Part shown: one piece after another, positions 1 to 61,741 of the stretch
Layout of the letters: each line of letters opens with the position of its first letter
How positions within the stretch are numbered: the first letter of the stretch is position 1
Assembly: GCA_964632315.1 (NCBI GenBank)
Contig: CAZWEM010000012.1
Location: 1-61,741 of the forward strand
Source: an uncultured archaeon
Lineage (GTDB): Archaea; Asgardarchaeota; Lokiarchaeia; Sigyniarchaeales; SOKP01
Reading direction: 5' to 3'
DNA length: 61,741 nt
Translations under genes and position numbers: made by a program
Notes under the pieces: model-generated
The model's input: the letters and a program-made list of their open reading frames with translations, nothing else
Databases searched by the model: none
Told to the model about the DNA's origin: nothing

Positions 1-750
1 TTCGTCAGAAGCCTTACTTATTATTTCTTTAGCTCTTTCCTTCGAAACTTTAGCTCCGAATTCGTGTTTTATTGCAAATTCAGCGCTCTTACCCAACAAG
101 AAACAGTTCAAACGCTCATCGGTAACCTTGCAGGGTTCATCCAACAAATCTCGAGAATGTCGGCAATAACAATGAGCAAGAGCAATATCATCGTATTTGT
201 CAACGATTTTTGATACTTCTTCATAGGGCATAACTTGATCGGCTGGAACTTCCTCGATTTCTTCCTCCACCGGAACAATCCTCACGATTGGTGGTAAACT
301 TTCAAATTGTTTCATTAAATTATCATAATTACGCTGAGTACCTTCTCTCATCTCGATGAAAACATCTTCGAAGAGTTTTGCGATCTTTTTGTGCTTTTCA
401 TCAGTTTCACCTTTTAAATTAGTATATTCGAACATCCCAGGGAACGGAGGAAGGAGTCTATAGACCATTATCCCTGTTCTTCTACTTGGTAACCCTACAA
501 CGATCCCATTATCCATTAGAACATTGAGCATCTTATCAACTTCATCATCATTTAATTCCGAGTTTTCTTTAATTTGATCAATATTTAATGAGGGAGCTTT
601 GAATGTCTCAAGTATGAACCGTGCTTGATCTTCAGGGATTATACTCTTGATTAATCCAATTAAAGAATCACTTATTGGCATTGGCATTTGTCCCGCTTTT
701 ACGATCCTTCTTGCCACCTTATACCAAAATTTATTTTTAGATTCAGACAC
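1..750 (-). CDS. 4Fe-4S (dicluster) domain-containing protein, N-terminal part; runs off the window edge
   Basis: Not in the ORF track. GTG start at 750 preceded by AGGTTGA, open frame to position 1: VSESKNKFWYKVARRIVKAGQMPMP...IALAHCYCRHSRDLLDEPC...NCFLLG. The CxCR...C...C pattern is typical of this ferredoxin-fusion family. Confidence 0.7.
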   Translation of the reverse strand, partial: MSESKNKFWYKVARRIVKAGQMPMPISDSLIGLIKSIIPEDQARFILETFKAPSLNIDQIKENSELNDDEVDKMLNVLMDNGIVVGLPSRRTGIMVYRLLPPFPGMFEYTNLKGETDEKHKKIAKLFEDVFIEMREGTQRNYDNLMKQFESLPPIVRIVPVEEEIEEVPADQVMPYEEVSKIVDKYDDIALAHCYCRHSRDLLDEPCKVTDERLNCFLLGKSAEFAIKHEFGAKVSKERAKEIISKASDE

Positions 751-838
751 TTTTATCAACCTATAAAAATTAATTTCCTAATTAAATTAATAAGATTATA
801 CTTTGCTTAATTACATTTCCTAATGAGAGCACAAATGA

Positions 839-1255
839 TTAAAGAGGCTCTCTAATTAAGTAATAAGTCTGGTTTGACTTGCATTTTGGACAAGAAACTG
901 ATCGGGTTCTTGATGCAGACTCATCCTCCCATTCATTATTACATTTTAAGCATCCGTACCCTTCAAAGGCCTTCTTATAATTAATATTTCCTCCACTGAC
1001 TCTTAACTCTTTTCCACGGATCAATGCTTCGGTCAGCTTCTTGTGAGCACTCTCAAGGATTCTTGAAAATGTTGGTTGAGATACACCCATTGTGCTCGCT
1101 GCCTTTTCTTGAGAGAGATTGATAAAATGTTTTAATCTCATTGCTTCAAATTCAGCTAGTGTCAGCGTCAAACCTGCTGAATCATCAATTTGAGCGTTAA
1201 AATAAAAATTATTTGGCGGATTTTTTACGAATCTTATTTGCGTTCTACGACCCAT
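839..1255 (-). CDS. DUF134 (UPF0251) HTH protein with C-terminal zinc ribbon
   Basis: LTLAEFEAMRLKHFINLSQEKAASTMGVSQPTFSRILESAHKKLTEAL is the DUF134 signature; CxxC...CPxC at the C-terminus. Confidence 0.85.
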   Translation of the reverse strand: MGRRTQIRFVKNPPNNFYFNAQIDDSAGLTLTLAEFEAMRLKHFINLSQEKAASTMGVSQPTFSRILESAHKKLTEALIRGKELRVSGGNINYKKAFEGYGCLKCNNEWEDESASRTRSVSCPKCKSNQTYYLIREPL

Positions 1256-1411
1256 TTTTCAAGTCAATAATTATTTTTTATAATAATATTTATTCATAAT
1301 TTATTATAATTAATCATTCAAAATTATAATTTCATAATATGATTTATATCTTATAACGTAATCTTAAGGATAAATTACTATTACATAATTCATTTTGTTG
1401 GTTGTGTAATC

Positions 1412-2584
1412 ATGAAAATTGAATACTCAAAAAGATTTCATAGTATTCCACCATATATATTTGCTGAAATTGAACAACTGAAATCAAAGAAAAGGAAGGA
1501 AGGGGTTGATTTAATCCCATTAGGAATAGGAGACCCGGATTTAAAAACCCCAAGACTGATAATTGATGAATTAATTAAGCAAGTTCAAGTTTCAGATAAC
1601 CAAAACTATCCTTCAAGTATGGGAGAGGAAGATTTTCGCCTTGCAATTCAAAGATGGTATAAAATCAGATTTGGGGTGGAATTAGATGCGGAAGAAGAGG
1701 TATCGGGTTTAATAGGGGGCAAAGAAGGGGTTGCAAATCTCACGAGGGCTTTTGTAAATCCAGGAGACATTGTATTATGCCCTAATCCAGGATATCCAGT
1801 ATATGAAAATGGAGCAACAAAATTATCTGATGGAATTCCATATTTAATGCCAATTTTAGAAGAAAATAATTTTTTACCGGATCTTGAAGCCATTCCTACT
1901 GAAATTTTGAAAAAAGCGAAATTAATGTTTATAAATTATCCAAACAATCCAACAGGGGCGATTATTAATACAGATTTTTTGAAAGCTCTCAATGATTTAT
2001 CAGAAGATTATAATTTTTTTATTGCTCACGATAACCCTTATTCTGAATTCACTTTTGATGATTATATTGCCCCTTCAATATTACAATTGAGCAAAAATCA
2101 GGTTGAAATAAATAGTGCTTCCAAGATTTTCTGCATGACTGGATTTCGATGTGCTTGGATTGCTGGAAACAAAGAAATAATTTATGGAATAAGGAAAATT
2201 AAATCCCAAATCGATTCTGGATGCCCTATTTTTATCCAAAAGGCAGTTATCCGAGGATTAAATGAATATAGGTCATCTCAGAGACCTGAAATCGTACTAG
2301 AAAATATTAAAATATATGAAAAGAGAAGAGACGTCCTAATTAATGGCTTGAACGAGATTGGGTGGAAAGTAAATAAACCTAAAGCAACATTTTATGTATG
2401 GGCAGCAATTCCTGAAAATGACCCGAATAGCATGGATTTCGTCAAAAAGTTGATAAATGTAGGAGTCATATTAACACCTGGCATTGGATTTGGCCAATAT
2501 GGCGAAGGTTATGTTAGATTTGCACTCACTCAACCTAGTGAGAGAATTAGAGAAGCGATAGATAGAATGAAAAAAGTAATATAG
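1412..2584 (+). CDS. PLP-dependent class I/II aminotransferase, LL-diaminopimelate aminotransferase-like
   Basis: LGIGDPD, NYPNNPTG, DNPY and SASKIFCMTGFR (PLP lysine) motifs; PGIGFGQYGEGYVRFAL. Confidence 0.85.
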   Translation: MKIEYSKRFHSIPPYIFAEIEQLKSKKRKEGVDLIPLGIGDPDLKTPRLIIDELIKQVQVSDNQNYPSSMGEEDFRLAIQRWYKIRFGVELDAEEEVSGLIGGKEGVANLTRAFVNPGDIVLCPNPGYPVYENGATKLSDGIPYLMPILEENNFLPDLEAIPTEILKKAKLMFINYPNNPTGAIINTDFLKALNDLSEDYNFFIAHDNPYSEFTFDDYIAPSILQLSKNQVEINSASKIFCMTGFRCAWIAGNKEIIYGIRKIKSQIDSGCPIFIQKAVIRGLNEYRSSQRPEIVLENIKIYEKRRDVLINGLNEIGWKVNKPKATFYVWAAIPENDPNSMDFVKKLINVGVILTPGIGFGQYGEGYVRFALTQPSERIREAIDRMKKVI

Positions 2585-2635
2585 TAGCTTTAAAAATAAC
2601 AAAATTTTTTATTGAGTTAAAACTTGAGAAATAAT

Positions 2636-2830
2636 CTATTTTTGATACTTTCTTCTCAAATAACTCATTTTAACTTGATCTTCTGATTCTATGGTTCCAG
2701 GATATTCGTAATAACTGTCCAACTCAAGCATGACTGGGCAATTATCTGAATTCCAATCCTTATAGTAATCCAAAATTGCCTTAGAATCGTAATTTTCCGC
2801 AAAATTATTTTCCGTTTTTTTCACCTCCAT
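2636..2830 (-). CDS. small acidic hypothetical protein (59-64 aa)
   Basis: ORF track. Strong SD GGAGGTGA at 2828-2821 and a structured leader with TATA boxes upstream. Start codon ambiguous (ATG 2830 vs ACG 2815). Confidence 0.5.
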   Translation of the reverse strand: MEVKKTENNFAENYDSKAILDYYKDWNSDNCPVMLELDSYYEYPGTIESEDQVKMSYLRRKYQK

Positions 2831-2853
2831 TTCTAATTGATATTTTCATGCGG

Positions 2854-3024
2854 AAAACGATCCTTATCTCAGACCACTTTTTATAATAAATGGAAAAATA
2901 TTATGCCAAGAGAACAAATCCATCAAGATTATAAAAAGCGGTTAGAAAAGGATTCGTTCTCTCATCATAATACTACTGGAATAATGGCTCTCTTATAGCC
3001 ACCAATAAATCCTGTAGTATTATG
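2854..3024 (-). promoter_or_regulatory. putative structured 5' leader / RNA switch
   Basis: Inverted repeats 2966-2976/3014-3024 (11 bp), 2873-2887/2928-2942 (15 bp) and 2910-2921/2950-2961 (12 bp). The mismatches in the latter two are G-U only on the minus strand. Confidence 0.6.
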
Positions 3025-3273
3025 CCATGAAAAAAACATGTTATTATAAAGATTAACGGGAGATGCTTTATAAATCTTATGGGATTCATTTCCCATTTTT
3101 AATTATAATCTTACTGTAAATTCAAAATTTTACTGTTAAAATATCAAATTCGCTAGTGAAACTCTATGTAGTTATTAAATTTGAAAAAAAAGATAACTTA
3201 TAATAGTATGAATTGCATAACATTTTTTTATTGACATTATTTTATAAACCAATATTCAAAAAGAGGGTTTGAT

Positions 3274-6200
3274 TTGAAATCAAATGGAAATGATGAATTA
3301 GCTCCAAAGAGGATTGAAAAAACTACTGAGGCCCTATGGCGTGTCCTATGGGCAATAGTGTATTTAATTTTTATTCCCACTATAGTAGCTGTCATATTTT
3401 ATTTCATTTTCAGTTTTGCAGTAGCATTTTTTATAGGGGATGAAAATAATGTTTTTGTAATTTCTCTTGCCCTTTCAGCAATAATGTTTTTGGTTTCGAT
3501 CCTAATATATTACCGACCATTTGATAAATACCGGAAGAAATCGATTTTTCAGAACAAAATAAATAACCCTCGAGCAAGGATTCATATTTTATTCTTGATC
3601 ACACTAGTCTCGCTTATATATACTCCGATTTTTTTGCTTTTTGTTCCAGAGCGAGATGTTCAAGAACAATTAACTTTATTACCATTATTAACATTTGTTT
3701 TAGCTTATAATAGCGTATATCTTTATTATTTCTCTCAACCTATAGATTTCTTTAGCATATCAGAATCCAAGTTCAAACATTTTAATCAGTTGAAAGATAC
3801 AATAAAGCAACCTTATAATCTTATAATTCTTGTTAATTATGTTGTTCTCATAGCGTTTTTATCTATTACTTTTGAAATGAAAATCACACTTGGAGATATA
3901 GTTTTAAACATCTCTTGGTTGTTTGCTATTATTGCAAACATTGTTTTTTACTTTATAGCATTAACAACCACTAAACCTCACATCAAAAAAATAGAAGAAT
4001 CAATAAAAAACAATGAAAATTTTTTAGAAGATTTAGTACTATACAAACAAGCATTTGTGAAATCAATTGTTAGATTAGATTTTTTTATATTAATCCTAAT
4101 TCCATTTGGAATAATATCAGTATTCTACCAACTAATTGAAAATTATGCAATTATAAATGCGATTTTTATAACACTGATACTCGTAATTTTTAACTTTAAG
4201 CTTGATATTTATATAAAATCATATTTTTTCAGGCAACTGAATCGTATAAATCCTGATAGGTATGCTACTCGTGATGTTGGAGTAAAATGGAACTTTTTCT
4301 TAACTATCTCATTCATAATCTTAATTCCTTCCTATATCTTTTATTATTCTTATGTTTTAATACCGGAGGTATTCTATTTCAATTTACTTGCTTTATTAAT
4401 AATTTATTTAATTACAAGAGCAGAGGAAAAGCATGATTATTTACCAAAAGAGTATGCAAAACATCTACATCTAATCATTACTATTTTTTTATCAGCTATT
4501 ATTTCTTTCCAAATTGTTCCAATTGTAGAAATTTTCGTAAATTTCGTAATATTTTTCATTATACTATATTTCAGCCTGGAACTTTTTGTTAAATTCGGTT
4601 ACTATAGCAGGAAAAATTTATTACTCGTACAAAATGTTTTAGCTATCGCTAGTTTTTATTGTATAGCATATTTATTTTTCAGAGATATTGCATTTGGTCC
4701 GAGTCCTATAGATTCAATAAATACGTTTATGGTTCATTACATCCTTCCAGGTTTAATTGGAAGTTTATTCTCTCTTTTTTTGCTATATTTCCGACAATTT
4801 TATAAGAATTCGTGGAAGACTTTAAGAACAGGAGTCATTTGTAATATTTTGGTAATTATTGGACTCTCATTCTATTTACTCAATATTACTCCTAATGTCA
4901 CCAATTTAATTGTGTCAGTAATAGGTTTTTCAATTCTTTACATTGTCCTTACAGGATTCAATTATCTTATTCACATTTTCAGTAAACAAAATTTAGCCAG
5001 TAATGTTTATAGTACAATTTGGGTTTTAGATCTCAGCATTTTTTCTGCCATGTTATTTAATACTTTAACTAATGCAATTAATCTTCTCACAATTGTTCCC
5101 GATTTTCTTGTTTTATCAGCATTAATTTTATTCACTTTATGGTTTGGTAAGAAGATCGGAAAAGTAAGTGAAAGAAATTATTTTAAACTGTTCAATGTTA
5201 ATGGTTTTTTATTAATCCTTGAAATTTTCATTTTATCGTCACAATTTCTCATTGAAGAAGTCTTCCCTCATCAAGTTGAATATAAGGTTTTAGCCTACTT
5301 TATATCCACATGTATCACGGCCCTCATCGTGAACGTTGGAGCACCATCTAAATCTGCATCCATCAAAAAAGCGAAAAATTATCTCAATATCTTTACAGTC
5401 ATGTTTGGGTGGTTTTTAATGGAAATGTTTTATTTCCTTTTAAATTACCAGAATCTTAATGATCTTTACGGCTTAATTATCGCATCATCTTTAATATCTA
5501 CAATTCCAATTGGATTCTTAGTCTTCGTTAAAATTTTAGATAAAAAACGACTCCTTGGTTACCTTTTCCTTGTCATAAATGTTATCTGCTTGACATTTTT
5601 CTCTTTTGTAATCCATTTCATCCTTGAAAATGAAATTGACCTCTTTTTCGGAATTTCGTTTGTCCTCTTAGGTTTAGTTATTTCATATATAGGAATAGGC
5701 AAGGTTGGAGTTAAATTAGGCTATATTTCAAATGACTTTTACCTCAAGTTTGTGAAAACAATGTATTACCCCATTGGAATCATTCTTTTCTTAGTATTTT
5801 TTAGTTTCTCATTAGAACTCACTGGGGATCTATTTCTTTCATTCTTAATTGCAATATCATTGTTGAGTGTATTGACTAATTTTGCGAATTTGATTTTTAA
5901 AACGATTGCCAAAATTAATTTTCGAATCACGCTTATAACACTGTTTTACGCTGTATCCTATGCTTCATTCTTATTGGTTCAATCACTTATTTTAATTCCT
6001 TATTCAACTCTTTATGAATGGTATGTTTACCTATATTTTTCAATAATATTAATTCAATTGATGTTTTACATTCCTTTTGCTTATTTAACAGCAAAGAAAA
6101 CCAATATAAAAGTATCTTTTTTCAAGTATAGCTATTATTCACTGTACAGTATGATTTTGTTAGTTTTTCTTCTGATATCATCGTTCTTTTTTTACTTATT

Positions 6201-9200
6201 TTATTCCCAACTCATTGGAGTATATGTTTTGGCATTGATTGCAGATATTATATATATCACCATTATTCTTTATAACCATATTAAAAGAGGGTTAGCAAAA
6301 CATTATCTACCCGTCATACACCTTTCAAAAAAAGCTGCTATTGTGTTATATTCTGCTCTTTTTTCTGAATTTTATGCTTTTCTTTTAACTATGATTCTTC
6401 TTTTATTTCAGCCACCATGGCAATTATGGGAGTTATTTCTTTCGAGCTATTTGGCATTTGTCATAATCAGTTTAGTAATATTGGTATTAGCAAATAAACT
6501 AATACTCTTTTCGATTGAATTTAGTCATAGAATAAATATAATTTCTCTCTTATTCACTAGTATACTTGCAGCGTACTTTTCGCAAATTTTTGTCAGCACA
6601 TTATTTGTGAACATGTATTTACTATGGGATATAGTAATATTAACATTCTTGGTTTTTAGTTTAGTTCCATTATACTACACAATTAATCGAAATATATTTC
6701 AACGATTTATTAATAAGAAAAGTGTTTATGTTGATGGTATCCTCATATCACTCTCCGTAATCATTTTACCAGTATTTCTCGCTATAGAATTTTCTCTCAT
6801 TACTACATTTCTACTCTATATAGTTATCTCTATGATTTTTTTGAGTTATTGCTTCTTAAAATACGTAGAACATGTATTTGATGAATTGAGTATAAAACAA
6901 GGTCAACAAATCGCTTTAAAAACCATCCAGTTAATTTGCTGGAATTTATTATCGGTATTTGTATCATATACTGTTTTCACTACTTTTACTCCAGGAATTA
7001 TCAATGAAATGTTTTATTTAGTGTTATGCGCATCTTCAATTGCATTTTTTATCATTAATCTGAATAGCCTACCAATAATCGAAGATATAAAACAACGAGT
7101 TTTCGAAAATGAAGAGCTTAAAATTGATTATTACAAAATATATAAGATTTATGAGTTTTATAAGAACGTTAGCTTTTTCGCATTCATTTTCTCCATATCA
7201 GGGTTGATTTCTACTCTCTTGCATCCATTTATTTATTTATTAGGAGCCCTCATACCATTATTCTTTTTAACGCCAGGAATTATTCAATTTGAACTTTTCT
7301 TTTTGTTTTCGCTCTTATTACTTATAATTACGCAAAAGATTGAAATAGAATATCAAAAAACTAGGACTTGGATTATGTTACTTTCTTGGTTGATAATTAA
7401 AAGTACGGTATGCGGTTATATTTATTCATATTTCATTGAAACTCCTATTTTGTCTTGGAGCATATCAATATTGATATTTTCAGTATTTAGCCCTATTACT
7501 CTGCATTTCATCAAGAAGATAAGGTTAGTTTTTGGCAGTACGAGTAAAATAGTAAATAGTATTCTTGTAGTTTCATTTTATGGCTCATTGATCACTTTAT
7601 ATCTTGTCTATTTCTGGACGCTCAGAATGCTTCCATTCTTCTCGGGAAATCTCCTATTATTCTGGTTCTTATTCATTAGTAACAGCATTATATACTTTGA
7701 TTATGTTATTATGAGATTAAGAAATATTTTCGAAGGAGAATTTGAATTTAATCTGTTAAAACTTTATTTCAAGTCATCCTTGGTTTTATGCTTATTCATT
7801 TTCTTCAATTTTTATTTAAACTTAGTCTTGTGGTTTATTTCTGCTATAATATTGTTGAGGCGAAGAAATTCTAGTGTCGTAATTAAATTTCTGATTTATA
7901 TTTTGTTTAGTTTATCATTATACATCTATCTCTTTGTCGATTTTTCATTCTTGTTTCCTTTAGAGTGGAGAGAGATCTCTATAATGCTAACTGTTTCCTT
8001 GATCTCTGTTTTTATGATTTCAATCTTCTCCAATTATCGGAAAGTAAACGACTTAGAAAAGTTTAGTATTTATCTTCTTCTCTCTTTCTTATCCTTCGTT
8101 TCATTTTCTTTTATTCCAGAATTTTCGATATTTCCTGGATTATTTTACAATGGTTCTTTCTCACTATTAATTTTCTTAGCATTGACAGGCAACTATTATT
8201 ATCAGAAGAAAGATAGTAGATATAAGTTGTTTATTCGACCTTGTGCTGTTTTAGCTGTATTTGATCTTACAAGTTTCTTATTTTATGGGTTACTCTTCAA
8301 TTTCCCTCCGTTTAGCCCAAATTACCAACAAATTCTAAGTTTTACTTCAACTTTCAGTTTAACTGGGTTGACTTTTGTATCATTATATAATCAATCACCA
8401 CAGAGATTCAGGCGCTTATCTTTCTTTATCGTATTACCACTTTTGACGTTAAGCATACCCACTTTTATATATTTTTTCATCTTTGCATCTTTTCCGCTAC
8501 TAAGAAGCTCGGTAATACCTTTAACAATATCTCTAAATGTAGGAATATTATTTTTCTATATTGCTATTGGTTTGTACCAATGGAAATTCTCAAGAGCGAT
8601 TTGGAAAACAGGATTCTGGGCTTGGATTCTTCTCCCAATCGTTAATTATGCCATTATTGACCAATCTTTTGCAGCTTTAAGTTTAAGATCTTTGGATCTT
8701 TTTGGTTTCAATATTCCAGCATCCACATTATTAGCAATTACTATTTGTATTATTATATCCTTTCCTTTTTGGTATAGTTGGATTAAAGCTCATTTTAGTA
8801 CAATCTTATTTGGTACCTGGATTATAAGCCTAGGTTTACTTTATTGGTTTAGCCAAAATTTATTCTTAGGAAATCCATTATTGATAAATTCTTCATTCTT
8901 GATTTTTGCATTCATATTGCTCATGCCATTAGTTTACAAGCTTAAAATTTGGAGGGTGTTAATGGCGTTCTGGATCCTTTTTACAATTATTATCATATCT
9001 TTCATTAATTTCTTCTTTTCAGATTTGGGAACAATGGTAATATCCATTGATATCAGTGTTTCAGGTTTATCCATCATATTTTTGTCATATTTTCCTAATA
9101 TGAAAAATAGGCGAAATCTTTCGCTTTTAGTAGCATATTTTGTACTAATGACCGGGATTTCAGTGATGATTTATCAAATTATTCTTGATATTGTGTTTCA

Positions 9201-12200
9201 AGGACTGGACCCACTTGGTGCACTATATTTAACGATGATAATAATTTCTGCTTCATCATTTTCCTCTAGGATACTGAAGGTAAACAAGATTCTGATGAAT
9301 TTTCTGATATCTTGGACTTTAGTTATTTCTTTTGCACTCATGACATTTCATATTTGTAATATATTTCTTCCATATAATATCGGAGGGGCACTTTATATTT
9401 CGTTGACTATTGGAGGTTTAACTTTTTTCATTTTTAATCGTTATAAAATGCTTTGGGGGCCATATGAAAACTTTATGCCTGTATCATCTATGATTGCGTT
9501 TATTGCTATTGCATTAGGCACATCTCTTTCTATCTCATCTATACTTCTAAATATAATTTCAATAAATCCATGGTTTCTCATTGTAGCGGTATTTTTATTC
9601 ACAAATATTATATTTCTTTCATTTAAAATTAAAAACTACGGGTTTATCTTGTCCTATCTATTACCAATCCCCATAAGTTCATTGATCCTCTTCTTTTTAC
9701 TATTTTTTGAGCCCTTGAATAATGTAGTAATTCTTACTACCATCGGAATTTTGACATATTGTGTAGTGAATCAACTTTTGAAAGTTAATGTAAAATTCAA
9801 AGCATTATTACGTCTAATATTATATCTTGATAGTTTCGCATTATCACTACTTTTACTACCTTTCCCCGATCTATCATTGAATTTCTTTATTTCAATGTCA
9901 ATTTTGTTTATATTGACAACTTTTGATAGTTTACTTTCTAAAAAGAGAAAATACTGGTATATTGTTCTAGTGAATCTTATAAGCTATATCTCTTCGACTA
10001 TCTTCTTGTTTTGGTACCTAAATGTCATATTTTTAGCACAATTCGAATATATGATATGGTTAAATAGTTTTGTTTTCATATTACTTCAAAAATATACGGT
10101 CTACGCATTCTATACCATTCTTAAATCCTTGAATAAATACGACCCTGAAAAACTCGTACGATATAGGTTGATTTTAAATTATAGTTTATCCAATGCTCTA
10201 TATGTCCTCATTAGTCTTTACGGTTCCTTAAGCCTTGGTTCAGCGATTAATGAATACTTTTCTTTAATTGGAATAGCTTCATTCTCTTTAGGATTGATGA
10301 TTTTTTGCTTCTTCTATTTTATTCTAAATAGCATTTTCAATAGAAAATTTAAGGGTAAAGTAAGAGGGGGAATAAGATCAGGTCTATTTGTCGCTTTCCA
10401 AGTTAGTTTATTTGGATTATGGGCTTTTAGCCTCGGATTGAATAACTTTTCTTTTCTAATGCTCATAATTATTATTGAAACGTTATTATTATATTATACT
10501 TTTAGTTTGTTCTCTCCGTTAATTAGCAAGGAAAGTGAAAAAGTAGTTTTTAACTATGTACCATTTTTAACTTTTCTTTTATATGTTGAAATTTCAATCT
10601 TAAGCTTCAGCTTGATTAATAGTTATACTACACTAGACTTGTTCTATTCAAGTTTCTATTCCCTCTTGATCTTTTTTATTTTAACCGCGATCGAACTAGG
10701 GATCGTTAAGAAAGTTAATATAAAATTGACAAAACTCAGTCATTTTGTAAGTTATACAATTACTTCTGTGCTTGTCTTTATTTTTGCTCCTAGCTTTTTA
10801 TTAGGACATGTTGATTATATTATTTTCAACTTAATTATTATATTATTTCTCTCAATGCAGTTTTATACCGTGAGAGCTCTATTTTCATTCCTTAGTCATT
10901 ATAATTGGTTCAATAACATAAAAGCATTGAGAGTTAAACAAATGATTAATAATATACTTATAAATTCGATTTTTATCTTGTTAAGTTTGTTTGGCTCCTT
11001 GTTAATTTCAACTTTAAATGTTCCATTTTCTAATATCTTCTTTATCTCTTTACTCTTTTCTTTCTTCATGTTCTTTTTAAATGGAACAATTAATAGAACA
11101 ATTGATAGATCTCTAAGAGTTAAGTATTTACTCGTACCTTCCTTTATTGCAATGCAGATTTTTTCTCTTTTATTAATGGTTGAGATGCTACAAATTGATG
11201 TAAACCTTTTTATCTTTTGGTTAAGCTTAATAGCACTTATTGAAACCCTAATGAGCATATATCCCCTTTACATTATGAGAAAGTACACGAAAAATGAAGC
11301 GAGAAGAGTTTTTATATCAAATTCATTTAAAGGGATTGAGTTTTGCTTGTATCTTGAAATCACAATATTAACTTTTGGAATCTTTTATTATAATCTAAGA
11401 GAACCATTTCAAAGTTTATTATATTCCCAATTAATTTTGTTTGGATTAAGCGTGCTGGAAATCTTTGTATTTAAGAGCTTGAAGGAAAAATTCGGATATA
11501 TTATACATCTTATTAGTTATTTAATACTTTCTGGGTCTTTAGTTTATATCGTATTTTTATTCAGATTATCAGAATTCCTATACCTACTGATAATTTTAAT
11601 GCAATTTTATTCTAATTATGCATACTTTAGAATGAAACGCGATCTAAATCCAGAGAATGCAGATACAAATCAAAAATGGGCAGTAAGAAGACAAAGAATA
11701 ATTGGGACTGCTTTCTATAGCGTTTTATTATTTCTAGTTTCTCGCTATCTGTTGTTTTTTACTACATTTGATATTTTCATTTCATTATTCTTGATAAGCT
11801 TATTACTTCATGTAATTACGTTATTTGACAGGGCGATCTTAATATTCCTTGGCCGTTTATCAATGCCATTGATTGTGATTTCATTAATCATTATCAATAT
11901 TATTTCAATTCCAGTATTTTTAACTTGGATCTTTACAACGGGTCTTACGTATAGGTTAATACCGTTAGTGATTATTATTGTAGAAATAGAGCTATTTTAT
12001 TTAGCTAAACTAACCAATAAATGGAAAGCATTCAAGAACCCTTTTATCTCTGTATTATATTTCAATCTATCGTCTTGGCCTATATATTTTATTGATCTCT
12101 CTTTTGCATCATTATTAATTAACTTTAACTTGATTATGCTTTCAATGTTTTTATTTTTCATAATTGTGAAAATAGATAGAGCAATTAATGCTTTAAGCGT

Positions 12201-13086
12201 AAAAATGTCGAAGCCGATTTCTTCCATAGCATTGCTCATCCTTGGATTTGGAATCCCCGTTGACTTATTCATATTATTACAATCATACAATCTTGATATT
12301 ATTTTAAATATCGCAATATCTGCTCTTGTTGGAACTATGGAACTTGGGATCGTAAAAAGGCCGTATAAGAGAAAGAGAGGCATATCATTCTTTTATACCC
12401 TTACTTTGCTTGTTGAGGTGTTAATCATCACTCAACAAATAAATATTGTATCATTAGGGTATAGTGTTTTGGTCATAGGAACGCTTATCTATCTCTTCAT
12501 GTTCATGTTAGAAGAATTGAAGGAATTTTTTAGCCATATCGTTGATTATGTCTCAAGGGGATGGAATGCCATAAAATCATTCATAAATAGCATTTTGACT
12601 GGTATTTATACATTTTTAAAGAGGAATTATACCACTCTCAAAATTCTATTTGCTGCTATTATAGGAGGACTTATGGGATATGTCTCGAATGTCTTACCCA
12701 TTTTTGGGGGCACTCTGGGTGCATATGATTATGCACCGTTATTCGGCCTAGCAGTTTTTGGTTTAATAGTTGGACTCTTTCCCGGTAAAAAAAATGAGGA
12801 TCTGGACAGTATTTTTAGAACTAGAATGACACGATTCAGTACGGTTTGGTTTGGAGTAACCATATTCATATTTATGATAATTATTCCTGTAGTTGATCCC
12901 TTAATTCAAGTAATTTTGACGTTATCTTCATTTTTAATTTTAGGTCTAATTCTCGCGATTTATGTGTGGAGAATCGAGAAAAAACAAAAAATTTCGATAA
13001 AATGGCGTTTATATATCACGGTTGTATTGATAATATTGCTAATAGTATGGGCAATCTTATTGATAATAGTGTATCTAAGAGGATAA
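3274..13086 (+). CDS. giant polytopic integral membrane protein (3270 aa), unknown function
   Basis: Uninterrupted 9.8-kb ORF made almost entirely of hydrophobic segments separated by short K/R-rich loops; no recognisable soluble domain. Confidence 0.85.
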   Translation: MKSNGNDELAPKRIEKTTEALWRVLWAIVYLIFIPTIVAVIFYFIFSFAVAFFIGDENNVFVISLALSAIMFLVSILIYYRPFDKYRKKSIFQNKINNPRARIHILFLITLVSLIYTPIFLLFVPERDVQEQLTLLPLLTFVLAYNSVYLYYFSQPIDFFSISESKFKHFNQLKDTIKQPYNLIILVNYVVLIAFLSITFEMKITLGDIVLNISWLFAIIANIVFYFIALTTTKPHIKKIEESIKNNENFLEDLVLYKQAFVKSIVRLDFFILILIPFGIISVFYQLIENYAIINAIFITLILVIFNFKLDIYIKSYFFRQLNRINPDRYATRDVGVKWNFFLTISFIILIPSYIFYYSYVLIPEVFYFNLLALLIIYLITRAEEKHDYLPKEYAKHLHLIITIFLSAIISFQIVPIVEIFVNFVIFFIILYFSLELFVKFGYYSRKNLLLVQNVLAIASFYCIAYLFFRDIAFGPSPIDSINTFMVHYILPGLIGSLFSLFLLYFRQFYKNSWKTLRTGVICNILVIIGLSFYLLNITPNVTNLIVSVIGFSILYIVLTGFNYLIHIFSKQNLASNVYSTIWVLDLSIFSAMLFNTLTNAINLLTIVPDFLVLSALILFTLWFGKKIGKVSERNYFKLFNVNGFLLILEIFILSSQFLIEEVFPHQVEYKVLAYFISTCITALIVNVGAPSKSASIKKAKNYLNIFTVMFGWFLMEMFYFLLNYQNLNDLYGLIIASSLISTIPIGFLVFVKILDKKRLLGYLFLVINVICLTFFSFVIHFILENEIDLFFGISFVLLGLVISYIGIGKVGVKLGYISNDFYLKFVKTMYYPIGIILFLVFFSFSLELTGDLFLSFLIAISLLSVLTNFANLIFKTIAKINFRITLITLFYAVSYASFLLVQSLILIPYSTLYEWYVYLYFSIILIQLMFYIPFAYLTAKKTNIKVSFFKYSYYSLYSMILLVFLLISSFFFYLFYSQLIGVYVLALIADIIYITIILYNHIKRGLAKHYLPVIHLSKKAAIVLYSALFSEFYAFLLTMILLLFQPPWQLWELFLSSYLAFVIISLVILVLANKLILFSIEFSHRINIISLLFTSILAAYFSQIFVSTLFVNMYLLWDIVILTFLVFSLVPLYYTINRNIFQRFINKKSVYVDGILISLSVIILPVFLAIEFSLITTFLLYIVISMIFLSYCFLKYVEHVFDELSIKQGQQIALKTIQLICWNLLSVFVSYTVFTTFTPGIINEMFYLVLCASSIAFFIINLNSLPIIEDIKQRVFENEELKIDYYKIYKIYEFYKNVSFFAFIFSISGLISTLLHPFIYLLGALIPLFFLTPGIIQFELFFLFSLLLLIITQKIEIEYQKTRTWIMLLSWLIIKSTVCGYIYSYFIETPILSWSISILIFSVFSPITLHFIKKIRLVFGSTSKIVNSILVVSFYGSLITLYLVYFWTLRMLPFFSGNLLLFWFLFISNSIIYFDYVIMRLRNIFEGEFEFNLLKLYFKSSLVLCLFIFFNFYLNLVLWFISAIILLRRRNSSVVIKFLIYILFSLSLYIYLFVDFSFLFPLEWREISIMLTVSLISVFMISIFSNYRKVNDLEKFSIYLLLSFLSFVSFSFIPEFSIFPGLFYNGSFSLLIFLALTGNYYYQKKDSRYKLFIRPCAVLAVFDLTSFLFYGLLFNFPPFSPNYQQILSFTSTFSLTGLTFVSLYNQSPQRFRRLSFFIVLPLLTLSIPTFIYFFIFASFPLLRSSVIPLTISLNVGILFFYIAIGLYQWKFSRAIWKTGFWAWILLPIVNYAIIDQSFAALSLRSLDLFGFNIPASTLLAITICIIISFPFWYSWIKAHFSTILFGTWIISLGLLYWFSQNLFLGNPLLINSSFLIFAFILLMPLVYKLKIWRVLMAFWILFTIIIISFINFFFSDLGTMVISIDISVSGLSIIFLSYFPNMKNRRNLSLLVAYFVLMTGISVMIYQIILDIVFQGLDPLGALYLTMIIISASSFSSRILKVNKILMNFLISWTLVISFALMTFHICNIFLPYNIGGALYISLTIGGLTFFIFNRYKMLWGPYENFMPVSSMIAFIAIALGTSLSISSILLNIISINPWFLIVAVFLFTNIIFLSFKIKNYGFILSYLLPIPISSLILFFLLFFEPLNNVVILTTIGILTYCVVNQLLKVNVKFKALLRLILYLDSFALSLLLLPFPDLSLNFFISMSILFILTTFDSLLSKKRKYWYIVLVNLISYISSTIFLFWYLNVIFLAQFEYMIWLNSFVFILLQKYTVYAFYTILKSLNKYDPEKLVRYRLILNYSLSNALYVLISLYGSLSLGSAINEYFSLIGIASFSLGLMIFCFFYFILNSIFNRKFKGKVRGGIRSGLFVAFQVSLFGLWAFSLGLNNFSFLMLIIIIETLLLYYTFSLFSPLISKESEKVVFNYVPFLTFLLYVEISILSFSLINSYTTLDLFYSSFYSLLIFFILTAIELGIVKKVNIKLTKLSHFVSYTITSVLVFIFAPSFLLGHVDYIIFNLIIILFLSMQFYTVRALFSFLSHYNWFNNIKALRVKQMINNILINSIFILLSLFGSLLISTLNVPFSNIFFISLLFSFFMFFLNGTINRTIDRSLRVKYLLVPSFIAMQIFSLLLMVEMLQIDVNLFIFWLSLIALIETLMSIYPLYIMRKYTKNEARRVFISNSFKGIEFCLYLEITILTFGIFYYNLREPFQSLLYSQLILFGLSVLEIFVFKSLKEKFGYIIHLISYLILSGSLVYIVFLFRLSEFLYLLIILMQFYSNYAYFRMKRDLNPENADTNQKWAVRRQRIIGTAFYSVLLFLVSRYLLFFTTFDIFISLFLISLLLHVITLFDRAILIFLGRLSMPLIVISLIIINIISIPVFLTWIFTTGLTYRLIPLVIIIVEIELFYLAKLTNKWKAFKNPFISVLYFNLSSWPIYFIDLSFASLLINFNLIMLSMFLFFIIVKIDRAINALSVKMSKPISSIALLILGFGIPVDLFILLQSYNLDIILNIAISALVGTMELGIVKRPYKRKRGISFFYTLTLLVEVLIITQQINIVSLGYSVLVIGTLIYLFMFMLEELKEFFSHIVDYVSRGWNAIKSFINSILTGIYTFLKRNYTTLKILFAAIIGGLMGYVSNVLPIFGGTLGAYDYAPLFGLAVFGLIVGLFPGKKNEDLDSIFRTRMTRFSTVWFGVTIFIFMIIIPVVDPLIQVILTLSSFLILGLILAIYVWRIEKKQKISIKWRLYITVVLIILLIVWAILLIIVYLRG

Positions 13087-13122
13087 ATCATCTTTTCCAA
13101 AAAGAATATGAGAAGTAGATTA

Positions 13123-13284
13123 CTATAAGTTTTTTTCTTTCCAATTTTCTAAAAAGGTTTTGAAATCATCTTTAGAAAGTCCTATAGAATTTAGATGATT
13201 GGAGATGAATTCCTCTTTACCTGTTTCAGAAAGGTTCTTCTTAAAACCTAATGACCAATCATAATAAGAAATTGCTTTTGACAT
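13123..13284 (-). CDS. possible small protein (53 aa)
   Basis: Below the ORF-track cutoff. ATG at 13284: MSKAISYYDWSLGFKKNLSETGKEEFISNHLNSIGLSKDDFKTFLENWKEKNL*; fills the intergenic gap. Confidence 0.35.
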   Translation of the reverse strand: MSKAISYYDWSLGFKKNLSETGKEEFISNHLNSIGLSKDDFKTFLENWKEKNL

Positions 13285-13431
13285 ATTATTTGATCATTAG
13301 TTCTAGAAAATAAAGACAAACAGACTGTGAAATTTCTAATAAAAGTAATATGAGAAATTCAACTTATCTCAAGATTTTTATAACAATAAAGCGAAGTAAT
13401 GTTAAATAAATCAAAAAAATGATGAATAAAA

Positions 13432-13971
13432 GTGGAAAAATCAGAGAAAAAAATTAATGTCAGAGATTGGATGATCTTAAGCACTACCATGATAGGGGCC
13501 GTTCTGACAATCCTTGCGTTAATATGGCAATTTAGGCCTTCACGTGGAATCGTTACGGCAACCTTTCTTCTCATGCTCTCGTTCATACTATTTGTGAATT
13601 CAGTATCTGCTAATTCGAAAGCCAATTTTGAATTGAAAATGAAGAATTTTGACTTAAAGAAGGTCAATAGATTCGTGTCATTTGCAGAATACACATTTGG
13701 ATTGGGATTTACCTTAGTAATTATTGGTTTTTCCATCCTAGGATACAAGTACCTAATGGATTTCACTTCGGAATCGATTTATGCGTTTATCTTACCAGTT
13801 ACGTTTCTGTTGGTTGCCTGGATTTTGATATTCATTTATAATACAATAAATTATTCTGGTAAATCAATCAAGGGATTTAGAAGCATGAAAAGAAATCTTT
13901 GGATTTTTATAGAATTGGGGAGTTTGGCAGCCATAACTGTGGATTACTTTATATTTCGATTTATAATTTAG
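13432..13971 (+). CDS. hypothetical membrane protein (about 5 TM)
   Basis: ORF track; alternating hydrophobic segments. Confidence 0.75.
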   Translation: MEKSEKKINVRDWMILSTTMIGAVLTILALIWQFRPSRGIVTATFLLMLSFILFVNSVSANSKANFELKMKNFDLKKVNRFVSFAEYTFGLGFTLVIIGFSILGYKYLMDFTSESIYAFILPVTFLLVAWILIFIYNTINYSGKSIKGFRSMKRNLWIFIELGSLAAITVDYFIFRFII

Positions 13972-14037
13972 TATCTTTAAAATCTATTTTTATTTTTTTA
14001 ACTTTATAATGAAAAAAACTTAATATGGAAATTAAAA

Positions 14038-14664
14038 ATGGTCTCTAAAGTTGATTTTAAGAAAAAATTTAAAGAATTTTATCACCCAAGTTCAAAAGAA
14101 GTGGTAATAGTGGAGATACCAGAAATGCAATTCTTAATGATTGATGGCATGGGATCTCCAGGTGATTCAGAGGAATATTTAAATGCGCTTAGTGTATTAT
14201 ATCCTGTTACTTTTAAAGTAAAGTTTATGAGTAAAGCTAATGGTAAAGATTACGTTGTTCCTCCTCTTGAAGGTTTGTGGTGGGCTGATAACATGGATGA
14301 TTTTATTAAAGATAAACGGGACAAATGGAAGTGGACCATAATGATAATGCAGCCAGTTTGGATCACGGAGGATATAATAAATGAATCAATTAATTTAACA
14401 AATGAAAAGAAACCTGAATTATCAGAATTGCTACCTAAATTAAGGTTAGAAAATTACACGGAAGGAAAGGCAGCTCAAATAATGCATATTGGCCCCTATT
14501 CGGAAGAAGGCCCAACAATTACAAAAATTCATAATTTTATAAAAGATCAAGGCGGAATATTTGACGGTCATCAAAAAAAACACCACGAAATCTATCTTAG
14601 TAATCCAAGAAAAGCAAATCCGGTCACGATGAAAACGGTTATAAGACAACCTTTTGAGATATAA
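14038..14664 (+). CDS. GyrI-like small-molecule-binding domain protein
   Basis: DYVVPPLEGLWW, WKWTIMIMQP, QIMHIGPYSEE, HHEIYLSNPRK and KTVIRQP motifs. Confidence 0.85.
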   Translation: MVSKVDFKKKFKEFYHPSSKEVVIVEIPEMQFLMIDGMGSPGDSEEYLNALSVLYPVTFKVKFMSKANGKDYVVPPLEGLWWADNMDDFIKDKRDKWKWTIMIMQPVWITEDIINESINLTNEKKPELSELLPKLRLENYTEGKAAQIMHIGPYSEEGPTITKIHNFIKDQGGIFDGHQKKHHEIYLSNPRKANPVTMKTVIRQPFEI

Positions 14665-14966
14665 TTATATAGATGTGATTTAATTTCCGATTTATGGATA
14701 TTAGTTATATTTGTTTAATTTTAATATTTTTTTTATTAAAAATTTTAATGCATTCACCAATTTTACTGCACTTTCAAAAGCCTGAAGTTATTTAGGGTAA
14801 TAATTGATTTCATTCAATCTATTTTATAGAAATTAAAATAACGAATTTTTTTACTTTTGTTTGAATTAGTCTCTCTTCATTAGAAATTAGGAAAAGAAAA
14901 CATTAATATATATCATCATTTGAAATATAAATTAATAAGATAAAAATTACATAAAAAAGATACATT

Positions 14967-16001
14967 ATGAGTCAATTAGACGAATATGTAAATAGAATTT
15001 CTAAATCCATTAATACAGGGAATTATCGAAAGTCGGCGAAGTTATTATCCAACCTCGCGATGAATATTGACAATAACCAAATAGATCTCACAGTTGATCT
15101 TATATCTCGTGCCTTAAAATCTAGATTGGGTCCAAAATTTAGTAGAGCTTTCATTTCTCTTAGTCATAAAAAAGTTGAACAATATAAAATATATCAAATA
15201 GAAAAATCATTAATCAATACCCATATTTTGATCGATGGAGAAGGCTTAATAGATTCATTCATTGGAAGTCTTGAAAGTGATATTGAAAAAGTCAATGGAA
15301 GAATTTTTCTTACGAATTTTCGCATTATTGCTACAGGATATCAAAGAGATCTCCCTAAAACTGGAGTGGTTAAACAGAGATTACCATCAAGGAGTATTTT
15401 AAGAACTATTGTTAATACAGCTAAAACGGCTCAAGAGATCAAGCAATCTTATGATCCAGCAAAAAAAATAAAAAAATCGATGAATCGTGGATTTTTTTCA
15501 GTGAATAGAATTCAATATGGGTCATACTATCCCTTATCACCTCCTGAAACTATAATGGTTAAAGACCAATCGTTAGAGTTTATAATTTCTGTTTCATATC
15601 TTTCAGACGAGGAACGAATATTTGGCGAACTTGAAGTCAAAATTACTAGAGAAAGATTTCCTTTTGAAACGCAAGAAGATTTTCAAAAAAACAAAATACT
15701 ATCATATAACCTTTTTAAAAATGCTTTAAAAGATTCCTATAAAGAGGTAGATAAACTTCAAGTTGTCAATATGGGAAATGTCTCAGATTTTGCACCGTTC
15801 TTGGGTACTTTTTTTAAAGAAAACGAGGGGAAAGCTTGGACGGTTAAAGCGATTTTAAATCGAAAAGATCAACTTGATTTGCCTAATAATCTGAGGTACC
15901 AGCTCTCAGAAAAAATAATCGCTGATACATTAGAACAGCTGTTTAGCGAGGGTTTAATCAGTCGAAATATCCATGAAGGAAACTTTTTTTATTTTCTCTG
16001 A
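14967..16001 (+). CDS. hypothetical protein with PH/GRAM-like central motif and C-terminal winged helix
   Basis: GRIFLTNFRIIA resembles the GRAM/PH-like beta strands; C-terminal FFKENEGKAWT...LEQLFSEGLISR...FFYF is winged-helix-like. Confidence 0.6.
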   Translation: MSQLDEYVNRISKSINTGNYRKSAKLLSNLAMNIDNNQIDLTVDLISRALKSRLGPKFSRAFISLSHKKVEQYKIYQIEKSLINTHILIDGEGLIDSFIGSLESDIEKVNGRIFLTNFRIIATGYQRDLPKTGVVKQRLPSRSILRTIVNTAKTAQEIKQSYDPAKKIKKSMNRGFFSVNRIQYGSYYPLSPPETIMVKDQSLEFIISVSYLSDEERIFGELEVKITRERFPFETQEDFQKNKILSYNLFKNALKDSYKEVDKLQVVNMGNVSDFAPFLGTFFKENEGKAWTVKAILNRKDQLDLPNNLRYQLSEKIIADTLEQLFSEGLISRNIHEGNFFYFL

Positions 16002-16025
16002 ATCAAAAATAGAAGTAGGATCAAC

Positions 16026-16502
16026 ATGCCAAAGTGGAATCACTATTATTTTATTTGTTATGGAATTATACTCATTTCTATTGGAATACTATTGGTTTTA
16101 ACTTTATTTAATCCATTTTCAAGCACAATATCATTTCTTTTATTTATATTATCAATCTGTTTGAATATTCCACTGATTATTGGGATAGTATTTATTGTAA
16201 TTGGCCTAATAATACGATATAATTCAAAACATAAAATACAAAAGTCGAATAAACAATTATCCTCTTCAATCAAATCCTTAAATTTGTCTTCTACTGAAAG
16301 GGATTTATATGGATATCTCAAGGATAATTATGGAAAGCCTTTTTCTTCTCAAATCCTATTTGAGAAAAAAGATGAAATCTTGAATGAAAATAAGAGAATA
16401 ACAAAACTAAATTTTATGAAATGCTTAGAAAAGATATATGGTGTAGGACTAATAAAACGTAGTATAGATAATGAGGATTTATTCTACTATTTTATCAATT
16501 AA
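16026..16502 (+). CDS. membrane-anchored (2 TM) protein with C-terminal winged helix
   Basis: Two N-terminal hydrophobic helices; C-terminal YLKDNYGKPFS...LEKIYGVGLIKR...LFYYF parallels the upstream gene's C-terminus. Confidence 0.65.
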   Translation: MPKWNHYYFICYGIILISIGILLVLTLFNPFSSTISFLLFILSICLNIPLIIGIVFIVIGLIIRYNSKHKIQKSNKQLSSSIKSLNLSSTERDLYGYLKDNYGKPFSSQILFEKKDEILNENKRITKLNFMKCLEKIYGVGLIKRSIDNEDLFYYFIN

Positions 16503-16570
16503 AATAAATTATTTCATTTTTTTCGAGTTTTATTTGAATTTCTAAAAAAGACGAGACAAATTTAACTTAT

Positions 16571-16584
16571 AAAACTATTTATAT
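16571..16584 (+). promoter_or_regulatory. archaeal BRE/TATA promoter for the downstream ncRNA candidate
   Basis: AAAACTATTTATAT: A-rich BRE followed by TTTATA (16578-16583), about 25-30 nt upstream of the start of the structured region. Confidence 0.5.
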
Positions 16585-16609
16585 TGATATTTAGTGTAAT
16601 ATGATTAAA

Positions 16610-17335
16610 AGGTTTAAGAAGATTGCAATGAAACCGCAAGGTATCATTGCGTGGTACTGCTAATGATGTAAGGTTAGACCAAACCACCAGTCCGAGAACG
16701 AGTAGCTCAATCCAGAGCCATTCCTTTGAACCCGAGGGTAAAGGGAAAGCTTTTTACACCAATGATGCCGTACCTCTTCTTAGGATCACGCTCGAAAGCT
16801 TGATAAAAGGAAATATATAAGCAAATCCAAAAGGATTGCTTATTAATTATCGCAATTCATTTCATTGCTCGGCCAAGCAATTTAAGAATCCCTTCACGCG
16901 ATAATTTTAATAACTGGTGTGGGGACCTGTTATTCAATTTCTCCAGAGTTTTTAACCGAACGTGCTAGCAATATTCGATTGCTAAGATATCACGAAGATA
17001 CTTAGAGGATGCATCTCATGATCGCATAAAGGTCGCAATATTTTTTTCCAATGATCACGCTCAAAAGCATGATGGTAGAGAAGGCATTTGAAAACCCGTA
17101 AGTTTTCTTAGCAGTAGTATTGGTTTTCATATCTGCATATGATATATCTCAATGAAGTGCTTAACTCGAATCAGTAAAACCCAAAGGTTTGTAATCCAAG
17201 CTATTGTCCGAAGACATTTTCTTTCCATTAAGGAAAGGAAGCATTACCAAATTTTAATACCCGAGAGCATTTCATTTAGTAATTCCATAGAGATCCAATA
17301 CTTCTTCTCTGTATTCGCACCGTAAGGTGTGAATA
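16610..17335 (+). ncRNA. large (~720 nt) highly structured non-coding RNA of unknown family
   Basis: No ORF of 60 aa or more, GC higher than the flanking intergenic DNA, more than 12 local hairpins plus nested long-range helices, including 5'/3' closure 16617-16622/17303-17308, 16655-16663/17108-17116 and 17151-17161/17266-17276. GNRA-capped hairpins at both ends; G-U pairs read on the + strand. Confidence 0.75.
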
Positions 17336-17481
17336 ATTATATTAATGGCAAAGTGATATTTAAATGAAATTGTTAATGGATTATTATATAATTATGTCGG
17401 AGATATTGGTTATTGTTCATTTTATGTCGTTTAAAATATGTGACGAATCACCTTTTTAATTATTGATTCTCTATTATTTAT

Positions 17482-17940
17482 ATGGCGATTTCATTTTTTG
17501 ATGGGTTATTCCTTTTTGTAGCTATTTCTTTGAATATTAAAATAATTCTCATTTTCCTCGCAAGATATCGCGGTCCTGAAGGCCTTGAGCATAAGATTGG
17601 CTACTTAGTAATAGCTTGCATCATCCCATTAATCATTATCTTAATAAATTACCTTTTAATTGGTAAAGATCTCTGGATTCTCATCTATTTAATTATTATT
17701 ATCAGTTTCTTGATTTTTGAAATGATTTTAGACTACATTCTAAAACTCAATTTTCGTAGGAATCTTAAGATTGTTGTACCTTACACCTTGTTCTATTATG
17801 TTGCATTTTGGGGCTTATTAGCAATCTCTTTTGTCATTGATTTGGTATTTGGATTTATAGTTTTTAGTATTTTTATGTTAAGCGTCGTTGTCACCATCTA
17901 CACTCACAAGAAGGAAAAGAATAAAATGTTCAAAAAATGA
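17482..17940 (+). CDS. hypothetical membrane protein (about 5 TM)
   Basis: ORF track; hydrophobic segments with EMILDYILKLNFR loop. Confidence 0.75.
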   Translation: MAISFFDGLFLFVAISLNIKIILIFLARYRGPEGLEHKIGYLVIACIIPLIIILINYLLIGKDLWILIYLIIIISFLIFEMILDYILKLNFRRNLKIVVPYTLFYYVAFWGLLAISFVIDLVFGFIVFSIFMLSVVVTIYTHKKEKNKMFKK

Positions 17941-17945
17941 AATTC

Positions 17946-20351
17946 TCAATTCCCCATGAAACTAGCTAAATTTTTTTGAGTGGACTTCCTGTTTATCTTT
18001 GATTTCAACAATTTTTCAAGCTCGGGAAATTCGAAGGGGAAGAGGTTTTCAAATGCTCTCTGAAGCAGTTCCACATATTTTTTCTTGTCATAGTGATGCT
18101 TCTTTTCATCATATAAGTGAGAAAGGATTACTTTTTTATTTGGAAAGTCGGGATCAGCTTCAGCATTTAAGATGATATAGAAAACATTCTTTCCCGGAGT
18201 AGCCATCACGCCAGATTTCTCTAGTTGTCGAGCAGCAACTGCTTGATACGAGTTCACCTTGTATTGAGAGGGAACACGAGATATTCTTTGCTTAATTGTC
18301 AATTCTTCCTTTGAAATGTGACCAGTTTCGATTTTATCAACATATTGAAGCAATAACTTCTTTGCTTCAGGAATCTTGCTTTTAAATTCTTGGATTGACT
18401 TTACCTCCTTAAAAACATCAATAAAAGCATATTGAGCATCTTTAACGATTTTAGGTATATCACGTCGTCGAACTTCAATTCCCCTTACTTTTATCTCTCC
18501 AGTATTTTTTATCCCCCAATAATGACTCAGGGCAGGAACATCAGGTTCTGCTCGAGATGGAAGAAATACAATACTGTTAAAAAGACCATCCCAACTCATA
18601 GGTATTTGCGTTTTATTCGTTATTTCTTGAGCGACTATTTTTGTTATTTTCTCAAACTCTTCAGGAGTCCTATTCTGAGTATCCTGAAGCCACATTGAAT
18701 CAACTATTCCATGGATGACCTTGCAACCATAATCTTCAGCAATTTCTGCCGAACGCATAAGAAATTCACGTGAGAAGGCGCATACCGTTTGATGAGCCTC
18801 AATCTTTCCAAAACGAGCGTTTTTGAATCCTAAGTACCCAAAACTCACGACCAATACCCATTTTAAAGCCGTATCAGTAAACTTATATCGAACGCTTCCT
18901 GTTTTCCGAACATACTCCTTACAATTCAAGCGTTTAATTAAAGGTAGTTTTATTGATTTAGAAATAATACCTTCTCTTTTTGAACAAATGTGAAAATCAA
19001 GGCCAGGAACCTTAATTCCTGTTCCATCATCTTTACAACACTTGCAATTGACTGTTTCAGACGAGATATTAAAGTTTGCCATCAAAGAGGGATACATTGA
19101 AGAAAAATCAAGTTCAGCCACTTGATGGAAAACTCCAATTATGGGCTCATAAATATGTCCCCCACGATCACCCTTAATCAGATCCATTCCCGAACGAAAA
19201 TCTTCGGGACTCTTTTTAAAGGGAGGAATTAGATGATCTAGCTTATACGCATAATAATATTGTATAGATTGAAGTGCCCCTCCAATGGTTACTCTACTTA
19301 AGCGTTGTAAAGGAACGCGTGAAATCCGAGCAACTTCAATTACACCTGGTATGTTTCCTTCAGTAAAGTGTAAACTCGCATAAGTAGTGGTATCAAGATG
19401 AAATCTTCCCGTGAAGTATACTTGTGTTTTTGATCGCCTGCGGATGACTCCATATGACATATAATGATCCTTGCTTCCTGATAAGTCGAAAATGCAGTTT
19501 CGTAAAGGAGTTTTTGTTCGCGAAAAATAAACTTTTTTTGAAATACCATGAGCAGAAGCTCTTTCAGCTAAGTAAGGAAACATGAATTCATCTCCAACTT
19601 GAGTCAAAATAATGTCAGGATCTAATCTTTCAATAACTTTACTTATCTCCAAAAGTGTCTCCGCTTCATCGCCCTTATCAATCAAGATCGTATCTTTTTT
19701 GTAGCCATCCGCACGAGGTACATTATCTTCATCATTTTCTACGATGCTTATTTGGGCATAAGCAATAGGATCATTATAATAAGGTCTGATCCCTCTTTGC
19801 TGTACTTTAACATCTAACCATGCTGCTTTCAAAGGAGGTAATTCATAAAAGAGCTCTTCGTTGTCATCATTTAAAATGACTGAAACCAATAGCATTTTCT
19901 CTTTCTCTTTACTTTTCTGAATATTGACTTTAAAGCTGCATTTTGAAATAGGAAACAGATCATTAACATAGAAATACATCTGAGAAATGGGTAAATCCGT
20001 ATTATAGAGGATGAATAAATCATCTTTCTCAATTTCCTTTATAGTTGCTTTAAATAAAGAGGGCTTTATCACAGAAACCCCCAGTACCTCTTCTTTCTCG
20101 TGATCTTCAAGGCTCACGTACTTTTTACATACTCTCACGCTTTTTACATTAGCATTCTGGCTAAGAATTTTCTCTAAAGTTTTTAAATCCTTTCCAATGC
20201 CCTTTTTGGGGACAACAAAAAATTCAGGGAAATAGTCGGCATAGATTTCCACATTTTCTTCTTCTTCAATAGTTTTTACCCAGAGTTTAACTCCGTTGCT
20301 GCACGTTGAGACATCGAGCAACCATCCTTCAAAGGTTTTTATTTCATTCAC
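17946..20351 (-). CDS. polB2: family B DNA polymerase, PolB2 (Dpo2) group
   Basis: Motif A ELDFSSMYPS, motif B KWVLVVSFGYLG, and altered motif C HGIVDS (vs YGDTDS) characteristic of PolB2; degenerate exonuclease domain; KVRGIEVRRRD. Confidence 0.9.
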   Translation of the reverse strand: MNEIKTFEGWLLDVSTCSNGVKLWVKTIEEEENVEIYADYFPEFFVVPKKGIGKDLKTLEKILSQNANVKSVRVCKKYVSLEDHEKEEVLGVSVIKPSLFKATIKEIEKDDLFILYNTDLPISQMYFYVNDLFPISKCSFKVNIQKSKEKEKMLLVSVILNDDNEELFYELPPLKAAWLDVKVQQRGIRPYYNDPIAYAQISIVENDEDNVPRADGYKKDTILIDKGDEAETLLEISKVIERLDPDIILTQVGDEFMFPYLAERASAHGISKKVYFSRTKTPLRNCIFDLSGSKDHYMSYGVIRRRSKTQVYFTGRFHLDTTTYASLHFTEGNIPGVIEVARISRVPLQRLSRVTIGGALQSIQYYYAYKLDHLIPPFKKSPEDFRSGMDLIKGDRGGHIYEPIIGVFHQVAELDFSSMYPSLMANFNISSETVNCKCCKDDGTGIKVPGLDFHICSKREGIISKSIKLPLIKRLNCKEYVRKTGSVRYKFTDTALKWVLVVSFGYLGFKNARFGKIEAHQTVCAFSREFLMRSAEIAEDYGCKVIHGIVDSMWLQDTQNRTPEEFEKITKIVAQEITNKTQIPMSWDGLFNSIVFLPSRAEPDVPALSHYWGIKNTGEIKVRGIEVRRRDIPKIVKDAQYAFIDVFKEVKSIQEFKSKIPEAKKLLLQYVDKIETGHISKEELTIKQRISRVPSQYKVNSYQAVAARQLEKSGVMATPGKNVFYIILNAEADPDFPNKKVILSHLYDEKKHHYDKKKYVELLQRAFENLFPFEFPELEKLLKSKINRKSTQKNLASFMGN

Positions 20352-20631
20352 GCGTTTTTTCGTAATCTCTCAACTTCTCCTCGAGACTTTCAATTTTCTT
20401 TGATAAAAACTCAATAGCTTTTTGTTGCTCAATTGCAAAGGACATAAATAGTATCTCTGATAGCATTGTACGAGCCCCCATACTGCCTGCATCTGAATGA
20501 ATTCGTGCAAAGTTCATTAACTTATCAAATCTTTTTCGATCTTCGGGTCGTAATGCTCTTTTGAACTCTTTCCAGCTCTCAATTTCGTGTTCAAGAGCTG
20601 GTCGGAAACTTGGTACTGTTCTACCACACAT
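20344..20631 (-). CDS. small PolB2-associated helical protein
   Basis: (M)GRTVPSFRPALEHEIESWKEFKRALRPEDRKRFDKL matches the small protein conserved beside archaeal polB2 genes; overlaps the polB2 start. Confidence 0.75.
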   Translation of the reverse strand: MCGRTVPSFRPALEHEIESWKEFKRALRPEDRKRFDKLMNFARIHSDAGSMGARTMLSEILFMSFAIEQQKAIEFLSKKIESLEEKLRDYEKTRE

Positions 20632-20787
20632 TTTAATCCATTCTCTTAAAATCTAACCCAGAAGGATAATCATTAAAGAAATTAAAAAAATCATGCATCA
20701 AAGATTTTCTGATTTTTAATGGAAAAGATATATAGTAGTTTAGCAAAAGATCCAATATTATCAATTTCATTTTAAAAGTGAAATGAA

Positions 20788-21753
20788 TTGCGAATAATCG
20801 ACTCATTGTGTTATGTTCCTACAGAGGAAGTGTTTATTGATTTGCTCGTTTCTTTACCGCCTCAGATGTCAAGGTACCTTAAAGACGTATTTGGACCTAA
20901 AGTTGGACCTTTAATTGGAATTAGTGCCGAAGAACTATATAAAATGAAGGTAAGCTTGAGTCCAGAGGAGCTTAAAAAAGCAATAATTCCATATCTCCCG
21001 AAGATAAATAAACTCACCACAACCGTGGAAGATTTTGTTCTTCAATTAAATAAAATGGGAGTTGAAAAAGCAGTTATATTCAATCTTGATGAAGAAACTC
21101 CAAGTGGAATAGCGGGATTGTCTAATGATTATTATGCAGATATTGTTCGAAACTTTCCTGATAAATTCATTGGATTTGCTGGAATAGATCCCTTGAAAGG
21201 AATGGATGCGATACGAGAAATAAGAAGATCGTATAATTTAGGATTACGAGGAGTTGCTGTAAGACCATTTATGTTCAAAATTCCTCCAACTCATGCAAAA
21301 ATGTATCCTATTTATGCAACTTGCGTAGAACTAGACATCCCCATCTGGTTTCATTTATCGATTAATTATTCCACCAATTCAATGGAATATGAAAGACCAA
21401 TTTTTTTAGATATGGTTGCTCAAGATTTCCCCGAACTCAAAATGATTGCTGGACATGGAGGTTGGCCATGGGTAAATGAGATAGTAGCAGTTGCGTGGCG
21501 AAATCCTAATATTTACATCGATATCGCATCTTACCTCCCCAAGTATATTGGGATGAAAGGTACTGGCTGGGAACCATTAATACATTATGGTAATTCAGTT
21601 TTGCAAGATCGAATTTTATTTGGTTCAACGTGGTTGTTTATGGGCTTATCAATTAAGCAATTAGCTGACGGAGTATACCAGTTACCCCTCAAAGATGAAG
21701 TTAAACATAAATGGTTGTTTCAAAATGCCGCAAGATTACTTGGTTTCGAATAA
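20788..21753 (+). CDS. amidohydrolase family protein (Amidohydro_2)
   Basis: FIGFAGIDP, PIWFH, FPELKMIAGHGGWPW, NIYIDIA and RILFGSTW motifs. Confidence 0.85.
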   Translation: MRIIDSLCYVPTEEVFIDLLVSLPPQMSRYLKDVFGPKVGPLIGISAEELYKMKVSLSPEELKKAIIPYLPKINKLTTTVEDFVLQLNKMGVEKAVIFNLDEETPSGIAGLSNDYYADIVRNFPDKFIGFAGIDPLKGMDAIREIRRSYNLGLRGVAVRPFMFKIPPTHAKMYPIYATCVELDIPIWFHLSINYSTNSMEYERPIFLDMVAQDFPELKMIAGHGGWPWVNEIVAVAWRNPNIYIDIASYLPKYIGMKGTGWEPLIHYGNSVLQDRILFGSTWLFMGLSIKQLADGVYQLPLKDEVKHKWLFQNAARLLGFE

Positions 21754-21873
21754 TTAATTTTCAAATCATAGTAAAAAATTTTATAGCTTTTTAATGAACT
21801 TCTTAGATTAGTAATTTTAAAGAAAAATTAATCACTTTGCTTATTATCAATATAAAAGTTGAATTGATTTTTT

Positions 21874-23349
21874 ATGAAATTGGAAGAATTCGAAATAATT
21901 TATAATCAAGATCGAGTAATTATTAAAGACAAAGAAAAATTCAAGAATGATTTAATTAAAATTCTAGGAAAAGAGAACGTATTATCTGATGAACTCGATT
22001 TATTTGCTTATAGTAAGGATTCCACTTTAATTGGTCATAATTGGATATTAGAAGGGAAAATCGCTGCCAGACCTGATTTTGTAGTCTTGCCAGAAAATGA
22101 AGAACAAATAATTAATATTTTGAAATTAGCAAACCAAGAAAAAATACCAGTTATTCCCTATGGTGAGGGTTCTGGAGTTGTTGGAGGAGCTATTCCTGTA
22201 CGAGGAGGAATTATTATTGATATGAAAAAATTTAATTCTGTTATTGAAATAAATGACAAAGATCTCACCGTGACAGTCGAAACAGGAATGAATGGAATGA
22301 ATCTCGAGCGTTATTTAAATGCTAAAGGCTATACTAGTGGACATATCCCTCAATCGATATACACATCTTCTGTTGGAGGATGGATTGCACACAAAGCAGC
22401 GGGACAATTTTCTACTAAATACGGAAAAATTGAAGATATTGTTCTAGGAATGAAAATAATCCTACCACAAGGAGATATATTAAACTTTAAACCGATTGTT
22501 AGAAAAGCTACCGGACCACAACTAGACAAATTTTTTATTGGGAATGAAGGAACCCTAGGAATAGTAACAGAAGCTACGTTACGTATTTGGCCTTTTCCTG
22601 AACAAAGGGCTTTAATCTCATATGCATTTCCGACTTTCGAGGATTCATTAGAAGCAGTAAGGCTAATATTAAGGGAGCATATATTTCCTGCAGTTGTACG
22701 AATTTACGATAAAGATGAAACTAAAAGACATTTTCTTGACGTCGAAAATGCTAATGATAAGGTTATGATTATTTTTGTCTGCGAAGGAAACAAAGAAGTA
22801 GTACAAGTGGAAGAAAAAATTACTAGAAATGTATGTGAGAATAATTTAGGAGTGAATTGTGGGGAAGAACCAGTTGAACATTGGTTTGAAACAAGATTTC
22901 GGGTGACCGAGACTAGTTCAAGCCCACAATATAGTTTAACTATAGATACTATTGAAGTGGCGGTATCATGGAATAACGCTGCAACTATGTATCACAACGT
23001 ACTTGATAAAGTCAAAGCAATTAAGGGTGTTGTTTTGTTTACGGCCCACGTATCTCATTTTTATCCTAATGGAGTCGGAATGTACTTTTCATTTGGAGGA
23101 GTTGAAATGGGAGAAGAAACCAATTTTGATTTTTACCAAAAAGTTTGGAATACCACGATGAAAGCTGTTTTAGAATCTGGAGGGTCAATAGCACATCATC
23201 ATGGGATTGGTATCAATCGAAGCAATTGGATGGATGAAGAATGGGGAAAAGGGATGGATGTATTAAGGAAAATTAAGCAAATATTAGATCCTAATAATAT
23301 TCTAAATCCAGGAAAATTATTTGGAAACATTTGGAAAAGAGGTGCTTAA
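21874..23349 (+). CDS. FAD-binding oxidoreductase, alkyl-DHAP-synthase-like (VAO/GlcD superfamily)
   Basis: PYGEGSGVVGG, GHIPQS, GQFSTKYGKIED, GNEGTLGIVTE, HVSHFYPNG, HHHGIG and DPNNILNPGKL motifs. Confidence 0.85.
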   Translation: MKLEEFEIIYNQDRVIIKDKEKFKNDLIKILGKENVLSDELDLFAYSKDSTLIGHNWILEGKIAARPDFVVLPENEEQIINILKLANQEKIPVIPYGEGSGVVGGAIPVRGGIIIDMKKFNSVIEINDKDLTVTVETGMNGMNLERYLNAKGYTSGHIPQSIYTSSVGGWIAHKAAGQFSTKYGKIEDIVLGMKIILPQGDILNFKPIVRKATGPQLDKFFIGNEGTLGIVTEATLRIWPFPEQRALISYAFPTFEDSLEAVRLILREHIFPAVVRIYDKDETKRHFLDVENANDKVMIIFVCEGNKEVVQVEEKITRNVCENNLGVNCGEEPVEHWFETRFRVTETSSSPQYSLTIDTIEVAVSWNNAATMYHNVLDKVKAIKGVVLFTAHVSHFYPNGVGMYFSFGGVEMGEETNFDFYQKVWNTTMKAVLESGGSIAHHHGIGINRSNWMDEEWGKGMDVLRKIKQILDPNNILNPGKLFGNIWKRGA

Positions 23350-23352
23350 CTC

Positions 23353-24615
23353 ATGGAAAGTTTTCTTGAAAAATATAAATGGTTTCTCGAAGATTTAAAT
23401 AAGGCTGAAAAAGACGTAAAAAGAAAAGTATTTAACGGATTACGCTTAATGAAGAAGAATTATTATCCAAAAGAAGAAAAAAATGCAGATGTAGGTAATT
23501 TAATTAATTGTGCTCTCTGTCCTAATATGTGTAGGTTCGATTGTGGGACTCTCCAGGTCGCACAAAAAGAGTCAATGAGCCCAGCGTTCAAATCAAGAAT
23601 CGGATATTACCTAAGTATCGGAAAAATTGATCCCTCTAAAAAGGAAAATAAGGAATTTATAGATTTGATGTATAAATGTACAAATGAAGAAAACTGCAAA
23701 ATATGGTGCCCATTCGAATTCTCTGTGGTTTCTCTTCTTGAAACTGTAAGAGATGATTTGAATGCAAAAGGATTAATGCCAGATTATTGTAAAGCTCAAA
23801 TAGATAAATTAAATAAAACAAATACTATTGAAGATCATAATATTTATAAAACATATGAAGAAAAAGGAATCAAGAACATTGAAACAGATGGGAATGATGA
23901 AGTTTTCTATTTTATTGGATGCGAGATGATGAAATTTCCAGATGTAGTTAAAGCGAACATTGAGATTCTTGAAAAAGCTGGTGTGAAATTTTCTACCAAT
24001 CTAAATTCGAGAGCTTGTTGTGGTGGTCCTGCCTTTAACATAAGGGACTTAAAAACCGCTGAGAAGTTCGCAAATTTAAATAAAAAAATGATTGAATCAA
24101 CTGGAGCAAAATTAGTGGTGTCTGATTGTCCTGGTTGTGTACTAACATTGACTCAAAGATATGATTCTATCGGTATAGAAACTCAAACTAAAATAATTCA
24201 TATCACGGAATTCATAGCAAAACTAATCGAAGAGGGAAAAATCATTCCTAAAAAATCTATTAATAACTTTAAATTAACCATACACGATCCTTGTTTAATA
24301 TCTCGGAATTTAAATGATAATACATCGATTAGAAAGATTCTTAAATCAATCCCAGGGATTGAAATAACAGAGCCTATTTATAATAAGGAAAATGTGCATT
24401 GTTGTGGCTGGAGTGGTACAGCACATTGGGCCGACAAAGAATTATCCATTAAGGAAGCTCAAAGAAGGATATCAGAATTAAAAGAAACGGGATCAGTAGA
24501 TATAATTTCTGCTTGCCCCCTATGTGAATTGGGATTAAACTATGGTATCTCTGAAGATGAAAAAGATGAACTCCATATCCATGATATATCAGAAATCTTA
24601 GTAAAAAGTATTTGA
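23353..24615 (+). CDS. Fe-S oxidoreductase with two cysteine-rich CCG domains (GlpC/GlcF/HdrD-like)
   Basis: CALCPNMCRFDC, CCGG, DCPGC, HDPC, CCGW and ACPLC motifs. Confidence 0.85.
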   Translation: MESFLEKYKWFLEDLNKAEKDVKRKVFNGLRLMKKNYYPKEEKNADVGNLINCALCPNMCRFDCGTLQVAQKESMSPAFKSRIGYYLSIGKIDPSKKENKEFIDLMYKCTNEENCKIWCPFEFSVVSLLETVRDDLNAKGLMPDYCKAQIDKLNKTNTIEDHNIYKTYEEKGIKNIETDGNDEVFYFIGCEMMKFPDVVKANIEILEKAGVKFSTNLNSRACCGGPAFNIRDLKTAEKFANLNKKMIESTGAKLVVSDCPGCVLTLTQRYDSIGIETQTKIIHITEFIAKLIEEGKIIPKKSINNFKLTIHDPCLISRNLNDNTSIRKILKSIPGIEITEPIYNKENVHCCGWSGTAHWADKELSIKEAQRRISELKETGSVDIISACPLCELGLNYGISEDEKDELHIHDISEILVKSI

Positions 24616-24710
24616 ATTTTATTTTTATTTTAAAATTATTCAAGTACAAATTTTTATAACATTAGAAACCTAAATCTCCATATAATTTAACATATTAAAA
24701 TTGTGATTTT

Positions 24711-26174
24711 ATGAGTGATTTATTATGCATATTTGATGTTGGAACTACTGGTACTCGTACTATTATATTTGATGCTGAAGGGAAAGAAATCTGTAAAGCT
24801 TATGAAGAGTACGTAATTCCAAAACAACCAGTAGGAATTTCGGAACAAGATCCAGAGATTTGGTGGAATGCAATAAAACAAACGTGTAAGAAAGTAGTAA
24901 ATAGTGGTAAATTTAATCCCAAAGACATAGTTGGAATTTCAGCAGCTTTTTCCCGAGCCACAGTCACGATTATAAGTAAGGAGGGAGAAATTCTTCATCC
25001 TGCCTTAACATGGATGGATGAAAGAGAATTAACAGATGCTAAAGGGTTCAATGAAGAATTAATGTGGAGAAATTCAATACCTAAATTGTTATGGATGAAA
25101 AAAAATAAACCAGACTTATTTAATAAAGCATTTAAAGTCATCTCTCCTGATTCATACACCTATATGATGCTTTGTGAAAAATTTGTAACAGATCCGACAA
25201 ATGCTATTAATGGCATTCTAAATTTAAACACATGGAAGTTAGATAATGATCTGGCTGAAGCATATGAATTACCTATTGAGTTATTTCCCGCAGTCCATAT
25301 GCCTGGTGAAATTATTGGAGATTTATCAAGTAAAGCATCTTCAGATTTAGGATTAAATTCTAATATCCCAATAATTTTAGGGGGAGGGGATCAACAATGT
25401 GCTGCTTTAGGAATGGGAGTTATAGAAAAAGGTCAAGCCAAAGTTACAACAGGTACAGGGACTTTTGTTGATTATGTTGTTGATGAACCAATAAGACCAG
25501 CTGGAGACTTTCCAATATTTACTTACCCCCATCTCATTGAGGATAGGTGGGTTCTTGAAGGAGTCATGCCTGGAACTGGCACAATGTTCCAAACTTATGC
25601 CCGAAATTTTTCCCAATTACAACTAAAGCAATCCAAAGAGCTAAATCTCAACGTCTATGACACTTTAACTAAGGAAGCTGAACAAGCACCTCCTGGTAGT
25701 AATGGCTTATTATTCGTGCCACTTTACATTTTTAGGAAAGGAACAATTCACGGTTTAAGTTGGCATCACGGAAGGACTCATTTCGCAAGAGCAATCATGG
25801 AAAGTGCTGCTTTATCAGCAAATATGTATCTTGGAATGCTTGAAGCGATTGGGGGAGCAAAGACCAATGAACTGAAATCTGACGGTGGAGCAATGAATAG
25901 TGAATTTTGGGCTCAAATCTTTGCTGATATCATAAACAAGAAGATTATCGTTCCAGAAAATAAAGATGGTGCCGCACTTGGAGCTGCGATGCTAGGATTT
26001 TATGGTACTAAAATTCATAATTCAATTGATGCAGCCATTAATCATATGTGTAGATTTGAAATCATTAAAGAACCAATTAAAGATAACGTAAGAGCTTACA
26101 AAAAATTAGTTCGTTTATTCATGCCCACGGTTCTTGAAATCAATGAAAAAAAGAGAGTAACTAAAGATTTGTAA
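24711..26174 (+). CDS. FGGY-family carbohydrate kinase
   Basis: DVGTTGTR, EQDPEIWW, GGGDQQCAALG, TTGTG and DGGAMNSEFWAQIFAD motifs. Confidence 0.9.
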   Translation: MSDLLCIFDVGTTGTRTIIFDAEGKEICKAYEEYVIPKQPVGISEQDPEIWWNAIKQTCKKVVNSGKFNPKDIVGISAAFSRATVTIISKEGEILHPALTWMDERELTDAKGFNEELMWRNSIPKLLWMKKNKPDLFNKAFKVISPDSYTYMMLCEKFVTDPTNAINGILNLNTWKLDNDLAEAYELPIELFPAVHMPGEIIGDLSSKASSDLGLNSNIPIILGGGDQQCAALGMGVIEKGQAKVTTGTGTFVDYVVDEPIRPAGDFPIFTYPHLIEDRWVLEGVMPGTGTMFQTYARNFSQLQLKQSKELNLNVYDTLTKEAEQAPPGSNGLLFVPLYIFRKGTIHGLSWHHGRTHFARAIMESAALSANMYLGMLEAIGGAKTNELKSDGGAMNSEFWAQIFADIINKKIIVPENKDGAALGAAMLGFYGTKIHNSIDAAINHMCRFEIIKEPIKDNVRAYKKLVRLFMPTVLEINEKKRVTKDL

Positions 26175-26285
26175 TTTTTATTCCTATTTTATTTATTAAA
26201 ATATATAAGATGAGATTTAAGTAGTTAATCGCATTTTGCGCTAAAGAGTTAATTTAAAATTTGTAGTAAAATTAACAAGTTTAAA

Positions 26286-26717
26286 ATGAGTGATAGGTAT
26301 TGTTTCTTGAGTCTATATTTAAATGATCATGCGCCTTGCGGGATATATTGTAAAAGATGTCCAGGAGTAAAAGCATATAATTGTAAGGGTTGCAGAACAC
26401 AAAAGGGACAAGTTAAAAATTTTCCGATTTGTAAAACCTATCAATGTGTTCAAGAAAAAGGCTTTAATTTCTGTTATGAATGTAATGATTTTCCCTGTGA
26501 AAAACTCCAACCAATATTAAATTTTGAAATATTTTTTCCACATAATTCAAAAATCTATAATCTATTGATGATCCAAAAACTTGGACTTACCAAATGGAAT
26601 GAAATCTGTGAAGAAAAGTCGGATCTCTATTATCAAGGCAGGAAAGTCAAATATAGCGGAGACACTCTTACATTGGAGAAGAAAGATCCAAATTTATACA
26701 AAAAAAAGAATGAATGA
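26286..26717 (+). CDS. DUF3795-type cysteine-rich protein
   Basis: APCGIYCKRCP, CKGCR, CKTYQC and FCYECNDFPC motifs. Confidence 0.8.
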   Translation: MSDRYCFLSLYLNDHAPCGIYCKRCPGVKAYNCKGCRTQKGQVKNFPICKTYQCVQEKGFNFCYECNDFPCEKLQPILNFEIFFPHNSKIYNLLMIQKLGLTKWNEICEEKSDLYYQGRKVKYSGDTLTLEKKDPNLYKKKNE

Positions 26718-26733
26718 GTTCAAAAGGATCCTA

Positions 26734-27489
26734 CTAAGTTAGCCAACTTTCCAAAGTCATATTCCTCAATGGTGGTCTCTTTTTAGGTTCTCGGGGCTTC
26801 CATTTAAGTAACCTTTTTTCTGGCATGTATGGATGTTGCACGAGGGTATATTCTACAAATCTCTCTTCATCTTTTACTGACACTAAAACGCTCCCGAAGT
26901 GAGAAAGAATTTTTCCCCCTTTAGGTCTGAAGTTGCTGAACTCATTAAGAGGTGCTGTAATAATGATCAGCGGTTTCGTTCTCGAAAGTAGTTGCTTTAT
27001 TCCATTTATGGCTCTCAATAACTCTTCAAAATTGTGTTTTTCGTAGCTCGGAAAAAGAGTAGTGATTCCAGATATGAGTACTACCTTAACTTGCGCTAAA
27101 TTAGAAAGTCGATTTTCTAATATCTCCACAGTTTGATCAAATGTAAATGCTCTGGCGATAAGAATGTTTTCCAATACATTCTGAGGAGATAGATTCTGCG
27201 AAACAGCAAATTTACTTACCGTATAAGGATTAAACTTATTATTAGCATCAATCCACGCAACTTTTACTCCTTCTCCAAAACCCCCATAATCTTTAGATTT
27301 CTGAGCGATTACTGACGTGGTTAATAATATACTCGTTGTTTTCTTTATATCTCCATAAATGAGATAAATTAGATCTTTGTGATATCCTACTCCACCCAAC
27401 AATTCATCAAGAGTTGGGTTTCCACTTGAAATTTGGGGAGATTTAGAATAGTTTTTGTGCATCTTAAATCCTGAGTCGAATCGCATCAT
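26734..27489 (-). CDS. RecA/RadA-like protein with degenerate Walker A (PolB2-associated type)
   Basis: ISSGNPTLDELLGG, IYGDIKKTT (degenerate P-loop), WIDANNKFNPY and ILIARAFTFDQ motifs. Confidence 0.8.
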   Translation of the reverse strand: MMRFDSGFKMHKNYSKSPQISSGNPTLDELLGGVGYHKDLIYLIYGDIKKTTSILLTTSVIAQKSKDYGGFGEGVKVAWIDANNKFNPYTVSKFAVSQNLSPQNVLENILIARAFTFDQTVEILENRLSNLAQVKVVLISGITTLFPSYEKHNFEELLRAINGIKQLLSRTKPLIIITAPLNEFSNFRPKGGKILSHFGSVLVSVKDEERFVEYTLVQHPYMPEKRLLKWKPREPKKRPPLRNMTLESWLT

Positions 27490-27807
27490 ATGGTGATAAG
27501 TTCAACCAGAATAAAAGTGAATTAGTCCGACAATTTTCTGAAATTTTTCCTTTTAAACTAAAACTTTGATTAAATTTGTGTGTAACATATTAAAGGACTC
27601 TATTTAAAAGAATAACTATTCCATAGTGACAGAGGGAGGAGACTGAAACTAAAATTATCAAAGTGACAAAATTAAGATCAAAATCTCTGATAAAAACACC
27701 AATCTAATTTCTTCTGATTTTTGATTTTAACTTGAAGAATTTTATGTTTTATTGAGTTAAAAATAAAAATAACATAAGTATCATAAATAAAAAAAAGAAA
27801 ATTTGAG

Positions 27808-29580
27808 TTATTCTTCCATCTTTCTCAATTCTCTACGTAAAATTTTACCAACTAGAGTTTTGGGGAGTTCTTCAATTATTTCGACGATTCTAGGGTACTT
27901 ATATGGGCTTATATTTTCCCTACACCATTCGATTAAATTCTCTTTGGTAACTGTATCTCTATATTCTTCTTTTATAGAAACATACGCTTTTATAGTTTCA
28001 CCAGTTCCATCTGGATGGGGAACTCCTATAACTCCTACCTCTTTAATAGCATCATTTTGATACATTAAATTCTCCACTTCAGCAGGAAATACACCGTGTC
28101 CTTTATATTTTATCATATCTCGCTTTCGATCTTTTATCATTACATAACCATCCTTGTCAATACAACCAATATCAGCAGTATATAACCACGTTCGCCCTTG
28201 CTCATCTGTTCTAAGTGCATAATTACTCTCCTCTTCTTTTCCTAAATAGCCAGGAGTGATCTGTGGACCATAAGCGCAAATTTCTCCAAAATATTCGGGG
28301 TTATTAGTACTCTCATCATCAGGACATTGAGAGATAGGTGTTTTGCCATCATTTATATCGACCAGTTTTATAAATGTATCGGATAAAGGGAATCCGACTG
28401 TATTTACTTTAAAATTATGGAAGGGACCACAGCATAGATTAGGACTGGTTTCACTTAATCCATAACCTTCAATAATTAGGGCCCCAGTAATGTCTTCAAA
28501 TTTTTGCTTCACTTCCTCCGGTAAGGATGCGCCCCCACTCACACACGCTTTCAATGTGGTTAATTCTCCTTTAAATTTTATAGAATCTGGATCCTGGTTT
28601 ACTTGATTCCAGAGAGTAGGAACTCCAGGAATATAAGTTGCTTCTTCTTTCATTAATACCTCTAAAATCTTTGATTTTTCCTCTGGAGGTTGGACAAACA
28701 AGATTAATTTGTATCCTAAAGAAATTCCAAGATTCATACCTGTTGAGATTCCAAACACGTGTGCAAAGGGAACTACAAGTCCTACACCACCTTTTCCGTG
28801 AAGATCTCTGGTTTCAGTCAATTGGTTTTCTATCCACTCTCGTGCTTGTTCAGCATTAGCAGACATGTTATAATGTGTTAACATCACGCCTTTTGGAATT
28901 CCCGTAGTTCCACCAGTGTAAATTAAAGTAGCTATGTCCTTTTTTGGATCGATTTTAACTTGAGGTAAATTTACTCGTATTCCACTTATAATAACATCTT
29001 GAAATCCGAGAAAGTTTACTTGATCTAATTTTGTTGGCCACTTTTTCATTCTTGGAATTTTTCCTAAAACTTTTCCCAAAACTGCTTTAATCTTTGGCAA
29101 ATACTCTCCTAATCCTGTTAATATAATATGTTTTAAAGAAGGCATTTTACTCAAATCTTTTTCATGTAAATGCTGTTCATATAGAGCATCAAGAATGATT
29201 AATGCGACACTATTTGAATCATTAATCTGATGAACGATTTCGACAAAACGATGGAGAGGAATAATAGGGTTTGCTATTGCTCCAATTCGCTGCAATGCAT
29301 AGAAAGCAATAACGAATTGAGGGATGTTTGGTAAATCAATTCCAATAATATCTCCTTTTTTGATCCCTAGTTTCGAAAGACCTGTCGCAAATTGGTCCAC
29401 TAACTCATCTAATTCTTTGTAGGTTAATCGAAATCCTTCAAAATAAATGGCTTGAGAATCTGGAAAATCCCTAACCGTATTTCGTAGAACATTACCTAAC
29501 GATATTTCTTGATAATCGATGTGTTTGGGCACATCTTCAGGCCAAAATTTGTACCAAGGGGTTGGGATGTCATCATTCAT
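27808..29580 (-). CDS. long-chain fatty acid--CoA ligase
   Basis: YTGGTTGIPKG, EGYGLSE, TADIG, DRKRDMI and PKTLVGKILRR motifs. Confidence 0.9.
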   Translation of the reverse strand: MNDDIPTPWYKFWPEDVPKHIDYQEISLGNVLRNTVRDFPDSQAIYFEGFRLTYKELDELVDQFATGLSKLGIKKGDIIGIDLPNIPQFVIAFYALQRIGAIANPIIPLHRFVEIVHQINDSNSVALIILDALYEQHLHEKDLSKMPSLKHIILTGLGEYLPKIKAVLGKVLGKIPRMKKWPTKLDQVNFLGFQDVIISGIRVNLPQVKIDPKKDIATLIYTGGTTGIPKGVMLTHYNMSANAEQAREWIENQLTETRDLHGKGGVGLVVPFAHVFGISTGMNLGISLGYKLILFVQPPEEKSKILEVLMKEEATYIPGVPTLWNQVNQDPDSIKFKGELTTLKACVSGGASLPEEVKQKFEDITGALIIEGYGLSETSPNLCCGPFHNFKVNTVGFPLSDTFIKLVDINDGKTPISQCPDDESTNNPEYFGEICAYGPQITPGYLGKEEESNYALRTDEQGRTWLYTADIGCIDKDGYVMIKDRKRDMIKYKGHGVFPAEVENLMYQNDAIKEVGVIGVPHPDGTGETIKAYVSIKEEYRDTVTKENLIEWCRENISPYKYPRIVEIIEELPKTLVGKILRRELRKMEE

Positions 29581-29877
29581 TTTAATTTCACCTTTTTTTT
29601 CTTATAAATAATTTATATTGTATTGAATGATTATTTAAAATTTATTTAAAAATCAATCCATAATTAAAATCAATAGAAGAATAAGAGAACTAGATATGGG
29701 AAGAAAAATCAATTAGATTTTTAATTAATTACTTTTTTCATCAAGTAATTCCTTTTAAAGCAATTAGATCGCAATTTCGAAATTTCATCTTCAAATTAAA
29801 ACTTTATATCTGAATCTATCAATAATAATATTTAACAATCAATTTAATCCAAATAAAAAAGTGAAAGTGAATAAAAA

Positions 29878-31593
29878 ATGTCAAGTCCGTATGAAAGTCG
29901 ATTTTGGAAAAAAAATTGGGATGATCATGTAGAAGATTTTGATCCAAAAGATTTTGAGATTACTTATCCCGAATTGATAAAAGACGCATTCATAGAATTT
30001 CCTGACAAAATGGCCATAGAATATCTAGGAGTACAATTGACATTTAGAGAAGTTGATGAATATTCAAACCAATTTGCTAACATGCTGATTGAGCAAGGAT
30101 TTAAAAAGGGGGATGTAGTAGGAATTAATTTACCTAATACTCCTCAATATATAATTGCTTTAGTTGGAACATTAAAAGCAGGTTGTATTGTTTCGGGGGT
30201 ATCTCCGCTTCTCTCAGCGGTCCAAATACAATATCAAATTAATGATTTAGGGTCAGGTGGAAAACAAGTTGCATTAATTACCCTTGATGCTATTTTTGCG
30301 GGTCATATTGTAAAGATAGCTGAAAAAATGCCACAGTTGAAAATAGTAATAACTACTAGTGTAGCTAGTTTTCTTCCCAAAATAAAACAAATTTTGGGTA
30401 AAGCCTTAGGAAAAGTTCCTAAAGGAAAGGTAACTCCTTTAGAGGGCAAGATGGTTCTTGACCTTCACGAAGACGTTTTTGGAAAGTATTCTACAAACCC
30501 AGTTAATGTTTCAATCACGCCCGATGATATTGGATGGATTCAATATACTGGAGGTACAACAGGACCTCCAAAAGGAGCAATGTTGAGTCATAAAAATTGC
30601 GTCTCAAACATGAAAAGCATAATTTCGTGGCTAAATTGGGAGAGAGGAAAAGGAATTTTATGTTCTGGATTTCCTTATTTTCATATCGCAGGGTTAACTG
30701 TTTGCGAAAGTTCTATTTCTGCTGGATTTGGACAACTTGTGATTCCAAATCCTAGAGATACTGATCATATCGTGAAGGTAATGAAAAAATATCATCCTAC
30801 AAATTTAGTGAACGTCCCATCGCTTTATCAATTATTAATAAAGAATCCTAAATTTCGAGAGATTGACCATTCAGAATTAGGAACTTGTGTTTCAGCAGCA
30901 TCTCCCTTCCCCAAAGAATCTCAAGAAGTATTAGAAAGTATAATTGGAAAAGGAAAGTTGCTAGAGCTTTATGGAATGACTGAAACCGCTCCAGTGAGTA
31001 CAATGAACCCTAGCTTAGGAGAAAAGAAACTTGGAACAGTAGGATTACCAATTCAGAATGTAGAGTTAAAGCTTGTCGATCCAGATACAGGAAAAGAAGT
31101 TCCACTGGGAAACCCAGGAGAAATTTGTGTTAAGGGACCTTTAGTTATGGAAGGGTATTACAATAAACCCGAAGAAACCAAAAAAGCAGTCGATTCGGAT
31201 GGATACATGCATACTGGAGATGTAGGAATAATGGATGAGGAAGGATATATTAGAATTGTTGACAGAACAAAAGACATGATAATTGTAGGAGGATATAAGG
31301 TATTTTCGAGTAAAGTGGAGGATACATTAACGAAACATCCTGCAATTGGAATGATTGCTCTCATTGGAGAACCAAATCCTGATAGACCCGGTTCTGAACT
31401 AGTAAATGCATATATTCAATTAGATCCAGATTATGTATATGACGGAAATGAGGATAAATTAATATCTGATATTGAAGTATATGCAAAGGAACAATGTGCT
31501 CCTTATGAAGTGCCAAAAAAGTTCCATATCATGGAAGATATTCCACTTACCGCCGTAGGTAAGATTGATAAGAAAGTTTTACGCCAAAATTAA
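29878..31593 (+). CDS. long-chain fatty acid--CoA ligase
   Basis: YTGGTTGPPKG, YGMTE, HTGDVG, DRTKDMI and PLTAVGKIDKK motifs. Confidence 0.9.
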   Translation: MSSPYESRFWKKNWDDHVEDFDPKDFEITYPELIKDAFIEFPDKMAIEYLGVQLTFREVDEYSNQFANMLIEQGFKKGDVVGINLPNTPQYIIALVGTLKAGCIVSGVSPLLSAVQIQYQINDLGSGGKQVALITLDAIFAGHIVKIAEKMPQLKIVITTSVASFLPKIKQILGKALGKVPKGKVTPLEGKMVLDLHEDVFGKYSTNPVNVSITPDDIGWIQYTGGTTGPPKGAMLSHKNCVSNMKSIISWLNWERGKGILCSGFPYFHIAGLTVCESSISAGFGQLVIPNPRDTDHIVKVMKKYHPTNLVNVPSLYQLLIKNPKFREIDHSELGTCVSAASPFPKESQEVLESIIGKGKLLELYGMTETAPVSTMNPSLGEKKLGTVGLPIQNVELKLVDPDTGKEVPLGNPGEICVKGPLVMEGYYNKPEETKKAVDSDGYMHTGDVGIMDEEGYIRIVDRTKDMIIVGGYKVFSSKVEDTLTKHPAIGMIALIGEPNPDRPGSELVNAYIQLDPDYVYDGNEDKLISDIEVYAKEQCAPYEVPKKFHIMEDIPLTAVGKIDKKVLRQN

Positions 31594-31818
31594 ATTGGTT
31601 AAAAATAAAGTTGATTATCAATAATTATAAGAAGAACAGAAAAGAAATTCATAAAAATTTAATTAACAAATATTTTTTTCATTACTTCTAATTTTTAGTT
31701 ATATATTAATGATTTTTCAATCTAAAACTTCCAAAATTCCTTTGAATTAGTTATTTAATTCATATTATTATTTTCAATTAAAAAGTTACAGGATCTTTAA
31801 AACATTTTAACTCTTTCT

Positions 31819-32505
31819 TTAAATGTGAAAATCATCACTAATCCACGTCATCGTGCTCTGTAGTTGCATTTCTTCCTGGATTTGTTCTTTATAGGGTGCT
31901 CTAGAGATCATTAAAATTAGTTCTCGAATTCTTGAATCGACGTTTAATTTCTCATATTTTTTATTAATTGCTTTTTTACTTTTTTTAGATTTACTTGTAG
32001 ATACGTATCCTTGATCGACTAAAGAATATATAAGATTTTGTGCGTGTTTTCTGTCAATTCCAAGATAATAACAAATTTTTTTGAGAGCATTTTCAAGATT
32101 ACCTTTTGAAGTGATTATCGCGCTTATTCCTAAATACCTTCTTTTCACCAGGACCTTCCAAGATTCTTTAACATCAATTTTATCGACAGAATTTTGTAAT
32201 TGTAGTTTTTTTTGGGATTCTTCATCATATGGTGTTCGGGAGATAATAAAAACTAGATCTTGAATTATAGAATCTATTGTTATTTTCTTTTGCTTGCGGT
32301 GATTTTTGTAATATTCAACCCTTACATACCCCTCTTTATTGAGTAAATTGATGAGATTATGAGCATGTTTACGATCGAGACCAAGATAAAGATTTATCTT
32401 CTGTATAGTCTTTTCAGGATCACCATCAGAGGCAATTATAGCGCTTAGACCTAAAAATCGTCTTTTAACTAACTTTTTCCACAACCTATATCTATGTATT
32501 TCCAT
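31819..32505 (-). CDS. protein of two tandem homologous winged-helix-like domains (putative DNA-binding)
   Basis: Internal duplication WKxLVKRRxLGxSAIIxSxG...KIxxYLGxDRKHAxNLIxxLxxxGYV...DSxIxxLxxxISRxPYxExxQ occurs twice. Confidence 0.75.
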   Translation of the reverse strand: MEIHRYRLWKKLVKRRFLGLSAIIASDGDPEKTIQKINLYLGLDRKHAHNLINLLNKEGYVRVEYYKNHRKQKKITIDSIIQDLVFIISRTPYDEESQKKLQLQNSVDKIDVKESWKVLVKRRYLGISAIITSKGNLENALKKICYYLGIDRKHAQNLIYSLVDQGYVSTSKSKKSKKAINKKYEKLNVDSRIRELILMISRAPYKEQIQEEMQLQSTMTWISDDFHI

Positions 32506-32642
32506 TCATAAAACGACATGTAAAAGACTTAAGATAATCCATAATTTAGATTAAAAATATTTAAATTTACCTAATTTATCAACTAATATTTCGAAATAAG
32601 ATGAAAAATCACTCCCTAAAACCGTTAAATATATTATAATTA

Positions 32643-32731
32643 CCCATATATATGGGAGGGTTACCCACACCCATGGGACATTTTTTAGTTTCCCATTCTT
32701 ATGGGTGACATGGATCTCCCGTAACTATAGG
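32643..32731. repeat. array of four 14-bp palindromic boxes CCCRY-N4-ATRGG
   Basis: CCCATATATATGGG 32643-32656, CCCACACCCATGGG 32664-32677, CCCATTCTTATGGG 32692-32705, CCCGTAACTATAGG 32718-32731, all within very AT-rich DNA. Confidence 0.75.
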
Positions 32732-33269
32732 AAAATATGCAAAAATACAATTAAATATGTTCAAACTCTATATTCGTATAATGGAACAAGAATAGAAACC
32801 TAAATTTCAGATTGGAAATATAAAATTTTATGAAATCTGTTTTGATTTTACAAGAATTCTGTTCCAGCAAAAAGTAGATGTCGATAAAGAGAAAATAATG
32901 ATTATTATTCTCTTCTATTGACAGGCATGTTTAGAAATAGTAATACGTTTTTAAAAGACAAAAATCCAGGGTTGGGTAAGGGGACCCAATACCAAGAGCA
33001 TTATGTAAAGAATCACTAAGTCATATATTTAATCTTCTAGAATTTAGTCTTTAGAACAATTTTCATCAAATTTGCAAAATTAAATTCGTCTTAGGTTTCA
33101 ATTTGGTATAAGTTTTGTGCAATCTTATTTTCTTTCGTTCAGTTGTTATTGTATTGTGCATTTTTTTAATGAAATTTATATTTGAATTAGTTTTTTATAT
33201 TTTACTTCACTCTAAAGGATAGAGTTTAAGTAGGAATTACAGATCAGCAATTTACACTTAATAAACAAA

Positions 33270-33997
33270 ATGTTAGAATTTAATCTCGTGCGAGGAGTTG
33301 TTATATTAATAGCCTTTACAACAATGTCCTTTTTTTCATTTTTATGGGGTTTAAAATCTCCCGAAACACTTCTTACAGTATTCTAACAAGGTTTTCCTTG
33401 CAGGAACATTTTTCTTATATGCAATAGGAGCCAGTATTAACATTTCTTACTTTATTCTTGCCAATCTTTTTGCTATATTACATCATGAAGCTATTTTATT
33501 ATTACTCTACTCCATCGTGATCAATATTATTTACGATTTGTGCATGTTACATCATTTTCCAGTATTCCAAACGAAAGGTAAATTTCACTCCCAAATATCG
33601 ATATCTGGGAGCAGGGATTTTTATTGCTTGTATCTTTCCTTTAAACCTTTTTATGGGATTTAATTTTATGGATTTTAACGCATCTACGGGTTGGGCTCCC
33701 TTCTACCATCCATAATATGCTGTCTACTTCGGATCCGTACTTTTAGTTTTCATAATCCTTGAAGTTAGGGAAGCGTATAAAATCTATAATTACCTTAAAG
33801 TGCATATAAAACAAACTTCTGCAATATACTGGAAAAGGTTTAATATTGGAATCCTGGGAATTCCTTCAATAATGCTTATCCTCCCATTTTCCCTCATCAC
33901 GCTCGATCCACTACTAAGAGATCTTGACTCAATATCCTTTATATTTTTGTTCCTTTTCGCGATTTTAATATATAGTGGGTTCACCGGGAAAAAATGA
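33270..33997 (+). pseudogene. decayed multi-TM (7TM-like) membrane protein gene
   Basis: Hydrophobic coding fragments in different frames with stops: MLEFNLVRGVVILIAF..., NKVFLAGTFFLYAIG..., TGWAPFYHP*YAVYF...YWKRFNIGILG...LIYSGFTGKK. Confidence 0.55.
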
Positions 33998-34171
33998 GAT
34001 AAAACTATTAAATAGATAAGTAAAATTTAACTAAAAAGTTTTAAAGCATAATTATTGTTTAGTTAGATTTGCTTTACTTAATTCTGATCCTCCTATTTAA
34101 TTTGTGACTTGGAATTTCTAGGCAATTTCTTTATATATTTCTTATTTTTTTTTAATTTTAGTGACATACGA

Positions 34172-35503
34172 ATGGATTCGATTACTGGAATTTGGAAAGG
34201 TGAGATTAACGCGGCAGGGGCAATAGTGCCTATATCCTTTTCAATAAAGGATGATTCTAAGGGATTTTTGTCTGGATCGTTAATCAGCCAAGGACAATCA
34301 ATAAAAGCAGATAAAATTAGTATTAAAAATCATGATCTTTTCATTGAATTCAATAAAATTAATGGAAAGTTCCAAGGGATATTTAATTCATCCACATCCA
34401 CGATTATAGGAGTCTGGACTCAGGGGAACCAAGATTTTGACTTATCCTTGCAAAAAACGCAAACTCCGGTAGAAATACTTCGACCTCAAATACCCCATAA
34501 ACCTTATCCCTATGTTGAGAAAAACGTTAAATATGCAAACAAAAATGCTAATATTGTATTAGGAGGAACATTAACTTATCCAAATATAACTCCACCCTAT
34601 CCAGCGCTAATTTTAATATCAGGCTCAGGAGCTGAAGATCGAGATGAAACGATATTCGGTCATAAACCATTTTTAGTCTTAGCAGATAATTTAACCAGAA
34701 AAGGTTTTGCAGTGCTAAGAGTCGATGATCGTGGCGTTGGCGAGTCTACTGGCAATTACATTGAAGCAACGAATGCTGATTTTGCAAGTGATGTCAAAAC
34801 AGGCATAGATTTTCTAAAAAAGCAGAAAGAAATAAATCAGAATAAAATTGGATTAATAGGTCATAGTGAGGGCGGAGTAATTGCCCCCCTTGTAGCTAGT
34901 CAAAACTCAGATGTTGCTTTTATCGTTTTAATGGCCGGTCCAGGATTACCATTAAAACAAATTCTTTACATGCAGGGAGAATTAATTGCTAGAGCAAATC
35001 ATATGAGTGAAGAATTAATCTCCAAGCAAAGATATTTACAAGAGATAATGTTCTCATATGTAAAAAACGAAAAAAATATCGAAATTGCTGAAGAAAAAAT
35101 TAGGAAAGCTATCACTGAAGAATTCAAGGATGTGAAAGATAAAAATCTACCTCTCACCTCAGAGGATTCAATCAACGCTCAAATTGAAATGGTTTTATCC
35201 CCTTGGTTTCGCGATTTTCTCACATACGATCCCAAAGAAGCATTAAGGAAAGTAGAATGTCCTGTTTTAGCATTAAATGGAGAAAAGGATCTTCAAGTAC
35301 CTGCAAAAGAGAATCTTACAGCTATCAAAGAAGCACTTCAAAGCGGGGGAAATACTAATTATGAGGTTTTGGAAATACCAAACTTAAACCATTTGTTTCA
35401 AACTGCGGACACGGGGGCTATAACAGAATATGCCCAAATTCAGGAAACAATCTCTCCAAAAGCACTTGAGATTATTGGGGATTGGTTAATGAAGCAAATT
35501 TAG
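34172..35503 (+). CDS. alpha/beta-fold hydrolase (serine esterase/peptidase)
   Basis: LISGSGAEDRDE, DDRGVG, GHSEGG nucleophile elbow, GEKDLQV and LNHLFQ. ATG at 34172 is preferred over TTG at 34109. Confidence 0.85.
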   Translation: MDSITGIWKGEINAAGAIVPISFSIKDDSKGFLSGSLISQGQSIKADKISIKNHDLFIEFNKINGKFQGIFNSSTSTIIGVWTQGNQDFDLSLQKTQTPVEILRPQIPHKPYPYVEKNVKYANKNANIVLGGTLTYPNITPPYPALILISGSGAEDRDETIFGHKPFLVLADNLTRKGFAVLRVDDRGVGESTGNYIEATNADFASDVKTGIDFLKKQKEINQNKIGLIGHSEGGVIAPLVASQNSDVAFIVLMAGPGLPLKQILYMQGELIARANHMSEELISKQRYLQEIMFSYVKNEKNIEIAEEKIRKAITEEFKDVKDKNLPLTSEDSINAQIEMVLSPWFRDFLTYDPKEALRKVECPVLALNGEKDLQVPAKENLTAIKEALQSGGNTNYEVLEIPNLNHLFQTADTGAITEYAQIQETISPKALEIIGDWLMKQI

Positions 35504-35516
35504 ATTCATTGGTATA

Positions 35517-36290
35517 TTATTGAGATAACTTAGCTCTCACAATATCGACGACTTCAGGCAGCACATCTCCAATTTTTTCGTGAATTGCTACTTCTGCATG
35601 ATTATCCATATCAGTATTTTGAATGTTAATAATTGCTAGCTTGGCTCCATTTTGAAGAACTTTACGAGGATAAAATGCTACGGGATACACTAATAATGAA
35701 GAACCAAGAACCAATAAAAGATCGCAATCTGAAATCATATCTTCAGCAGCCATTAACGCTTTAGAATGAAGAGGTTCCCCAAAAAAAATCGCATTTGGTT
35801 TTAACAAACCATTACATGTTTTACAAGAGGGAGAATAATTACCTTTTAACACTTGATTGATCATATCTGTAATTGGATATATTTTTTGACATCGCATGCA
35901 TATGGCTTCATTAGCAGTGCCATGCAACTCAATAACACCCTTTGTTTTAGCTCTCTTGTGAAGTCCATCAATGTTTTGAGTCAAAACTCCTTTTAATTTA
36001 CCTAATTTTTGTAATTTTGTTAATGCTTTATGTCCTTTGTTTGGTTTTGACTTGAAGATTTGCATGCCCATTTCTAACATGAATTTAAGATTCTTTCCAG
36101 TATTTGATACGTAAGAATTAATGCTTGCAAATTCATTAGGGTTAACTTTCTCCCATAAACCCGTTCCTGGGCTTCGAAAATCAGCAATTCCGCTTTCTGT
36201 GCTCATTCCTGCACCAGTTAAGGCAACGGTGTTTTCTGAGTCTAATATGAGGTCTGCTAATCGTTCAATTTTGATATTTAGATCTTCCAT
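35517..36290 (-). CDS. cobB: NAD-dependent protein deacylase, Sir2 family
   Basis: TGAGMSTESGIADFR, TQNIDGLH, ELHG, two CxxC pairs and GSSLLVYP. Confidence 0.9.
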   Translation of the reverse strand: MEDLNIKIERLADLILDSENTVALTGAGMSTESGIADFRSPGTGLWEKVNPNEFASINSYVSNTGKNLKFMLEMGMQIFKSKPNKGHKALTKLQKLGKLKGVLTQNIDGLHKRAKTKGVIELHGTANEAICMRCQKIYPITDMINQVLKGNYSPSCKTCNGLLKPNAIFFGEPLHSKALMAAEDMISDCDLLLVLGSSLLVYPVAFYPRKVLQNGAKLAIINIQNTDMDNHAEVAIHEKIGDVLPEVVDIVRAKLSQ

Positions 36291-36498
36291 AGAGTAATTT
36301 TCTCCAATTTTTCATTGTCTTAAACAAAAATTGAAAAAATATTTAATATGATTGTTTTTATTAATTGATTATAATATAATATTATAATTCAATATATTTA
36401 TTGAATTTCTCAGTAAAATCACGATTCATCATTCGAAATCGGGTTTGAAGTATTAGAAAATTTAATATTTATGAAATTAGGCATAGAGTGAAATTGAA

Positions 36499-37047
36499 AT
36501 GGCTGTAATTCAAAAATCCTATATTTATAAGATAGCTGTCGTCGGAAATGGTGGTGTGGGAAAAACTTCGATGGTTTTAAGGTATTGTGAGAATGCTTTC
36601 AAAGAAAATTATATCATGACTATTGGATCTAATTTTTCAACTAAAACTGTTGATCTACCAGAATATCCTAATTTTCAAGTAAAACTTCAGATCTGGGACC
36701 TTGCAGGACAAAAGCATTTCAGTTTTGTGCGCCCTCCGTTTTACCGTGGTGCAACAGGGGTAGTTTACGTGTTTGACCTCACAAGGCGTTCCTCATTTGC
36801 AGACCTTAATGATTGGAAGAACGAGGTAGAAAAAGTTATTGGTCAAAAAGCTAGTATCTTAGTGGGAAACAAGATAGATTTAGCAAGTGAGGGAACAAGA
36901 GAGGTTTCTACGCAAGATGGAGAAGCTCTGAAGGCAGAACTTGGAGCAAAAAAATATTTTGAAACTAGTGCTAAAGAAGGAGATTCAGTGGAAGATGTGT
37001 TTAAGGAGTTGACCGTAGAAATTTTAAGAACTGCTGGTAAAATTTAA
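36499..37047 (+). CDS. Rab-like small GTPase (Ras superfamily; eukaryotic signature protein)
   Basis: G1 GNGGVGKT, G2 TIG, G3 IWDLAGQ, FYRGA, G4 NKID, G5 ETSAK. Confidence 0.92.
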   Translation: MAVIQKSYIYKIAVVGNGGVGKTSMVLRYCENAFKENYIMTIGSNFSTKTVDLPEYPNFQVKLQIWDLAGQKHFSFVRPPFYRGATGVVYVFDLTRRSSFADLNDWKNEVEKVIGQKASILVGNKIDLASEGTREVSTQDGEALKAELGAKKYFETSAKEGDSVEDVFKELTVEILRTAGKI

Positions 37048-37152
37048 TTTGTAGATTATAAACATTAAATTAAAATTGAGAGATTTATTTTTAACTTTAA
37101 CATACTATTGATTTTTATACAATTTAAAATAATTAAGAAAGAGAAATAAAAA

Positions 37153-37869
37153 ATGTTTGGAGGAGCTCAAAGAAGTTATGATCGTGCCCTCACTGTTTTT
37201 TCTCCAGAAGGGCGCTTATTTCAAGTCGAGTATGCTTTAGAAGCTGTAAGGCGTGGAACATTAGCAGTTGCGGTAAAATCAAAAGATGCGGTTTGTCTTG
37301 CTGCCCAGATCAAAGTGCCGTCGAAATTGATGGATGCAGATTCTATAGATAAAATCTTCCAAGTTGATCAACACATAGGTGTTGCAATTTCTGGGTTACA
37401 TGCCGATTCCCGAGCATTAATTAATTACGCAAGGGTTCAAGCACAATCATTTCGGTTAACTTATGATGAACCAGTTAGATTATCAATGTTAGTTAAATCA
37501 ATAGCTGATATTAAGCAACAGTATACACAATATGGTGGTATTCGCCCATTTGGGTGTGCATTGTTTTTCATTGCCGTTGATCCCGCAGGAACCCAAATCT
37601 ACACGACATCGCCTAGTGGAATTTATCGATCATTCAAAGCATATGCATTAGGGAGTGGTGAGGCGAAAGCAAGAGAATATCTCAGCGAGCATTATAAAGA
37701 GGATATGCCCTTCGAAGAGCTTGTTAAACTCACTTTAAACACGTTAAAAGAATCGATTGATGAAGAAATCAATAAGGAAAATGCGCGTTTGGCTTACGTG
37801 AAAACTGAAGATAAAACGTTTCATGAATGCACTAAAGATGAAATTGAAACCTTTATTTCAAAGCAATAA
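37153..37869 (+). CDS. psmA: proteasome subunit alpha
   Basis: YDRALTVFSPEGRLFQVEYALEAV signature; TQYGGIRPFG. Confidence 0.95.
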   Translation: MFGGAQRSYDRALTVFSPEGRLFQVEYALEAVRRGTLAVAVKSKDAVCLAAQIKVPSKLMDADSIDKIFQVDQHIGVAISGLHADSRALINYARVQAQSFRLTYDEPVRLSMLVKSIADIKQQYTQYGGIRPFGCALFFIAVDPAGTQIYTTSPSGIYRSFKAYALGSGEAKAREYLSEHYKEDMPFEELVKLTLNTLKESIDEEINKENARLAYVKTEDKTFHECTKDEIETFISKQ

Positions 37870-37920
37870 GCTTTACACTACTTATTTTTAAAATAATAGA
37901 AATAAAAAAAATTAGATTCT

Positions 37921-40917
37921 TTATTGGTAAACATAAAGGATGGTTTCTGGAGATGCATAAATTAATTCAGAATTGACATAAAGAGTCCACTTTGCATAGA
38001 CAATGATGTTTCCCACCGAAGAGCTTATGAAGCCATTTAGAGTTAATCCTTCCCCAAAATTGAGATCTCTATTGACTAATGTATAATTGTAAGCTCTGAA
38101 TAAATTGCCACCATCTAAAAAGGAATAAGTCGAATTTTTAAGAGGGTAGAGATAATCAGGGACGATTATAGTGAAGTTTGCGTTATGCTCTTCATTAGTA
38201 TAAAGTGTCAAGTTAACTCTAATGCTTAAAGGAGCAGCAGTATAGTTCAAATCTGTGTTCTGAAGGCTCATTTTAAATTTCGCGGGATTATTTGGAAGAT
38301 GTATAGTGGATTCTAAATCAAAATTGTATGATAGCGACAGATTGGAAGTAGGAATTATAGTTGTAATATTGAGGTTGTTATATGCTTCTTGAGCATTAGC
38401 CCCATAACCCACTTTTCTCGTGAAAGCTTCAACAAATCCAGCTAATTTTAACTGTTGGAGGGCTCCCGAAGTACTATAAGTCGGTATGTAATAGTAAAGT
38501 GATTTTGCCAAGGGATATAACAGGAGATTCCCATTCCTTGCACCGGCAATTAATGATATTTGTTGAGTTGCCTCAGAATTATATGTTTCATTTGCACTTC
38601 TCGGTCCAATAAAATTTAGATCAGAATAACGTGTCGAATAAAAGATAACTTGTCCTAAGTGATCTCCATGTCTAACCATATACATTCCGGCTAATAGGGT
38701 AGCGGCACGGCCCTTATATTCCACAAGATCAAGTCCAACATATTCAATACCTTGACCCAAATCAGATTCTATATAATAAATATCACTACTACTACTCGGA
38801 GTCTCCTGAAAATCAACTTCACTTTTCCAATCTGTTGGATTATTGACATGGTATATGTAATTTGCATTAAGCTGTTGTTTATATAAAGCTTCAGGATACC
38901 TCATTTGTGCTTTTAACCAATCAGGTGCATCATGCCATTGATAGACATTGTTTGAAAGATATATTTTCCAGAGAGGATAGGTGGGATCGGATGCAGTATT
39001 TAATTTTGGGTTTTGATAGAAATTCAAATCTCCATTAATCACATCCACAAGGCATACACCTAAGAATCTTAATATGGGATATTGTGCGTAAGATCCAACA
39101 TTTACAGAAGTATAAAGAGAAACAGCATAATATAGCTTTCCTTCTTTAATATTAAATACTAAATAGCAATCAGGATCGATTTGTATTTGTGGAAGCAAGA
39201 TACTGCTTACTCTATTTTTGACATTCCGGTTTACTAAAAAATTATTGAGAGGACCCGTGGCGTATGCGATCAGTCCTAAATTAATTTTTTTCCAAAAACT
39301 TTCTAATCCCATTAAAGTTCCATCGGGTTGGGATGTATATTTATATTTATAATTAGTTTGATTCGTCCATTCAGTCCCAAGTAAGATATCAGAATCATAG
39401 GCTCCAGTCATTCCTGCCTGGGGACTAGTTCCAATTGTTTGCAAATATTTCGTACTTTCGCTTTCACCAAAGAAAATTGGATAACTTTCAGAGATATTGA
39501 ATGCTTGAGTAATGTTAATAAGATTACCAGAGTATGTATCCATCGCTAAAAATCCTTCGACATGATCAAAAAGCTCTGTGCTTCTTTGTACGGGATCAGT
39601 AATCTGAGTGAAGCGAATTGTTTTTGGTGCTACCCAATATTCTTTACCATTAATATATACTATATCAGAATCAGCTAATCCTTCATATGTTGTTCCTATT
39701 GATGCTGCTAAGTATTGCACTGTAAAATCTTGATCAAATTGCCTAATCTGAGAAATCATGAGTGCATCCGATGAAGTTGTAGATTGTGTAAAATTCTCAA
39801 TTGGGCGAGTTTCAAAAGCATTTAGACCTGCACAATCTGTCGTCCAATCAACTTCCCTTTTAAATTTTTTCGTCCATTCCTGTTGTATCCATACCGAGTT
39901 GTTATTGATGTTAATCGCGGGGGCGATGCTGATTAACAGCGGAATTATTAAGATAATAATAATTAAAAAAGTTACGTATCCATATTTTTTTAGTGAACCA
40001 CGTATTAACGAATATCTTGATGGATCTCGCCTGTAGGAGAGTCTTGAAGTGAAATAGACTATCAATCCTAATACATTGAAACTGATAAAACCGAGGAGTA
40101 CTGACCAGATCTGAATTAAACCGATACCGTCTAGAGATTGTGTTGGCATGTTGAAAAACCATAGTCCAAAAACTAAGCCAATAATGAAAAAGACATTACT
40201 TAGGACATAATAATCGTTTTTTCGTAAGTATGTATTCTTGATAATGTTTAGAATCGTCCGAAAAATTAAAATGATAAAGATAAAGGAAATTATCGGCAAT
40301 ATAAGATTCGAGTAAATAAAAATCGTTATGTAATCTCTGCTAAAAGAACTAAAAAGTACATTAAAAGCATCAAAGATAATTGTTCCAGAAATATTTAATT
40401 GTCCACTCTCAACTAAGTAAGCTGCCCATGAAAATGAATTCCCATTGATATTAAGTAAAAATCCACAAAGATAAAATATAAAAAACCCGATTGTCCACCA
40501 AAAAATTAGGCTTTTGAGATAAGAAGGTTTTCCAAATCTCAATCGGGTTCCTAGTGCTGTAAGTAATGTTCTATCAGGAGGGATGCTCATTATGATGCTC
40601 CCAATTAATCCTCCTATTAGTGCAACCTTATTAAAGAAAAAATTAGGAGCCCAAAAATTTAAGAAGTAAATACTTGTAAAACTTGAACCTACTTTATTCG
40701 CATAAAGTTGTTGCTGGAGTGAGATATCTGCAAACCAAGACGGCCACCACCAAAATACAGTTAATAATATTATAATTGATCCAATTATCAGTAAAGCTAA
40801 AAAGTATTTTCTTCTTTGAGGTTTTTTTCTAAAAGGATTATATTGAAAGCGTCCAGAGTCAGAAATACGATCAAAATTACGATTATTTAAATTGTTCAAA
40901 ATCCGTATGATAATCAC
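37921..40917 (-). CDS. UPF0182-family membrane protein
   Basis: N-terminal TM bundle followed by IRQFD, YPIFFGE, RNVKNRV, DPDCYLV, MRYPEALY and GNLLLYP-type motifs. Confidence 0.7.
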   Translation of the reverse strand: MIIIRILNNLNNRNFDRISDSGRFQYNPFRKKPQRRKYFLALLIIGSIIILLTVFWWWPSWFADISLQQQLYANKVGSSFTSIYFLNFWAPNFFFNKVALIGGLIGSIIMSIPPDRTLLTALGTRLRFGKPSYLKSLIFWWTIGFFIFYLCGFLLNINGNSFSWAAYLVESGQLNISGTIIFDAFNVLFSSFSRDYITIFIYSNLILPIISFIFIILIFRTILNIIKNTYLRKNDYYVLSNVFFIIGLVFGLWFFNMPTQSLDGIGLIQIWSVLLGFISFNVLGLIVYFTSRLSYRRDPSRYSLIRGSLKKYGYVTFLIIIILIIPLLISIAPAININNNSVWIQQEWTKKFKREVDWTTDCAGLNAFETRPIENFTQSTTSSDALMISQIRQFDQDFTVQYLAASIGTTYEGLADSDIVYINGKEYWVAPKTIRFTQITDPVQRSTELFDHVEGFLAMDTYSGNLINITQAFNISESYPIFFGESESTKYLQTIGTSPQAGMTGAYDSDILLGTEWTNQTNYKYKYTSQPDGTLMGLESFWKKINLGLIAYATGPLNNFLVNRNVKNRVSSILLPQIQIDPDCYLVFNIKEGKLYYAVSLYTSVNVGSYAQYPILRFLGVCLVDVINGDLNFYQNPKLNTASDPTYPLWKIYLSNNVYQWHDAPDWLKAQMRYPEALYKQQLNANYIYHVNNPTDWKSEVDFQETPSSSSDIYYIESDLGQGIEYVGLDLVEYKGRAATLLAGMYMVRHGDHLGQVIFYSTRYSDLNFIGPRSANETYNSEATQQISLIAGARNGNLLLYPLAKSLYYYIPTYSTSGALQQLKLAGFVEAFTRKVGYGANAQEAYNNLNITTIIPTSNLSLSYNFDLESTIHLPNNPAKFKMSLQNTDLNYTAAPLSIRVNLTLYTNEEHNANFTIIVPDYLYPLKNSTYSFLDGGNLFRAYNYTLVNRDLNFGEGLTLNGFISSSVGNIIVYAKWTLYVNSELIYASPETILYVYQ

Positions 40918-41040
40918 TTGTTTGTATATTTTGCTTAAAATTAAAAAGATAAATTTCTTTTAGTTTTTAAAAGAAATTGCTTTAATATAAAAGATACTTA
41001 CGAATATTAAGAAGTTTTCCCGAAAAATAAGTGAAGTGTC

Positions 41041-41436
41041 ATGGTGAAAAAAAAGAAGATCCGGGAAGAATTTGAAAGAGTTTTTAAGAGTGGAAACGAG
41101 AAAGAGATAAAGAAAATGCTTGAAAAAAACTCTTGGTTACTTGATGAAATGACTTCCGAAATGGATGAAAAAATGGGAATTCAAGACCAAGTAATAGCGG
41201 CATTAGGTGTCATGGAAGATGAATTAGCAAGATCCGTTCCTATTGATGAGATTTCTTTTTGTTTAAAGGTGGATTTCAACATAAGTGAATCTGACGAAAA
41301 TATACGCGATGTTCTATTTAATGTTGAAAAATTAGGATTAGTAAAAAAAGATGCAAATGGTTGGCGATTGACTGCTGATGGAGGGAAAATTTGTGATAGT
41401 TTCCTTAATAAACTTCTGAGTAAGACCGAAATATAG
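41041..41436 (+). CDS. hypothetical protein with C-terminal winged helix
   Basis: VEKLGLVKKDANGWRLTADGG wing motif. Confidence 0.65.
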   Translation: MVKKKKIREEFERVFKSGNEKEIKKMLEKNSWLLDEMTSEMDEKMGIQDQVIAALGVMEDELARSVPIDEISFCLKVDFNISESDENIRDVLFNVEKLGLVKKDANGWRLTADGGKICDSFLNKLLSKTEI

Positions 41437-41526
41437 GAGTGTTCTTGAGTATTTTTGCTTGAAGTGTGAAGAAGAAAGTTAATTAATTTTTACCTTACAA
41501 TCTTTCTAAGTTTTATTAATCATTAG

Positions 41527-44500
41527 ATGATCATTATGAATGACAGAAATGGTGAAGAAAACCCTGATGATTTTGATCCCACTAAGGAAGCATTTTTTTC
41601 TGATATGAGTGAAATAGAAGATGAAATTGCTTCCGAAGCCTATCAAATTGTTGAGCATGCTTTATCACTTGTTCAATCTGAATATTTTGATGATGCAATT
41701 GAATTTTTAAGACAAGCTATAGGACTTTATCAACAAATTGATAGGAAGGCAGAAGTAAAGGCTTTATTCAATAAAATTTCAGATGTTCATATCATGAAAG
41801 AAAATGCGTTCATTGAACAAGAAAAAGAATCTGAATTAAGTAAAAAAACTGAAGAAGATGTCTTATTAGCAGATAATTCGGATATCGAGATAAAGAAAGA
41901 TGAGAGAATTACAGAAATAAAATCAAATTTAATTCCTATAAATGAAATCGGAAAAAACATCCAGGATAATAGCAAGATCGGGAGCGAGGAAGAATCCATC
42001 AAAACTGGGGAATTAGAAAGAAATAAAGAACTACAAGAACGAGAATTAAGAGGGCAAATTGAAAAAAGAATTGAGAATGCAGAAAAATTAGGGCGTGAGT
42101 ATGAATTTGAGTTCAAAAAAGCTATAAAAGAGGGAAAGCTTGATATTCCCTCGAAATATCCGGAGATTCTTGACATTTATTCTGAAGCACGAAATACTGC
42201 TTTGGATATGGGATGGAATGAGGAGGCAATGATTTATTCTACCCAAATAAGAAAATTTAAGGAGTTATTTGAAAGGGAAAAACAAGTTAGAATATTAGAA
42301 GGGGAAAAAGCTCAAAAAGATAAAGAGTTCGAAGAGTTATTAAAAACAAAACAATCTGAAAAACTAATTAAATATAACGATGAGAAAATTGAAATATCTT
42401 CACAAGAGTTGAATTTAGAAAAAGAAGAGCAAAGATTAAGAGAACAAATAGAAAAGGTCATCCAAAATGCGGAAAAAATGGGAAGAGAATATGAAATTGA
42501 GTTTAAAAAAGCTATAAAAAAAGGGAATCTTGACATCAACTCCAAATATCCAAAAATAATTGAGATTTATTCTGAAGCAAGAGAAACTGCTTTAAGTAAG
42601 GGATGGAAAAATGAAGCAAAAATTTATTCTACCCATATTAGAAAATATAAAGAATTACTTGACAGGGAAAATCAAATTCGAGAAATAGAAGCTAAAAAAG
42701 CGCAGAAAGATAAAGAATTTGAGGAAATGTTAAAAATTAGGGAAAAAGAGTCATTAACAGAGATAAAAGAAAGTAAGATTAAAACAAAGTCTGAGCAAGT
42801 CTCCAAAGAGCAAGTAGATCAAAAATTAAGGTCAGAAATTGATGCATTAGTTAAAAAAGCTGAAAAAATGGGAAGAGAATATGAAATTGAGTTTAAAAAA
42901 GCAGTAAAGAAAGGAAATCTCGATGTACCCTCAAAATATACAGAAGTCATTGAACTTTATACAGAAGCAAGAAACATAGCATTAGATAAAGGTTGGGAAA
43001 ATGATGTAAAAATATATTCGACCCAAATTAGAAAATATAGCGAACTGCAAGAGAAAGAAGAGAAAGTTAGATTGATTGAAAAGAAAAAAGTTGAAGAACA
43101 GAAGCAATTCGAAGAGCTGCAAAAAATAAGAAAAAAAGACTTTCTAAAGAACATTGAAGAAGAAACACAAATTGAAGAGGACACACAAGTATTAAGAGTT
43201 AAAATTGAAGAGATGATTAAAAAAGCGGAAAAAATGGGAAGAGAATATGAAATTGAGTTTAAAAGAGCTATAAAAGAAGGAAACCTTGATATTCCCTCGA
43301 AGTATCCCGAAATAATTGATATTTATACTGAAGCAAGAGATATTGCAGTCAACCGAGGATGGGAAAATGACGCAATGATATATTCTTCTCAAATAAGAAA
43401 GTTTAAAGAGTTGTTTGATAATAAAAATAAAATTAGAGAATTTGAAAAGAAGAAACAAGAAGATAAAATCGAATTTGAAAAAGCACGGAAAATACAAATA
43501 GGTCAAACATCTAAAGAGAGTGAAAATGAAGCCATCAGGGAACAAGTAAAAGTAGAGGGCAAAGAAATCCAGCAAATAAGAGAGACAATTACCAGGAAAA
43601 TCAATGATGCAGAAAAAATTGCTCGAGAATATGATATTGAATTTAAAAAAGCCATTAAGGAAGGAAATCTTAGTATCACGTCCAAATATCCAGAGATTAT
43701 TTATATCTATACTGAAGCAAGAGATATTGCTGTCAATCAAGGATGGAATGATGAAGCTTTGATTTATTCTAGCCAAATAAGAAAGTATAATGAATTGATG
43801 GAAAAAGAAAACGAAATAAAGAATTTCGAGGTGAAAAAAAGACAGCAGGACAAAGAATTTGAAGAAATGATGAAACTGAAGATTGATGAAAGTGACACAG
43901 AGATTGAAAAAATGAAAAAAATTGATGAGGTAAGTAAAAGACAAGTCCAAGAAAAACAATTTGAAGAACTTATAGACAAGATTGTGGATAAAGCTGAAAA
44001 AAAAGCTCGTTCGTACGAGCTGGCAATAAAAAGGGGTCAGTTTGAAAAAAAGTGCCCATATTTAGAGATTAGCGATAAGTATCAGGATTTATACAAGCAA
44101 TTATGTCAAAGAGGATGGGTAGATGAGGCAGAAGTATATTCAAATCAAATGAAACTTTACAGAGAAAAATTCGAAAAAGATTTGCAACTTCGAAAACATG
44201 AATTAGAAAAGTTGAAGAAGCAAAAAGAATTTGAAGAGTCACTTAAAGTAAAAAACGAAATAGGTTCAGATATTGCAAAATTAAAAAATTTAGAAAAAGA
44301 ATCCGAATCAGAATTGCTATTCAATAAAGCTATGGAACTTATTACCGAAGCAGAGAGTGCAGTAAGAAGTTATGAATTAAGTATTAAGAAAGAAATACTC
44401 CAAATTGAGAGTCCTTATGATGAAGCAATCTCAAAATATCTAAAAGCGCAAAAATTATTTAAGGAGATAGGATGGGGTGCTGAAGCTAATAGATTAGTAA

Positions 44501-46254
44501 CAACTATTAATTTCTACAAAGATAAAAAAAGAAAAGATGAGAATTTAAGAGAATTAGAAAAACAAAAAAGAATAAGTAGGAAAAAAGAAGTAGAAAAAAA
44601 ACCAAAAGAAACGGAATTTGAAGAATTAAAAGTTTTAGAATTAGAGAAATTAAAAGCAAAAAAAGAAAAAGCAGCGGATTTAATTTTTAAGATAATTCAA
44701 GACGCTGAAAATCAATCTAAAGCATATGAGCAACAACTAAAGAAGGGGATATTAAATACAGAATGCCCATATGAAGAAATTATTTCAAATTATCGAAAGG
44801 CTAAGTTAGAATTTGAAAAAATAGGGTGGAAGGAGCAAGCAAATCAAATAGAGAACTCAATTAGCTATTATCAAGAAAAGCTACTGAATGATGAGAAATT
44901 AAGAACTTATGAAAGAGAAAAACAAAGCAGAGAAGAAATGATGCTCCAAAAGAAAAAAGTCCAAGCAAGAATGGCAAGAGAGGCGGAAGCAGAATTATTA
45001 AAACAAAAAGCTCAAGCACTTGAAGTAAAAAAGCAAAGAACGATAGACTACGAAACCAAGAAAGAACAAGCGTTTTCCCTTATGGATCAAGCTAAAAGAG
45101 AAATTAAATTAAACAATTTTGAAAGTGCAATCAAATTATACAAAGAAAGTGAAACATTTTTTCAAAAGATAAATTGGTCTGACGGTATAAAAATGGTTAC
45201 AGAAGCAATTGATTTAATAAAGAAAAAACAAGAGTCTATTGAATATGAAGCAAAATTATTAAAGGAAAAAGCAGAGGAAGAAAGAAGAACACAAAAAGCA
45301 TTAGAAATTGAGATTAATAAAGCTGAAGAATTAAAGAAAATGCAGGAAGAACAAAGACGTCAGGAATTTCTTGAGATTCAGAAGCAAAAAGAACAAGAAA
45401 GATTAATTTCAGAAGAAGCTTATGATTTATTAGAACAAGGAACAGATTTAAAAGATAAAAAGAAATTTGATAAGGCTTATGAAAAATATATTAAAGCACG
45501 TGATCTTTTTAATAAAATTGATTGGAATCATGAAGTGAGTAGAATTAACAATGACTTGCTCTTTATTTTGAAGAAAGAAATGAAACAAGAAGAAAAAATC
45601 AAAGAAATGCAAAAGAAAAAAAGAGACGAAGAGAAAGAACTGGAATCTTTGCTTCTTGAAGCAGAAATGAGAAGAATTGAACTAGAGAAAAGTAAGAAAG
45701 AAGAAAAAAGATTAAAACGCGAGAAAGTCGTTCAAGAGGAATGGGACCGTGCTAATTCAATGATAAAAGAATTGAAATATAATGAAGCGATCCTCATTCT
45801 TAAAAAGGTATTAAAGAAATTAGAAAAAATGGGAAAGGAGAAATTAATCAAACAAGTAAACAATCAATTTGAAACACTCCAAAATGCAAGTCATATTCCT
45901 CTGATTACTTTAATCAATTTAGAGAATGAGGGAAATTTGGAAAAATTTAAAGCTGCTTATAAAGCACTTGACAATGCTCAGATCTCCCTCTTTAATGAGC
46001 TTAATATGAGAGCGATATCAGAGTTAAAAGAGGCAAAGTTTAATCTTGAAAAGACATTAATCGGATCAAATTTTATCCCCTTAATTGAAGATAAGATAAT
46101 CTCATTAAAGGGTGAAATTACTCCTGAAACTGAACCCTCAAAAGAAGTTGAGTTTAAGCCTAAAAAACAATGGAAAGAGGATGATTTAAGAAGGCAAATC
46201 GCAGAAAGACGAGCTCAGAGAAGAAAAAAAATTCAAGATTTACTAAAAGAATAA
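41527..46254 (+). CDS. large E/K-rich helical repeat protein (TPR/MIT-like units with charged linkers)
   Basis: Eight ~120-130 aa repeats starting near 42079, 42469, 42859, 43225, 43609, 43993, 44350 and 44704 (AEKxGREYExEFKKAxKxGxL...YxEA...GW...A..Y..QI). Confidence 0.8.
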   Translation: MIIMNDRNGEENPDDFDPTKEAFFSDMSEIEDEIASEAYQIVEHALSLVQSEYFDDAIEFLRQAIGLYQQIDRKAEVKALFNKISDVHIMKENAFIEQEKESELSKKTEEDVLLADNSDIEIKKDERITEIKSNLIPINEIGKNIQDNSKIGSEEESIKTGELERNKELQERELRGQIEKRIENAEKLGREYEFEFKKAIKEGKLDIPSKYPEILDIYSEARNTALDMGWNEEAMIYSTQIRKFKELFEREKQVRILEGEKAQKDKEFEELLKTKQSEKLIKYNDEKIEISSQELNLEKEEQRLREQIEKVIQNAEKMGREYEIEFKKAIKKGNLDINSKYPKIIEIYSEARETALSKGWKNEAKIYSTHIRKYKELLDRENQIREIEAKKAQKDKEFEEMLKIREKESLTEIKESKIKTKSEQVSKEQVDQKLRSEIDALVKKAEKMGREYEIEFKKAVKKGNLDVPSKYTEVIELYTEARNIALDKGWENDVKIYSTQIRKYSELQEKEEKVRLIEKKKVEEQKQFEELQKIRKKDFLKNIEEETQIEEDTQVLRVKIEEMIKKAEKMGREYEIEFKRAIKEGNLDIPSKYPEIIDIYTEARDIAVNRGWENDAMIYSSQIRKFKELFDNKNKIREFEKKKQEDKIEFEKARKIQIGQTSKESENEAIREQVKVEGKEIQQIRETITRKINDAEKIAREYDIEFKKAIKEGNLSITSKYPEIIYIYTEARDIAVNQGWNDEALIYSSQIRKYNELMEKENEIKNFEVKKRQQDKEFEEMMKLKIDESDTEIEKMKKIDEVSKRQVQEKQFEELIDKIVDKAEKKARSYELAIKRGQFEKKCPYLEISDKYQDLYKQLCQRGWVDEAEVYSNQMKLYREKFEKDLQLRKHELEKLKKQKEFEESLKVKNEIGSDIAKLKNLEKESESELLFNKAMELITEAESAVRSYELSIKKEILQIESPYDEAISKYLKAQKLFKEIGWGAEANRLVTTINFYKDKKRKDENLRELEKQKRISRKKEVEKKPKETEFEELKVLELEKLKAKKEKAADLIFKIIQDAENQSKAYEQQLKKGILNTECPYEEIISNYRKAKLEFEKIGWKEQANQIENSISYYQEKLLNDEKLRTYEREKQSREEMMLQKKKVQARMAREAEAELLKQKAQALEVKKQRTIDYETKKEQAFSLMDQAKREIKLNNFESAIKLYKESETFFQKINWSDGIKMVTEAIDLIKKKQESIEYEAKLLKEKAEEERRTQKALEIEINKAEELKKMQEEQRRQEFLEIQKQKEQERLISEEAYDLLEQGTDLKDKKKFDKAYEKYIKARDLFNKIDWNHEVSRINNDLLFILKKEMKQEEKIKEMQKKKRDEEKELESLLLEAEMRRIELEKSKKEEKRLKREKVVQEEWDRANSMIKELKYNEAILILKKVLKKLEKMGKEKLIKQVNNQFETLQNASHIPLITLINLENEGNLEKFKAAYKALDNAQISLFNELNMRAISELKEAKFNLEKTLIGSNFIPLIEDKIISLKGEITPETEPSKEVEFKPKKQWKEDDLRRQIAERRAQRRKKIQDLLKE

Positions 46255-46270
46255 AAAAAATATAGAATGA

Positions 46271-46480
46271 TTAGAATATTTCTGGCATCTCGCTTTCAAA
46301 ATCTCTTTCTAAATACGAAAGATTTCTTTTAACTGATTCTTCAATGAGATATTCAGTTTTAATCAAATCTCTAATGCCAACTCGAATAGCTTCTGACCGA
46401 TTTGGGAACTTTCCTTCGGCAACTAATATCTCTAGTACCTTTAAATAAGATTCTGGAAGATTTACTGATATTAATTTCAT
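46271..46480 (-). CDS. ribbon-helix-helix (CopG/CdrS-like) transcription regulator
   Basis: MKLISVNLP...LVAEGKFPNRSEAIRVGIRDL. Confidence 0.85.
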   Translation of the reverse strand: MKLISVNLPESYLKVLEILVAEGKFPNRSEAIRVGIRDLIKTEYLIEESVKRNLSYLERDFESEMPEIF

Positions 46481-46780
46481 TTTTTAACACTTAAACAGTA
46501 TTTATTTTTAAAATAGTTTCTTTAATATATCCATTATACTATCGAGGTGATATTTAAGCTTTTCAATAGAAATAGGCCCTCAGAAATCCGACAATAACAT
46601 CAAATGGATGATAAGCATTAAACAAATATCAATCAAAATCGAAAAAAGGAACTAAAGATGATTTTTCACAGCAAAATTAAATTACATATTAAAAATTTAA
46701 TGGGTAAATATTTATTAGCTACACTATATGTAACCGTAACATATAATGCAAAAAAATGATTTAGAATAAAGAGGAAAAAT

Positions 46781-47104
46781 ATGTCTAATATACAAGTTCA
46801 GTTAAAGGAACATTTGAAAAGTGGAAAGGATTGGGAAAAAATGGAGACTCCTGTAGAAGGTGTATACGTTGTAAAAGTACCCGCTACAAAAACGAGACCT
46901 GCTTTACTATTCCTAGAAGTAAATCCTCTAAAAGATGATGGAAAACCGATGAAACGCAAGGGGTTATTCATTGGGTCTTATGAAATGCTAGTAAAGTTTG
47001 GAGAAGCTTTAAATGATGATAAAGTGTTTCAATTAATAAAAGAATTAGAACAAGTGAACCCAGAAATATCTGAGAATGGTGCTACCAAAAAGCTAAAAAT
47101 GTAG
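46781..47104 (+). CDS. hypothetical protein
   Basis: ORF with GAGG SD; globular composition. Confidence 0.75.
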   Translation: MSNIQVQLKEHLKSGKDWEKMETPVEGVYVVKVPATKTRPALLFLEVNPLKDDGKPMKRKGLFIGSYEMLVKFGEALNDDKVFQLIKELEQVNPEISENGATKKLKM

Positions 47105-47193
47105 AATTTACTCATAATAATTTTGTTTAAGAGTAAATTTAAATTTTAATAGTTTTAATTTTAATTATAGAATATATTTTATGAGGTTTAAAA

Positions 47194-47469
47194 ATGGATT
47201 TTGATGGAAAACATTGTAACCAGTGTGGAGGAGATAAGTTTCGAATAGTTCATGATGAATGGATGAGTAGAACATTTCGATTTGTCGAAAAAGGTCAGTT
47301 AAAGCTTTGTGAGGGCTGCGGTTCCAAATTCCTTCTATGCCAACAGTGTGGAGGTCTTTTTACAAGAGTACATCCTGCCTTAGAGGCCTGGGAGGTTAAC
47401 CAAAAATGTCCTGTTTGTGGATATGAAGATCCTGAAGTGAAAGCTTGGGATGGAGTCTCAGCAAGGTAA
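47194..47469 (+). CDS. small multi-zinc-ribbon protein
   Basis: Four CxxC pairs: CNQC, CEGC, CQQC, CPVC. Confidence 0.75.
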   Translation: MDFDGKHCNQCGGDKFRIVHDEWMSRTFRFVEKGQLKLCEGCGSKFLLCQQCGGLFTRVHPALEAWEVNQKCPVCGYEDPEVKAWDGVSAR

Positions 47470-47730
47470 AAAGGAAGTCTTATTATATATTTCTATTAGA
47501 AAATTATATTTTCTAGAGATTAGTAAATCAATTTTAACCAGACTAAGATAAATAATTAAACAAATTAATGTATTTGGAAAAAGCAGAATTTACTTAAATT
47601 TTAATAGAAAAAAAGATTTGCTTCAACATATCGTACATAAATTTTATTATAAATACGTGAAGAAGATTTATATTTTGGATGAATATTAAATATTTTAATA
47701 ATAAAATAAGATAATCACATTGAAAATATC

Positions 47731-48192
47731 ATGAACAATATAAGAATCGAAATAGCAACTCCAGAAGTAATTGATTCTTTAGAAGATTTAACTCGAGAGT
47801 TAGTGGAGGGATTGGGTCAGAAGTTCGATTTAAAAAGGTTTGAATGGGGAATCCAAAGGAGATTATATGATCCATTACAACGGCATGGTATTTTAATCGC
47901 CGTAGACGAAGATAAAGAAAATTTAGTTGTAGGGATGATTATTGCAGAGTTGAGAATTGATCCCTTTGGTAGCTCTGAAGGTTATATAAAACAAGTATTT
48001 CTAAAGAAAAATTATAGAGGACTTGGCATTGGAGAATTATTAGTTAGAAAAGCGATTGAGCACTTAAAGAAAATAAAAGTAGAAAAAATTAAAGTTAATA
48101 TCAAGGAGAAAGCAAAAGAAGCGACAAACCTATATTCAAAAATGAAATTCAAGAAAGTTTATGAAGTACTAGAATTAGATCTTACAAAATAA
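47731..48192 (+). CDS. GNAT-family N-acetyltransferase
   Basis: VFLKKNYRGLGIG acetyl-CoA motif A; ATNLYSKMKF. Confidence 0.85.
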   Translation: MNNIRIEIATPEVIDSLEDLTRELVEGLGQKFDLKRFEWGIQRRLYDPLQRHGILIAVDEDKENLVVGMIIAELRIDPFGSSEGYIKQVFLKKNYRGLGIGELLVRKAIEHLKKIKVEKIKVNIKEKAKEATNLYSKMKFKKVYEVLELDLTK

Positions 48193-48221
48193 TAATTTTT
48201 ATCATCCTTATTGATGAGAGT

Positions 48222-49205
48222 ATGGGAAGTATTAATTTAGAAGCACCCTGGGTTGAAAAATATAGACCTCATTCTTTTGATGATCTTGTCAGCCAGAATA
48301 TTGCTGTTAATAATTTAAAGCAGTTTGTACAAAAGGGCAATATGCCTCATCTAATTTTTGCTGGACCAGCAGGTACGGGAAAGACTAGTACAGCGCTGAT
48401 CGTTGCAAAATCGATGTTGAGTTCGGAGAATTATGCCTTAAACGTTTTAGAATTGAACGCGTCTGATACAGTAAGAATGGAATATGTTAGGACCATAATT
48501 AAAGATTTTGTAAATCAAAGGATGGTTTCTGGGAAAAGAAATCTAAAATTTATTTTACTAGATGAAGCAGATAATATTCCAAGCCAAGTGCAACAAGCTC
48601 TAAGAAGAATTATAGAAAAAACCTCAAGCAAAGTAAAATTCATATTGATGTGTAATTACATTAATAAAATTATCGATCCAATTATTTCCAGGTGTGCTGT
48701 ATTCCGATTTTCCAACTTAAACAAGGAAAACGTAATAAAGCGTTTAAAACATATTGTAGGTAATGAAAATCTAAAAATACCAGAGAAAAATGAAAACCAA
48801 TTTTATGAAATCTTATACTTTATATCTGGAGGAGATTTAAGAAAGGCTATAAACACCTTACAGATGGCTGTGGCTCTTGAATTGACAGAAAATATTAATT
48901 TAGATGAAATCTTTAAGATATCGGGCTTTGTAACAATTAATATCATTAAGGAATTAATAGAAGTAATAAAGAAAGGTGGACTTGAAAAAGTGAAAGAGAT
49001 TGTCATGTCTATTGAAAACTTAGATAGCAGAAATTTCATTAGACAAATTTTACAAGTGTTACCAGAATTAGATCTTAAAAGTGAAAGATTAAATGATGTG
49101 ATCGCTTTTTTCGGAGATATAGACTATCGAATCAGTCAAGGATCAGATGAAATTATTCAGGTGGTTGCTTTAATTGCTAACTTAATTGAAAACGTACAAT
49201 ATTGA
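48222..49205 (+). CDS. rfcS: replication factor C small subunit
   Basis: PWVEKYRP, GPAGTGKT, ELNASD, LDEAD, SRC and GDLRKAIN motifs. Confidence 0.95.
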   Translation: MGSINLEAPWVEKYRPHSFDDLVSQNIAVNNLKQFVQKGNMPHLIFAGPAGTGKTSTALIVAKSMLSSENYALNVLELNASDTVRMEYVRTIIKDFVNQRMVSGKRNLKFILLDEADNIPSQVQQALRRIIEKTSSKVKFILMCNYINKIIDPIISRCAVFRFSNLNKENVIKRLKHIVGNENLKIPEKNENQFYEILYFISGGDLRKAINTLQMAVALELTENINLDEIFKISGFVTINIIKELIEVIKKGGLEKVKEIVMSIENLDSRNFIRQILQVLPELDLKSERLNDVIAFFGDIDYRISQGSDEIIQVVALIANLIENVQY

Positions 49206-50269
49206 AATTTCAAGAGGATATAATGATTTTGAACATTCCAATTTGGAGAATTAAATATTTACCAAATTCATTAGATGAATTCTGTGGGAGAGAGAAATTA
49301 AAAGCAAAATTAAGGAGTATCTTAGATCAGGGTAACTTTCCACACATGCTTTTTGTAGGAACTGAAGGCATTGGAAAAACAACTTTAGCACGTTTATTTG
49401 CCAAAGAGTTCTTAGGTCCAAATTATGAGATTAATTTTCGATTAGTGTATGCAGACGTTCCTTTAAATAGTGAGGAACGAAAAAGAGCTCGATCTGAAGC
49501 ATACATACCAACTAGTAAGATAGGAAGCTTAGCAGGAAAAACTGTGAGGACTCCTGCTTTTCTTCAAATAAAAATCAAACCGTTTGTTCAACTTAGAGCT
49601 TTAGGATCAGTTCCATTTAAACTTTTAGCGGTGAAAAATTTTGAATCTCTTGGATCTGACCAGCAAGGGTTCAGGAGACTCATGGAATCGTATGGTTCGA
49701 ACTGTAGAATGATTCTTATAACTCAAAATATTTCTGGAATTATTGATCCTATTATCAGTAGATGTCAGATTTTTATGATTGCTCCTCCAAAATATGAATC
49801 TTTCAAAGAGCTGATTAAAAAGATTTCTAACAAAGAATCATTGGTACTAGAAGAACAAGTCATTAAAAATTTATATAGAATCACCAAGGGAAAATTAGCT
49901 CAAGCGATTGATATATTGCAATTATGCAGTTTATCTAATGCTACAATTGATAATGAAAATTTATATGAAACAACGATGAACTTTACAAATGATCTTATCC
50001 ATAGTTTGTTATTAATGTGTTTAAGAGGAGACTTCTTAAAAGCAAGAGAATTATCCCGTAAAATACAATCTATATATAAATATCGAGTGCCAGAATTATT
50101 TCTTCTGTTATTTCGAGATTTAGGTAAAATACCATTGAGTGATTTTACTTTTTCATCTATAATGAACATAATAGCAGATGCTGATTTCCGCGCAATAGAT
50201 GGAAGGGACTCTGATATACAGATCTCTAATCTAATATCAAAATTGTGTTATTTTTCAGAATTCCTATAG
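49202..50269 (+). CDS. second, divergent RFC small subunit (degenerate Walker B)
   Basis: WRIKYLP, GTEGIGKTT, QQGFRRLME and IIDPIISRC, but LLAVKNFE in place of hhhhDE. Confidence 0.85.
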   Translation: MKFQEDIMILNIPIWRIKYLPNSLDEFCGREKLKAKLRSILDQGNFPHMLFVGTEGIGKTTLARLFAKEFLGPNYEINFRLVYADVPLNSEERKRARSEAYIPTSKIGSLAGKTVRTPAFLQIKIKPFVQLRALGSVPFKLLAVKNFESLGSDQQGFRRLMESYGSNCRMILITQNISGIIDPIISRCQIFMIAPPKYESFKELIKKISNKESLVLEEQVIKNLYRITKGKLAQAIDILQLCSLSNATIDNENLYETTMNFTNDLIHSLLLMCLRGDFLKARELSRKIQSIYKYRVPELFLLLFRDLGKIPLSDFTFSSIMNIIADADFRAIDGRDSDIQISNLISKLCYFSEFL

Positions 50270-51640
50270 GTGAAAATAGTGAGCAAAATGAATAATACAA
50301 AACCATGGGTTGAAAAGTATCGTCCTAAATCGATAAGAAATATGGCTTTACCCTCAGCTAAAATAAAAAGGCACAAGGTTGATTTAGCTGAAGAATTACG
50401 TAAATTTATTATAAATTTCTTTAAGGAGAAACAAAATCTAAATGAGAAAAACATACCAATCAAACTTCATAACCGAACTCACGGAAAAAAAGAACAAAAA
50501 AAAAAATTAAGTTTAGCGTCTGAAAAATCTGCTGTTTTGTTAGAAGGCCCACCAGGAGTAGGAAAAACGTCGATTGTATATGCCTTAGCTAATGATCTTG
50601 ATATGGATGTAATTGAAACGAATGCTTCTGATGTGAGAACGAAAAATGCTTTGCAATCTAAATTGAGTGAAACTATCAAGTCGAAAAGCATCATGGATTA
50701 CATCTCAAAGAGTAAAAAAAAGTTGATTTTAATTGATGAAGTAGATGGGATATATGGTGCCTCTGATAGAGGTGCCGTACCCACTATATTAAGTTTAATT
50801 GAAGATACTCAATTCCCAATTATAATGTGTTCAAATGAGTATAAGCAGAATCTTCAATCATTATATAATAAAGTGAGTAAATACGAAATAAGTCCCTTGT
50901 CTAATGAAGAAATGATGAAAGTTTTAAAATCGATTTTAAAGAATGAAAATATTACAGGTTTTAAAGATGATGATCTCATATTATTAATAGAAAAAAACCA
51001 TGGAGATTTAAGAGGGTTAATCAATGATCTTCAAGGAATTACTCAAGGGCAATTTGATAAAAAAAATCTAGAGTTAATTGGAGACCTACATAGAGATAGT
51101 ACTGAAGAAATATTTGGACTAATTCAAGATCTATTTCTAAAAGTAAGCTCTCTAAAAGAAGCAAAAATTCTTACTTCAAAATCAGATGTGGATTATAATT
51201 TTTTATATAAATGGGTGAATGAGAATTTACCTACATTTATAAAAATGAAACCAGCACTTTCAAATGCATATGAAAATTTATCAATAGCAGATGAAATTTT
51301 TGGTAGGATTCAAAAAAATCAATATTGGTCATTATTACCTTATTTTTTTGATCTATTTGCTGGAGGAGTAGCATTAACCCGTAAAAAAAGTTCTCATCAA
51401 GGTTTTCATCGCGTTTCTTTTCCAAGATATTCAACTACAGGATACTTTAGTTTAACTGCAAGTGAACAGTCTCTTGCTGAAAAAATTAAAGAAAAATATG
51501 ATATCTCTGAGGTAGAGATCATTCAAAATTTCCTTCCTTTTATTAGGATGCTATGTAATTATTCAAGGAAGCAGCTTAAAAATGTTAGTGATTGGTTAGA
51601 GCTTGATGCTTCTGAAAAAAAAATATTGAAAAAAGATTGA
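50270..51640 (+). CDS. rfcL: replication factor C large subunit
   Basis: PWVEKYRP, GPPGVGKT, ETNASD, LIDEVDG, GDLRGLINDLQ and WVNENLP motifs. Confidence 0.9.
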   Translation: MKIVSKMNNTKPWVEKYRPKSIRNMALPSAKIKRHKVDLAEELRKFIINFFKEKQNLNEKNIPIKLHNRTHGKKEQKKKLSLASEKSAVLLEGPPGVGKTSIVYALANDLDMDVIETNASDVRTKNALQSKLSETIKSKSIMDYISKSKKKLILIDEVDGIYGASDRGAVPTILSLIEDTQFPIIMCSNEYKQNLQSLYNKVSKYEISPLSNEEMMKVLKSILKNENITGFKDDDLILLIEKNHGDLRGLINDLQGITQGQFDKKNLELIGDLHRDSTEEIFGLIQDLFLKVSSLKEAKILTSKSDVDYNFLYKWVNENLPTFIKMKPALSNAYENLSIADEIFGRIQKNQYWSLLPYFFDLFAGGVALTRKKSSHQGFHRVSFPRYSTTGYFSLTASEQSLAEKIKEKYDISEVEIIQNFLPFIRMLCNYSRKQLKNVSDWLELDASEKKILKKD

Positions 51641-51863
51641 TCTACTCATAAATTAGTAGATTCGATCGTTTATCTTTCAAGCTTTAGTTTAAGAAAAAGT
51701 GATTCTAGAAACTTATATCTAATTTGAGATTATCCGAAAAGCAAATTTCAAAAATAGGTAAACCTTTTTAGATATTAATTCACTTATTTTTTTATATCTC
51801 CCTCTTTTCAATTTTCACATATTTAAAAAATAGAGTTGAATTTATAATCATAAAGCTAAATAG

Positions 51864-52538
51864 TTGATCTTAATGGAACAAGAACGATATTTAGATGAAA
51901 AATATACATTGATGTCAAGCAAAACTCGATTCACGCTTGAAGTCGCAGGAGCAGCATTATTTGGTGCTTTATCACTCGTTTTATCGGCTTTTATTACCCC
52001 AATTATTCCTAGAATTCCTGGTTGGGAAATTGCTATTTTTGATCCAGTTTCAATTTTATGGATTTGTTGTTTTTTAATTTTTGGTCCAAAATCTGGATTA
52101 ATATGTTGTACGATTGGTACCTTTGGTTTATTCTTTTTTGATAGATCTGCTCCAATAGGACCATTAATGAAATTTTCAGCGACAATTTCACTAATAATAG
52201 TCCCTATTTTGATATTAAGGTTATATAAGAGTTCTAATAAAGAAAGGAAGAGTCAGAAATACAAGAAATTACGAAATTATATAACCACGGGAATACTTGG
52301 AACAGTCCTAAGAATTATTGTAATGATGTTTTTGAATATATTGTTATTCATAACTATTTATTCAAGTTATCTTGGATTCACAAATCTAAGTTTTTTGGGT
52401 TTACCCCAAGTTAGTGGATGGACAGCTGTAATAATTGGTGTTATAATTATTAACGCAGAAACGAGCGTGTGGGATCTCTTAGTTCCTTATTTAATCGTAT
52501 TTGGACTAAAAATAGACCAGAAATTCGAAATTTGGTAA
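51864..52538 (+). CDS. ECF transporter S-component-like membrane protein
   Basis: AALFGALSLVL...FDPVSI...FGPKSG; about 6 TM. Confidence 0.65.
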   Translation: MILMEQERYLDEKYTLMSSKTRFTLEVAGAALFGALSLVLSAFITPIIPRIPGWEIAIFDPVSILWICCFLIFGPKSGLICCTIGTFGLFFFDRSAPIGPLMKFSATISLIIVPILILRLYKSSNKERKSQKYKKLRNYITTGILGTVLRIIVMMFLNILLFITIYSSYLGFTNLSFLGLPQVSGWTAVIIGVIIINAETSVWDLLVPYLIVFGLKIDQKFEIW

Positions 52539-52716
52539 TAACATTCTTTTGAATCACTTTCTTTTTTACAGATTATGAATTTAGGCAAGAAAAGCTTAAA
52601 TAGAAAGAAATTGTTTTATGCCGTTAGAGGGGGTTCAAAATTTCTTAGGGAGAAGAAGATCTAAAATTCGTTGGAAGAGAAGGAATATTGATCTTTAAAA
52701 CATAAGACATATTTTT

Positions 52717-53982
52717 ATGATTATGGAACTGAATACCAAAATTCAGGAATTTTTAATAGGGCATTCTGTTGATAAATTTTTAGAATACGTAAAGGTATGG
52801 ACTACTTCAGATGAAGATTCAACTTCCTTCCCCTCCACACCTAATCAATTTGATCTTGGTAAATTATTGGTCAAACAGCTTACTGAGATTGGTTTAAACA
52901 ATATTAGCCATGATAAATTCGGTTATGTATATGGAGATTTACCTGCTTCTAAAGGTTACGAACATGCCAAACCGATTGGACTCATTGCGCATTTAGATAC
53001 CTCTGGTACTGTAAGCGGAAAAAATATTGAACCAATCATCCATAAGAACTATGATGGAAAAGATATCTCCTTTCCTAAAGATAAGAATCTAAAAATTCGC
53101 ATCAAAGATGCCAATGAATTAGAAAATTATGTTGGGATGGATCTTATTACTGCTTCAGGTGACACTTTGCTAGGTGCTGATGATAAAGCAGGGATTGCAG
53201 AGATTATTACCGCTTGTTCTGCTTGGCAGAAATTCCCAGAACTCATTCATGGACCGATTATTGTTTGCTTTACACCAGATGAAGAGACTGGAAGAGGTAC
53301 TCAAAATATCAATAAGGATCGTTTACCAGAAATTTGCTATACTATGGACGGTTCTAAAATGGGAGAATTAGAATTTGAATGTTTTGATGCTTGGTTAGCT
53401 ACATTCAAGTTTAAAGGATTAAATGTTCATCCGGGTAAGGCAAAAAACAAAATGATTAATTCCATTAATATCGCAAGCAGGTATTTTAGTAGTGTTCCAG
53501 AATTTGAAAGTCCAGAGCATACAGAAGAGAGAGAAGGTTTTTTTCATTTATATTATTTAAATGGAAATGCTGAGGAAAGCTCTGCGAAGATGATCATTAG
53601 AGACCATAAAGAGATAAATAATGAAAGGAGAATGAATTTTTTAAAACTACTTAAAAATAATTTTGAAGTGAGATATCCAGGGCTTAAAATTGAATTGGAA
53701 TTTACTCACCAATACAAAAATATGTTGAGATATTTTGAAAAAGAAAAAAAAGTGATTGAGATTGCAGCTAAGGCGATCCAAGAAACAGGATTAGAAGTGA
53801 TATCTAATCCAATAAGAGGGGGGACTGATGGTGCAAAATTAAGTGAAATGGGAATACCAACGCCCAATATCTTCAGTGGGGGATTATTGTATCATTCTAA
53901 AAAGGAATTCATTCCTACAGTTGCCTTAGAAAAGGCATCTGAAGTAATTATAAGGTTAGCTAAATTGTGGTGTATGGAATGA
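52717..53982 (+). CDS. pepT: peptidase T (M20B tripeptide aminopeptidase)
   Basis: AHLDT, LLGADDKAGIAEI, FTPDEE, HPGKAKNKMIN and IRGGTDG motifs. Confidence 0.92.
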   Translation: MIMELNTKIQEFLIGHSVDKFLEYVKVWTTSDEDSTSFPSTPNQFDLGKLLVKQLTEIGLNNISHDKFGYVYGDLPASKGYEHAKPIGLIAHLDTSGTVSGKNIEPIIHKNYDGKDISFPKDKNLKIRIKDANELENYVGMDLITASGDTLLGADDKAGIAEIITACSAWQKFPELIHGPIIVCFTPDEETGRGTQNINKDRLPEICYTMDGSKMGELEFECFDAWLATFKFKGLNVHPGKAKNKMINSINIASRYFSSVPEFESPEHTEEREGFFHLYYLNGNAEESSAKMIIRDHKEINNERRMNFLKLLKNNFEVRYPGLKIELEFTHQYKNMLRYFEKEKKVIEIAAKAIQETGLEVISNPIRGGTDGAKLSEMGIPTPNIFSGGLLYHSKKEFIPTVALEKASEVIIRLAKLWCME

Positions 53983-54002
53983 TAAAGATTTAAATTAAGC
54001 CT

Positions 54003-55223
54003 TTAACTGTTTTCTTTTCCTGTTATTTTTGAAAAATCTGTAACAGCGAAAATAATAATGCATATGAATAAGAGAATCGATACATAAATGAATGCTACTG
54101 TATAAGAGAAAGCATTATAGATATAACCAAATATTATTGATTCGCCAAGTGATATTAACCCCACTGAAAGATAGTAATATCCATAAGCTCTCCCTCTTTT
54201 ACTTTTTCCGACTAAATCTGCAATATAGGCCCTCGAAATAGGATCAACGGATGCCATGTAAAATCCAAACATTATCCATACCACTATAATTATAATTAAA
54301 GATAAAAAAGTTATTTTAATTGGAATTGCTAATATTATTGATAAAAACAACAATATAGATAATCCCGTTATTATTACTGGTTTCCTACCTATTTTATCTG
54401 ATATTGAACCCAAAAAAGGTGAAAGAGCCATATAAACGATATTTGATATCAAATATAATATTGGGATTAAAAAATCCGCGAATAAGTAATCAATCGACCT
54501 CAGTTGTAAAAAAGAAACGTTAATGGAGGCAAATTCGATTACTCCAAGGATGACTATTAATTTTATAAAATTTCTATCAATTCGATCGATTTTTGGCTCT
54601 TTAGATTGAAATTTGATTATTTCCGTTAAATTTCTTGGATCGACATCTTTTATGAATAGAATCAATACAATTGCACAAATACCGGGTACGATTGAGAACA
54701 AAATAATTTGCTGATATGTCCAAGCAAAATATAATAAAATGAAGGCTAAGACAGCTCCAATAACTGCCCCTAGTGTATCTAAGGCGCGATGAACTCCAAA
54801 GGATTTGCCCTTATCAATCGCATAATAAGAAATGAGCGTATCTCTCGCAGAGGTTCGAAGTCCCTTACCAGCTCTATCTATAGTCTTTAACCCCAATGCA
54901 ACTGGCCAAGAAGGACTGAAAGCCATTAATGGTTTTGAAAGATTAGATACTGTATAACCTGCTACGACAAATGGCTTTCTTCTATTAATTAAATCACTCA
55001 TCCACCCTGAGAATCCTTTAAGAATGTTTGAAATGGCTTCAGTAATACCTGAAATGATTCCGATCGCAAATACAGATCCCCCTATTGAAATTATAAATAG
55101 AGGAAAAAAACTCTGAATAGATTCACTTGAAACGTCTGTAAATAACGATACTAATCCCATTATGAAAACTGGAATTGAAACTCCAAATACTAATTTTTTT
55201 TGCGACTTTTCTGTGCTAGACAT
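54003..55223 (-). CDS. MFS transporter
   Basis: MGLVSLFTDVSSE, GWMSDLINRRK, DRAGKGLRTSARD and GSISDKIGRK motifs. Confidence 0.9.
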   Translation of the reverse strand: MSSTEKSQKKLVFGVSIPVFIMGLVSLFTDVSSESIQSFFPLFIISIGGSVFAIGIISGITEAISNILKGFSGWMSDLINRRKPFVVAGYTVSNLSKPLMAFSPSWPVALGLKTIDRAGKGLRTSARDTLISYYAIDKGKSFGVHRALDTLGAVIGAVLAFILLYFAWTYQQIILFSIVPGICAIVLILFIKDVDPRNLTEIIKFQSKEPKIDRIDRNFIKLIVILGVIEFASINVSFLQLRSIDYLFADFLIPILYLISNIVYMALSPFLGSISDKIGRKPVIITGLSILLFLSIILAIPIKITFLSLIIIIVVWIMFGFYMASVDPISRAYIADLVGKSKRGRAYGYYYLSVGLISLGESIIFGYIYNAFSYTVAFIYVSILLFICIIIFAVTDFSKITGKENS

Positions 55224-55246
55224 TCTTTATCAAATAAAGCTTTTAA

Positions 55247-56965
55247 TTAAATTAAAAATTTTTGGGATACAAATAAGCCTAATGCAGAACCTAATCCTAA
55301 AGCATTTGAGATTATGGATGCAAAAAGAAATTGTATAATGTTGAATGAACTTAAAATAACAGTAGTAAAGCACAGTGTTTTTTCATAAATTAAGGTATTC
55401 TGAATAATAACGACTAATAAAATAATGTAAGTAAACATTACAGATGGGAAGAATGACCATGCCCAAGTTAATGAAATTAAATTAATTTGGATGTAAAATG
55501 CTAAAGCGAGTATTGCAAAACTTTTGTGCCTTTCTGATTTTATAAAATATAATTGGGGATACAAGACCTTTCGATAAAGAATTTCCATTGAGAAATAGAT
55601 TGGGAAGACCAATTCTGCGAATAATATATCTATTAACCAATTTGAAGGCCACATAAAAGCAAACGGGTAGGAAAATGAGAATAGGACATATATTCCAATA
55701 AAATAGCCACTACATAGAATTGCAAAAATCAATGTCTTATATTTGAATTGAGATTTGATTAATTCAACAAGATTGAAATTTTTCTCTTCTCGCTGCAGCT
55801 TTTTAAAGTAAATTCTTAAACCTATTAATGTATAAATAATGGAAATATTAAGAGATGCAAAAAAAATCCCAATAAATCCAAATAATCTCTCAAAAATTTC
55901 CCAATTTACTACAAAGATCACTGAATAAATAATAACCTTAATCATTTGGCGAATGACTTTTGATTTTGAAATTTTTACAGAATCTATTGGCGATTTTTCA
56001 TTTAAATCCACGCTTCCAACTTTAAATACTTTTGCTGAATAGGAAATTGATAGCAGCATTATGATAAAAAGAAGGCCTAAAGTCAAAAAGATAGTGAAAT
56101 AATTTAATAGATATGTGATGAATATAGGTCCATTAATAGTTTCTGATTTAAAAAAATGATCTTCAAACCAATTAACTGAATCTATTAAAACAGAATCAAG
56201 AAATAATTGATGAGGACTACCAAATACAAACCCACTAATCGGAATTACTGAACAATTAGTTAACTCTTGCGCTTTTAGTGCATTTTTTGTAAAATTTAGT
56301 GCTTCATCATTAACGTGCATTATTATTAGAAGATTGTTGGTATTTGTTTTATTTAAAAGATTAACCGGAATGTAATCATTGAAAATCGCTGCATCAAAAA
56401 TTCCAAATGAACTTGGATCGAAATTCACTAAGGGAGCCCAAGCTACAGTGAAATTAAAACGAGAATCAAGAGCTTGGTTCATTAACACGACAAAACCACC
56501 CAAAGAATGTCCTATTAGGCCTATTTGAGAAGAATTTACATCGGAATAAAATGACATGGCTTCTAATTTATCCAATAATCTTGAGCAATCTTGCGCTAAA
56601 GCCGGTATTTTAGTTCCAGGATCGATGTTGTTTATATTTCCTCCACTTTCACCATGACCTTGATAATCTAAAGCGGCAACATAGAAACCTCTCTTCGAAA
56701 ATTCGATGGGTATTCTCAGATCAAAATCTCTTTGGCTTCCTATCCCGTGACAATATATAAGCAGAGGTCGCTGGTCTTGAAAAGATAAATCTTTAGCAGG
56801 ATAATATAAATTTGCATATAAAGTCACACCTGAAGATTCAAAAGGGACTCTCTCATAACGCTCATAGCATTGAGATTTAGTAAAGTATAAATAGCCTAAT
56901 GAAACTGCTAATATTATTACTAATAGAAAAGTTCTCTTGAAGAACTTTATATCCTCTTGATCCAT
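55247..56965 (-). CDS. membrane-bound alpha/beta hydrolase with C-terminal TM bundle
   Basis: HGIG, DYQGHGES and GHSLGG motifs; N-terminal anchor and several C-terminal TMs. Confidence 0.8.
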   Translation of the reverse strand: MDQEDIKFFKRTFLLVIILAVSLGYLYFTKSQCYERYERVPFESSGVTLYANLYYPAKDLSFQDQRPLLIYCHGIGSQRDFDLRIPIEFSKRGFYVAALDYQGHGESGGNINNIDPGTKIPALAQDCSRLLDKLEAMSFYSDVNSSQIGLIGHSLGGFVVLMNQALDSRFNFTVAWAPLVNFDPSSFGIFDAAIFNDYIPVNLLNKTNTNNLLIIMHVNDEALNFTKNALKAQELTNCSVIPISGFVFGSPHQLFLDSVLIDSVNWFEDHFFKSETINGPIFITYLLNYFTIFLTLGLLFIIMLLSISYSAKVFKVGSVDLNEKSPIDSVKISKSKVIRQMIKVIIYSVIFVVNWEIFERLFGFIGIFFASLNISIIYTLIGLRIYFKKLQREEKNFNLVELIKSQFKYKTLIFAILCSGYFIGIYVLFSFSYPFAFMWPSNWLIDILFAELVFPIYFSMEILYRKVLYPQLYFIKSERHKSFAILALAFYIQINLISLTWAWSFFPSVMFTYIILLVVIIQNTLIYEKTLCFTTVILSSFNIIQFLFASIISNALGLGSALGLFVSQKFLI

Positions 56966-57077
56966 AAAATTCTCAAATGCGTTTGTTTTTAATAATATGC
57001 TTTATAATAAGTCATGTATATTTAAATTGGCATTAAAATTATAATATTATATCAAATTATTATATGGGTGATTTCTT

Positions 57078-57761
57078 ATCACTGAAAATAATACATTAAA
57101 CATAATTGATACTACTTTAAAATCTGTTGAGGATAATTTTAAGAAGTTTATTGAGGTTTTAGAAGCAGCAAAGAAGGAATTAATAGAATTAGATCGCCAA
57201 AAAGAAAAACTTAGTCAAGATAAAGCTCTCTTGGAAGAAGAAAAAACTCAACTAGAGCAAGCAACTAAAATGCTAGAGACAGAAAAACTCAAATTAGAAG
57301 TAGAAACTAAGAAATTAGAAGATGAAACGAGGAGGTTGGCAAGAGAGAAAGAAGAACGTGACCAAAAGATAGGGCAGTTAACTGGAGAGCAATTAAAGTT
57401 ATTGGAAGAATATAAAAATCTTAAAATTGAACTTAAAAAATTCGCGAAAATTGCCCAAGATCAAGAAGAAGCAGAATTCAATTTTGATAGAATTAAGGCT
57501 CTGTTATCCATAACAATGCTTTTAATTGAAGAGATCTGGCAGGGTCAACCTCATTATAGAATTCTCCTAACCCTCCACGGAGATACTGAAGAAATGTCTC
57601 GAGATCAAATCAAAAACACTACAGGAATTTCTGGAGCCATGGTTTTAAGAGCAGTTCATGAATTAGCTAATATTGGGGTATTGGAATATAATGAGGATAC
57701 TTCAATGGTCAGACTAAAAAAAAGATTGTTCACCAAAAAAGCGCTTGAAGAGAAGGAATGA
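57078..57761 (+). CDS. coiled-coil protein with C-terminal winged helix
   Basis: Heptad E/K-rich region, then HYRILLTLHG...MSRDQIKNTTGISGAMVLRAVHELANIG. The frame is open upstream of the called TTG (57231) to 57072, just after SD GGGTGA. Confidence 0.7.
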   Translation: MTENNTLNIIDTTLKSVEDNFKKFIEVLEAAKKELIELDRQKEKLSQDKALLEEEKTQLEQATKMLETEKLKLEVETKKLEDETRRLAREKEERDQKIGQLTGEQLKLLEEYKNLKIELKKFAKIAQDQEEAEFNFDRIKALLSITMLLIEEIWQGQPHYRILLTLHGDTEEMSRDQIKNTTGISGAMVLRAVHELANIGVLEYNEDTSMVRLKKRLFTKKALEEKE

Positions 57762-57889
57762 AGAGTACAGAATTTCTAAAGCCTATTAAGACTTCATTTA
57801 TTTGATTTTAATCAATATTGATCATATTTTTAAATTTTGAGAGCGAAGATAAATCAATAAAAAAGATTCATTGAGAAAGGTGCATCAAT

Positions 57890-58273
57890 ATGGATAAGAA
57901 AAAATACTATAGATATTTATTTCTAATAGCAGCATTATATAACATTATAAATTCTACAATTTTCATCGGAATATCAATTTTTGGAGTAGATCTTTTTCCA
58001 TTATTTGGAGTAGCAGTTCCACCTTCGATGATATGGCTACAATTAAGCCTTTTCTTAATATTAATTTTTGGAATTGGATATATTTATGTTAGTAGAGATT
58101 TAGAGAAGAATCGAGGTTTAGTTATTACCGGTGGCTTATCTAAATTAATATTTTTCATTATGACTTTAATTTACTTTATATCAGGAGATGTAAACATTCT
58201 TATTGTCTTGCTTGGTGGGATAGATATGATAATGGCAATTTTGTTCATCGAGTTTTTAGTAAAGAATAAATAG
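57890..58273 (+). CDS. small 4-TM membrane protein
   Basis: ORF track, AGGTG SD, hydrophobic. Confidence 0.75.
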   Translation: MDKKKYYRYLFLIAALYNIINSTIFIGISIFGVDLFPLFGVAVPPSMIWLQLSLFLILIFGIGYIYVSRDLEKNRGLVITGGLSKLIFFIMTLIYFISGDVNILIVLLGGIDMIMAILFIEFLVKNK

Positions 58274-58279
58274 CATAAA

Positions 58280-59260
58280 TTAAATATATTTAGCTTGTCC
58301 AGCGGAACCCAAAATCTCCAAATTTTTTCTTTTTACCATTTCGATTATCGCATCACGAGCAAATCCCAGATATTCTCTTGGATCAAAATGATCTGGGTGA
58401 TCATTAAAATACTTTCTAATACTGGCTGTGAAGAGCAACCGACTATCTGTAGCAATATTAACCTTACATATCCCGTATTGAGTCGCTTTGCGTAATTGAT
58501 CTTCTGGGACTCCAAAAGCTTGTTTAATAGAACCTCCATTTGAATTAATAATTTCGACAAATTCTTGCAAGACAGAAGAAGCACCATGAAGAACTAATGG
58601 GAAATTTTCTAAATTTTTAGTTATTTCTTGAAGAACATCAAATCTTAATTCTGGGATTTCCGAGGTTTTCTCTACTTTGAATTTATAAGCCCCATGAGCT
58701 GTTCCAATGGCTATCGCCAAAGAATCGCAACCAGTCCGATTGATAAAGTCTTTCGCTTTATCGGGGTCAGTAAATTGAAATTGATCTCTAAATCCATATT
58801 TATCTGGTCTCGCCACGATCCCCAATTCAGCTTCAACACTTACATCCTTTTTTTTGGCAAACTCAACTACCTGCTTAGTCAGTTTGATGTTTTTATCATA
58901 ATTTAAGTGACTTCCATCAATCATAACGCTTGAGAAACCAGTTTCAATGCAAGATTTGCATAATTCATAACTATTACCGTGATCCAAATGTAAGGCGATA
59001 GGAATATGATATCCCAATTCTTTAGCCAATTCAACACAACCTTGTGTAATATGTTTCAGAATAATCTCATTAGCATAAAACAATGAAGTTGGGTTGATTT
59101 GAATTATTAATGGGGAATTCGTTTCTCCACACCCAGTCAGTACTGCTTGAAATTGCTCTAGATTAGTAACATTATAACCAGGAATGGCAAAATGTCTATC
59201 TAGTGCAACTTCAAACATTTTTTTAGTGTTGTGTAATCCTAATTCTTTAAAAGACACCAT
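58280..59260 (-). CDS. fba: fructose-1,6-bisphosphate aldolase class II
   Basis: HLDHG, SSVMIDGS, VEAELG, AIGTAHGAYK, LVLHGAS and KVNIATD motifs. Confidence 0.92.
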   Translation of the reverse strand: MVSFKELGLHNTKKMFEVALDRHFAIPGYNVTNLEQFQAVLTGCGETNSPLIIQINPTSLFYANEIILKHITQGCVELAKELGYHIPIALHLDHGNSYELCKSCIETGFSSVMIDGSHLNYDKNIKLTKQVVEFAKKKDVSVEAELGIVARPDKYGFRDQFQFTDPDKAKDFINRTGCDSLAIAIGTAHGAYKFKVEKTSEIPELRFDVLQEITKNLENFPLVLHGASSVLQEFVEIINSNGGSIKQAFGVPEDQLRKATQYGICKVNIATDSRLLFTASIRKYFNDHPDHFDPREYLGFARDAIIEMVKRKNLEILGSAGQAKYI

Positions 59261-59419
59261 AATTATCGTAGATTATTAGACTATTTACGATAATATTATA
59301 TCATTATAATAGATTTTTTTTCATCTAAATTTAACAATTTCCATCTCTTCAAATTTTTTTGAATGGTAATATAAGGTGAATTTTAAATAGAGAATAAATG
59401 AAATTATCATATTTAATAT

Positions 59420-59721
59420 AATTCTTAAGGAAATTCAATCACCTGAGTTGGATTACTATGAACTGCTATAGAAGGGAATTTGATCCTTGGATTACTAAAT
59501 TTGTGTTAAATGCGGGTGCTGAGTTAAAAACATCAACTTTAATCATATCTCTATTAAAAGAAGACGGAAAAGTTTGTGGTGTAATTGACGAGTTTAAAAA
59601 CAAATATGAGGCTCCCGTTGTTATTGGAGCGGATGGAGCAATATCTATGGTGGCAAGACAAAAGCCTAAGATACTGGAATTATTACCTAAGAAAAAAAAG
59701 TCAAGGAGGGATGGACTATAA
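59420..59721 (+). pseudogene. internal fragment of a FixC/geranylgeranyl-reductase-like flavoprotein
   Basis: YRREFDPW...AGAEL...VCGV...APVVIGADG; lacks the N-terminal GxGxxG and the C-terminal half. Confidence 0.65.
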
Positions 59722-59981
59722 ACTCAAATATATTGCTAAAACATATAATTGGTGATAAAAAATTCATCTCAATAGACCAAAACAAGTGCAATAAATGAAA
59801 ATTATGTTTTCTAGTTTGTATTGTCAACTTGTGGAGGAAGATTGATGATGAAATTACCATATCAGAATATTATAAAGAAAAGAGTTTAGATTGTGAAGCA
59901 TATTATCAAGTTTGTGAACCAGATGCTATTAATTTTCAATATCCTAAGGGTGGCACGGGAATAATATATGAAAAAGGATGA
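59711..59981 (+). pseudogene. decayed FixX-like ferredoxin
   Basis: ...FISIDQNKCNK*KLCFLVCIVNLW...KSLDCEAYYQVCEPDAINFQYPKGGTGIIYEKG*. FixX-type C-terminus, but with a frameshift, an internal TGA (59796) and lost cysteines. Confidence 0.65.
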
Positions 59982-60046
59982 GGATAAAACAGTTCAAAAT
60001 ACTACTTACTTATTTTATATTGTAAAAAAAAGAGAGTTAAGAATCT

Positions 60047-61741
60047 CTATAATTCTATTTTTCCGATTTTTTTAAATGATATTTCTTTATTTTCAAGATC
60101 CACTTCAATTAAATCCTCATCTGAAAACCTTTCCTCCAATAGTTTAAGGGAGAGTGGATTTTGGATGTAATTTTGGATGGCTCTTTTCAATGGACGGGCT
60201 CCATAATCTGGATCAAATCCTTTTTCAGCTAAAAATTCTTTCGCTTTCTCCGTTAGGACCAGCTTTATTTTATGATCTAGAAGAGTTTTATTTAACCTAT
60301 CAATTTGGATATCAACTATATTCTTAATTTGATCTTTTTTCAAGAAATTGAATATAACAACCTCATCAACCCTATTCAGAAACTCTGGTCTAAAGTATTG
60401 CTTTAACGTATTTAGAATAACTTCTTGATTTTTCTGGTCGTCTTGACCCCTAGATTCCAAAATAAATTGACTCCCAACATTACTAGTCATAATTATTATC
60501 GTATTTTTAAAATCAACTGTCCTCCCATGACCATCAGTTAAACGTCCATCATCAAGGATTTGGAGTAATACATTAAAGACATCTTGATGAGCTTTTTCAA
60601 TCTCATCAAATAAAATTACAGAGTAAGGCCTCCTCCTCACAGCTTCAGTTAGATACCCACCCTCATCGTATCCCACGTACCCAGGAGGCGCTCCAATCAA
60701 TCTAGCTACACTATGACGTTCCATAAACTCGGACATATCAATTCTAATCATCGCATTTTCATCGTCAAAAAGAAATTCTGCTAAAGTTTTTGCAGTTTCA
60801 GTCTTTCCAACTCCTGTTGGACCCATAAAGATAAAGGAACCAATGGGTCTGTTTGGGTCTTGAATACCAGCTCGAGCTCTTCTTATTGCATTAGAGATTT
60901 TACTTAATGCCTCATCTTGCCCAACAACTCGTGCTTTTAACCGTTGTTCCATTTTCAATAATTTTTCCCGTTCACCTTCCAACATTCTTGAAACGGGTAT
61001 TCCTGTCCATTGTGAAATTATTTTTGCAATATCTTCTGCATCAACTTCTTGTTTTAGCATCGTTTTATTTTTTTGAATTTCTTCTAATTCTCGATTATTT
61101 TTTTCTAAGTCTTTAATTAACTGATTTAATACTCCGTATGTGAGCTCAGCAGCTTTTTCTAAGTCTCCCCTCTTTTCTGCTCTCTCGGCTTCAATTTTAG
61201 TTTGTTCCATATTTTTCTTGATCTCGTTGATTCTTGAAATTATTTCCTTTTCATTTTTCCATTGAATCTTCAGTTTATCACTTTCTTCTCTCAGATTATT
61301 TAATTCTTCTTCTATTTTCTCCATTTTCTCTTTAATGGTCTTTCCAGTTTCTTTCTTAAGCGCTTCTTTTTGAATCTCTAGTTGTATAATCTTTCTTTCT
61401 ATTTCATCAATTTCCGTCGGCATACTGTCAATTTCTATTCTCAATCTCGAAGCTGCCTCGTCCATAAGGTCTATTGCTTTATCTGGTAAAAACCTATCGG
61501 CTATATATCTGTGAGACAAGGTAACAGCGGCTATTATAGCCGAATCTGTAATGCGGACTCCATGGTGAATTTCATATTTCTCTTTTAGTCCTCTTAAAAT
61601 AGCAATAGAATCCTCTACTGAGGGTTCTGCAACAAAAACAGTTTGAAACCTACGCGTTAATGCCGCATCTTTTTCAATATATTTTCTATACTCATCTAAG
61701 GTCGTCGCTCCAATTGCCCGCAATTCTCCACGAGCTAAGGC
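60047..61741 (-). CDS. clpB: ATP-dependent chaperone ClpB (C-terminal part; start lies beyond the window)
   Basis: [30 protein letters not shown], long middle coiled coil, GPTGVGKTE and [12 protein letters not shown]. Confidence 0.95.

What the first reader, a model, noticed from the sequence alone, without database searches (positions are those of the whole stretch)
16610..17335. Candidate large ornate non-coding RNA (~720 nt) in an Asgard-type archaeon
Seen in the sequence: a ~980-bp ORF-free gap holds a BRE/TATA (16571-16584) followed by a densely paired region. Long-range nested helices are AGAAGA 16617-22/TCTTCT 17303-08 (closes the molecule), TACTGCTAA 16655-63/TTAGCAGTA 17108-16, ATGCC.TACC 16765-74/GGTA...GGCAT 17074-87, GTATTGG 17117-23/CCAATAC 17295-301, AATGAAGTGCT 17151-61/AGCATTTCATT 17266-76 and AATTATCGC 16845-53/GCGATAATT 16898-906. 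Local hairpins include 16625-50 (GCAA loop), 16721-47, 16817-43, 16864-81, 16909-34, 16966-84 and a terminal 17312-35 (GUAA loop). Wobble pairs are G-U on the + strand, which gives the orientation. Possible pseudoknots are GTGGT 16651-55/ACCAC 16683-87 or CACCAGT 16685-91/ACTGGTG 16913-19. I did not find the RNase P, SRP or group I/II intron signatures I looked for. Established: ROOL, GOLLD and OLE are RNAs of this size and complexity described mainly from bacteria and phages. Inference: this is an archaeal member of such a class or a new giant structured RNA family, and it is the best candidate for an undescribed system in this window.
Basis: partly seen in the sequence, partly recalled or inferred. 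Interest (0 to 1): 0.92.

Follow-up and report, generated by a model that had tools for sequence, protein, structure and literature searches.

The report
Three-unit structured RNA gene, Asgard archaeon
This stretch is a real gene for a 728-base folded non-coding RNA, read from the opposite strand to the one proposed and built from three diverged copies of a ~250-base unit; it belongs to an apparently undescribed RNA family found in two genera of Loki-type Asgard archaea, and its function is untested.

Summary
The paired region is real, but it is read from the minus strand (about 17334 to 16607), not the plus strand. In all eight homologues tested, that strand folds 30-43 kcal/mol better. It carries a conserved TTTAAATA box 23 nt upstream and ends in an oligo-U run.

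The RNA matches no Rfam family. RNase P and SRP RNAs lie elsewhere in the genome. Homologues of 261-745 nt occur in two genera of one Promethearchaeia family, in 20 of 42 and 36 of 54 genomes. None were found in 22 other genera of the order or in viral contigs.

The helices show compensatory changes, no reading frame is conserved, and indels are 1-2 nt. The window's RNA is the most divergent long form (about 60% identity to 16 others). It consists of three diverged copies of a unit that stands alone in relatives.

A conserved promoter block of about 100 bp, unique in this genome, travels with the gene. Adjacency to polB2 is shared ancestry within one genus, not a functional link.

Function is unknown. 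My best guess is a regulated, multivalent scaffold or decoy RNA. Earlier follow-ups in this scan found the same family in other genomes.

The parts
16607..17334 (-). The RNA gene: predicted transcript of about 728 nt, from the start at 17334 to the oligo-U run ending at 16607
   Evidence: nhmmer with the homologue profile covers 17335-16607 on the minus strand (E 5.7e-140). Conservation ends sharply at both ends.
17074..17334 (-). Unit 1. It contains the 5' hairpin H0, the P1 and P2 5' strands, a multi-hairpin domain and the P2 3' strand. It is the unit closest to the single-unit relatives.
   Evidence: The single-unit profile matches 17336-17077 (E 4.8e-25). It groups with unit 1 of the other long forms (support 95/94).
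16806..17073 (-). Unit 2, a diverged copy that starts with hairpin 17073-17054
   Evidence: Unit alignment. It groups with unit 2 of the other long forms (support 98/97). Self-similarity of sense positions 204-291 to 474-560.
16607..16805 (-). Unit 3, a diverged and shortened copy (199 nt against about 235 nt). It starts with hairpin 16804-16785 and ends with the 3' hairpin, the P1 3' strand and the U run.
   Evidence: Its 3' end matches the single-unit profile.
17313..17334 (-). 5' hairpin H0 (AUUCACACC-UUAC-GGUGCGAAU)
   Evidence: Present in every family member. Two of its pairs show compensatory changes, and wobbles are G-U on this sense.
17303..17309 (-). P1 5' strand (GAGAAGA). It pairs with 16616-16622 and closes the whole molecule.
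   Evidence: P1 is sequence-invariant in the single-unit relatives apart from one G-C/G-U position.
16616..16622 (-). P1 3' strand (UCUUCUU)
17295..17302 (-). P2 5' strand (AGUAUUGG). It pairs with 17116-17123.
   Evidence: Six of nine P2 pairs show changes on both sides across relatives.
17108..17115 (-). Long-range helix, 5' strand (ACUGCUAA). It pairs with 16656-16663 and encloses units 2 and 3.
   Evidence: The other long forms have a different-sequence helix in the analogous place (GCAAUGAG/CUCAUUGC, helix 11).
16625..16650 (-). 3' hairpin (GCAAUGA...UCAUUGC) just before the P1 3' strand
16607..16612 (-). CCUUUU run at the 3' end, the likely archaeal oligo-U terminator
   Evidence: A CCTTTT(T) run follows P1 in every homologue.
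17357..17364 (-). TATA box TTTAAATA
   Evidence: It lies 23 nt before the hairpin in 53 of 55 distinct loci (22 nt in the other 2). The base just before TTCA is always a purine.
17369..17386 (-). Upstream element TAATAATCCATTAACAAT (family consensus TTAATAAYCCNTTAATAG, two TTAATA half-sites 11 nt apart)
   Evidence: It is the only exact match in the genome, with one 3-mismatch hit and one control hit.
17390..17399 (-). Proximal CGACATAA box
   Evidence: CGAC lies 35 nt before the TATA box in 36 of 55 loci.
17420..17429 (-). Distal CGACATAA box, 30 nt upstream of the proximal one
   Evidence: CGAC lies 65 nt before the TATA box in 40 of 55 loci. These two are the only matches to the box pattern in the 61.7-kb window.

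Best explanation
The region is a stand-alone gene for a 728-nt structured non-coding RNA, transcribed from the minus strand (about 17334 to 16607). It has its own TATA promoter and ends at an oligo-U run.

It belongs to an apparently undescribed, size-variable RNA family (261-745 nt) found in two genera of one Promethearchaeia (Loki-type Asgard) family. The basic unit of about 250 nt has:
- a 5' hairpin;
- a closing helix P1 of nearly fixed sequence (GAGAAG/CUUCUY);
- a covarying helix P2 that carries a variable multi-hairpin domain;
- a 3' hairpin.

The window's RNA is an old triplication of that unit, now nested. P1 of unit 1 pairs with the 3' end of unit 3, and a second long-range helix encloses units 2 and 3.

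How it works is inference, about 35-40% likely. I think it is a trans-acting scaffold or decoy in which each unit is one binding module for the same partner, either a protein or copies of the RNA itself. On that reading, unit triplication, tandem gene duplication and extra hairpins change valency or dose. The multi-box promoter would make expression condition-dependent.
For: Strand:
- The minus strand has the lower folding energy in 8 of 8 homologues tested.
- Consensus fold is -164 against -75 kcal/mol, and 225 against 150 pairs.
- In pairs predicted on both strands, 33 cells read G-U on the minus sense and 12 read A-C.
- TATA-to-hairpin spacing is 23 nt in 53 of 55 loci, with a purine at the predicted start. 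A U-run lies at the 3' end.

Structure:
- In 17 long forms, 97.1% of cells are canonical pairs against 34-42% when partners are slid.
- 27 pairs have changes on both sides, against 6.9 +/- 2.1 in shuffles and 8-13 when slid.
- In 17 short forms, P2 has 6 of 9 compensatory pairs.

Non-coding: no conserved open frame; indels of 1, 2 and 3 nt number 81, 20 and 3; no 3-base periodicity.

Three units:
- The single-unit profile hits three consecutive segments of the long forms, and the units align.
- In the tree, the window's units 1 and 2 group with their counterparts in the other long forms, supports 95/94 and 98/97. Unit 3's placement is unresolved: the tree shows no well-supported clade for it.

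Stand-alone gene:
- The promoter block is conserved in 55 loci and unique in this genome.
- In the second genus the gene sits in at least four other gene contexts without polB2.
- Several same-genus genomes lack any profile match downstream of polB2, and where the flank was read the next gene follows directly.

Valency: there are one-unit, expanded and three-unit forms. One genome has two tandem genes, each with its own promoter.

No known family: no Rfam match for any form.
Against: - No expression data were available to me. The start and end are inferred from sequence only.
- The consensus structure was derived from the same alignments on which pairs were counted, which inflates the pairing percentage.
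- The 16 other long forms are 78-98% alike. Covariation in units 2 and 3 therefore rests largely on the window against the rest.
- Because the units are paralogous, several helices have equally good alternatives: each unit closing on itself, or nested or swapped pairing at 17 bp each by my count. The exact fold is not settled.
- The scaffold or decoy mechanism has no direct support. No partner gene is linked, and the neighbouring 152-aa membrane protein is not tied to the RNA.
Confidence: 0.8

Rival explanations
1. The three-unit transcript is a precursor. Each unit folds on its own and is cut out to give three single-unit RNAs, so triplication is simply a way to raise dose.
For: Each unit keeps its own hairpin, P1-like strands, P2 and 3' hairpin. 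By my reading of those sequences, within-unit P1 pairing is possible at 6, 5 and 6 bp. One genome raises dose by tandem gene duplication instead.
Against: The units are strongly diverged from each other, yet each is 85-90% conserved among orthologues. Units 2 and 3 have replaced the P1 sequence that is otherwise invariant. The consensus and the window's own fold prefer long-range helices that enclose units 2 and 3: 8 bp against 4 bp local in the other long forms, and 8-9 bp in the window. Unit 3 of the window has lost part of its domain.
Confidence: 0.12
2. The RNA is functionally tied to the neighbouring polB2 repair-polymerase cassette, as a 3' UTR element, a regulator or an RNA subunit.
For: In the window's genus every RNA copy lies downstream of polB2 on the same strand.
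Against: The RNA has its own conserved promoter. In the window a 152-aa gene on the other strand separates it from polB2. In the second genus 12 of 14 sampled copies have no polB2 within 1.5 kb and lie in at least 4 other contexts. In 13 of 30 polB2 loci of the same genus, the profile finds no RNA. No CGAC box lies upstream of the polB2 cassette.
Confidence: 0.05
3. The RNA is transcribed from the plus strand, from the TATA-like sequence at 16571-16584.
For: The plus strand also folds beyond shuffles (z = -5.2). A few hairpins have GNRA loops on that strand. In the window's own 5' hairpin and in 17151-61/17266-76 the wobble is G-U on the plus strand.
Against: The plus strand folds 30-43 kcal/mol worse in all 8 homologues tested. 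Its consensus fold has half the energy and 75 fewer pairs. The left flank, where its promoter would be, is not conserved. The right flank carries a conserved TATA box at fixed spacing. c(UUCG)g loops and the oligo-U run appear only on the minus sense.
Confidence: 0.03
4. It is a very diverged member of a known RNA class (RNase P, SRP, group I or II intron, OLE, ROOL, GOLLD, HEARO/omega RNA) that the Rfam models miss.
For: Size and complexity resemble those classes. Homologues contain GGAAAGUCC, the RNase P CR-I string, but only on the plus strand.
Against: No Rfam match even at E up to 10 on either strand, for the long or short forms. A bona fide RNase P RNA (139.7 bits) and an SRP RNA lie elsewhere in the genome. 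There is a single copy per genome, no interrupted host gene and no linked nuclease or reverse transcriptase.
Confidence: 0.03

Closest known systems
Large 'ornate' orphan RNAs of bacteria and phages: OLE (RF01071), GOLLD (RF01998), ROOL
   Same: A several-hundred-nucleotide, multi-junction RNA rich in stable tetraloops, with patchy distribution and no obvious function. Cryo-EM shows those RNAs form homo-oligomers (PMC12286853). That makes a self-assembling reading of this repeated-unit RNA worth testing.
   Different: No sequence or structure match. This RNA is archaeal, not bacterial or phage-borne, and none was found in IMG/VR. It has no OapA-like linked partner. It is built from repeated paralogous units and carries a dedicated multi-box promoter.
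Multivalent protein-sequestering RNAs such as CsrB/RsmZ (from my own knowledge)
   Same: Function scales with the number of repeated binding modules. Copy number varies between relatives, and expression is regulated.
   Different: Those repeats are short GGA hairpins. Here the unit is a ~250-nt multi-helix domain with no known protein partner. The comparison is an analogy for mechanism only.
Archaeal RNase P RNA (RF00373)
   Same: A single unit has a similar size and a multi-helix architecture with long-range closing helices.
   Different: The genome has its own RNase P RNA on another contig. There is no match to the model. The RNA is absent from about half of the related genomes, so it is not a housekeeping RNA.
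The same undescribed family as seen by earlier follow-ups of this scan in other genomes (e1-5572846, e1-5528341, e1-5590317 and others)
   Same: Promoter block, 5' hairpin, P1, P2, 3' hairpin, size range 230-750 nt, two genera, independence from polB2.
   Different: The window's copy is the most diverged long form I found. It is about 60% identical to 16 other long forms that are 78-98% alike. Its third unit is shortened and its long-range helix is rewired.

Membership tests
Undescribed Promethearchaeia modular RNA family (single-unit and three-unit forms) | Conserved promoter block: two CGAC boxes, the TTAATAAYCCNTTAATAG element, and TTTAAATA 23 nt before the 5' hairpin | tested here: met
   Window 17429-17357 on the minus strand
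Undescribed Promethearchaeia modular RNA family (single-unit and three-unit forms) | 5' hairpin TTCAYAY...TRYGAA followed by P1 GAGAAG, which pairs with CUUCUY at the 3' end before an oligo-U run | tested here: met
   Pattern match at 17304-17333 on the minus strand. P1 is 17309-17303 with 16622-16616, and the U run is 16610-16607.
Undescribed Promethearchaeia modular RNA family (single-unit and three-unit forms) | P2 helix (GUAU.../...AUAC) with covariation, and the 3' hairpin GCAAUGA/UCAUUGC | tested here: met
   Window P2 is 17302-17295 with 17123-17116, and the 3' hairpin is 16650-16625. P2 covariation is 6 of 9 pairs.
Undescribed Promethearchaeia modular RNA family (single-unit and three-unit forms) | Profile homology to other members | tested here: met
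   nhmmer E 4.8e-25 with the single-unit profile and 5.7e-140 with the long-form profile
OLE, ROOL, GOLLD, HEARO (Rfam) | Match to the family covariance model | tested here: not met
   No hit at gathering score or at E up to 10 on either strand. No hit for the short relatives.
ROOL / GOLLD | Frequent location in phages or prophages | tested here: not met
   The 5' motif scan of IMG/VR gave 4 chance matches, with no promoter block and no profile hit. The window has one chromosomal copy in a syntenic locus.
OLE | Linked membrane-protein partner gene (oapA) | tested here: not met
   The adjacent 152-aa membrane-protein gene belongs to a multi-copy family. It is present in genera without the RNA and is usually not adjacent to the RNA.
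RNase P RNA (RF00373) / SRP RNA (RF01857) | Being the genome's copy of the universal RNA | tested here: not met
   RNase P RNA is at C17:8122-8448 (139.7 bits). SRP RNA hits are at C78 and C64.
Group I / group II introns | Match to intron models, an interrupted host gene, multiple copies | tested here: not met
   No Rfam hit. It is intergenic with its own promoter, with one copy per genome.

The most novel reading that the evidence does not exclude
The family is the first 'ornate' self-assembling RNA of archaea. Single units would associate in trans through their nearly invariant P1 and 3'-hairpin strands. The window's three-unit RNA would be the covalent, pseudo-symmetric version of that assembly. 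Expression would come from a dedicated multi-element promoter (TATA box, proximal element and distal boxes) that recalls eukaryotic snRNA-type promoters.
Probability: 0.12. Interest if true: 0.9.

Novelty: categorically new. Interest (0 to 1): 0.75.

Why it matters
I know of no large structured RNAs of unknown function in archaea, and the paper searches found none in Asgard archaea, the closest prokaryotic relatives of eukaryotes.

This family offers a natural series: one unit, expanded unit, three nested units, and tandem genes. That series shows how a big RNA grows by duplicating a folded module, and it gives ready-made constructs for structural work.

Two features suggest a regulated accessory function still to be found: the unusually long, family-specific promoter block, and the gene's presence in only about half of related genomes.

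For annotation, it sets the strand and ends of a gene that current pipelines miss.

Tried and rejected
- **Rfam.** Searches at gathering and permissive thresholds on the window and on six short-form loci gave only chance hits: mir-208, FuFi-1, bxd_5 and twister-P3, all far below cut-off.
- **RNase P idea.** The GGAAAGUCC string in homologues prompted it. I rejected it because the string is on the wrong strand, is absent from the window's copy, and the genome has its own RNase P RNA.
- **First genome-contig scan.** It failed because I miscounted a spacer and was repeated correctly.
- **polB2 partnership.** Rejected.
- **The 152-aa membrane protein as an OapA-like partner.** Rejected because it belongs to a multi-copy family that also occurs in genera without the RNA.
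- **Viral carriage.** Rejected.
- **Other genes sharing the promoter block.** Neither the RNase P nor the SRP RNA upstream regions carry it, and there is no second exact site in the genome.
- **Second copy in this genome.** None found with three profiles.
- **K-turn, C/D-box, tetraloop-receptor and bulge-helix-bulge motifs.** I looked by eye only and found nothing convincing, so I claim nothing.
Homologues do not support them at the same columns, but MAFFT alignments are a weak test.
- **Covariance model of the whole unit.** I did not build one because of the 400-column and calibration limits.

Full report
**What is in the sequence.** The 979-bp gap between ORFs 16026-16502 and 17482-17940 has no ORF longer than 57 aa. 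Its G+C is 0.38-0.44 against 0.20-0.28 in the flanks. Both strands fold far better than dinucleotide shuffles. The plus strand gives -195.7 kcal/mol (z -5.2) and the minus strand -235.1 kcal/mol (z -6.3). No Rfam family matches, at gathering score or at E up to 10, on either strand. The genome has an RNase P RNA (139.7 bits) and SRP RNA hits on other contigs.

**Homologues.**
- BLAST and nhmmer found full-length relatives in genomes of the same genus.
- A motif scan of GTDB genomes returned MAGs labelled Promethearchaeota or Promethearchaeia, plus one labelled Hermodarchaeota.
- A scan of JGI metagenomes added 19 loci.
- In all I collected 17 distinct long forms (730-745 nt) and many short forms of 261-384 nt.
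- The window's RNA is about 60% identical to the 16 other long forms, which are 78-98% identical to each other.

**Strand.**
- In all 8 homologues tested, the window's minus strand folds 30-43 kcal/mol better.
- The RNAalifold consensus is -164 kcal/mol with 225 pairs for that sense, against -75 kcal/mol with 150 pairs for the other.
- In pairs predicted on both strands, 33 cells are G-U on the minus sense against 12 A-C.
- Pairs predicted only on the minus sense hold 360 G-U cells.
- Recurrent c(UUCG)g loops exist only on the minus sense (and my reading).
- The minus-sense 3' end is a conserved CCUUUU(U) run immediately after the closing helix.
- The minus-sense 5' end is preceded by TTTAAATA. 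The spacing is 23 nt in 53 of 55 distinct loci, and a purine always lies just before the hairpin.

The family as a whole overrules it.

**It is an RNA, not a gene for a protein.** On 17 long forms the consensus structure has 97.1% canonical cells, against 34-42% when partners are slid. It has 27 pairs with changes on both sides, against 6.9 +/- 2.1 in shuffles and 8-13 when slid. On 17 short forms from about six clades, P2 has 6 of 9 compensatory pairs and the 5' hairpin has 2. P1 is invariant except for one G-C/G-U position. No reading frame is conserved. Indels of 1, 2 and 3 nt number 81, 20 and 3, and variable sites show no 3-base periodicity. One caveat applies: the structures were derived from the same alignments on which pairs were counted.

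**Architecture.** The short forms define a unit with these parts:
- a 5' hairpin H0;
- P1 (CGAGAAG/CUUCUYG), which closes the RNA;
- P2, which carries a variable multi-hairpin domain;
- a 3' hairpin (GCAAUGA...UCAUUGC);
- a U run.

A profile of the short forms hits three consecutive segments of the long forms. Aligning those segments shows each has its own H0-like hairpin, purine-rich and pyrimidine-rich P1-like strands, a P2 and a 3' hairpin. In a tree, the window's unit 1 groups with the other unit 1s (support 95/94) and its unit 2 with the other unit 2s (98/97). Unit 3's placement is unresolved. I take the triplication to predate the split between the window's lineage and the others. All three units stay 85-90% conserved within the larger clade.

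The window's units are 17334-17074, 17073-16806 and 16805-16607. Unit 3 is shortened to 199 nt. The nearly identical hairpins at 17073-17054 and 16804-16785 are the H0 copies of units 2 and 3.

The consensus and the window's own fold are nested:
- P1 of unit 1 pairs with the 3' end of unit 3.
- A second long-range helix encloses units 2 and 3. In the window it is ACUGCUAA/UUAGCAGU. In the others it is GCAAUGAG/CUCAUUGC in the analogous place.
- The pyrimidine strand at the end of one unit can pair with the purine strand at the start of the next, capping it with that unit's H0.

By my count, within-unit closure is equally possible at 17 bp against 17 bp. The fold is therefore not settled.

**Promoter block.** About 100 bp upstream is conserved in 55 loci, whatever the neighbouring genes:
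- two CGAC boxes 30 nt apart, at 17429-17420 and 17399-17390 in the window, the only two matches in 61.7 kb;
- TTAATAAYCCNTTAATAG, at 17386-17369;
- TTTAAATA, at 17364-17357.

The block is unique in this genome and is absent upstream of the RNase P and SRP RNA genes. I infer a dedicated regulator.

**Distribution and context.**
- The strict 5' motif occurs in 2 of 24 genera of the order, with no hit for the reversed control.
- A promoter-plus-5' probe finds the gene in 19 of 41 other genomes of the window's genus and in 36 of 54 of a second genus. Only weak short matches appear elsewhere.
- There is one copy in this genome.
- In the window's genus the RNA always lies downstream of a family-B polymerase gene. 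Earlier notes call it polB2, which I did not verify beyond Pfam.
- In 13 of 30 polB2 loci of that genus the profile finds no RNA. Where the downstream sequence could be read, the next gene follows directly or only the distal box is left.
- In the second genus the gene lies in at least four other contexts, next to genes for an alpha/beta hydrolase, a gelsolin-domain protein, nitronate monooxygenase or a radical SAM protein.
- One genome has two tandem copies, each with its own promoter. One subtype has a doubled 5' hairpin.
- The 152-aa membrane protein next to the RNA in the window changes sides in other loci. It belongs to a multi-copy family that is also present in genera lacking the RNA.
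- No copy was found in IMG/VR.

**Interpretation.**
- What is shown: a separately promoted, structured, non-coding, accessory RNA gene of a family with no Rfam match. The three paper searches found no description.
- What is inferred: the start and end of the transcript, the nested fold, and regulation through the upstream boxes.
- What is speculative: the mechanism. Repeated amplification of a folded unit, an invariant terminal arm, a variable interior capped by stable loops, and the lack of a conserved single-stranded seed point to a multivalent scaffold or decoy. They argue against a base-pairing regulator. The partner could be a protein or the RNA itself.

**Earlier work in this scan.** Earlier follow-ups of this scan reached the same family from other genomes. 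I re-tested their main claims here and they hold: real RNA, own promoter, two genera, independence from polB2, and one-unit and three-unit forms. I could not check the reported metatranscriptome signal.

Noticed in passing
window 17946-20351 (-) and 20344-20631 (-): An 801-aa family-B DNA polymerase (Pfam DNA_pol_B plus the exonuclease domain) is overlapped at its start by a 95-aa ORF with a weak DUF6809 match. Earlier notes of this scan call this pair PPB2-PolB2 of a mutasome-like cassette. I saw no RadA-like gene directly adjacent.
   Followed up: partly
window 3274-13086 (+): A 3270-aa giant ORF lies a few kb from the RNA. Parts of it have 35-43% identical relatives in the syntenic loci L012 and L013.
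   Followed up: no
window 17482-17940 (+): A 152-aa, very hydrophobic (multi-pass membrane) protein with no Pfam match. It sits on either side of the RNA in different genomes. It belongs to a multi-copy family found in 9 of 13 genera of the family.
   Followed up: yes
L112 (G127:C76:4950-6700): Two tandem copies of a ~295-nt form of the RNA, about 512 bp apart, each with the full promoter block. This subtype, also seen in L113-L117, has a doubled 5' hairpin.
   Followed up: partly
L031 and L032 (polB2 loci of genomes without the RNA): The distal box TCCGAYTTAAAAA survives right after polB2 although the RNA gene is missing. This looks like a deletion scar.
   Followed up: no
own genome, C78:7260-7522 (-) and C64:12560-12796 (+): Two matches to the archaeal SRP RNA model, both below the gathering score (75.4 and 59.7 bits against 96.5). 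Either this is a diverged SRP RNA plus a second related RNA, or it reflects contamination (the genome's contamination estimate is 8.6%).
   Followed up: no
window 17390-17429 (+ strand reading): Read on the plus strand, the two CGACAT boxes are ATGTCG in the same frame, 10 codons apart, and open a 21-codon ORF. Other loci have no ATG there, so this is probably coincidence.
   Followed up: partly
window 14967-16001 and 16026-16502 (+): Two ORFs of 344 and 158 aa with no Pfam match lie between the GyrI-like gene and the RNA. Other syntenic loci have different or no genes at this spot, so this is a variable insertion point.
   Followed up: no
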